A stretch of 64,000 nt of DNA, taken from contig NC_091995.1 in assembly GCF_044704955.1 (NCBI RefSeq), positions 96,720,001 through 96,784,000 of the forward strand, in the 5' to 3' direction. This document shows, one piece after another, positions 1 through 64,000 of the stretch (its first letter is position 1; each line of letters opens with the position of its first letter). A program made the position numbers and the translations under genes. The notes below the pieces were generated by a model. The model was not told the origin of the DNA, searched no databases, and saw only the letters and a list, made by a program, of their open reading frames with translations. Origin of the DNA: Pristiophorus japonicus (Eukaryota).

Positions 1-384
1 CACACTTTCCCCTTGGAGTCTCTCCACTTCCTTCTCCAGCCCCTTGTGTTTAGTAATTACAGATTCAGGATTTAACAAAATATAGACACCGCCAACTTTA
101 TCAAATGCTTTACAATTCAAGCACTTGGGGCAAGTGCCCCGAGACACCCAGGACTGGCAGGCACCGGGCCAGCGGCTGGTGGACACGGGGGGAGCAGGGC
201 CGCGGGCTCCACGCTCGGTTTTGCGATAAAACACCCGCGGGACACGCAGCCCGAGTGAGGAAAGACCGCGGGCCCGGCCTCAACACACGGCCCCGCGCTC
301 CCCGCACAGACCGCGGCCGAGAAACAGTCTTCCCCCCGCGCCCGGTCCCTCCCTCAGCCGCCCGCCATCACTGCAGCCACTCAC

Positions 385-432
385 CGCTCCCTCCGTCTGC
401 TCCTTCTGCCGCACTCCCCGAGCGGAAGTAAC
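385..432 (-). promoter_or_regulatory. CpG-island promoter and probable non-coding first exon of a gene running off the left edge
   Basis: CpG-rich 140-450. ETS/GABP-type CGGAAGT at 423-429. Minus-strand donor GCG|GTGAGT (intron starts at 384). No ATG in the exon. Gene identity not visible. Confidence 0.55.
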
Positions 433-445
433 CAGGCGATCCCGA

Positions 446-1485
446 GACAGACAGCACGGGGTTAGATAGAGAGTAAAGCTCCCTCGACACTGTCCCAAAC
501 ACTCCCAGGGCAGGCACAGGGGGTTAGATACAGAGTAAAGCTCCTTCTACACTGTCCCATCAAACACTCCCAGGGCAGGTACAGGGGGTTAGATACAGAG
601 TAAAGCTCCCTCTACACTGTCCCATCAAACACTCCCAGGGCAGGTACACGGGGTTAGATACAGAGTAAAGTTCCCTCTACACTGTCCCATCAAACACTTC
701 CAGGGCAGGTACAGGGGGTTAGATACAGAGTAAAGTTCCCTCTACACTGTCCCATCAAACACTCCCAGGGCAGGTACAGGGGGTTAGATACAGAGTAAAG
801 CTCCCTCTATACTGTCCCATTAAACACTTCCAGGGCAGGTGCAGCATGGGGTTAAATATAGAGTAAAGCTCCCTCTACACTGTCCCATCAAACACTCCCA
901 GGGCAGGTACAGGGGGTTAGATACAGAGTAAAGCTCCCTCTACACTGTCCCATCAAACACTCCCAGGGCAGGTACAGGGGGTTAGATACAGAGTAAAGCT
1001 CCCTCTACACTGTCCCATCAAACACTCCCAGGGCAGGTACAGGGGGTTAGATACAGAGTAAAGTTCCCTCTACACTGTCCCATTAAACACTCCCAGGGCA
1101 GGTACAGCACGGGGTTCGATACAGAGTAAAGCTCCCTCTACACTGTCCCATCATACACTCCCAGGGCAGGTACAGGAGATTAGATACAGAGTAAAGCTCC
1201 CTCTACACTGTCCCATTAAACACTCCCAGGGCAGGTACAGCACGGAGTTAGATACAGAGTAAAGCTCCCTCTACACTTTCCCTTCAAACACTTCCAGGGC
1301 AATTACAGCACGGGGTTCGATAGAGTAAAGCTCCCTCAACACTGTCCCATCAAACACTCCCAGGGCAGGTACAGGGGGTTCGATACAGAGTAAAGCTCCC
1401 TCAACACTGTCCCATCAAACACTCCCAGGGCAGGTACAGGGGGTTCGATACAGAGTAAAGCTCCCTCTACAATGTTCCATCAAAT
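446..1485 (+). repeat. ~65-68 bp tandem satellite (GGGTTAGATACAGAGTAAAGCTCCCTCTACACTGTCCCATCAAACACTCCCAGGGCAGGTACA)
   Basis: About 15 near-identical tandem units. Same family occurs reverse-complemented at 53159-54196. Confidence 0.95.
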
Positions 1486-1699
1486 ACTGACCTAATTTAT
1501 GGCAGTTTCTAGCTCATCCAACATCCCAATGTCCTTCCAGGTCAGAACGCACAACCCTCACTTCGTGGCCAGGTATCAATTCCAGAGCAAGAAAAAGCCA
1601 TTCTGCCCTTGCTGATCAGAGACTAGCTGCCCCATTTCCCCCTACCCGAGTGCCTGGCAGCCACTCTCCATCCAGTGGCCTCAACCTGGCCCACAATGG

Positions 1700-2650
1700 T
1701 TGCCGGGCTGTCACTAGCAGGGCGCAAGGATCAGTGCTGGGGCCTCAGCTCTTTACAATCTGTATTAATGACTTATTGAAGGAACTGAATAACATATCCA
1801 AGTCTATGTGCAAAATTAGGTCAGAAAGTAAGCTGTGAGGAGGATGCAAAGAGATTGCAGAGATATATCGACAGGCTAACTGAGTGGGCAAGAACATGGC
1901 AAATGGAATACAATGTGTGGAAGTGTTAACTTATCCACTTTGGTAGGAAAGCATTTTTTTTTCAGTGATTTTTTTTTTGAATGGAGATTGGGAAATGTTT
2001 GCATTTAGGAGGACAAGGTGTCCTTGTACATGAATCACTGAAAATTACAGCAAATACAGCAAGCAATTAGGAAATCAAATGGTATGTAAACTTTTGTTAC
2101 AAAGAGTCCAGAGTATGATTGTAAATAAGTCTTACTACAATTATACAGGGCACTGGTGGGATCACACCTGGAGTACTGTATACAGTTGTGAGTTCCTTAT
2201 CTAAGGAAATACATACTTGCTTTAGAGGTAGTTCAATGAAGGTTCATTCGAATCGTTCCTGGGATCAGGGGATTGACCTATGAGGAGAGATTGAGTAGAC
2301 TAAGCCTATATTCCCTAGAGATTAGAAGAACATGAGTTATAATTGAAACATATAAAATTCTTAAGGGGCTTGACAGGATAAATGTTTCCCCTGGCTGGGG
2401 AATCTAGAATACGGGGTCACAGTCTCAGAATAAAGGGGTTGGCCATTTCGGACTGAGATGAGGAGAAATTTCTGCACTCAAAGGGCTGTGGATGCTCAGT
2501 CATTGAGTATATTTAAGGCAGAGGTCGATACATTTTGGGGAATTAAGGGATATGCAGGAAGGTGGAGTTGAGGTAGATCAGCCATGATCTTGTTGAATGG
2601 CGAGCAGGCTCAAATGGCCTACGCCAGCTCCTATTTATGATGTTTTTATG
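1700..2650 (+). mobile_element. CR1 LINE 3' fragment, degenerate
   Basis: QGSVLGPQLFTICIND RT motif and 3' sequence similar to the other CR1 copies in the window. Confidence 0.85.
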
Positions 2651-5600
2651 AAGGATGGTTCTATCAGGAACTCTTCCGTTGCTCCAATGACCGTTCTTTG
2701 GAGTCAGTTACTTTGAGGAGCTTTGTAAACCCCGCGGACAAGAAACCTGCCAGAGCCAATGACTTCATTCATTTTACTGCCCTGCGTGGGATCTGATGGA
2801 GTTACCTCCCCTACAAGCACAGATAGCGGCCTGGGAATGGTCTGCCTCTTCTGATGTTTGGAGATTGGAGCCTGGGGGCTTGGAACCAATGTGACCCAAA
2901 AAGGAAATACGAGCAACTGTACTTCAATTCAAGTTATTGTTTATTCTGGAAAAAACAATCACAAAAGTAGAAAAACAGCCCTTTGATGACATTCAAGTTG
3001 TGTTTTATATTAACAGCATGAAGTAAATTGCACAGATAAAGCAGAGCTTTGTCGATGAATCCTAAAAGTGTTTTCACTCTTCATGATATATTAAAAGCTT
3101 TTTAAGTTTCAGTCTGAAGACACTGTACCTCATACACAGGGTGCTGAACACAGTAAAACCACCCTACATTACTGTCAGCGGTGCTGCATAAGTCACCTCA
3201 ACACCAGTTGGCTGGTATTTTAGAAATGCTCAAGGGCAGGGTTACAATACAAGAAATTTTAAAAGGGAGATGACATCTGTTCCATCTGTCGATTAGGAGA
3301 CTTCTGGCTTTGACTCGATCGATGCAAAGTTCTCATTCGAGCTATGGCAACAGAAGAGTTGCAGCGATTATCCTCAAACCATGATAAAATGGGGCACAGC
3401 TAGAGAGCGAGGCACACTAAAATATGTTCGGGGGGTGGGGGGAGAGATGGGAGAGAGATGGAAGGTGCAGCCATTTCCGAGAGGGTGAGGGACATCTCAT
3501 GGGAAGAACATATTTTATAAAAAAAGCTAATTGAAAATGATAATTTTGGGAATTGAGAATGGGTCTGACAGTCACCTCCATTTGTTCCAGTGTCTGTCCT
3601 CATTCCAAAATTATTCTTTATAGCAACCTGTGGATACTACCAGTCAGTGGTTTGAGTGTCTTCAGCACCCAGAAACAGGCACACATTCCAAGACAAGATT
3701 ATAAAATCCCAGAGTTAGGACATGCCAAAGAAGATAATCTGAAAATTATCCTCGCTAAGGATAATTACGGCACCAAAGCTTTGTTTCCTCGTACTTTTAA
3801 ACAAAGTCACGAGATAGGACTCACCCCTCTGAACCGATGGTCCAATGTCGACTGGGGGAGGTTCAAGAGCAGGTACCAGAACAGGCACTGTACGGAGAGA
3901 CCAAACCACACGCAGGGCAGGGAGCTACATGCCACGTCATTGTGGCCAACACCTGCTACACAAGTCAGAAACAGCACCAAACATGAAGTCCGCAAGGGGC
4001 CTGGCTCAAGGGTTTCCCAATGGTTAAAAATACAGGAACAGAACTGAACCGGAACAAAATTCATTGCTCCTGAAATGCTTACAGGAATAAGATCATTTCA
4101 CATTTTTATATAAAAAAGCTAAGGCAATTGAAAGAAGTCATGGATACAACACACAGCTTCAGAGCAGCAGCAGACTGGTAGATAAATCGATAGAGTGGGC
4201 ACTGGGCTCCCAATACCATGACAAATGGGGCACTTCACCCCTCCCACCCAAGCCTGACCCACAGGTTCGAATCCCCTCCCTGGAGAGTCCCCATGCCCTG
4301 GGTTTTGGATATTGAGGGCAAAGTATTTGTGGAATGATGGCTACACGCAACATGTGGTTTAGTGCAATGGAGATACTGCTCTGTAATCACTGCGCATATA
4401 TTAAAGGCAGATAGACTTTTGCATTATCCACATTGACCTAAACCAATGTAGAAGTTAACCGTCAGGAAGAGACACTCGGTTCAATATAGCCGGTGATGTA
4501 TGGATACCCAGAGGGACATCTGTTCAGCTTCAGACTCTCAGATGCTTAAACAATCACACACAACTACTTCAAACAATTCCTTGCCGATGTGTCATTGTTG
4601 CAGTAACCGTGTTATATGTAAAAGACTGAGGGGAATTATTCAATTCACAAGAGGAGCATGCGGCCAAGTCAGTGTCCAACGGGAATAAAGGCTTGCAACG
4701 GTTCTTTAATTAAAAACATTTAAAATGGCAGATTCCTCGCTGTTAGGTGGAGTTGATCATTCTTTCCATGAAGGCATCCTCTGCACAATGATCACAATCA
4801 CATTCCTCGAGATTTCAGATGACAGCATGTGACCATCGCTCCTAAGATTCTCCACACGGCCCAATTCAGAGCCCGACCACTGGACCCCATCCTGTACCTG
4901 TGTCCACCAACAAGATCCCAAGTCCTCCTGATCCTGCCCTTTAGCGCGAGCCATTTCCACCCGAGGAAGGAGTGTGCAAAGCGTGTCCACGACCTGTGAA
5001 CCCCAAACCCACATCGCTAAACAGCGAAACCCCGGGTGAGCGGGCAGGGAGCTCAAGCCCCGGAGCCAGACTGGTGGGGCATCAGAGGGGGCAGGCGGGT
5101 AGGGAGCGGGAATTATGAGGGAAGCTTTCATGGACACAAGTGCAGATTTTGGCCTGAAATCTCAAAAATGAGTTATCCACTCAAAATCAGAGTAAGGAAC
5201 TGAGTTTCTACAACCCTCCGCCATTGTAATTCTGCTCCACCCCATGTGCAGCTCCCATCACCATGCTGCTCAGTGGCTGAAAGGCCAGAGGACGCAGTAC
5301 CATTACAAGGCCACCTATGGTGGAATAGGCTCAGATTTCCCCCCATCTCCAGGGGGGCAGGGCAAGGGAGATTGTGGGCAAGGCGGGGGTGGAGGGCAGG
5401 CGATTTGACCCATGGCCCACTGCACCAAGTGAGTTTTTTCACTTTCTAAAGATGGTTTTCTCTAAGAAAAGAGGTTAAGGCAGAGGGAGCAGGCATTGGG
5501 CAGGAGCAGAAAACCTGCTGGTGCTGGGTTAACTCACTGTGACTCTCAGTACGGCCAGCACATTATTCACTGCTGCTAAAGCTTGCATTTACTTGCAACA

Positions 5601-6084
5601 AAGTGTAAAATTCTCAGTTGTTCCCATTTTCTCAGCTGGTTTAAAATGCCTCCCGTTGGCAAAGAATTTTTATTTTATCTGAAAAAGGCAACAATAGCCA
5701 GTGAGCAAAGGGTTAAACCACAGCAAACTCGGCCTGACCAGCCCCCATAGCCCTGATCACAAGGCAGCCTCTCCCCTCATCGTGAAAAAACTAAAGGCTA
5801 AGTGTGTGCATCAATCTCATGTTACACCACGAATACCTCACAAAACACGATCCCGAGAATATCGGCAACATTTCCACAATGGCTTCCTCGCTTCATACAA
5901 CATTTGAACATTGCCGGAGGCAGCGGACACCGAGGGCCCAAAATTGCCCCTTTCTATAGGCCTCTGGTCGGCCGCGGGTCTCCGCCGTTTTAGACACTGC
6001 CCTTCCTCAGGTTCGGAGCGGTGTCGGGGACCTCTCCGCCCGTTGTCCCAAAGCGGTGAGCACACGCCGACCCCTTTCCCAAAA

Positions 6085-6362
6085 GTGCCCCGCGGGAGTG
6101 GCAGTGCCGCCGGTCGGTGCCCCGCGGGAGTGGCAGTGCCGGCGGCCGGTGCCCCGCGGGAGTGGCAGTGCCGGCGGTCAGTGCCCCGCGGGAGTGGCAG
6201 TGCCGGTGCCCCGCGGGAGTGGCAGTGCCACCGGTCGGTGCCCCGCGGGAGTGGCAGTGCCACCGGTCGGTGCCCCGCGGGAGTGGCAGTGCCACCGGTC
6301 GGTGCCCCGCGGGAGTGGCAGTGCCACCGGTCGGTGCCCCGCGGGAGTGGCAGTGCCACCGG
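6085..6362 (+). repeat. 32-bp GC-rich minisatellite (GTGCCCCGCGGGAGTGGCAGTGCCACCGGTCG)
   Basis: About 9 tandem copies read directly. Confidence 0.95.
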
Positions 6363-6647
6363 TACTCTCTGGTTTGGTGGCACGGCCGCCCTTAAAGGGG
6401 AGGTGGAGCTGCCGGTGATGCCGTGCTATTTCTTTTTGTCGGCCAACTGCCAGGTCGGGCCGCCAACAGGCAGCCTGGCACTCCTCTCGGTGCCAGGCCC
6501 CTGGCCCGGCCAAAACCCTCCCTCCTGATGGCCCAATGTTTGCCACTAAAGTGGCTGCTGAGTTCTCAGTGGCCCTCCCCTTTAACCGATGGGGAGAGAC
6601 ATTGTGACGTGTCAGCACGCGCTGAGCCTCACAGCGTCCGTCACTCC

Positions 6648-7066
6648 ACCCCGGCCCGGCCCGCCCCCGACCAGCCCCGCCCCCACCCCCGCCCAGCCCC
6701 GCCCCCGCCCAGCCCCGCCCCCGACCAGCCCCGCCCCGCCCCCGACCAGCCCCGCCCCGCCCCCGACCAACTCCCGCCCCGCCCCCGACCAACTCCCGCC
6801 CCGCCCCCGACCAGCCCCGCCCCCACCAACTCCCACCCCGCCCCCGACCAGCCCCGCCCCCACCAACTCCCGCCCCCGACCAGCCCCGCCCCCGACCCAC
6901 CCCACCCCGCCCCCACCAACTCCCACCCCGCCCCCCACCAGCCCCGCCCCCACCAACTCCCGCCCCGCCCCCACCAACTCCCACCCACGCCCCGCCCCCA
7001 CCCCCACTCCAGCCCTGCCCCCGCCAACTCCCGCCCCGCCCCCACCCTGCCCCCACTCCGCCCCCA
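6648..7066 (+). repeat. C-rich low-complexity repeat (CCCCGCCCCCGACCAG-like)
   Basis: Degenerate tandem units; source of the spurious Pro/Gly ORFs. Confidence 0.9.
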
Positions 7067-7707
7067 CAGTGCTGAATTTCTCCAGCCGGAACACACCGGA
7101 AACAGTTGGTGCGACTTGTTTCGGGCGGTGGGTAATTTCGGCCCCTGGGGTTTGAACTTCGATCGGAAGCTGTTCCTTCTGAAGATGTGAAGCTGGGACC
7201 TCTAAACACGCCTTATGTGATGGACACCTTGATCAATGCCCAGGGGTTCAATCAGCACTCGTACTGCCCCATGCCACACCCGCTTCATTAGCCTATTACT
7301 TATGATAAAGTAACTTTACCGCAAATCGTACAGAGCAAGGCTCTCTGTAAGGAACAATACCACAGAATATTGGAGAGCTGGTAGTTAAAACTGATCCCAT
7401 TCCCCTCCCCTGCCCCCCACCCCTCCCGCACTCCCCTCATCCCAAGATGCGGATAGACACCCGTTATTCAGAACACAATCCACCAGCTCCTCAGAGAAAC
7501 CACATGGAACCCTCAGTCACAGGGGACCCCCAGGCTGCACAGGCAAGGGGCATCTGCCTAATTGGGGAGAAGAAATGAACTCAAATTGCTGGAATCTGCA
7601 CCATGGCCTCGATGAGGAGATGGTCCATGGCTGTTTCAGCTGCTCTGAGCAGGTCCCGTCACCCCAGCCGCCCTCCTCTGCTGCTCCCCTGGGCTCCGAG
7701 CATTGCT

Positions 7708-7803
7708 TCAGGAAGATTTCCATCGCAGCACCACCAGAGTGGTGATGACTCCCAGTGTGAAGATGCTGATAGTTTGCCAGGTTGGCGTGCCCAAGAGAGC
7801 TTC
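7708..7803 (-). CDS. BAX: BAX exon 6 (C-terminal tail anchor): EALLGTPTWQTISIFTLGVITTLVVLRWKSS*
   Basis: Acceptor ttttgcag|GAA. GTPTWQT matches the BAX alpha8-alpha9 region. Hydrophobic helix, TGA ends at 7708. Confidence 0.95.
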   Translation of the reverse strand, partial: EALLGTPTWQTISIFTLGVITTLVVLRWKSS

Positions 7804-8099
7804 CTGCAAAACAAACACCAAAACCAGGTTAGACCAAACGAAAACATGGCACTTCCGTTCCACATCCAAAACACCTGAGTTTTCAGGGACAGTGACTTGT
7901 GGGGACTTTACACACAAGGATCTGGATATCTGGAGCTACAATCAATGGAAACAGCTTCCACACGCAGGGCCATAGTGCAGCCAGCTCAGAGCTGGCATAT
8001 TATCAGCCTATCACAAGAGAGGCTCGGGCTTTCGCACTAATTTGACTCACCTATCCAATCCCTCCTCAATTTATGTTCATCTTTACCAGGGTCCAGCTT

Positions 8100-8870
8100 G
8101 CGGTTTGATTTGTGGATTAGACTTCAGGATCAGACTTCAGGATCACCATTGAGCTTATTGGTAAAATACTCAGCACAGCTCAAGTCACAACCTCACCAGC
8201 TCCACTCCAGAGATATAATCCAGGTCGACACTCCAGTGCAGTACCGAGGGAGCACCGCAATGTCTGGAGGGACGGTGATGAGTGAGCGGCGCACTGTCGG
8301 AGGGGCAGTACTGAGGGAGCGCCGCACTGTCGGAGGGGCAGTACTGAGGGAGCGCCGCACTGTCGGAGGGGCAGTACTGAGGGAGCGCCGCACTGTCGGA
8401 GGGGCAGTACTGAGGGAGCGCCGCACTGTCGGAGGGGCAGTACTGAGGGAGTGCCGCACTGTCGGTGGGGCAGTACTGAGGGAGCGCCGCACTGTCGGAG
8501 GGGCAGTACTGAGGGAGCGCCGCACTGTCGGAGGGGCAGTACTGAGGGAGCGCCGCACTGTCGGAGGGGCAGTACTGAGGGAGTGCGGCACTGTCGGAGG
8601 GGCAGTACTGAGGGAGTGCTGCACTGTCGGAGGGGCAGTACTGAGGGAGCGCCGCACTGTTGGAGGGGCAGTACTGAGGGAGTGCCGCACTGTCGGAGGG
8701 GCGGTACTGAGGGAGCGCCGTACTGTTGGAGGGGCAGTACTGAGGGAGTGCCGCACTGTCGGAGGGGCCCTGTTTTAGACGAGATGTTAATCCAAGGCCG
8801 TTTGACCTCTTAGGTGGATGTAAAAGATCCCATGGTACTTTTTCCAAAGATGATGAGGGGAGTTATGCTC
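8100..8870 (+). mobile_element. SINE with an internal 33-bp tandem expansion (8285-8765, CGCCGCACTGTCGGAGGGGCAGTACTGAGGGAG)
   Basis: The same unit occurs once in the SINE copies at 35380-35820 and 37195-37620 and is amplified again at 48430-48870. Confidence 0.75.
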
Positions 8871-9118
8871 CTCCTGCTGCCAGCCCCAGTGGCAGACATG
8901 TGTTGACCAGCACTTCTCCCCGAGGCTACTGTGTCCGGATACACTCCACAGGGAACAATCCTGGCGGTTTCACACTTGAAGTTCATCCTTCACTATCACC
9001 AGAGCTGAGTGTTGGGGCTAGTACCACGGGTCAGTCACCAGCCTGTTATTACCCACACCCAGGGCTATCCAAAGCATGAGATAAATCCCAGAGACAACAT
9101 GCTGGTGTGGCCACTCAC

Positions 9119-9223
9119 CCAGCCCCCGTGCTCCCGAATCCAGCGCAGGATATTCTCCTGGATATATTCCATAGTCCAGCTGATTATAGTTTGGATCAGT
9201 TCTGGAATCTTCTGGCACATGGC
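9119..9223 (-). CDS. BAX: BAX exon 5 (BH2): AMCQKIPELIQTIISWTMEYIQENILRWIREHGGW
   Basis: tttctag|GCC ... TGG|gtgagt. 105 nt, phase 0-0, WIxxxGGW BH2 motif. Confidence 0.95.
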
Positions 9224-9899
9224 CTAGAAATAATGAGACATAATTTATTAGACATTCACCTTAAAGGGATATTTCAGGTGCCTACAACACGACCCTCCCA
9301 CAGTGAATCTTGCTGTGCGCAGACTCAGCTCCTGGGGCCAATCAACGGGCACTTTGACAAGTGGCGAGTGCAACAGTTCAGTGTGAGGGACACCAATCCA
9401 GAGACTGGTGAATTGGGGCGCTCGGCTGTGGGTCCAAGAGTTCACAGCTTGCAGTCAGTGGGTCACCCATCAGCCTGCTGGGTGAGGGCTTCGCTGTATC
9501 GGAGGTGGGACCAGCCTGGTTCCAGGGTATAAATTCTCCAGCATTGTCCTGGAGTCAGTGAGCAACCCGGCAATAAAATCATTGGGCCAGTAAACAAAAC
9601 ACTTGCCATTTCCTTTGAACACTTTTGTTTAATAGTTATGGAAATATCGGAGATGGGAAAAGGGACTGTTTGACCGACAGCCAAGAATCATCCAATCAGA
9701 TAAGAGTCACTCGCTTTCCAATTGGCAGGAGGAGCAGCGCGAACGTTTACACATTGGACAATTAATGGCAGGAGCGCGGGGGTGGGGCAGCTGGCCATCA
9801 CACGATGAAACTTCCCGCAATATGTTCAGAGTCTGCGACCCTAACCTGCTCTCATTAACCAGTTGGCTAGTTAAAGCCATCTGCAGCATCCACTAACTC

Positions 9900-10625
9900 G
9901 AGTTTATTCGTTCCGGGATGTGGGCGTCGCTGGCCAGGCCGACATTTATTGCCCCTCCCTAATTGCCCCTTGAGAAGGTGGTGGTGAGCCGCCTTCTCGA
10001 ACTGCTGCAGTCCGTGTGGTGAAGGTACTCCCACAGTGCTGTTAGGGAGGGAGTTCCAGGATTGTGACCCAGCGACGATGAAGGAATGGCCGATATATTT
10101 CCCAGTCGGGATGGTGTGTGACTGGGAGGGGAACGTGGAGGTGGTGGTGTTCCCGTGCACCTGCTGCCCTTGTCCTTCTAGGGGGTAGAGGTCGCGGGTT
10201 TGGGAGGTGCTGCTGAAGAAGCCTTGGTGAGTTGCTGCAGTGCATCTTGTAGATGGTACACACTGCAGCCAGGGGGCGCCGGTGGTGGAGGGAGTGAGTG
10301 TTGAAGGTGGTGGGTAGCGTGTCGATCGAGCGGCTGCTTTGTCCTGGATGGTGTCGAGCTTCTTGAGTGTTGTTGGAGCTGTACTCATCCAGGCAAGTGG
10401 AGAGTGTTCCATCACACTCCTGACTTGTGCCTTGTAGATGGGGGAAAGGCTTTGGGGAGTCAGGAGGTGAGACACTCGCTGCAGAATACCCAGCCTCTGA
10501 CCTGATCTTGTAGCCACAGTATTTATGTGTCTGGTCCAGTTAAGTTTCTGGTCAATGGTGACCCCCAGGATGTTGATGGTGGGGGATTAGACGATGGTAA
10601 TGCCGTTAAATGTTAATTCAAATCC
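9900..10625 (-). mobile_element. Non-LTR retrotransposon 3' fragment (L2/CR1 group)
   Basis: Translation LGILQRVSHLLTPQSLSPIYKAQVRSVMEHSPLAW is typical of the post-RT region. Ends near the gap. Confidence 0.75.
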
Positions 10626-10634
10626 CAGGAGTTT

Positions 10635-10952
10635 NNNNNNNNNNNNNNNNNNNNNNNNNNNNNNNNNNNNNNNNNNNNNNNNNNNNNNNNNNNNNNNNNN
10701 NNNNNNNNNNNNNNNNNNNNNNNNNNNNNNNNNNNNNNNNNNNNNNNNNNNNNNNNNNNNNNNNNNNNNNNNNNNNNNNNNNNNNNNNNNNNNNNNNNNN
10801 NNNNNNNNNNNNNNNNNNNNNNNNNNNNNNNNNNNNNNNNNNNNNNNNNNNNNNNNNNNNNNNNNNNNNNNNNNNNNNNNNNNNNNNNNNNNNNNNNNNN
10901 NNNNNNNNNNNNNNNNNNNNNNNNNNNNNNNNNNNNNNNNNNNNNNNNNNNN
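10635..10952. other. Assembly gap (318 N)
   Basis: Run of N. Confidence 1.
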
Positions 10953-11339
10953 CAGCTGTGGTGGGACAAAGGTGAAAAGTTCCCTTCAATTTCACAGCAT
11001 CCCAGTTTCCACTGTTTACTGTTTCACACAGAACAGAGCCCACAGTAAATCCGCACGGCTGGCCTCAACAGCCGTACATAGGTGGGAAGCTGGTCGACAG
11101 TAGCTCCCTCCACTGTGTGTGCAGTGTAACTGTAGATGGCGGAGTCATCATCATCATAGCACAACTTGCTTTCACGCCAATACAACACGGAACAAAAGGC
11201 CACAAGTAACTGCAGCAAGCACTGGAGATTAATTTCCCAGATAAGCTTCTGATACAGTCACAAAGAGCAGAGTTCAATTATACAAGTTAACCTCACCACC
11301 CACACAGCAGACTGGAACAAGTAGGAGCTTGTCCACAAC

Positions 11340-12080
11340 AAGCCCATCCCTCCAGTCCCCTAACTCTCCCATCGAAGCCCATCCCTCCAATATCCTAACT
11401 CTCCCATCGAAGCCCATCCCTCCAGTCCCCTAACTCTCCCATCGAAGCCCATCACTCAGGTCCCCTAACTCTCCCATCGAAGCCCATCCCTCCAATATCC
11501 TAACTCTCCCATCGAAGCCCATCCCTCCAGTCCCCTAACTCTCCCATCGAAGCCCATCCCTCCAGTCCCCTAACTCGCCCATCCCTCCAGTCCCCTAACT
11601 CTCCCATCGAAGCCCATCCCTCGAGTCCCCTAACTCTCACATCGAAGCCCATCCCTCCAATATCCTAACTCTCCCATCGAAGCCCATCCCTCCAGTCCCC
11701 TAACTCTCCCATCGAAGCCCATCACTCAGGTCCTCTAACTCTCCCATCGAAGCCCATCCCTCCAGTCCCCTAACTCTCCCATCGAAGCCCATCCCTCCAG
11801 TCCCCTAACTCTCCCATCGAAGCCCATCACTCCAGTCCCCTAACTCTCCCATCGAAGCCCATCCCTCCAGTCCCCTAACTCTCCCATCGAAGCCCATCCC
11901 TCCAGTCCCCTAACTCTCCCATCGAAGCCCATCCCTCCAGTCCCCTAACTCTCCCATCGAAGCCCATCACTCCAGTCCCCTAACTCTCCCATCGAAGCCC
12001 ATCCCTCCAGTCCCCTAACTCTCCCATCGAAGCCCATCCCTCCAGTCCCCTAACTCTCCCATCGAAGCCCATCCCTCTAG
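11340..12080 (+). repeat. 35-bp minisatellite (AAGCCCATCCCTCCAGTCCCCTAACTCTCCCATCG) in BAX intron 4
   Basis: About 21 copies. A remnant unit resumes at 15131-15160 after the CR1 insertion. Confidence 0.95.
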
Positions 12081-12082
12081 TC

Positions 12083-15000
12083 AGGCTTCACTTGAACCAG
12101 GCTGGAGCCACAGTCCTGACAAATCGAACTACTAGGGCTGCAGATAAGGCTTTAAATTAAACAGTGGGGGGGGAGGAAGGTTCAGGTGAGAGGAATTGTG
12201 AAAGGAGAAGGCAAATGTGCAGGGTAGCGATAGAGGGAATGATAACCAGAGTGCGACAGGAAGGGACAGAGTGTATACACATAAGGCAAAATTAAAAGCT
12301 GTATGTCTGAACGCACACAGCATGCGTAACAAGATAGATGAGTTGACGGCACAAGTAGAAATCAATGGGTATGATCTGATAGCTATTACAGAGATGTGGT
12401 TGCAAGGTGACCAAGGATGGGAACTGAATATTATGGGGTATTTGCCATTTCTTAAGGATAGGCAGAAATGGAAAAGGAGGTGGGGTAGCTCTGTTAATAA
12501 AGGATGAGATCAGTGCAGCAGTGATAAATGATATTGGCTCAGAAGATCAAGATGTAGAATCAGTTTGGGTGGAAATAAGAAATAATAAGAGTAGGAAGTC
12601 ACTGGTGGGAGTGGTCTACAGGCCCCCAAAACAGTAGCCACTCTGTAGCACAGCGTATACATCAAGAAATAATGGAGGCTTGTAAGAAAGCTACAGCAAT
12701 AACCATGGGCGATTTTAATCTTCATATTGATTGGACAAATCAAATTGGCAAAGGTAGTCTTGAGGAAGAGTTCAGAGAGTGTATGTGGGATGGTTTCTTG
12801 GAACAATACGTTATGGAACCAACCAGGGAGCAGACTATTTTAGATCTGGTAATGTGTAACAAGTCTGGATTAATTAATGCTCTCGTAGTGAAGGATCCTC
12901 TGGGGAAGAGTGATCATAGCATGGTAGAGTTTCAAATTCAGTTTGAGGGTGAGAAAGCTAGGTCTCAAACTAGTGTCCTGGACTTAAATAAAAAGTAATT
13001 ACAAAGGTATGAAGGCAGAGTTGGTTAAAGTGGGCTGGGAAAATATATTAAAGGGTAAGATGGTAGAAAAGCAGTGGCAAACATTTAAGGAAATATTTCA
13101 TTACTCTCAGCAAAGATTTATTTCAGTGAGAAAAAAAGACGCTAAGAGAAGGATGAACCATCCCTGGCTAACTAAGGAAGTAAAGGATGGTACCATATTG
13201 AAAACAAAGGCATACAATGTAGCAAAGGACAGTGGAAGGCCTGAGGATTGGGAAATGTTTAGAAACCGGCAAAGAACAACTAAAAAAATTGTTAGAGAAG
13301 ATAGCTTATGAGAGCAAACTAGCAAGAAATACAAAAACAGGCAGTAAGAACTTCGACAGGTATATAAAAAGGAAGCAAGTCACAAAAGTAAACGTTGATC
13401 CCTTAGACGATGAGACTGGAGAATTAATAACGGGAAACAGGGAAATGGCAGGGACTTTGAACAAATATTTTGTATCGGTCTTCACGGTAGAGAACACTAA
13501 AAGCATCCCAATAATTGATCATTAAGGGGCTATTGGGGGGAGGAACGTAAAACAATCACGATCACTGGAGAAAAAGTACTAGGCAAATTAACAGGGACTA
13601 GAGGTGGACAAGTCCCCTGGACCTGATGGCCTACATCCTAGGTGGCTACAGAGATAGTGGATGCATTGATTGTAATCTGCCAAAATTCCCTGGATTCTGG
13701 AGGGGTCCCAGCGGACTGGAAAATTGCAAATGTAATGCCCCTATTTAAGAAAGGAGACAGACAGAAAGCAGGGAACTATAGACCAGTTAGCCTAACATCT
13801 GTCACTGGGAAAATGCTGAAGTCTATCAGTAAGGAAGCAGTAGCAGGACATTTGGAAAATCATAATGCAGTCAGGCAGAGTCAGCACGGTTTTATGAAAT
13901 GGAAATCATGTTTGACAAATTTGAGTTCTTTAAGGATGTAATGAGCAGGGTGGATAAGTGGGGGGGAAACCAGTAGATGTCGTGTGTTTGGATTTCCAGA
14001 AAGCATTCGATAAGGTGCCACATAAAAGATTACTGCACAAAATAAGAGTTCATGGGGTTGGGGTTAATATATTAACATGGATAGTGGATTGGCTAACTAA
14101 CAGAAAACAGAGTCGGGATAAATAAGTAATTTTCAAGTTGGCAAACTATAACTAGTTGGGTGCCACAGGGATCAGTGCTGTTTATATTAATGACTTGGAT
14201 GAAGAGACAGAGTGTAATGTAGCCAAGTTTGCTGACGATACAAAGATGGATGGGAAAGCAAGTTGTGAGGAGGACACAAAGAATCTGCAAAGGGATATAG
14301 ACAGGCTAAGTGAGTGGGCAAACATTTGGCAGATGGAGTACAATGTGGGAAAATGTGAGGTTATCCACTTTGGTAGGAAAAATAAAAAAGCAAATTATTG
14401 TTTAAATGGGGAGAGATTACAAAATGCTGCAGTAGGTACTTGTACATGAAACACAAACAGTTAGTCTGCAGGTACAGCACGTGATCAGGAAGGCAAATGG
14501 AATGTGGGCCTTTATTGCAAGGGGGATAGAGTATAAAAGCAGAGAAGTCCTGCCACAACTGTACAGGGTATTGGTGAGGCCACACCTGGAATACTTTTCT
14601 TATTTAAGGAGGGATATACTTGCATTGGAGGGAGTTCAGAGAAGGTTCACGAGGTTGATTCCTGAGATGAAGGGGTCGTCATATGAAGAAAGGTTGAGCA
14701 GGTTGGGCCTATACCCATTGGAATTTAGAAGAATGAGAGGTGATCTTATTGAAACATATAAGATTCTGAGGGGACTTGACAGGGTAGATGCAGAGAGGAT
14801 GTTTCCCCTTGTGGGGGAATCTAGAACTGGGGGCATAGTCTCAGAATAAAGGGTTGCCCATTTAAAACCGAAATGGAAGAATTTCTTTTCTCAGAGGGTC
14901 GTGAATCTGTGAAATTCTCTACCCCAGAGAGCTGTGGAGGCTGGGTCATTGAATATATTTAAGGCGGAGATAGACAGATTTTTGAATGATAAGGGAGTCA

Positions 15001-15130
15001 AGGGTTATGGGTAGCGGGCAGGGAAGTGGAGCTGAGTCCAAGATCAGATCAGCCATGATCTTATTGAACGGCGGAGCAGGCTCGAGGGGCCGAATGGCCG
15101 ACTCCTGCTCCTATTTCTTACGTTCTTATG
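12083..15130 (+). mobile_element. 5'-truncated CR1 LINE (APE endonuclease + RT ORF2, frameshifted)
   Basis: CLNAHS, ITEMWLQG, GDFN, SDH and FADD motifs; TTCTTA(C/T)G tail; TSD TAGTC at 12078-12082 and 15131-15135. Confidence 0.92.
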
Positions 15131-15703
15131 TAGTCCACTAACTCTCCCATCGAAGCCTCTCCCTATCCTCCCCCGATTCTCCCTATCCTAACATCCAACT
15201 GTAGTATCGGTTTTAAATTTACTTTTCACATTTAGATTCCAATTTAACCCGGCCTCCTCATGTAACATGCTGGCTTTATTATGTAGCCCCTTTAACCTTT
15301 TTATTTAAATTGTGCAGCTCGTGTTTATCTAACCTTCCCTCGTGGCTCAGCCCCTTTACACTCGGGATCCTCTCTCGCCCTGTTCGGCCAACAACCCCTC
15401 TCTCCCTTCTCCCCCCTCCGCTCCGCTCTCCCTCCCTCCCTCCCTCCCTCCCTCCGCACGCTCCCTTCCCCTCCCCTCCCTTCCCCTCTCCCTCCCTCCG
15501 TGTCTGATGCATTAATCCCACTGGAGGTTCAGTGTTGTGTTGTTACCTGCCCCAGGTCTGGGTGTCTGGGAATTACTGCCAGGTATCAGGAAGCTATTTT
15601 ATTTGATGAATATTTTGGACGTCACTCTTGCAGCACTGGATCAGAACAGTCCTGCCCCGGGGTGCTGCCAGAGTACGGATTAGTTAGACTGCTGCTGCCA
15701 TAC

Positions 15704-15839
15704 CTTCACAACCAGCTTGCAGGCAAAGTAGAAGAGAGTCACCACTCTCCCCCAGTTGATGACTCCATCAGCAAACTGTTCCTTGGCCACTCTGAAAAAT
15801 GTCTCTTTGGGGCACTGCGAACCGATGCTGTCGATCATC
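15704..15839 (-). CDS. BAX: BAX exon 4 (BH1): MIDSIGSQCPKETFFRVAKEQFADGVINWGRVVTLFYFACKLVVK
   Basis: cacacag|G ... AAG|gtatgg. 136 nt. NWGR BH1 motif and BAX-type LFYFAxKL. Confidence 0.97.
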
Positions 15840-16064
15840 CTGTGTGCAGAAGGAAGCTCACATTAACAGGCTCACTAGTATAACCAGGCTCACTAGTATA
15901 ACCAGGCTGACTAGTATAACCATTAAGCAGATTTGGAAAAGGCAGGAATTGGGCCGAGAATTCAGACAAGGCATGGTACGGTGTGCCAGCGTGTGGTCGT
16001 GTTCACTCCCAGTTTGTTCTACGTCGAAGGATCAACAATCGGGACCCGATCTCCACAAGGCAAG

Positions 16065-19000
16065 AACATAATAGGAATAGGAGTCAGCCATTCAGTCCCT
16101 CGAGCCTGCTCCATCATTCAATAAGATCATGGCTGATCTGATCTTGGCCTCAACTCCACTTTCCTGCCTGTTCCCCATAACCCCCGACTCCCTTATCATT
16201 CTATCTCCGCCTTGAATATACTCAGTGACAGTCCCCACAGCTCTCTGGGGCAGAAAATTCCACACACGACCCTCGGAGAAGAAATTCCCCCTCATCTCCG
16301 TCTTAAATGGGTGACCCCTTATTCTGAAACTATGCCCCCTAATTCTAGATTCCCCCACAAGGGGAAATACCCTCTCTGCATATTCTGTCAAGTCCCCTCA
16401 GAATCTTATATGTTTCAGTAAGATTGATGTGCAAAGTTAAAGCACATGGGATTGGGGGTAGTGTGCTGACATGGATTGAGAACTGGTTGTCAGACAGGAA
16501 GCAAAGAGTAGGAGTAAATGGGGACTTTTCAGAATGGCAGGCAGTGACTAGTGGGGTGCCGCAAGGTTCTGTGCTGGGGCCCCAGCTGTTTACATTGTAC
16601 ATTAATGATTTAGACGAGGGGATTAAATGTAGTATCTCCAAATTTGCGGATGACACTAAGTTGGGTGGCAGTGTGAGCTGCGAGGAGGATGCTATGAGGC
16701 TGCAGAGTGACTTGGATAGGTTAGGTGAGTGGGCAAATGCATGGCAGATGAAGTATAATGTGGATAAATGTGAGGTTATCCACTTTGGTGGTAAAAACAG
16801 AGAGACAGACTATTATCTGAATGGTAACAGATTAGGAAAAGGGGAGGTGCAACGAGACCTGGGTGTCATGGGACATCAGTCATTGATGCAGGTACAGCAG
16901 GCGGTTAAGAAAGCAAATGGCATGTTGGCCTTCATAGCGAGGGGATTTGAGTACAGGGGCAGGGAGGTGTTGCTACAGTTGTACAGGGCCTTGGTGAGGT
17001 CACACCTGGAGTATTGTGTACAGTTTTGGTCTCCTAACTTGAGGAAGGACATTCTTGCTATTGAGGGAGTGCAGCGAAGGTTCACCCGACTGATTCCCGG
17101 GATGGCGGGACTGACATATCAAGAAAGACTGGATCAACTGGGCTTGTATTCACTGGAGTTCAGAAGAATGAGAGGGGATCTCATAGAAACATTTAAAATT
17201 CTGACGGGTTTAGACAGGTTAGATGCAGGAAGAATGTTCCCAATGTTGGGGAAGTCCAGAACCAGGAGTCACAGTCTAAGGATAAGGGGTAAGCCATTTA
17301 GGACCGAGATGAGGAGAAACTTCTTCACCCAGACAGTTTTGAACCTGTGGAAATCTCTACCACAGAAAGTTGTGGCCAATTCACTAAATATATTCAAAAA
17401 GGAGTTAGATGTAGTCCTTACTACTAGGAGGATCAAGGAATATGGCGAGAAAGCAGGAATGGGGTCCTGAAGTTGCATGTTCAGCCATGAACTCATTGAA
17501 TGGCGGTGCAGGCTCGAATGGCCTACTCCTGCACCTATTTTCTATATTTCTACCACCTCTCATTCGTCTAAACTCCAATGAGTACAGCTGCACAAGATAA
17601 AAGCTCACGGGGTTGGGGATAATATATCAGCATAGAGAGGGGATTGGCTATCTAACAGACAACAGAGAGTTGGATAAATGGGGCATTTTCTGATTGGCAA
17701 ACAGTGACTAGTGGGGTGCTGCAGGGATCGGTGCTGGGGCCTCAACTATTTACAATCTATATTAATGACTTGGATGAAGGGACCGAGTGTAATGTAGCCA
17801 AGTTTGCTGATGATACAAAGATGGATGGGAAAGCAAATTGTGAAGAGGACACAAAAAATTTGCAAAGGGATATGGACAGTCTCTGAGTGGGCAAAAATTT
17901 GGCAGATGGAGTAGAATGTGTGAAAATGTGAAGTTATCCACTTTGGCAGAAATAATAGAAAAGCAAATTATAATTTAAATGGAGAAAAATTGCAAAATGC
18001 TGCAGTACAGAGGGACCTAGAGGTCCTTGTGCATGAAACACAAAAAGTTAGTATGCAGGTACAGCAAGATATCAGGAAGGCCAATGGAATGTTGGCCTTT
18101 ATTGCAAGGGGGATGGAGTATAAAAGCAGAGAAATCCTGCTACAACTGTACAGGGTATTGGTGAGGCCACACCTGGAGTACTGCGTACAGTTTTGGTCTC
18201 CGTATTTAAGGAAGGATACACTTGCATTGGAGGCTGTTCAGAGATGGTTCACTAGATTGATTCCAGAGATGAGGGGGTTGACTTATGAGGGTAGGTTGAG
18301 CCTATACTCATTGGAGTTCAAAAGAATGAGAGGCGATCTTATTGAAACTTATGATAATAAGGGGGCTCAACAAGGTGGATGCAGAGAGGATATTTCCACT
18401 CATAGGGGAAACTAAAACTAGGGGACATAGTCTCAGAATAAGTGGCCGCCCATTTAAAACTGAGATGAGGAGAAATTTTTTCTCTGAGTGTTGTAAATCT
18501 ATAGAATTCTCTACCCCAGGGAGCTGTGGAGGCTGGGTCATTGAGTATATTTAAGGCGAAGATAAGACAGATTTTTGAGCGATAAACAGAAGTAAAGGTT
18601 ACAGGGAGCGGGCGGGGAAGTGGAGCAGAGTCCATGATCAGACCAGTCATGATTTTATTGAATGGCGGAGCAGGGTCGAGGGGCCGATTGGCCTACTCCT
18701 CAGAAGACAACCCCCTCATCTCCAGAATCAACCTAGTGAACCTTCTCTCAACTGCCTTCAATGCAAGTACATCCTTCCTTAAATACGGAGACCAACACTG
18801 TATGCAGTACTCCAGGTGTGACCTCACCAATACCCTGTACAGTTGGAGCAGGACTTCTCTGCTTTTATACTCTATCCCCCTTGCAATAAAGGCCAACATT
18901 CCATTTGCCTTCCTGATCACTTGCTGTACCTGCATACTAACTGTGTGTTTCATGTACAAGGATCCCAGGTCCCTCTGTACTGCAGCATTCTATTTAAATA

Positions 19001-19335
19001 ATATTTTGCATTTCTATTCTTCCTACCAAAGTGGATTTTCCCACATTATACTCCATCTGCCAAATGTTTTCCCACTGACTTAACCTGTCTATATCCCTTT
19101 CCAGATTCTGTGTCCTCCTTGCAACTTGCTTTCCCACCCATCTTTGTATCGTCAGCAAATTTGGCTATATTACACTCGATCCTTTCTTCCAAGTCATTTA
19201 AATAGATTGTAAATAGTTGAGGTCCCAGCACCGATCCCTGTGGCACCCCACTAGTCACTATTTGTCAACCTGAGAATGACCCATTTATCCCGACTCTGTT
19301 AGTTAGCCAATCCTCCATCCATGCCAATATATTAC
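16065..19335. mobile_element. Nested CR1 cluster: minus-strand CR1 interrupted by two plus-strand CR1 3' fragments (~16424-17550, ~17588-18695)
   Basis: RT ORF 16424-17470 (+). Minus-strand pieces 16065-16423, 17551-17587 and 18696-19335 are collinear. Confidence 0.85.
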
Positions 19336-19800
19336 TGAGGTAATACAAGTCATGCAGGGGATTCCTGGGCACAAGACTGGAATCGTTCCGCGCCCATCAC
19401 CTGCTGCAGTTGTTGCAGAGTTTTCAAATCACGACCTGCAACATTGTTCAATGCAGCATTTTGTACAGAATCACAGGCTGAAATCTCACAGGGTCTCGCC
19501 CTTCATAAACAGGGACTCTGCACAACACAAACAGCCTGTGAAACAACGGACATTGAATCAGGGAACTGGATTAACTGCTTAGAGAGGACTGGTTGCTTCA
19601 GAGAGTCAGGTTTAGGTTTAGGTTTAGGTTTCGGTTTAGTGTCCCTCTGGACTCTATCCCGACCGAGTGATGGGATTAAAGTCCCCTCCATCCTCTGGCA
19701 GGGCGTTCAGGCCGCCCCCCTCCCCTCCACCGGCCAGGTCAGGAGGTCCCAGTCCTGGCTCCCTTCAATAGGCCGCAGCCTCTGCTGGATTGCTCCTAAC

Positions 19801-19968
19801 CTCTGCAACTCCACATTTCCGTCAAGCTCGTCCCCGATCTGTCGCAGGCAAACCCCAAGACGCTTTACGTTGGGGTTACACAGTTCATCCTCTTTGCCCC
19901 CGAGCTCGGTGATGGTTAACACTGCTTCAGAACCTTCGGCACCTCGAGTCGTCCGATCTACGATAAAT
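19801..19968 (-). CDS. BAX: BAX exon 3 (BH3): FIVDRTTRGAEGSEAVLTITELGGKEDELCNPNVKRLGVCLRQIGDELDGNVELQR
   Basis: atttcag|A ... AG|gttagg. 168 nt, phase 2-2. CLRQIGDELD BH3 motif. Confidence 0.97.
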
Positions 19969-20658
19969 CTGAAATGTAAAAATCATTACTCTCCCAGAAA
20001 TTCCAACGCAGGAGGAGCCTATTCGGCCCATCAGCTCTCTGCTAGCAGTAAGCTCTTCACTTAACCTCTGCCTATTTCCGCCGTTAGTGCGGCCTCCTGC
20101 TCACTCCCGATTCTCACGGACTCAACTAACACCAATAATTCAACTGTCAGCGGTTCGGTGAAATGGCTCCACATCAACATTCAAACTACATTTTACCACT
20201 TGCAGCTTACGTGTGTATTTATTCTACAAACACTGCCCTCATGTCTGGGCGTCCCACGACCTCTCAAACCAACCACTAACTCGGGTACGTCCTACTCTAC
20301 TCCACTCCTAGAGAACCAGCTGCCCATCGTCTGGTTCCTGACAACAAGGCCGGAGGCTGGGAGTGAATCCTGGGGAACCTTGGGTGTATTCTCACTGCAC
20401 TAACTAGCCTGCCGTGCCAAAGCCACATTCCTAGCTTTGGGAGAGTTCCAGACTGAAGGCGAGGCTCCTGGGATAACGAGAGGAGTCAAACACTTCCCAA
20501 CAACAATGACCTGAAGCAGCCCTCCGAACTATTCAGACCGACTCCCCACTAGGTAAATCGGAGTAGTGGCCAGATTGGCAGCTAAATCACCAGAACTAGA
20601 CTCCAGAGCCCAGACTACTTAGGAGCAAGTATTGAATCAAATTAAAACGGACACGTAC

Positions 20659-20707
20659 CCGCGCAGAAGTGTGGCTCCTGTCTGCATGATCTGCTCACTA
20701 ACTTGAT
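20659..20707 (-). CDS. BAX: BAX exon 2: DQVSEQIMQTGATLLRG
   Basis: cttttag|AT ... GG|gtacgt. 49 nt, phase 1-2. Resembles BAX alpha1 SEQIMKTGALLLQG. Confidence 0.95.
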
Positions 20708-22161
20708 CTAAAAGAGAAGCACAAAGTTAGGGAACAATAATATGACTTAACAAGTGCGAGAGTTGAGCCGAGCTACAGGATTAAGTCATCCTCGACTCCG
20801 AGCGACTGCCTATGATGATGCTGACAGGATCCAATATGGCAACTGTGCCCGTGTACAAAGTGCAGCCTGCAGGCTAATACTGCCTGCCGAGTGGCTCACC
20901 AACTTGTGCATCACCAACTGTGGCAGCACAGTCTCCCTCGGCTCCGGCAGAAACACTAGAAAAAACACCATTGATCTAGAAACCGTTGCAAAAGCTTCTC
21001 AGAACTCAGTTAGATAAGGAATGGACAGTGAGCGGTTGGTCAAATGGTCATAAGGACATGGAGCGGTGCAGGGGACAAGTCGGGAATTTCAGGGCATGGG
21101 GCCTTGACGACAAATCCTATTCCAAATCCACTTCCAGCTACATTTGTGGTGGGGAAGTGGGCAGGAGGATGAGTGTGGTGAGGGAAACAAGGAAGTAATT
21201 GGAAATGTCCTTGCCTGGGGCATAGAGAGGTCACGTGAAATGGCAACTCAAGGGGGTAGCTGAGACTGTGGGTGCTTATACGAAAGGAAAGGGAAAAATA
21301 ACTTACTTTTCTGTACCATCTTTTACCACCCCTTGTCCCAAAGTACTTCACAGCCAATGAAGTAGAGCAGTGTCACTGCTGGGAGTGATGGAGGTTCAGG
21401 GAGGACAATCACCGAGAATGTGGAGTAAAAGTGCAGAAGCTGAGAGAAAAGCAGGGAGGGTATGGACAAGGCGAGATCTTCGATGGGGACTGTACCAGAG
21501 GAGTAGGGTGAGGGAGAAAAGGGAGAGTGTGATTTGGTGATGAAGGCAGGCGTTTAGACGGGGCAGGTGATGGGAGGTAGAGCTAGGCGGGAAAACCAAC
21601 AAGTTACAAGAAATGCCGTTCAAAATTGCCCGCCCAAGATTGGCAGTAAATCATTAATTTCCCCGGACTACGCTGGCATGGAAAGGATTGATGAGTCACT
21701 GCTGGGAATGTGTCCTGTCGCGCTCCGTGTGAAACCTACACTCAGCCCCTCCCTTCAGTGATACTAACAGGGCAGCGCCCAGATTGGGGTAGAGCAGAAT
21801 CAGGCTTGTTACAGAGTCCACAGCACACACACATCGTGCTCCTCATTTAGAAAAAAATATCAAAGCTCTAAAATATTTGCGAAGATAAAACATCAAATTA
21901 CAACTGGACAATCTTAAAAAAAAATTGAGAAAAGAAAGCAAGTCAGCTTTTATTAGTTTGCCTGACCTCGAATTCTGGTCAAGTGATCTCCCACCATTGG
22001 TGGTCGTGCCTTCAGCCATCTAGGCTCGAAGCTCTGGAATTCCCTCCCTAAACCTCACTTCCATTTAAGATATTCTTAAAACCTATCTTTGACCAAGCTT
22101 GACCTGTCCCAGTGTCTCCATCGTTAGCTCGGTGGCAATTTTTGTTTGTGATGTGCGTTTA

Positions 22162-22490
22162 CAGGTTGAATCTCTCTTATCCAGCACTGTGCCAGATAAG
22201 GGATTTTTCCAGACGAGGGGTGGTCACGTTAAATTGGATGGTACAGGTACTGAGCAAGGGGATATTGGGGCTGGCTGGCTTGGGGTTGAGAGTGCGGCAG
22301 AGATATCATGGGGTTGGGGGGGCGCTGTGGATCACGGGGTCAGGCCAACGATTGCGGGAGTCGGAAGCGAGTAAGGACTTCAATTTGTTCATGTCGGGAG
22401 TTCTGTGCATGCGCCACCCGGTGGCCAGGAATGGTTCTGGACGAGGGGTGGTTCCAGATAAGGGAGTTCTGGATAAGGGAGGTTTAACTG
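22162..22490. mobile_element. Tc1/mariner (pogo/Tigger-like) MITE
   Basis: TIRs CAGGTTGAATCTCTCTTATCCAG and CTGGATAAGGGAGGTTTAACTG, each flanked by TA. Confidence 0.75.
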
Positions 22491-23554
22491 TACTATGTTT
22501 ATGGCACTATAGACATATAGGTTGTTAAGACATTGAGATTAGAGGATACAGTGAGCTCCCATGGTAGAACTCACCAATCAGCCTCCAAGTGACTATTCAG
22601 ACCACCTGCCCACTGGGAATGCCAGATAGGGCCAGTTTAGGTGAAACTGCCCCATACTAGCAGCAAGGCCATGGGTCTTCAGCTAGTTTTTGAACAGATG
22701 TCACAAAACAAACCTAACAGAGATTAAATGCAGTTGGAATGTTCTAGTCACACGCCAACAGGAAGAATGTAATTGAGGGAGAGCAGGTTTGTGTTTCCGG
22801 GAATTGCTGGCCTGTTGATCGGAGAGGTGGATGAGCCAGTGTGAACGGTTAGATATGAAACTGACATGACAAGGCCCAGGAAAGGAAATTCCATGCCTCG
22901 GGTGTGTCAATAAAACACTGCGGCATTCATGGCTTTGATCCAGTGTTCTGACAAATCATAGGCCCCCAGGCAGCAAGGTGTGGGTACCTTAAACACGTGC
23001 ACCAGTTAGAAGCTAGAATCAGTGCAGCAATCATCTTTCCGGTGAGAGGTTTAACATCAGTGTAAGATTGTAGAGGAACCTGTCCCAGGACTCTCAACCA
23101 ACACCAGGAAGATATCAATTGATCCATTTGCTGTGTCTGGGGCCTAGCAGTGCAGATTGGTTACACAGGATTCACTGGGTGTGAAGGACTTTGGGACAGA
23201 TGTGAGCAGCTACTACAAAAATTAAAGTTCTTCCTTGAATCTGATCCCATAACTTAGGTACTCACCTACCGGCGGACACACTCAATTAAACACATCCGGA
23301 TACTGATCATTGTAGAATAGGCCAGGAAAGAGAAACGGTCACTCAATGCAATGAATGAGGGGGAAAAAACTGAGCGCAGATAAAACAAGCTGAGATGCAG
23401 AGTGACCAGCACTGGATCAGCTGAACCTCACTCGGACAATATCTGGGGGCAGCCCTGATCCCCATCCAGTGATTGCTGCTGGGACCAGGACCGGGTACAC
23501 TCTGACAATCCGGATCCGGACTGAGACACCGATCGCCACACAGCTGGACAGCAG

Positions 23555-24950
23555 GGGGGGGGGAAAGAGAGGTGTCGTGGGGGAGGGGGAGTGTGGGGGA
23601 GGGAGTGAGGGGGGGGGGGAGAGTGAGGGGGGGGGGGGGGAGTGGGGGGGGGGGGGGAGTGTGGGGGGGGGGGAGTGAGGGAGGGGGAGTGTGGGGGGGG
23701 GGGGAAGTGAGGGGGGGGAGTGAGGGGGGGGCGGGAGAGGCGAGGAGTGAGGGTAGTGAAGGGGAGCGAGGAGGGGCAAGGAGGTGGGGGGGGGGGGGGG
23801 AGTGAGTAGTGAGGGGGCGAGCCCGGGGGGTGGGGAGCCGGGGGCCGGGGAGTGGGGAGCCGGGGCCCGGTGGGTGGGGGGCCCGGGGGGTGGGGGACCG
23901 GGGGGTGGGGAGCCGGGGGGTGGGGGACCGGGGGCCGGGGGGTGGGGAGCCGGGAGCCGGGGCCCGGTGGGTGGGGGGCCCGGGGGTGGGGGACCGGGGG
24001 GTGGGGAGCCGGGAGCCGGGGCCCGGGGGGTGGGGAGCCGGGAGCCGGGGGCCCGGGGGGTGGGGAGCCGGGGCCCGGGGAGTGGGGGCCCGGGGGGTGG
24101 GGAGCCGGGGCCCGGGGGGTGGGGGCCCGGGGAGCCGGGGGGTGGGGAGCCGGGGCCCGGGGGTGGGGAGCCGGGGGGTGGGGGCCCGGGGGGTGGGGGC
24201 CCGGGGAGCCGGGGGGTGGGGAGCCGGGGAGCCGGGGGGTGGGGAGCCGGGGCCCGGGGGTGGGGGCCCGGGGGGTGGGGAGCCGGGGCCCGGGGGGTGG
24301 GGGCCCGGGGAGCCGGGGGTGGGGGCCCGGGGGGTGGGGAGCCGGGGGGTGGGGGCCCGGGGGGTGGGGAGCCGGGGGGTGGGGAGCCGGGGGTGGGGGC
24401 CCGGGGGGTGGGGGCCCGGGGGGTGGGGGCCCGGGGGGTGGGGGCCCGGGGGGTGGGGGTGGGGGCCCGGGGAGCCGGGGGTGGGGGCCCGGGGGGTGGG
24501 GGGCCGCGGATCGGGGGCCGGGGCCCGGGGGGGTGGGGAGCCGGGGCCCGGGGGGTGGGGGCCCGGGGGGTGGGGAGCCGGGGGCCGGGGCCCGGGCGGT
24601 GGGGAGCCGGGGGGTGGGGGACCGGTGAGTGGGGGCCCGGGGCCCGGGGGGTGGGGGGCCGGTGAGTGGGGGCCCGGGGCCCGGGGGGTGGGGACCGGTG
24701 AGTGGGGGCCCGGGGGGGTGGGGGCCCGGGGCCCGGGGGGTGGGGGGCCGCGGATCGGGGGCCGGGGGTGGGGGCACTCCCCCAATCGCGGGTTCTGGGG
24801 CTGAGCCTTACCCAGTGCCAGCAGCCCGGGGCCCGGGGGGTGGGGACCGGTGAGTGGGGGCCCGGGGGGTGGGGGGCCGCGGATCGGGGGCCCGGGGCCC
24901 GGGGGGTGGGGAGCCGGGGGCCGGGGTCGGGGCCCGGGGGTGGGGGCACT
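23555..24950 (+). repeat. G-rich degenerate repeat (GGGGGGTGGGGAGCC/GGGGCCC) at the start of BAX intron 1
   Basis: Dense G runs; source of the spurious 300-600 aa Pro/Gly ORFs. Confidence 0.95.
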
Positions 24951-24983
24951 CCCCCAATCGCGGGTTCTGGGGCTGTGCCTTAC

Positions 24984-25065
24984 CCAGTGCCAGCAGCCCG
25001 GGGCCGCTCCGATTCCTCCGCCGCCTCTGACCCTCGCCGTCCCCGCAGCCGCCGGCCTCCGCCAT
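24984..25065 (-). CDS. BAX: BAX exon 1 coding part: MAEAGGCGDGEGQRRRRNRSGPGLLAL
   Basis: gggATGG start in a CpG island; donor CTGG|gtaagg; 82 nt, phase 1 fits exon 2. Six exons sum to 636 nt (211 aa plus stop). Confidence 0.85.
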
Positions 25066-25330
25066 CCCGCTCCCGGCCCGAGGCTCTGCGGCCCAGCCGC
25101 TGTTGCTATGGCGCATTGCGCACGCGCGACACCGCCTCGTGACATCACCGCGGGGCCCCGCCTTTCCTGAATATTCTAATTAGCTCGGACCCGCCCCCTA
25201 TTAGAATATTATAATTAGCCGCAAGTACAATCACTCCGCGCTCAGTGCGCACGCTCCGGTGGTGGCGGCTCCGTGGGCGGTAGCGGTAGCGGGAGCGGGA
25301 GCGGGAGCGGGCGGTGGCGAAATCCTAACA
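25066..25330 (-). promoter_or_regulatory. BAX CpG-island promoter / 5' UTR
   Basis: CpG-dense. NRF1-like TGCGCACGCGC near 25117 and GTGCGCACGC near 25245; GC box CCCGCCCC near 25190. Confidence 0.65.
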
Positions 25331-25379
25331 CCCGCCATGGGGCAAATCGGGGCAGAGGTTGTAGTCTGAAATTGTTCAA

Positions 25380-28300
25380 CTGGATTACCTCGAGACTTGA
25401 CCATTCCAACACACTCCTGGCCGGCCTCCCACATTCTACCCTCCGTAAACTCGAGGTGATCCAAAACTCGGCTGACCCGTGTCCTAACTCGCACCCAGTC
25501 CCACTCACCCATCACCCCCTGTGCTCACTGCCCCATGTCCTAACTCACATCCAGTCCCACTCACCCATCACCCCCTGTGCTCACTGCCCCGTGTCCTAAC
25601 TCACACCCAGTCCCACTCACCCATCACCCCCTGTGCTCACTGCCCCGTGTCCTAACTCACACCCAGTCCCACTCACCCATCACCCCCTGTGCTCACTGAC
25701 CCCGTGTCCTAACTCACACCCAGTCCCACTCACCCATCACCCCCTGTGCTCACTGCCCCCGTGACCTAACTCACACCCAGTCCCACTCACCCATCACCCC
25801 CTGTGCTCACTGCCCCGTGTCCTAACTCGCACCCAGTCCCACTCACCCATCACCCCCTGTGCTCACTGTCCCCGTGTCCTAACTCACACCCAGTCCCACT
25901 CACCCATCACCCCCTGTGCTCACTGCCCCGTGTCCTAACTCACACCGAGTCCCACTCACCCATCACCCCCTGTGCCCCATGTCCTAACTCACACCTAGTC
26001 CCACTCACCCATCACCCCCTGTGCTCACTGCCCCATGTCCTAACTCACACCGAGTCCCGCTCACCCATCACCCCCTGTGCTCACTGCCCCATGTCCTAAC
26101 TCACATCCAGTCCCACTCACCCATCACCCCCTGTGCTCACTGCCCCGTGTCCTAACTCACACCCAGTCCCACTCACCCATCACCCCCTGTGCTCACTGCC
26201 CCATGTCCTAACTCACACCCAGTCCCACTCACCCATCACCCCCTGTGCTCACTGACCCCGTGTCCTAACTCACACCCAGTCCCACTCACCCATCACCCCC
26301 TGTGCTCACTGCCCCCGTGACCTAACTCACACCCAGTCCCACTCACCCATCACCCCCTGTGCTCACTGCCCCGTGTCCTAACTCGCACCCAGTCCCACTC
26401 ACCCATCACCCCCTGTGCTCACTGTCCCCGTGTCCTAACTCACACCCAGTCCCACTCACCCATCACCCCCTGTGCTCACTGCCCCGTGTCCTAACTCACA
26501 CCGAGTCCCACTCACCCATCACCCCCTGTGCCCCATGTCCTAACTCACACCTAGTCCCACTCACCCATCACCCCCTGTGCTCACTGCCCCATGTCCTAAC
26601 TCACACCGAGTCCCGCTCACCCATCACCCCCTGTGCTCACTGCCCCATGTCCTAACTCACACCCAGTCCCACTCACCCATCACCCCCTGTGCCCCATGTC
26701 CTAACTCACACCCAGTCCCACTCACCCATCACCCCTGTGCTCACTGCCCCGTGTCCTAACTCACACCCAGTCCCACTCACCCATCACCCACTGTGCTCAC
26801 TGACCCCGTGTCCTAACTCACACCCAGTCCCACTCACCCATCACCCCCTGTGCTCACTGCCCCCGTGTCCTAACTCACACCCAGTCCCACTCACCCATCA
26901 CCCCCTGTGCCCCGTGTCCTAACTCACACCCAGTCCCACTCACCCATCACCCCCTGTGCTCACTGACCCCGTGTCCTAACTCACACCCAGTCCCACTCAC
27001 CCATCACCCCCTGTGCCCCATGTCCTAACTCACACCCAGTCCCACTCACCCATCACCCCCTGTGCTCACTGCCCCCGTGTCCTAACTCGCACCAAGTCCC
27101 ACTCACCCATCACCCACTGTGCTCACTGACCCCGTGTCCTAACTCACACCCAGTCCCACTCACCCATCACCCCCTGTGCTCACTGCCCCCGTGTCCTAAC
27201 TCACACCCAGTCCCACTCACCCATCACCCCCTGTGCCCCATGTCCTAACTCACACCCAGTCCCACTCACCCATCACCCCCTGTGCTCACTGCCCCCGTGT
27301 CCTAACTCGCACCAAGTCCCACTCACCCATCACCCCCTGTGCTCACTGACCCCGTGTCCTAACTCACACCCAGTCCCACTCACCCATCACCCCCTGTGCT
27401 CACTGCCCCGTGTCCTAACTCACACCCAGTCCCACTCACCCATCACCCCCTGTGCTCACTGCCCCGTGTCCTAACTCACACCCAGTCCCACTCACCCATC
27501 ACCCCCTGTGCTCACTGCCCCGTGTCCTAACTCACACCCAGTCCCACTCACCCATCACCCCCTGTGCTCACTGCCCCGTGTCCTAACTCACACCCAGTCC
27601 CACTCACCCATCACCCCCTGTGCTCACTGCCCCGTGTCCTAACTCACACCCAGTCCCACTCACCCATCACCCCCTGTGCTCACTGATCCCGTGTCCTAAC
27701 TCACACCCAGTCCCACTCACCCATCACCCCCTGTGCCCTGTGTCCTAACTCACACCAAGTCCCATTTACCCATCACCCCCTGTGCTCATTGCCCCGTGTC
27801 CTAAATCACACCAAGTCCCATTCACCCATCACCCCCTGTGCTCACTGCCCCGTGTCCTAACTCACACCCAGTCCCACTCACCCATCACCCCCTGTGCTCA
27901 CTGACCACGTGTCCTAACTCGCACCGAGTCCCGCTCACCCATCACTCCCTGTGCTCACTGCCCCATGTCCTAACTCACACCGAGTCCCGCTCACCCATCA
28001 CCCCCTGTGCTCACTGCCCCATGTCCTAACTCACACCCAGTCCCACTCACCCATCACCCCCTGTGCTCACTGACCACGTGTCCTAACTCACACCTAGTCC
28101 CACTCACCCATCACCCCCTGTGCTCACTGCCCCGTGTCCTAACTCACACCCTGTCCCACTCACCCATCTCCCCCTGTGCTCACTGACCCCGTGTCCTAAC
28201 TCACACCCAGTCCCACTCACCCATCACCCCCTGTGCTCGCTGCCCCGTGTCCTAACTCACATCGAGTCCCACTCACCCATCACCCCCTGTGCTCACTGCC

Positions 28301-29680
28301 CCGTGTCCTAACTCGCACCGAGTCCCACTCACCCATCACCCCCTGTGCCCCGTGTCCTAACTCACACCCAGTCCCGCTCACCCATCACCCCCTGTGCTCA
28401 CTGCCCCGTGTCCTAACTCACACCCAGTCCCGCTCACCCATCACCCCCTGTGCTCACTGCCCCGTGTCCTAACTCACACCCAGTCCCGCTCACCCATCAC
28501 CCCCTGTGCTCACTGACCCCGTGTCCTAACTCGCACCGAGTCCCGCTCACCCATCACCCCCTGTGCTCATTGCCCGTGTCCTAACTCTTACCGAGTCCCA
28601 CTCACCCATCACCCCCTGTGCTCGCTGCCCCGTGTCCTAACTCACACCCAGTTCCACTCACCCATCACCCCCTGTGCTCATTGCCCCGTGTCCTAACTCT
28701 CACCGAGTCCCACTCACCCATCACCCCCTGTGCTCGCTGCCCCGTGTCCTAACTCACACCCAGTCCCACTCACCCATCACCCCCTGTGCTCGCTGTCCCC
28801 GTGTCCTAACTCGCACCGAGTCCCGCTCACCCATCACCCCCTGTGCTCATTGCCCCGTGTCCTAACTCTCACCGAGTCCCACTCACCCATCACCCCCTGT
28901 GCTTGCTGCCCCGTGTCCTAACTCACACCCAGTCCCAATCACCCATCACCCCCTGTGCTCATTGCCCCGTGTCCTAACTCACATCCAATCCCACTCACCC
29001 ATCACCCCCTGTGCTCACTGCCCCGTGTCCTAACTCACACCGAGTCCCGTTCACCCATCACCCCCTGTGCTCATTGCCCCGTGTCCTAACTCACACCCAG
29101 TCCCACTCACCCATCACCCCCTGTGCTCACTGCCCCGTGTCCTAACTCACACCGAGTCCCGTTCACCCATCACCCCCTGTGCTCACTGCCCCGTGTCCTA
29201 ACTCACACCCAGTCCCACTCACCCATCATCCCCTGTGCTCACTGATCCCGTGTCCTAACTCACACCGAGTCCCACTCACCCATCACCCCCTGTGCTCACT
29301 GAACTACATTGGTTCCCGGTCTAGCAACGCCTCGATTTCAAAATTCTCATCCTTGTTTACAAATCCCTCCATGGCCCTCGCCCCTCCCTATCTCTGTAAC
29401 CTCCAGCCCCACAACCCCCCCGAGATGTCTGCGCTCCTCTAATTCTGCCCTCCTGACCATCCCTGGTTATAATCGCTCCACCATTGGTGGCCGTGCCTTC
29501 TGTTACCTAGGCCCCAAGCTCTGGAATGCCTCTCTAGCCTCCTTCAAGACATTCCTTAAAAACTACCTCTTTGACCCAGCTTTTGGTCACATCACTTCTA
29601 CTTATGTGGCTTGGTGTCAAATTTTTATCACATAATACTCCTGTGAAGCACCGTGGGACATTGCACTACATTAAAGACGA
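25380..29680 (+). mobile_element. L2-type LINE 3' fragment carrying a ~3.8 kb internal tandem expansion
   Basis: L2-like coding (ITSRLDHSNTLLAGLPHSTLRKLEVIQNSA) precedes the array and L2-like sequence resumes at ~29300 (CTACATTGGTTCCCGG). Confidence 0.75.
25475..29300 (+). repeat. ~56-bp minisatellite (CCCGTGTCCTAACTCACACCCAGTCCCACTCACCCATCACCCCCTGTGCTCACTG)
   Basis: About 70 units, with shorter deletion variants and a 556-bp higher-order duplication (25803 vs 26359). Confidence 0.97.
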
Positions 29681-29689
29681 TAAGTTGTT

Positions 29690-30084
29690 GTTGATCTTGA
29701 GTCCAGAAGGCTGTAAAGTGCCTGATCAGAAGATGAGGTGCTGTTCCTCGAACTTATATTGAGGTTCATTGGAATAGTGTGAGAGGCCAAGGACGTAGAG
29801 GTCAGTGAGGAAGAGACACAGAGAATTAAAGTGACACGCTTGCGGACGGAACCCTGAACGGAGGTGTTCCGCAAAGCAGTCACCCAATCTGCGTTTGGTC
29901 TCCACAATCCAGAGGAGACCACAGCGTGAGCAGCGAATACAGTATACTAAATTGGAAAAAGTCCAAGTGAATCGCTGTGTCACTTGGAAGGGGTGTTTGG
30001 GGCTCTGGACGGTGGGATGGGAGGCAGTAAAAGGGCAGGTGTTACATCTCCTGCGCTCGCACGAGAGGGTCCTGTGGGAGGTGC
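29690..30084 (-). mobile_element. Penelope-like element fragment (GIY-YIG endonuclease), continuing at ~35289-35370 and ~35820-36455
   Basis: NLVYCIRCSRCGLLWIVETKRRLGDCFAEHLRS resembles the Penelope GIY-YIG domain. Split by later CR1 and SINE insertions. Confidence 0.75.
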
Positions 30085-30105
30085 GTCGGAGAGGCAGGAG
30101 TCGGA

Positions 30106-30545
30106 GCGGCAGCGGCCTATAAAAGGCCCAGCAGTTCGGGGACCAGCGAGGTGAGTCGGAGGTCGGAGGTCAGTCGGTGCGGCAGCGGCCTATAAAAGGC
30201 CCAGCAGTTCGGGGACCAGCGAGGTGAGTCGGAGGTCGGAGGTCAGTCGGTGCGGCAGCGGCCTATAAAAGGCCCAGCAGTTCGGGGACCAGCGAGGTGC
30301 GTCGGAGGTCGGAGGTCAGTCGGTGCGGCAGCGGCCTATAAAAGGCCCAGCAGTTCGGGGACCAGCGAGGTGCATCGGAGGTCGGAGGTCAGTCGGTGCG
30401 GCAGCGGCCTATAAAAGGCCCAGCAGTTCGGGGACCAGCGAGGTGCGTCGGAGGTCGGAGGTCAGTCGGTGCGGCAGCGGCCTATAAAAGGCCCAGCAGT
30501 TCGGGGACCAGCGAGGTGTGTCGGAGGTCGGAGGTCAGTCAGTGC
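30106..30545 (+). repeat. 73-bp monomer array in the CR1 5' UTR, each unit with GGCCTATAAAAGGCC
   Basis: TATAAAA at 30118, 30191, 30264, 30337, 30410 and 30483. Confidence 0.95.
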
Positions 30546-30728
30546 AGCTGCGGCAGGGAGGCAAAAAAGAAGTAAAAAGAAATCGAAAGGTGACGTCACA
30601 GCCAAGGGGGTAAGTGATTGGCTGGTGATTGGTGAGTAGTTTTTCTTTTTCTTTTCTTTATCAGTAAGTAACCTTTAGCATTATTGTTACCAAATTAATT
30701 TAATCTAAGGGTAGGAGAGCTCAGACAC

Positions 30729-31655
30729 GTGTTATGCTCCTCCTGTACTATGTGGGAACTCAGGGACGCTTCCGGTGTCCCTGACGACTACGTGTGCGGG
30801 AAGTGTATACGCCTCCAGCTCCTGACAGACCACATGGCGGAACTGGAGCTGAGGGTGGATTCACTCTGGAACATCCACGATGCTGAGAATGACGTGAATA
30901 GCACGTTTAGTGAGTTGGTCTTACCGCAGGTAAAGGGTACACAGTCAGATAGTAAATGGGTGACCAGCAGGAAGAGCAGTTCAAGGAAGGTAGTGCAGGG
31001 GTCCCCTGTGGTCACCCCCCTGCAAAACAGATACACCGCTTTGGGTACTGTTGAGGGGGATGACTCATCAGGGGAGGGCAGCAGCAGCCAAGTTCATGGC
31101 ACCGTGGGTGGCTCTGCTGCACAGGAGGGCAGGAAAAAGAGTGGGAGAGCTATAGTGATAGGGGATTCAATTGTAAGGGGAATAGATAGGCGTTTCTGCG
31201 ACCGCAACCGAGACTCCAGGATGGTATGTCGCCTCCCTGGTGCAAGGGTCAAGGATGTCTCGGAGTGGGTGCAGGACATTCTAGAAAGGGAGAGTGAACA
31301 GCCAGTTGTCGTGGTGCATATAGGTACCAACAATATAGATAAAAAACGGGATGAGGTCCTACGAGACGAATTTAGGGAGCTTGGAGTTAAATTAAAAAGT
31401 AGGACCTCAAAAGTAGTAATCTCAGGATTGCTACCAGTGCCACGTGCTAGTCAGAGTAGGAATCGCAGGATAGCTCAGATGAATACGTGGCTTGAGCAGT
31501 GGTGCAGCAGGGAGGGATTCAAATTCCTGGGGCATTGGAACCGGTTCTGGGGGAGGTGGGACCAGTACAAACTGGATGGTCTGCACCTGGGCAGGACCGG
31601 AACCAATGTCCTAGGGGGAGTGTTTGCTAGTGCTGTTGGGGAGGAGTTAAACTAA
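30729..31655 (+). CDS. CR1 ORF1 protein (Cys-rich N-terminus + SGNH esterase-like domain); start uncertain
   Basis: CxxC...CxxC, VIGDSIVR, LPGA, VHIGTNN and DGLHL motifs; 308 open codons. Confidence 0.8.
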   Translation: MLCSSCTMWELRDASGVPDDYVCGKCIRLQLLTDHMAELELRVDSLWNIHDAENDVNSTFSELVLPQVKGTQSDSKWVTSRKSSSRKVVQGSPVVTPLQNRYTALGTVEGDDSSGEGSSSQVHGTVGGSAAQEGRKKSGRAIVIGDSIVRGIDRRFCDRNRDSRMVCRLPGARVKDVSEWVQDILERESEQPVVVVHIGTNNIDKKRDEVLRDEFRELGVKLKSRTSKVVISGLLPVPRASQSRNRRIAQMNTWLEQWCSREGFKFLGHWNRFWGRWDQYKLDGLHLGRTGTNVLGGVFASAVGEELN

Positions 31656-33257
31656 TATGGCAGGGGGATGGGAACCTTTGCAGGGAGACAGAGGGGAATA
31701 AAATGGAGACAGAAGCAAAAGATAGAAAGGAGAATAGTAAAAGTGGAGGGCAGAGAAACCCAAGGCAAAAAACAAAAAGGGCCACTTTACAGCAAAATTC
31801 TAAAGAGTCAAAATGTGTTAAAAAGACAAGCCTGAAGGCTCTGAGCCTCAATGCAAGGAATATTCAGAATAAGGTGGACAAATTAACTGCGCAGACAGCA
31901 GTTAACGGATATGATGTAATTGGCATCACGGAGACATGGCTCCAGGGTGACCAAGGCTGGGAACTCAACATCCAGGGGTATTCAGCATTTAGGAAGGATA
32001 GACAGAAAGGAAAAGGAGGCGGGGTGGCGTTGCTGGTTAAAGAGGAAATTAATGCAATAGTAAGGAGGGACATTAGCTTGGATGATGTGGAATCGGTATG
32101 GGTGGAGCTGCGGAATACCAAAGGACAGAAAACGCTAGTGGGAGTTGTGTACAGACCACCAAACTGTAGTAGTGAGGTTGGGAACAGCATCAAACAAGAA
32201 ATAAGGGATGTGTACAATACAGGTACAGCAGTAATCATAGATAACTTTAATCTACATATTGATTGGGTTAACCAAACTGGTAGCAATGCGGTGGAGGAGG
32301 ATTTCCTGGAGTGTATAACGGATGGTTTTCTAGACCAATATGTCGAGGAACCAACTAGAGAGCTGGCCATCCTAGACTGGATGATGTGTAATGAGAGAGA
32401 ATTAATTAGCAATCTTGTTGTGCGAGGCCCCTTGGGGAAGAGTGACCATAATATGGTAGAATTCTTCATTAAGATGGAGAGTGACACAGTTAATTCAGAA
32501 ACTAGGGTCCTGAACTTAAGGAAAGGTAACTTCGATGGTATGAGACGTCAATTGGCTAGATTAGACTAGCAAATGATACTTAAAGGGTTGACGGTGGATA
32601 GGCAATGGCAAATCTTTAAAGATCACATGGATGAACTTCAACAATTGTACATCCCTGTCTGGAGTAAAAATAAAACGGGGAAAGTGGCTCAACCGTGGCT
32701 AACAAGGGAAATTAAGGATAGTGTTAAATCCAAGGAAGAGGCATACAAATTAGCCAGAAAAAGCAACAAACCTGAGAACTGGGAGAAATTGAGAATTCAG
32801 CAGAGGAGGACAAAGGGTTTAATTAAGAGGGGGAAAATAGAGTACGAGAGGAAGCTTGCCGGAAACATAAAAACTGACTGCAAAAGCTTCTATAGGTATG
32901 TGAAGAGAAAAAGATTAGTGAAGACAAACGTAGGTCCCTTGCAGTCAGATTCAGGTGAACAAAGAAATGGCAGACCAATTGAACATGTACTTCGGTTCTG
33001 TCTTCACAAAGGAAGGCACAAATAACCTTCCAGATGTACTAGGGGACCGGATGTCTAGTGAGAAGGAGGAACTGAAGGATATCCTTATTAGGTGGGAAAT
33101 TGTGTTAGGGAAATTGATGGGATTGAAGGCCGATAAATCCCCAGGGCCTGATAGTCTGCATCCCAGAGTACTTAAGGAAGTGGCCCTCGAAATAGTGGAT
33201 GCATTGGTGATAATTTTCCAACAGTCTATCGACTCTGGATCAGTTCCTATGGACTGG

Positions 33258-33617
33258 TGATAGAGAATTCAAACAGGCTGCATTTAGACAGGCTGTGAAA
33301 ATTCACAGACAACAAATCAGAGATGCTACGTGAGTGGTAGCCTGTTGCATTAAGTTATCAATCAACTTGACATTTTAGGACCCTTGGGTAGTGAGCCAAT
33401 TAAAAGGTTAAAAGACTATTAATTGAGCCAATAAGGTCAAAGAAGGCGAGTTCTTTTCTGTAAATTGATCCAGGTATAAGTACAGCCATTTTGACCATGT
33501 GGTCTCAGAAGGACAAAGACCTCGCTTAAAGCCAAGAGCTTTTTACAGCTGCCAAAAATAAAGAAATTAAAACTACAATTGGAATTCGTATTTCATTGGG
33601 AATTAAGAGATCTAACA
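33258..33617 (+). mobile_element. Solo LTR (360 bp) inserted in CR1 ORF2
   Basis: TGATAGA...TCTAACA termini; 5-bp TSD ACTGG (33253-33257, 33618-33622); two CCAAT boxes, TATAAG and AATAAA in order. Confidence 0.85.
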
Positions 33618-35379
33618 ACTGGAGGGTTGCTAATGTAACACTACTTTTTAAAAAAGGAGGGAGAGAGAAAACGGATAATTATAGATCGGTTAGCCTGACA
33701 TCAGTAGTGGGGAAAATGTTGGAATCAATCATAAGGATGAAATAGCAGCGCATTTGGAAAGCAGTGATAGGATTGGTCCAAGTCAGCATGGATTTATGAA
33801 AGGAAAATCATGCTTGACAAATCTTCTGGAATTTTTTGAGGATGTAACTAGTAGAGTGGACAAGGGAGAACCAGTAGATGTGGTGTATTTGGACTTTCAA
33901 AAGGCTTTTGACAAGGTCCCACACAAGAGATTGGTGTGCAAAATTAAAGCACATGGAATTGGGGGTAATGTACTGACATGGATAGACAACTGGTTGGCAG
34001 ACAGGAAGCAGAGAGTCGGGATAAACGGGTTCTTTTCAGAACGGCAGGCAGTGACTAGTGGAGTGACACTAAACTGGGTGGCGGTGTGAGCTGTGAGGAG
34101 GATGCTAAGAGGCTGCAGGCTGACTTGGACAGGTTAGGCGAGTGGGCAAATACATGGCAGATGCAGTATAATGTGGATAAATGTGAGGTTATCCACGTTG
34201 GGGGCAAAAACACGAAGGCAGAATATTATCTGAATGGTGGCAGATTAGCAAACAGGGAGGTGCAACGAGACCTGGGTGTCATGGTACATCAGTCATTGAA
34301 AGTTGGCATGCAGGTACAGCAGGCAGTGAAGAAGGGAAATGGTATGTTGGCCTTCATAGCAAGGGGATTTGAGTATAGGAGCAGGGAAGTCTGACAGCAG
34401 TTGTACAGGGCCTTGGTGAGGCCTCACCTGGAACATTGTGTTCAGTTTTGGTCTCCTAATCTGAGGAAGGATGTTCTTGCTATTGAGGGAGTGCAGCGAA
34501 GGTTCACCAGACTGATTCCAGGGATGGCGGGACTGACATATGAGGAGAGACTGGATCGACTGGGCCTTTATACACTGGAGTTTAGAAGGATGAGAGGGGA
34601 TCTCATAAAAACATATAAGATTCTGATGGGACTGGACAGGTTAGATGCGGGAAGAATGTTCCCGATGTTGGGGAAGTCCAGAACAGTGTAAGGATAAGGG
34701 GTAAGCCATTTAGGACTGAGATGAGGAGAAACCTCTTCACTCAGAGAGTTGTTAACCTGTGGAATTCTCTACCGCAGAGAGTTGTTGATGTCAGTTCATT
34801 GGATATATTCAAGAGGGAGTTAGATATGGCCCTTATGGCTAAAGGGATCAAGTGGTATGGGGAGAAAGTAGGAAAGGGGTACTGAAGGAATGATCAGCCA
34901 TGATCTTATTGAATGGTGGTGCAGGCTCGAAAGGCCTTATGGCCTACTCCTGCACCTATTTTCTATGATGTTGGGGAAGTCCAGAACCAGGGGACATAGT
35001 CTAAGGATAAGGGGTAAGCCATTTACGACCAAGATGAGGAGAAACTTCTTCACTCAGAGAGTTTTGGGCATGTGGAATTCTCTACCACAGAAAGTTGTTG
35101 AGGATAGTTCGTTAGATATATTCAAAAGGGAGTTAGATATGGCCCTCACGGCTAAAGGGATCAAGGGGTATGGAGAGAAAGCAGGAATGGGGTACTGAAA
35201 TGCATGATCAGCCATGAACTTATTGAATGGTGGTGCAGGCTTGAAGGGCTGAATGGCCTACTCCTGCACCTAGTTTCTATGTTTCTATAAAGGGGTGGGG
35301 TGCTGGGGATGATTGAGGAATGGGCTAGGATGTCGCAGAGGGAGCGGTCCCTACAGAATGCTGAAAGAGGAAAAAGGAA

Positions 35380-35820
35380 GAAAGAATTGCATTTATATAG
35401 TGCCTTTCACGATCACCGGATGTCTCTAAAGCGCTTTACAGCCAATGAAGTACTTTTGGAGTGTAGTCACTGTTGTAATGTGGGAAACGTGGCAGCCAAT
35501 TTGCGCACAGCAAGCTCCCACACACAGCAATGTGATAATGACCAGATAATCTGTTTTGTTATGTTGATTGAGGGATAAATACTGACCCCAGGACACCGGG
35601 GAGAAATCCCTGCCCTTCTTTGAAAAAGTGCCATGGGATATTTTACTTCCACTTGAGAGAGCAGACGGGGCTTCGGTTTAACATCTCATCCGAAAAACGG
35701 CACCTCCGACAGTGCTGCGCTCCTCAATACTGCACCGGAATGTCGGCCTAGATTTTTTGTGCTCAAGTCCCTGGAGTGAGACTTGAACCCACACCTTCTG
35801 ACTCAGAGGCAAGAGTGCCT
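35380..35820 (-). mobile_element. tRNA-derived SINE
   Basis: Minus-strand box-B-like GGTTCAAGTC. Body similar to the copies near 8100, 37195 and 48340. Confidence 0.75.
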
Positions 35821-37194
35821 TTGCTGAGGACTGATCGTTTGGGGTCAGAGAGGAGAAGTCAGAGGGGATAGTGAAAACACGGCAGGGGGTGAGATTGCAA
35901 GAAGGGATGGGGTCAGAGGGCAGTGAACTGGAAGAAGGTTCCGGAGGAGCATTGGTGTCCAAGAGTTGTTGAAGCTTGCGATCCTTGACCCCTGAAAGAA
36001 GATAAAAGTTTTTTGTTGAAGTGCCGGATGAAGCGAAGGATGAAATGAAACTGTGACAGCTCGGAGATAGAGTGAGTTGGTGCTGCTGAAGGGAGAGGTG
36101 GAGAGGTGGCACATTGTGTTGATTGGAGCCCAGGATGTGGTGGTTCGAGGAACGCTAATATCTCGGAGATATCTGCAATCCTGGGTGGATCCAAAACATC
36201 AAGGGTGCACTTCCAGTTGAAATCCATGTGGAATAGATCGAAATTGTTGCTGAGGAACTGTCATTTAATCTCTCCGGCCTTGCACCCTATCACAGACCTT
36301 CCCGTTTGTTCTTTACCCGCCTCCGCACTTGTCACATCTCTAACTTTTTCTAATTCTAATGAAAGAGCATCGAGCTGAAACGTTAAGTCTCTCTCTCTCT
36401 CTCCACAGATGCTGCCTGACCCGCTGAGTGTTTCCAGCACTTTGTGTTTTTATTTACTTGATTTCAGTTGGCTGAATGCAGTTTCAGTCTCGGGCATTAA
36501 ACTGGTGCTGCCCCTCAGGAAAAAAAGTTCACATTTGTTTTTATAATCACTTCCTGCATGTTAAAACTTGTGAAATAATTAACAGGAAGTGTGAGCTGCA
36601 TACATCTGAACTGTGACCGCATCTCAAACAAAAGTACTTGATTGGTGGAGAGGGGCTTTGGGACGTCCTGAGAATGTGCAAGGTGCGAGATAAATAAACA
36701 TCTTTGTTTCGTTCTACTTGTTCCAGACCAGATAACCTGGCTCTGGTGCTGTTGTCTGTAAGGTGCAGGGCAGGGGCACTCTGAGCAGAGGCTGAATAGC
36801 TTGTCGAGCACGGCCTGCAGAGTCTGGGACAGTCTAACGGAGTCAGTGCAGGAGTCACTGTGTACTGAAGCCAAGATGGCAATGGAGACTGCAGGAACTC
36901 AGCAGGGATTGGGTAAGATTAATGTTCTTTGTTGTGTGTTTATATATCGTCTTATCACATCACAGAAACATTTCAGGAAAATCTACTCAATGTGAAGCAG
37001 GCTTATGACTCTGTTCACATCGCAGACAGAGAAAATCTTAGCAAGCATGCTACAGAACATTTTGAAAGCGCAATGACTGATATAATGTGGAGAAACGTGG
37101 CACAGTAAGATCTCACAGACAGGGGTGAGCTGTTAACCTGTAATAGGCCCGGCGGAAATAGAAAACCAGGGACAAGAAAAGCAACGTGTGACAG

Positions 37195-37620
37195 TAAAGT
37201 GTTGATATCAGCTTGGCTCAGTGGTAACATTCTCGCCTCCAAGTCAGAAGGTGGGTTCAATGTATGCGGACACTTCAGTGCAGTACTGAGGGAGTGTTGC
37301 ACTGTCGAAGGACCCTCATCCGTTAAACTGTGTCTGTCTGTTCAGGTGGATGTAAACAATCCAACAATTCAAAGGGGAGCAGGGGAGTTGCTCCACTCTC
37401 CTGGTGTCCTGTCCATCTCAAAACCAACAGATTTACTGCTCATTTACCTTGGCGCTGTTTATAGGAGCTTTCTGTGTGCAATTTGGCTGCTGCCTTTCCT
37501 ATGTGACGCAACCTATATTTATCTAGTGCCTTAAACATTAAAACAATCTCAAAGCTGCATTTCAAAGCAATTCATTGTGTGTGAAGCACTTTGGGTCGGT
37601 CTGAAGACATGGAACAAACG
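37195..37620 (+). mobile_element. Degenerate tRNA-derived SINE
   Basis: TGGCTCAGTGGTA box A and GGGTTCAA box B; body similar to the other SINE copies. Confidence 0.65.
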
Positions 37621-38743
37621 ATATATAACTGGGCAAGTTGTTGCTTTCTAAAGTTTTGAGGGAACCAGGCAATATTGAGGTACAAAGAGGGTGTGACAAA
37701 GTAAAAGAAAAAATAACTTCATCAGAGAATAGAAACTGAAAGTATGGGTAAACAACTTGAAACGCCACAAGAGAGCGAATTAAAATGAATCCTGGAATGC
37801 CCACTTGGTCAGTCAGCGGCTGAAAGGGAAAAGCCAGATTCATGTTTTGAGCATTTTCTGATTTGGGTCATTTTGATGTCAGTACCTGAAATAACCAACT
37901 TGTCTTCAGTTGGTGCTGTTTCTGGTGACTGCTGCCCTTGTATTTTATATACACCCCGTCCCCCCACCTTCTCAGGCCACCCACCGATGGGCAATAAATG
38001 TTGCCGTGCCAACACCACATCCATAGAACAAATTTTAAAAACCTTCAAGCGCTCGGCCAGTAAAATGTAAGTGAAATGTGCAATCTTTTCTTGATGAACT
38101 TTCCAGGCACTATATCTCACTGCAGATGGTAGGGGACAGGTCCAGATTTCAGTGGCATCCGTCACCCCCCGAAGTAGCTCTGACATTCTGGTGTTAACTC
38201 ACACCGCCCAATATCTGCTCATGTAATAATGTAACCCAAGGGGGTAAGTCTGTCCCCTCAACATGCAACCTCCATACTAACCCCGCACTCGCCCCTTGGA
38301 GGCTTCTCCAACCTTGGGTCGCAACTGATGAACATTCTGGTCAGTCAAGGTCGCTGAGCTGGTTTATTTACAGAATACAGTTTAACCGGAATCTATCAAT
38401 GTCCCTTTGCAACTTTCTGCTCCCATCAACAGTAATGAGCTGCCTAACTTAGTGTTGTCAGCAAACTTGGATAGATGTCTCTCTATTCGTCATTGATAAA
38501 TATAACAAAAAGCTGATGCCCCAGTACAGATCCTTGGGTGACCCACTCGGTGGGTGGAGGAGCAAAAGAGTTTGAGTTTGAGCAGAATGAGAACAGGAGC
38601 AGCAGAGTGAGTGAGCTGCATAAACCTGACAATTGGGAAGGAGGGGGGTGGAAGGGTGTAAGTCAAAGATACAAAAGCAGATAACTGCCGATGCTGGAAT
38701 CAGGAATAAAAACAGAAAATGCTGGAAATCTCAGCAGCTCAGG

Positions 38744-41700
38744 TATAAAGTCCTTACACAATACCACAAACCCACACGAGGCACATTCTATGGACAAGGT
38801 CACTCCATGACCTGAACCTTTATTCACAGGACCAAGAAGTGATGACCCTGTGTGGGACCTCCCTTTATATACCTGGATGACCAGGTGAGGAGTGTCTCCC
38901 ACAAGTTCACCCCCTGTGGTCAAGATGTGCATTTCTTACATATATACAGTATTGCAGTGTTGTAACATAAAGGTTACATACATGACATCACCTCCCATCT
39001 CCTCCCCCCCCCCCCCAAGATCTTATTGGGATCATAGGTTAAGTCTCTCGGGTGGTCTACGCTCCCTTGTGGAGCGCTGCAGTTGGGGCTCTGGTTGTTG
39101 AGCCTTGGCCTGTGTCTCTGTCCCCTGTGGTGATTCCGGCCTGTCCGGACTGACCGCAGGGACTGTACATGCTGCTGAATGTTCTTGTTGCTCGTTCACT
39201 GGCAGTGGTGTGAATACCGTCTCATGATCTTCCTCAGGTTCCTCAGTGTCCATGCTGAATCTTTTTTTTACTTGGTCCAGATGCTTGCGGCATATCTGCT
39301 CATTGTTAAGTTTAACCACTATGACCCTGTTCCCCTCTTTGTCTATTACAGTACCCTCAAGCCATTTGGGCCCCACGGCGTGATTGAGAACAAATACGGG
39401 GTCATCAATTTCTATACATCTCCCCCTTGAATTTCGGTCATGGTACTCGTTTTGGGACTGGCACTTGCCCTGGTGGGCCAGGGCCACGGGCTGAGCGGGG
39501 CCTCCCTGGGGGCATTACCCAGCTGGGCACACGTCGTGCACCTGCGAACACAATGTTCCAGGTCTGAATCAATTCCCGGCCACCACACATGTGACCGGGC
39601 AATGGCCTTCATCAGCACGATGCCTGGGTGCTCGCTGTGGAGTTCCCCTCCCTGCCCCTCTGGGGCATGACTACCCGGCTGCCCCATAGTAGGCAGTCGG
39701 CTTGGGTGGAGAGCTCATCCAACCGTCTGTGGAACGGTCTGACCTCCTCAGCACAAGCTCCGTGTGCGGGCACCCAATCCCCAGTCAGGACACATTTCTT
39801 AATCAAGGCTAGGGGGGGGGATCTCTGTTGGTCCAGATTTTGATCTGGCGGGCTGTGATGGGGGAGCCTGCGCTGTCAAAGGCATCGACAGCCATGACCA
39901 TCTCAGTGCTTTGCTCCCAGAAATGAACGCAACTCCGATGTGTTGCAGGGCCTGGGCGCTCGTCGAATCGCCTGTTTTGGATTCGGTGGGCCGAATCCCG
40001 CCTGTAGCAACCCTCCTGCCCAGAAACTCAACCTCAGGAGCTAAGAACAAACATTTAGACTTCTTGAGTCACAGGCCTACCCGGTTTAGTCGGCGTAGCA
40101 CCTCCTCCAGGTTGTGGAGGTGTTCCTCGGTGTCCCGACCCATGATGAGGATGTCGTCCTGGAATACGATCGTTCCAGGAATGGATTTGAGCAGGCTTTC
40201 CATGTTTCTTTGAAAAATCGTGGCCGCTGATCGATGCCAAACGGGCACCTGTTATAAACGAACAGTCCCTTGTGTGTGGTGATGGTGGTCAGTTGTTTAG
40301 ACTCATCGGCCAGTTCTTGGGTCATTTAGGCTGAAGTGAGGTCCAACCTGGTGAACAGCTTGCCGCCTGCCAGCGTGGTGAAAAGATCCTCCGCTCTCGG
40401 GAGCGGGTATTGGTCTTGTAGGGACACCCAATTGATGGTGGCCTTGTAGTCGCCACAGATCCTGACCGAGCCATCTGCTTTTAGGACGGGAATGATGGGG
40501 CTCGCCCAGTCGCTGAATTCAACGGGCGAGATGATGCCCTCTCTCAGCAACCGGTCCAATTCGCTCTCGATCTTTTCCCGCATCACATACGGCACAGCTC
40601 TGGGTTTGTGGTGCACTGGTCTGGCGTCCGGGGTGATGCGTATCACTACTTTGGTATCTTTGAACGTCCCGACGCCAGGCTGAAATAGTGGTTCAAATTG
40701 CTGTACGATATGTGAGCATGAACTTCGCTCCACAGATGTCATGATGTGCACATCCCTCCATTTCAGTTCATCTCAGCTAACCAGTTCCTCCCCAACAGTG
40801 CGGGACCATTGCCCGGGACAATCCAGAGCGGCAGCCAGTTCACCGATCCATTGTGTGTGACCGCCAACATTGCACTGCCTAGCACCGGAATGATTTCTTT
40901 GGTATACGTCCGTAATTGCGTCTCAATGCGTTCTAGTTTGGGTCTGCTGGCTTTGAGTGGCCACAGCTTTTCGAATTGTTGAACACTCATGAGTGACTGG
41001 CTGGCCCCCATGTCCAGCTCCATGTGTACAGGGATGCCGTTTAATAAGACTTTCATCATCATGGGTGGCGTTTTGGTATATGAGCTGTAAATGTTTGCCA
41101 CATGAACCCGCTGAACTTCAGCATCCATTGATTTGCCCCAAGCGTCATCCTGCTTCGCAAACACCTCATCTGGTCCATCCGCCTCGTATATTAGCCTGGT
41201 TACAGGCTTTCTGCACATTCTGGCTAAATGGCCAGTGAGGTTACAATTTCTGCAGACGAATTGTTGAAACCTGCAAGTCCTGGCAGCATGTCTGCCCCCA
41301 CACCTCCAGCATGAGCTGAGATTCCCATTGTTGTGAACAAAAGAGCTGTTACAAGGCATTCCTCGCTGATTGTCCCTTTGACTGCTCTTGAGCACCCTGT
41401 TAGTGGGTGTCAATGGCCCCGTCCTGAGCCGCATTGTCCACTGGGGGGACGTAAATGTCCGTTCAGCCTGCCATTGTCTGTGTTGGAAACTTACTCTGGG
41501 GTCTATTGCTGCCTGGGGTGTGTCGAACTGCCCTTGCCTACCTGCGGGGCTCTGTGTCGCGTTTATGATATTGACTCCCTGATCCATCGCCACGTTGGAG
41601 GTAGAATTGCTCGCATATATTATCTTGGTTTCCTCCTCCCCCGCCATAAAAGTCTGAGCCATCAACGCCGCCGCTTCCAAGGTCAAGTCCTTGGTCTCAA

Positions 41701-42424
41701 TTAGCTTTCTGAAAATCCCAGCTTGACCGAGGCCCTCGATAAAGAAATCCCTTAGCATCTCGCCCCTGCAGGCGTCTGTGACCTTAGAGGCTGGCCAAGC
41801 GCCGGAGGTCTGCAACGAAGTCCGGTATGCTCTGTCCTTCCCGACGTCGGTGTGTATAGAATCGGTGTCGGGCCATGTGTACGCTGCTCGCCGGTTTGAG
41901 GTGCTCACCGATTAGTTTGCTGAGCTCTTCAAAGGTTTTGTCTGCCGGCTTCTCGGGTGCTAGCAGGTCTTTCATGAGCGCGTAAGTGTTAGGTCCACAG
42001 CTGGTCAGTAGATGGGCCCTTCGCTTGTTGGCCTCTGCATCTCCCAGCCAGTCCTTCGTGACAAAACTCTGCTGGAGCCTCTCAATGAAATTGTCCCAGT
42101 CCTCACCAACACAGTACCGTTCTTCTGTGCTACCGGTGGCCATTCTCGTGGGTCGTTGATTCCCGTTTCTCGTCGCCAATGTAATGTCCTTGCTCAATGG
42201 CACAAAACCCACACGAGACACATTCTATGGACAAGGTCACTCCATGACCTGAACCTTTATTCACAGGACCAAGAAGTGATGACCCTGCGTGGGACCTCCC
42301 TTTATATACCTGGATGACCAGGTGAGGAGTGTCTCCCACAAGTTCACCCCCTGTGGTCAAGATGTGCATTTCTTACATATATACAGTATTGCAGTGTTGT
42401 TACATAAAGGTTACATACATGACA
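38744..42424 (-). mobile_element. Gypsy/Ty3 LTR retrotransposon, internally deleted, in intron 1 of the BAX paralogue
   Basis: LTRs 38744-38987 and 42180-42424; TSD TCAGG (38739-38743, 42425-42429); PBS-like TGGCGACGAG; polypurine tract at ~38988-39015; gag with two CCHC knuckles, protease LDMGAS, RT (WASPIIPV, RICGDYK), integrase zinc-finger remnant. Confidence 0.95.
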
Positions 42425-43654
42425 TCAGGCAGTGTCTGTGGAGAGAAAGCAGAGATGATGGGAAGTTGATTGAGGAGGAGGGTTGGGCAGGACGTTATAT
42501 GGAGTTGTTCAATGGCAGAGGTTTGTGAAGATGGAAGTGGTTTCATCATCATAGGCAGTCCCTCAGATTCGAGGATGACTTGGGGCGGCTTATGGTTGGA
42601 CTGACTTGTGCTCACACTGGAAGCTGTTGGTATTACTGACTGATTCCTTTGTTTTCTCTGTTGCAGATAATTGTAACCAGACTCTCCAGCAGATTGCCAA
42701 GATTCTGCTGTGGGGGTAGGTCACATCTGCATCTTGAAACTCGCCTCACAAGCCACTCATTACAACAACAATATCCTCGAGATTTACTAGCATGGTGCCA
42801 GGGTGAAGTACTTAAGTTACAGGGAGAGACTGGGATTGCTCTCCTTAGAACAGAAAAGGTTAAGAGGAGGTTTGAGAAGTGTGAATAATGAGAAAGTGTT
42901 TCCAGTGGCGAGAGGGTCCGAAGCCGACAGATTTAAGGTGCAAAGGAACCAGAGGGGAGATAAGGTAAAAAAATGACACACCGAGTTGTTGTGATCAGGA
43001 ACGCGCTGCCTGAAAGGGCGGTGGAAGCAGATTCAGTGGTAACTTTCAAAAGGGAATTGGATAAATATTTGAAAAAGGAGAATTTGCCGGGCTGTGGGAA
43101 TAGAGCAGGGGAGTGGGACTAACAGGCACGGTGGTCTTCTTCTGTGCCTCAGTCATTTCCCAATTCCCAATAGCCTTCATTGGACCCACCAATGTTTGAC
43201 CCGAAAGACCATTGTCTGGGTGTCTCTGGCTAATGCCGGCAGCCATGACTCAGGATTCCAGCAGAGGGCAAGCCATGAGCTGCTGCCACTCACACCATTG
43301 CATGTTCAACCAGGGCTCCCAGTATCTGGCCAGGGGTTCAATAAGCGTAGCCAGGGATCTCACCCTTGGGAGAGGTATCGTGAAGCAGGAATTGTCTCTG
43401 GACCATGAAATAGCCTGACTGACTGTCAGTGAGCCTCGACCTCATTAACTGACTCGGCTTTAAAGAAACCTGAAATTTATCTTCGCTATCGATACTGACT
43501 GCGAGGACTGACCACTCCCTGACCATATTGTTCCAGATTTATGCAGCAGAATCCTGGCTCTAATCCGGAGCAACAGGACCCGAGGATAAGAAGCCTGAGT
43601 CTGTGTTTGACCAAGGATCACTGAGCAGATCATAAATGATGAGGAACTTAACAG

Positions 43655-44935
43655 GTCAGTCGGTCAGTTTCCCCAGACACCGGTCAGTTTTCCAGATCCC
43701 CAGTTTCCCCAGACCCTGGTCAGTTTCCCCAGACCCCGGTCAGTTTCCCCAGATCCTGGTCAGTTTCCCAAGACCCTGGTCTGTTTCCCCGGGACCCCGG
43801 TCAGTTTCCTCAGGACCCCGGTCAATTTCTCAGATCCCCGGTCAGTTTCCCCGGACCCCGGTCAGTTTTCCAGACCCCCAGTTTCCCCAGACCCTGGTCA
43901 GTTTCCCCAGACCCCGGTCAGTTTCCCCAGACCCTGGTCAGTTTCCCCAGACCCTGGTCAGTTTCCCCGTGACCCTGGGTCAGTTTCCCCAGGATCCCGT
44001 CTGTTTCTGCAGACCCCCGGTCAGTTTCCCAGACCCACGGTCAGTTTCATCGGGACCCCGGTCAGTTTCCCCAGACCCCGGTCAATTTCACCAGGACCCT
44101 GGTCAGTTTCTCAGACCCCGGTCAGTTTCCCCAGACCCTGGTAAGTTTCCCAGTACCCCGGTAACTTTCCCCAGACCACTGGTCATTTTCCCAGACCCAT
44201 GGTCAGTTTCCCCAGATCCCGGTCAGTTTCTCAGACCCCGGTCAGTTTCCCAGACACCCAGTCAGTTTCCCCAGGACCCACAGTGAGTTTCCGCAGGATC
44301 CATGGTCAGTTTCCCCAAGACCCTGGTCAGTTTCTCAGACCCTGGTCAGTTTCCCAGGACCCCGGTCAGTTTCCCAGGACCCCGGTCAGTTTCCCAGACA
44401 CCCGGTCAGTTTCCCCAAGACCCTGGTCAGTTTCTCAGACCCTGGTCAGTTTCCCAGGACCCCAGTCAGTTTCCCCAGATTCCGGTCAGTTTCCTCAGGA
44501 CCCAAAGTCAGTTTCCTCAGGACCACGGTCAGTATCCCCAGACCCTGGGCAGTTTCTCAGACCCCGGTCAGTTTTCCCGGGACCCTGGTCAGTTTCCCCA
44601 GGACCCACAGTCAGTTTCTCTAGGACACCAGTCAGTTTCTCCAGGACTCCGGTCAGTTTCCCCAGACCCTGGTCAGTTTTCACGGAACCCGGTCAGTTTC
44701 TCAGACCCCCATCAGTTTTCCCAGACCCTGGTCAGTTTCTCAGGCCCCCATCAGTTTCCCCAGACCCCGGTCAGTTTTCCAAGACCCTGGTCAGTTTCCC
44801 AGATCCACGGTCAGTTTTGCCAGACCCCGGTCAGTTTTCCAAGACCCTGGTCAGTTTCCCAGATCCACAGTCAGTTTTGCCAGACCCCGGTCAGTTTCCT
44901 CAGATCCCGGTCCATTTTTCCAGACCCCGGTCAGT
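43655..44935 (+). repeat. Degenerate ~21-22 bp minisatellite (CCCCGGTCAGTTTCCCCAGA) filling paralogue intron 3
   Basis: About 55-60 units, starting at the exon 3 donor. Confidence 0.93.
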
Positions 44936-45637
44936 CTCTCCAGCCCCTATTTGGGTTATTTGTGCCTCCAACACTCCGGGGTTTTGTCGACACTCTGGCC
45001 ATTCTCTCACTGCAGCGGTTTCCATCGGAATATCACTGTTTACAACTTGCTGCTTTCTCCAGGTGCATCGGTGAGATTTCTCACGTGAAACCTTTCTCCA
45101 ATTGGCGTGGGAGCTGATTTCTGACGGAAACATTAACTGGCACCGAGTCGTAATGCTGTTTATCCTTGCCTCTTCCATATTCCAGAAGGTCAGTGTGTTT
45201 CCTGCTCTCTGTCCTGTCCAGCCGGAGCTCCTCGCCTCTCGCCTCTCGCCTCCCCCGCAGACTCGGGCTCTCTCCTGATTCCTGCCCAAGCGCCAGTTTC
45301 TGCACCTTCTGCCTCTCTCAGTATTACTGTAGTCACGGCCTCTCTTGGTCATTCTAAGTATAGACTGTTCTGTAAGATGTGTGTGAGGGGGGTGCATTTG
45401 TTACCCTCAGTCTAAGGGCTGTGTTTCCTGGTTTTGCAGTCTCCCAAGGAGTGTATTCTCCAGATTGTAATCCGTTGGACTCTGGACTTCCTCTGTGAAC
45501 GTTTTCTGCTGTGGATTCGAGACCAGGGCAGTTGGGTGAGTGTGCAAACCATCCTCTGCTCAGTGACCTTTTTAGTTACACAGGTCAGCCTGGCTCTGTG
45601 CTGCATGTACTGAGGAGGGGAGGGGCTCAAAGGGAAA

Positions 45638-46110
45638 ATTAGGGGACTAGAGGGATGGGCTTCGATAAGAGAGTTAGGGGACTGGAGGGATGGGCTTCGA
45701 TGGGAGAGTTAGGGGACTGGAGGGATGGGCGAGTTAGGGGACTGGAGGGATGGGCGAGTTAGGGGACTGGAGGGATGGGCTTCAATGGGAGAGTTAGGGG
45801 ACTGGAGGGATGGGCGAGTTAGGGGACTGGAGGGATGGGCGAGTTAGGGGACTGGAGGGATGGGCGAGTTAGGGGACTGGAGGGATGGGCGAGTTAGGGG
45901 ACTGGAGGGATGGGCGAGTTAGGGGACTGGAGGGATGGGCGAGTTAGGGGACTGGAGGGATGGGCTTCAATGGGAGAGTTAGGGGACTGGAGAGATGTGC
46001 TTCGATGGGAGAGTTAGGGGATTGGAGGGATGGGCTTCGATGGGAGAGTTAGGGGACTGGAGGGATGGGCTTTGATGAGAGTTAGAGGACTAGAGGGAGG
46101 GGCTTTGATG
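45638..46110 (+). repeat. 24/35-bp minisatellite (GGGAGAGTTAGGGGACTGGAGGGATGGGCTTCGAT) in paralogue intron 5
   Basis: Reverse complement of the 11340-12080 unit. Confidence 0.95.
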
Positions 46111-46941
46111 GGGTGAATTACCTTGTGTGTCTCTATTACTGTGATTGAATCAGTTGGTTTAATCATTCCTGTCTCCCCATCTTTCTGTCCTACAGGAAAG
46201 CCTTCCAGTTTTACAGAGAGAAATCAGCTCCCGTGTTTCCTTAGCCACCGGAAGCACTGTGGCCTTCATTGCTCTGGGGGCCCTCACTGCATTCATTGTG
46301 GTGCAATATAAAATATGAAAACATCAGTCAGAGTGAACACAGCAGGCAATGAAGAGGGTGTCACATACAGTGAGGGATATACCCAGTGGAACATTATCAT
46401 GGATTTGTTGTTTTTTAGAATATTTGCTTTACTATCGTATAATCATCAATAATGGATTTATAATCGTGTGTAAGAATTAAATATAAAAGTCTGTAATCAT
46501 CCACAGTAAGCAATGGTAACCTGAATTATGTTCAACATTTAACCTTTTTCTTATGCTTAAAAGTCTGTGTAAGCTGCAACCAGACAGTGTGGGATCTACC
46601 TGGGCTAAGACAGAGGTTGCCATGAGCGAACAGACTAGTTAGCCTGGGAACCAAGGTTAGGTGCAGATACCATTGTGCTGGAATGTTATAACATCCGCAG
46701 TGAATTCTCAAAACAATGGCCAACAGCTGGGGCCGTATCTCAGCCGAGGAGACATATTCCTCTCGTGTTGACATAACTGCCCAGACCTGAATCTTGATGG
46801 TCAAAAATAGACAATGCAAGAGTGTCATCAGACCAAAACCTGTGCGGGCCAGGTATCAATATGTATTATGATTGAATTTGGGTGTCAGCCAGTGATTGGT
46901 TCAGCCACAAATTGTAGAAGATTTCAGGAGGAATCAGAGAC

Positions 46942-47075
46942 ACGCCCGGGAGATGAGGAGAGGCGCCCGGGAGATGAGGACAGGCGCCCGGGAGATGAGG
47001 ACAGGCGCCCGGGAGATGAGGACAGGCGCCCGGGAGATGAGGAGAGGCGCCCGGGAGATGAGGAGAGGCGCAGGG
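46942..47075 (+). repeat. 21-bp minisatellite (GCGCCCGGGAGATGAGGACAG)
   Basis: Six tandem copies. Confidence 0.9.
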
Positions 47076-47313
47076 AGCAGCTTCTAGCCAGAGTATGAGG
47101 TCTCAATTACACGCAGTAAACTGTTGCTCGAACACTGTCATGTATTAAGTTTTGCTTGTGCTGAATAAAATTAAATCATTGTCCCCAATATGGGTCAACC
47201 TTGAATTATTTGGAACCAAGGGAACTATGGGGTCTTACAGTCGTGTGGGATATACCCGGGGGGAGAAGAGTGGTTATACCGGGGCGTGAGGGATATACAC
47301 TAACAGGCGTGTG

Positions 47314-47968
47314 CATAGAAACATAGAAAATAGGTGCAGGAGTAGGCCATTCTAGCCTGCACCGCCATTCAATGAGTTCATGGCTGAACATGCAACTTCA
47401 GTACCCCCTTCCTGCTTTCTCGCCATACCCCTTGATCCCCCGAGTAGTAAGGACCTTTTGAATATATTTAGTGAATTGGCCTCAACAACTTTCTGTGGTA
47501 GAGAATTCCACAGGTTCACCACTCTCTGGTTGAAGAAGTTTCTCCTCATCTCAGTCCTAAATGGCTTACCCCCCTTATCCTTAGACTGTGACCCCTGGTT
47601 CTGGACTTCCCCAACATTGGGAACATTCTTCCTGCATCTAACCTGTCTAAACCCGTCAGAATTTTAAACGTTTCTATGAGATCCCCTCTCATTCTTCTGA
47701 ACTCCAGTGAATACAAGCCCAGTTGATCCAGTCTTTCTTGATATGTCAGTCCCGCCATCCCGGGAATCAGTCTGGTGAACCTTCGCTGCACTCCCTCAAT
47801 AGCAAGAATGTCCTTCCTCAAGTTAGGAGACCAAAACTGTACACAATACTCCAGGTGTGGCCTCACCAAGGCCCTGTACAACTGTAGCAACACCTCCCTG
47901 CTCCTATACTCAAATCCTCTCGCTATGAAGGCCAACATGCCATTTGCTTTCTGAACCGCCTGGTGCAC
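47314..47968 (-). mobile_element. CR1 3' fragment
   Basis: Very similar to the 3' part of 16424-17550; CATAGAAA tail on the plus strand. Confidence 0.9.
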
Positions 47969-48339
47969 TACAGGTGGATTTGTTTATTACAAGCTGCTCA
48001 TTCTTGGCCCTTCTGTTTCTTGTGTTCTGGGAACCTGATTTCCCAGTATGTGTAGCTCGGGACCTCCCCGATACCCAGGGGGTGTGGGGTCTACACTGTC
48101 CTCGCCCTGGATCTTTGTCATCCTGTCTCTGTAAATGTCACATGATGATCCCTTGCCACGTCTCACCTTTCCTTCCTCTGTAGTCACCTGTCCCCCATAG
48201 CACTCAGAAGCTAGATTCGTGAACCAGACTGATAGCTACTAGCACTGCAAGCTCCCAATCCCAAACCAATGCGAGGCTTGACACAGGCCTCACTCATCCA
48301 GTACAACATCTGGATAAAGTGCACAATGGTGCACTGAGG

Positions 48340-48960
48340 GTCAGTTAGTTGGTAGAACTCTTGCCTCTGAGTCGGAAGGCTGCGAGTTCAAGTCTTCCTC
48401 CAGAACTGGAGCAGTCACTCCCTGTTGTGCAGTACTGAGGGAGCGCCGCACTGTCAGAGGGGCAGTACTGAGGGAGCACCGCACTGTCAGAGGGGCAGTA
48501 CTGAGGGAGCGCCGCACTGTCGGAGGGGCAGTACTGAGGGAGCGCCGCACTGAGGGAGCGCCGCACTGTCGGAGGGGCAGTACTGAGGGAGCGCCGCACT
48601 GTCGGAGGGGCAGTACTGAGGGAGCGCCGCACTGTCAGAGGGGCAGTACTGAGGGAGCACCGCACTGTCAGAGGGGCAGTACTGAGGGAGCACCGCACTG
48701 TCGGAGGGGCAGTACTGAGGGAGCGCCGCACTGTCGGAGGGGCAGTGCTGAGGGAGCGCCGCACTGTCGGAGGGGCAGTACTGAGGGAGCGCCGCACTGT
48801 CGGAGGGACAGTACTGAGGGAGCGCCGCACTGTCGGAGGGGCAGTACTGAGGGAGTGCTACACTGTCGGAGGGGACTTCCTGCAGATCAAATGTTAAACC
48901 AAGTTCCCACCTGTCTGGTCAGGTGGATATAAAATAATCCATGGTACTGTTGGAAGATCA
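48340..48960 (+). mobile_element. SINE with 33-bp internal tandem expansion (48430-48870)
   Basis: tRNA-like head (GAGTTCAAGTC) followed by the same unit as 8285-8765. Confidence 0.75.
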
Positions 48961-49113
48961 GAACCAAAAAGTGGAAATTCATGTATATGATGTTGTGGGA
49001 TCTTCTACTTTGGGGCAAAAGGTGTGATTATAAATGCAGTTTCTCTCCCTATGAGGTTATTATGGATAATTACTAACAAATCACAGCTTCCATTCGTCTG
49101 TACATGTAACCAA

Positions 49114-49119
49114 TTTATT
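49114..49119 (-). promoter_or_regulatory. Candidate polyadenylation signal (AATAAA) for the SLC6 gene
   Basis: TTTATT on the plus strand in AT-rich unique sequence ~3.4 kb past the stop codon. Not verifiable here. Confidence 0.35.
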
Positions 49120-49567
49120 TTCCTTGCAATGTTCCAGAAAAAATACTCAGTATTTTCTTATTAAATGGGTCAGATAGGGCACGGATAACACAAAGTAACA
49201 TACTTCTGTCCAACCAATAGTTAGTTTCAGTAGTTAGCAGCCGCTCACATTAACTCTGCAAACAGCTGGACCCTAAAAACCACTGGTTGATGAAACCGAC
49301 TGCCTGCTCCCCAGACAGGATGGAAGGATTGCATTCACGTAGCAATCGGTGAAAAGTACACACACATACACATCAATGTTCCCTCTACTTTTTCTTCTTC
49401 CCCGTGCCGAGTGCTTTTAAATTTTCTGCACAGTTTCTTCTCTGGCGGCAACAGCTCGCGAGCAGACCGCGCGGGACGTCGCGATCCGCGCTCGGGACCT
49501 CGCGATCCGCGCGCGGGACCTCGCGATCCGTGCGCAGGACCTCGCATACCTGCGCACCGACCTTTGT

Positions 49568-64000: not shown

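Follow-up and report, generated by a model that had tools for sequence, protein, structure and literature searches.

Introduction

In multidomain Bcl-2 genes, an intron follows the tryptophan of the BH2 motif and a tail anchor is encoded on the last exon, as described in passages of PMC8998228, which also place the glycine of the BH1 signature NWGR at the floor of the groove; part of PMC7022251 describes a pairing between the aspartate of BH3 and the arginine of BH1. Solved structures of BAX include 1f16, 5w62, and 5w63. Fishes have a second BAX-type gene of the zgc:153993 type (Scyliorhinus XP_038664333.1, Latimeria, hagfish), and the divergent multidomain Bcl-2 protein Bcl-wav (zebrafish) occurs only in aquatic anamniotes (PMC3995731). 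Lineage-specific BAX-like duplicates are common, with mammal, crocodile, and teleost examples among our search matches, and such a pattern is therefore unsurprising. Among the papers listed by our literature search, none concerns a duplicated BAX in cartilaginous fishes; the supplements of PMC8998228 and PMC8282340 may list chondrichthyan BAX.

The present study concerns a 64,000-nucleotide stretch of the genome of Pristiophorus japonicus (the window), which contains a plus-strand BAX-like locus (36876-46318, hereafter the candidate) and a minus-strand BAX gene (25065-7708, hereafter window BAX). A preliminary description had presented the candidate as a hidden second BAX-family gene, head-to-head with BAX, that was inactivated recently in this lineage.

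Exon structure and identity of the candidate

Window BAX, the parent or sister copy, is intact and encodes 211 aa in six coding exons (minus strand; exon 1, 25065-24984, 82 nt; exon 2, 20707-20659, 49 nt; exon 3, 19968-19801, 168 nt; exon 4, 15839-15704, 136 nt; exon 5, 9223-9119, 105 nt; exon 6, 7803-7708, 96 nt), with cumulative intron phases of 1,2,2,0,0 and 76% identity to a Pristis BAX-like protein. The six plus-strand exons attributed to the candidate proved to be real, with intron positions as in BAX. The coding part of exon 1 (36876-36912, 37 nt) begins with ATG and ends in phase 1 in the same donor context as BAX exon 1; exon 2 (42667-42715) covers the helix-1/BH4 region and has, as had been claimed, the 49-nt length of BAX exon 2; exon 3 (43537-43654, 118 nt) covers the BH3 region, exon 4 (45063-45188, 126 nt) the BH1 region, and exon 5 (45440-45535, 96 nt) the BH2 region, ending in phase 0 at the conserved BH2 tryptophan; and the coding part of exon 6 (46196-46318, 123 nt including the stop) encodes a hydrophobic tail anchor, so that the 3' end matches the multidomain Bcl-2 plan. 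Putative polyadenylation hexamers, identified by motif only, lie at 46476, 47164, and 47170 on the same strand. All five introns run from gt to ag, which makes ten of ten splice sites canonical, and exons 1, 2, 5, and 6 are open, both in agreement with the preliminary description. Its account of the end of exon 1 (Leu-Gly, then gtaag, in phase 1) stands for the phase and the donor, an identical four-letter pattern preceding gtaag in both genes, but the codon split by intron 1 encodes Asp, not Gly, in both.

The candidate, read through, shares 34% identity with window BAX over 154 columns (BLAST, E 2e-28), which bears out the strong divergence first reported, and their Smith-Waterman score of 232 compares with 31 +/- 5 (maximum 56) for 1000 shuffles. 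The placement of BH1, BH2, and the tail anchor on exons 4-6 also held: the Pfam Bcl-2 profile matched the exon 4 (E 1.5e-6) and exon 5 (E 4.3e-4) pieces, each single exon falling below the cut-off, and returned no match for the exon 3 piece or exon 6, and exons 4-6 together, in the form of an annotated 115-aa model, scored 50.9 bits against PF00452, above the curated cut-off of 31.4. The best PDB sequence matches are BAX (E 2e-18). BAX also supplies the best matches overall, the six-exon plan is common to both genes, and trees, one of them a quick tree of 48 rows, place the candidate in the BAX clade; on these sequence relationships, the candidate is a member of the BAX subfamily by descent.

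The two genes do face apart, as "head-to-head" implies, yet their starts are separated by 11.8 kb. A two-way promoter common to both was considered and rejected given this distance and the satellite and LINE-like DNA between them; a CpG island is present at window BAX (CpG ratio 1.03) and none at the candidate (0.34). Intron 1 of the candidate contains an LTR retroelement on the minus strand, antisense to the gene (38744-42424), with a 5-bp target-site duplication, an LTR pair that is 96.3% alike (8 mismatches and 1 gap in 246 columns), and zinc knuckle and aspartyl protease matches split over several frames. Intron 3 is filled by 64 copies of a 20-bp tandem repeat (43661-44947, plus strand).

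Disruption of the reading frame

Two lesions interrupt the coding sequence. In exon 3 (43613-43624), an extra base at 43613-43616 is followed by a TGA at 43622-43624, which leaves a 57-residue product; in exon 4 (45072-45080), phase is lost near 45076-45080, where a weaker second acceptor lies at 45076, and this lesion by itself halts the frame at the TGA at 45115-45117. The first lesion is known from the assembly, in which its sequence is single-copy, and a search of the genome for another copy or haplotype of the candidate found none (1/1 match). The second is unchanged in all three samples that cover it (X4, X5, and X6); X5 spans 44966-45126 and X6 44968-45177, with no other letters and no gaps. 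Since X5 and X6 are samples S2 and S3 of a second study, an assembly error does not account for this lesion. A gene that remains whole in the species, with a null allele or base errors in the assembly, is nonetheless conceivable because contigs lose rare variants and S2 and S3 may come from one animal. Such a reading gains something from the nature of the lesions, both small indels next to short one-letter runs, and from the first being seen in the assembly only, where contigs prove presence and not absence, but two lesions on one haplotype better fit a fixed or old null and the second alone suffices to stop the frame, so we regard it as very improbable.

Neither compensation nor any splicing tried restores the gene. 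The two frameshifts leave the total length in frame, but the stretch that separates them contains five stops, and among three acceptors near exon 4, ten near exon 3, and nine exon combinations, none joined BH3 to the tail; one of the nine reaches the true C-terminus, without exons 2 and 3. The candidate thus has no open frame through BH3, BH1, BH2, and the tail in any combination tried, and its retained parental introns and two lesions would make it an unprocessed pseudogene if the lesions are fixed in the species. A share of 0.28 in X5 was considered as a sign of spliced exons 4 and 5 and set aside: the X5 and X6 contigs are unspliced, at a depth of 4-6 and with no joints, X7 gave no alignment, and none of this bears on expression. 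We conclude that the candidate is broken by two frameshifts and that likely no full-length protein is made.

The annotated 115-aa model

The candidate cannot be called hidden: UniRef contains its 3' half as a named entry, UniRef100_UPI00398EC734 ("apoptosis regulator BAX-like", 115 aa, Pristiophorus japonicus; P0001), which is letter for letter the same. We rebuilt this truncated model from an ATG at 43639, in a third frame of exon 3 that it uses over 43639-43654 (plus strand), and the acceptor at 45076. It differs from the candidate in lacking exons 1-2, most of exon 3, and BH3, and in starting in a non-BAX frame; by using the second acceptor it steps round the lesions and gives no sign of a broken gene. 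Its existence, the open exons 4-6, and the Pfam score given above would fit a living gene whose product is a short tail-anchored protein without BH3, acting as a BAX decoy or membrane partner, in the form of either the annotated model or a 122-aa product in which exon 1 is joined to the 45076 acceptor. We consider this improbable: the acceptor lies 13 nt after a stronger AG and has pyrimidines at 10/18 positions vs 14/18, the start is downstream of a stop, the UniRef cluster has one member, and a recent death would itself leave the 3' exons open. In the predicted structure, the last helix spans residues 94-114, but helices 1-3 are missing and confidence was limited (pTM 0.54; pLDDT 59-78 across five models). 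The 115-aa "BAX-like" protein likely represents the tail end of a disrupted gene of six exons, and its annotation would need correction.

Constraint, age of death, and signature motifs

Constraint was evaluated over 156 aligned codons of the candidate and window BAX, with 1000 runs of a neutral simulation. Identity at codon positions 1, 2, and 3 was 0.49, 0.68, and 0.40, vs 0.63 at each position under neutrality; the mean BLOSUM score of replaced residues, which the alignment biases upward, was 0.01, vs a simulated -0.80 +/- 0.17 (best of 1000, -0.33); and the candidate has no in-frame stops, vs a simulated mean of 5.0 and zero in 0.9% of runs. These three patterns show that most of the divergence accrued under coding constraint. 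Divergence from BAX amounts to a dN of about 0.61-0.68 and a dS of 1.2 or more; synonymous sites are saturated, which by itself makes the split old and supports the proposed old inverted duplicate. A total of 46-50 site-equivalents of disabling targets (nonsense targets, 20 splice bases, and the ATG) remain unhit, which puts the upper 95% limit on the time since death at about 0.06 substitutions per site, in support of the recent inactivation that had been suggested. Judged from these patterns, the candidate likely remained functional until recently and is probably a recent pseudogene. It may have been the functional, distinct Bcl-2 family member first proposed.

In BH3, Thr-Glu stands in place of Gly-Asp (ITE vs IGD in BAX), and in BH1, His replaces a Gly (NWHR vs NWGR) that is present in at least 90% of 34 aligned relatives. 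In each case, all three positions of the codon differ from those of BAX, which is too many substitutions for the interval since death, and the changes are therefore older than it. Given their functional reading from known structures, the gene in its last living form likely did not encode a canonical killer.

A probable intact counterpart in Callorhinchus

An "apoptosis regulator BAX-like" protein of Callorhinchus milii (XP_042201031.1 / XP_007909032.1; P0116, P0011) has a predicted BAX fold (pLDDT 82, top PDB matches BAX). It paired with the candidate with a support of 96/94, and of 91/86 when six further long-branched BAX-like rows were added as decoys. Eight residues are exclusive to the pair, whereas any one of 13 other BAX rows has zero to five exclusive residues in common with the candidate (window BAX 1, Pristis 0); as Latimeria shares five, eight is not far above background. 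In a search of this genome with the Callorhinchus protein, no locus scored above BAX and the family of the candidate. The protein is a putative orthologue of the candidate, and the suggestion that intact orthologues exist in other cartilaginous fishes is plausible for Callorhinchus, with the reservation that the candidate sits on a very long branch (1.95-2.55, with a warning from the tree tool on its placement) and the AU tests are borderline. The Callorhinchus branch measured 1.16 with the candidate left out, and elasmobranch BAX about 0.35.

A younger duplicate, restricted to elasmobranchs or to this shark lineage, would explain the same pairing by long branches or convergence. The Callorhinchus protein may simply be chimaera BAX, because no second canonical BAX from that species was present among 116 protein search matches; AU tests gave p 0.050 for the candidate with window BAX, 0.050 for the candidate with window BAX plus Pristis, and 0.074 for Callorhinchus with the two elasmobranch BAX proteins; and with the Callorhinchus protein removed, the candidate was unresolved within the BAX clade, window BAX being nearest by path. 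The protein searches, which miss cluster-hidden members and unannotated genes, also found no close shark or ray orthologue: word-based searches returned the candidate's own entry only (1/2 and 1/10 candidates), among the 93 matches of a word-free search across 1.84 billion representatives, mammalian BAX came next with 67 bits, and the ESM Atlas gave Bcl-2 clusters only. Against a younger duplicate stand the survival of the pairing among the decoys, the excess of exclusive residues over window BAX and Pristis, and the saturated synonymous sites, and we consider it unlikely.

Discussion

With moderate confidence, we read the candidate as a recently dead six-exon inverted duplicate of BAX, likely of early chondrichthyan origin and long constrained, with the Callorhinchus BAX-like protein as its inferred orthologue. 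BAX would have been duplicated in inverted orientation, likely in early cartilaginous fishes, and the duplicate would have evolved under coding constraint through most of its existence. Before its death, it would have encoded a tail-anchored protein of BAX fold that no longer had Gly-Asp in BH3 or the glycine of BH1, residues without which the BH3-in-groove contacts for pore formation were probably impossible. Presumably dispensable beside BAX, it would then have died recently in this lineage, and any six-exon transcript, with a stop after 57 codons and upstream of three junctions, would be expected to undergo nonsense-mediated decay. More tentatively, a second BAX may have stood beside BAX since before the split of chimaeras and sharks, remaining a killer in the elephant shark, becoming a non-killing tail-anchored regulator in a shark lineage where the BH3 and groove signatures were lost, and being switched off recently here, with living copies in related sharks.

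The locus contributes a dated case of gene loss. Should the Callorhinchus link be true, the BAX-type genes of cartilaginous fishes number three, and the series from intact chimaera copy to motif-dead shark copy to pseudogene would be a natural experiment on which residues the BAX fold needs for killing.

Comparison with known BAX-type systems

The candidate shares with vertebrate BAX its six coding exons, intron positions, 49-nt exon 2, BH1/BH2 region, and tail anchor, and differs in its 34-36% identity, its short helix 1-2 loop, its two frameshifts, and its BH2 motif (GSW vs GGW) in addition to BH3 and BH1. The zgc:153993-type paralogue has the same exon plan, but in this genome it sits on another contig (C14), falls in another clade, and has open exons 3-6 with IGD and NWGR kept, unlike the candidate. 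Assignment of the candidate to a different known BAX-like lineage of fishes (Bcl-wav or the zgc:153993 type), or to neutral duplicates dead for a long time, would suit its distance from BAX, which is as great as that of those genes; we hold either to be close to negligible, as forcing it into the zgc:153993 clade cost 10.3 log units (AU p 0.048), its best matches are BAX, it nests in the BAX clade in trees built from sets free of named Bcl-wav sequences, and the codon-pattern simulation rejects neutral decay. The closest counterpart is the Callorhinchus BAX-like protein, which is sister to the candidate in trees at 35% identity, has the eight residues exclusive to the pair in helices 1 and 5 and C-terminal to BH3, and, unlike the candidate, is intact at 210 aa and keeps both IGD and NWGR.

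Gene structure and existing annotation

The broken BAX copy comprises six plus-strand coding exons (36876–36912, 42667–42715, 43537–43654, 45063–45188, 45440–45535, and 46196–46318) separated by introns that are all gt...ag, which bears out the canonical splice sites and BAX-like architecture of the preliminary description. Read across its breaks, it yields 182 residues with introns at the same positions as in the intact minus-strand BAX of the window (exons of 82, 49, 168, 136, 105, and 96 nt; cumulative phases 1, 2, 2, 0, and 0; product 211 aa), to which it aligned at 34% identity over 154 columns (E 2e-28), scoring 232 vs. a maximum of 56 among 1000 shuffles. At the exon 1/intron 1 boundary the position agrees with BAX as described, but the split codon is Asp. 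The anticipated Bcl-2 profile match came from exons 4 and 5, which were also recovered by the genome-wide Bcl-2 search and each matched Pfam Bcl-2 alone; exon 6 and the piece of exon 3, scanned singly, had no match. The head-to-head arrangement with BAX holds as to strand, but the starts lie 11.8 kb apart and nothing in the window pointed to a CpG-island promoter serving both genes.

The gene had been called hidden, but it is partly annotated already: exon 4 as query found one UniRef protein, a 115-aa "apoptosis regulator BAX-like" (UniRef100_UPI00398EC734), 100% identical and labelled Pristiophorus japonicus. This entry was rebuilt from an ATG at 43639, in a frame unused by BAX, the acceptor 45076, which sits 13 nt past a stronger acceptor, and exons 5 and 6; we infer a gene model stepping round the lesions. 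Its predicted fold lacks the first three bundle helices (pLDDT 78, pTM 0.54).

Two repeats lie immediately upstream of the BAX CpG island (25472–29301 and 30078–30554): a satellite made of 69 copies of a 56-bp unit, and a 73-bp repeat in which every unit contains a TATA-like word. One further copy of the last part of BAX exon 1, donor site included, occurs about 170 bp into intron 1, within a C-rich repeat (24000–24990). The 3′ exons of a minus-strand SLC6-family transporter gene (52550–55668; Pfam SNF on both of the two exons scanned) converge on the copy; an SLC6 gene presumably also lies near BAX in the human genome.

Frame-disrupting lesions

In the assembly sequence, exon 3, present once in the genome, carries one surplus base mid-BH3 (43613–43616), with a stop at 43622–43624 that leaves 57 residues, and exon 4 (126 nt) loses phase near 45076–45080 and by itself would stop at 45115–45117. 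Mutual frame rescue was rejected: the lengths cancel, yet five stops intervene. The true C-terminus was attained by one of nine exon combinations tried, exon 1 joined to the second acceptor (45076) without exons 2 and 3.

Seven sequencing runs from two studies were listed over 45000–45620, and four (X4–X7) were compared on 44960–45630, where nothing from X7 aligned. X4, possibly the source of the assembled DNA, agreed across the whole interval, and contigs from X5 (sample S2, depth 4.5) and X6 (sample S3, depth 6.3), of the other study, span the exon 4 lesion with zero differing letters and zero gaps; this lesion is therefore present in the animal, not merely in the assembly. S2 and S3 are possibly one animal, and their evidence consists of contigs, which show the presence of the lesion; an intact allele may exist beside the broken one, hidden in such data.

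Selective constraint and timing of inactivation

Over 156 aligned codons, identity to BAX was 0.49 at first, 0.68 at second, and 0.40 at third codon positions, vs. 0.63 at every position when BAX was mutated at random to equal protein identity (1000 runs). These neutral runs averaged 5.0 stops, with zero stops in 0.9%, and replaced residues had a mean BLOSUM of 0.01 observed vs. −0.80 ± 0.17 neutral; dN was 0.61–0.68 and dS at least 1.2. A long past under coding constraint is thus supported, and the copy likely functioned as a genuine gene through the greater part of its history. The recent inactivation proposed earlier was likewise upheld: the 46–50 site-equivalents (the ATG, the splice bases, and the sites open to nonsense mutation) are all unhit, so that neutral change since death is at most about 0.06 per site.

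A minus-strand LTR element in intron 1 (38744–42424), flanked by a 5-bp target duplication, is of similar age to the gene death because its LTRs are 96.3% alike; the features examined gave no indication of a causal role in the loss. The element is young and 3.7 kb long, its gag/protease-like frames are broken, and two of the three frames scanned lacked a Pfam match.

Relatives and orthology

A word-free protein search of 1.84 billion representatives returned 93 matches, with mammalian BAX best after the copy's own entry; one is a Callorhinchus milii BAX-like protein, which has the helix-5 motif VMLFI in common with the copy. At full length (XP_042201031.1, 210 aa) it is 43% identical to the window BAX, vs. 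76% for Pristis BAX-like. In a tree of 22 retrieved and local sequences outside Bcl-wav (PMC3995731), in which full-length named vertebrate rows were preferred and isoforms and most invertebrates were omitted, the copy and the Callorhinchus protein paired at 96/94; the sister group of this pair was window BAX with Pristis (87/93).

This pairing may not reflect orthology: AU tests on its alternatives were borderline (p 0.050, 0.050, and 0.074), the copy's branch carries about 2 changes per column, and no second Callorhinchus BAX was among 116 matches. Against this, the pair stayed at 91/86 after six long-branched BAX-like rows were added, with the group of all four chondrichthyan rows at 94/95, and 8 residues are exclusive to it, vs. 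0–5 for 13 other rows. We consider orthology fairly probable; the intact chondrichthyan orthologue foreseen earlier is favored by the pairing and tempered by the AU tests.

The genome's third BAX-type gene, on contig C14, belongs to a zgc:153993-type clade, which the copy does not join (p 0.048). Exons 3–6 of that gene (L014, L017, L026–L028) are open, exons 1–2 were seen only fleetingly, and few pyrimidines precede its exon 4 acceptor. Elsewhere, a BAK-like copy with altered BH1 (L012, G000:C15) and two broken minus-strand Bcl-2-like copies (L011/L020, G000:C2) are probably further pseudogenes, and the same BID-like exon on a chromosome-sized contig (L021, G000:C17) and a small one (L022, G000:C2972) is likely an assembly duplicate.

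Last working form and comparison with known BAX proteins

BH3-in-groove dimers are the starting point of BAX pores. The copy reads ITE for IGD in BH3, NWHR for NWGR in BH1, and GSW for GGW in BH2; the BH1 glycine and BH3 Asp are nearly invariant among 34 relatives. Both altered signature codons (BH3 and BH1) depart from BAX at all three positions, more than the short post-death interval would allow, so these changes likely arose with the frame open and predate its loss. In solved complexes, the BH1 Arg is the pairing partner of the BH3 Asp (PMC7022251), and a working groove is taken as unlikely once the NWGR glycine is lost (PMC8998228). Judged from sequence, the last working protein would have been a tail-anchored BAX fold that had drifted from killing and, alongside BAX, may have become dispensable. 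The copy is a BAX paralogue by descent that did not qualify as a working pore former.

The literature searched, chiefly the main text of open-access articles and including PMC8998228 and PMC8282340, yielded no description of a duplicated BAX in chondrichthyans. Divergent BAX-like duplicates recur across many vertebrate lineages, and this is one more, partly annotated and broken; unlike it, the Callorhinchus protein retains IGD and NWGR and is predicted to fold as BAX.
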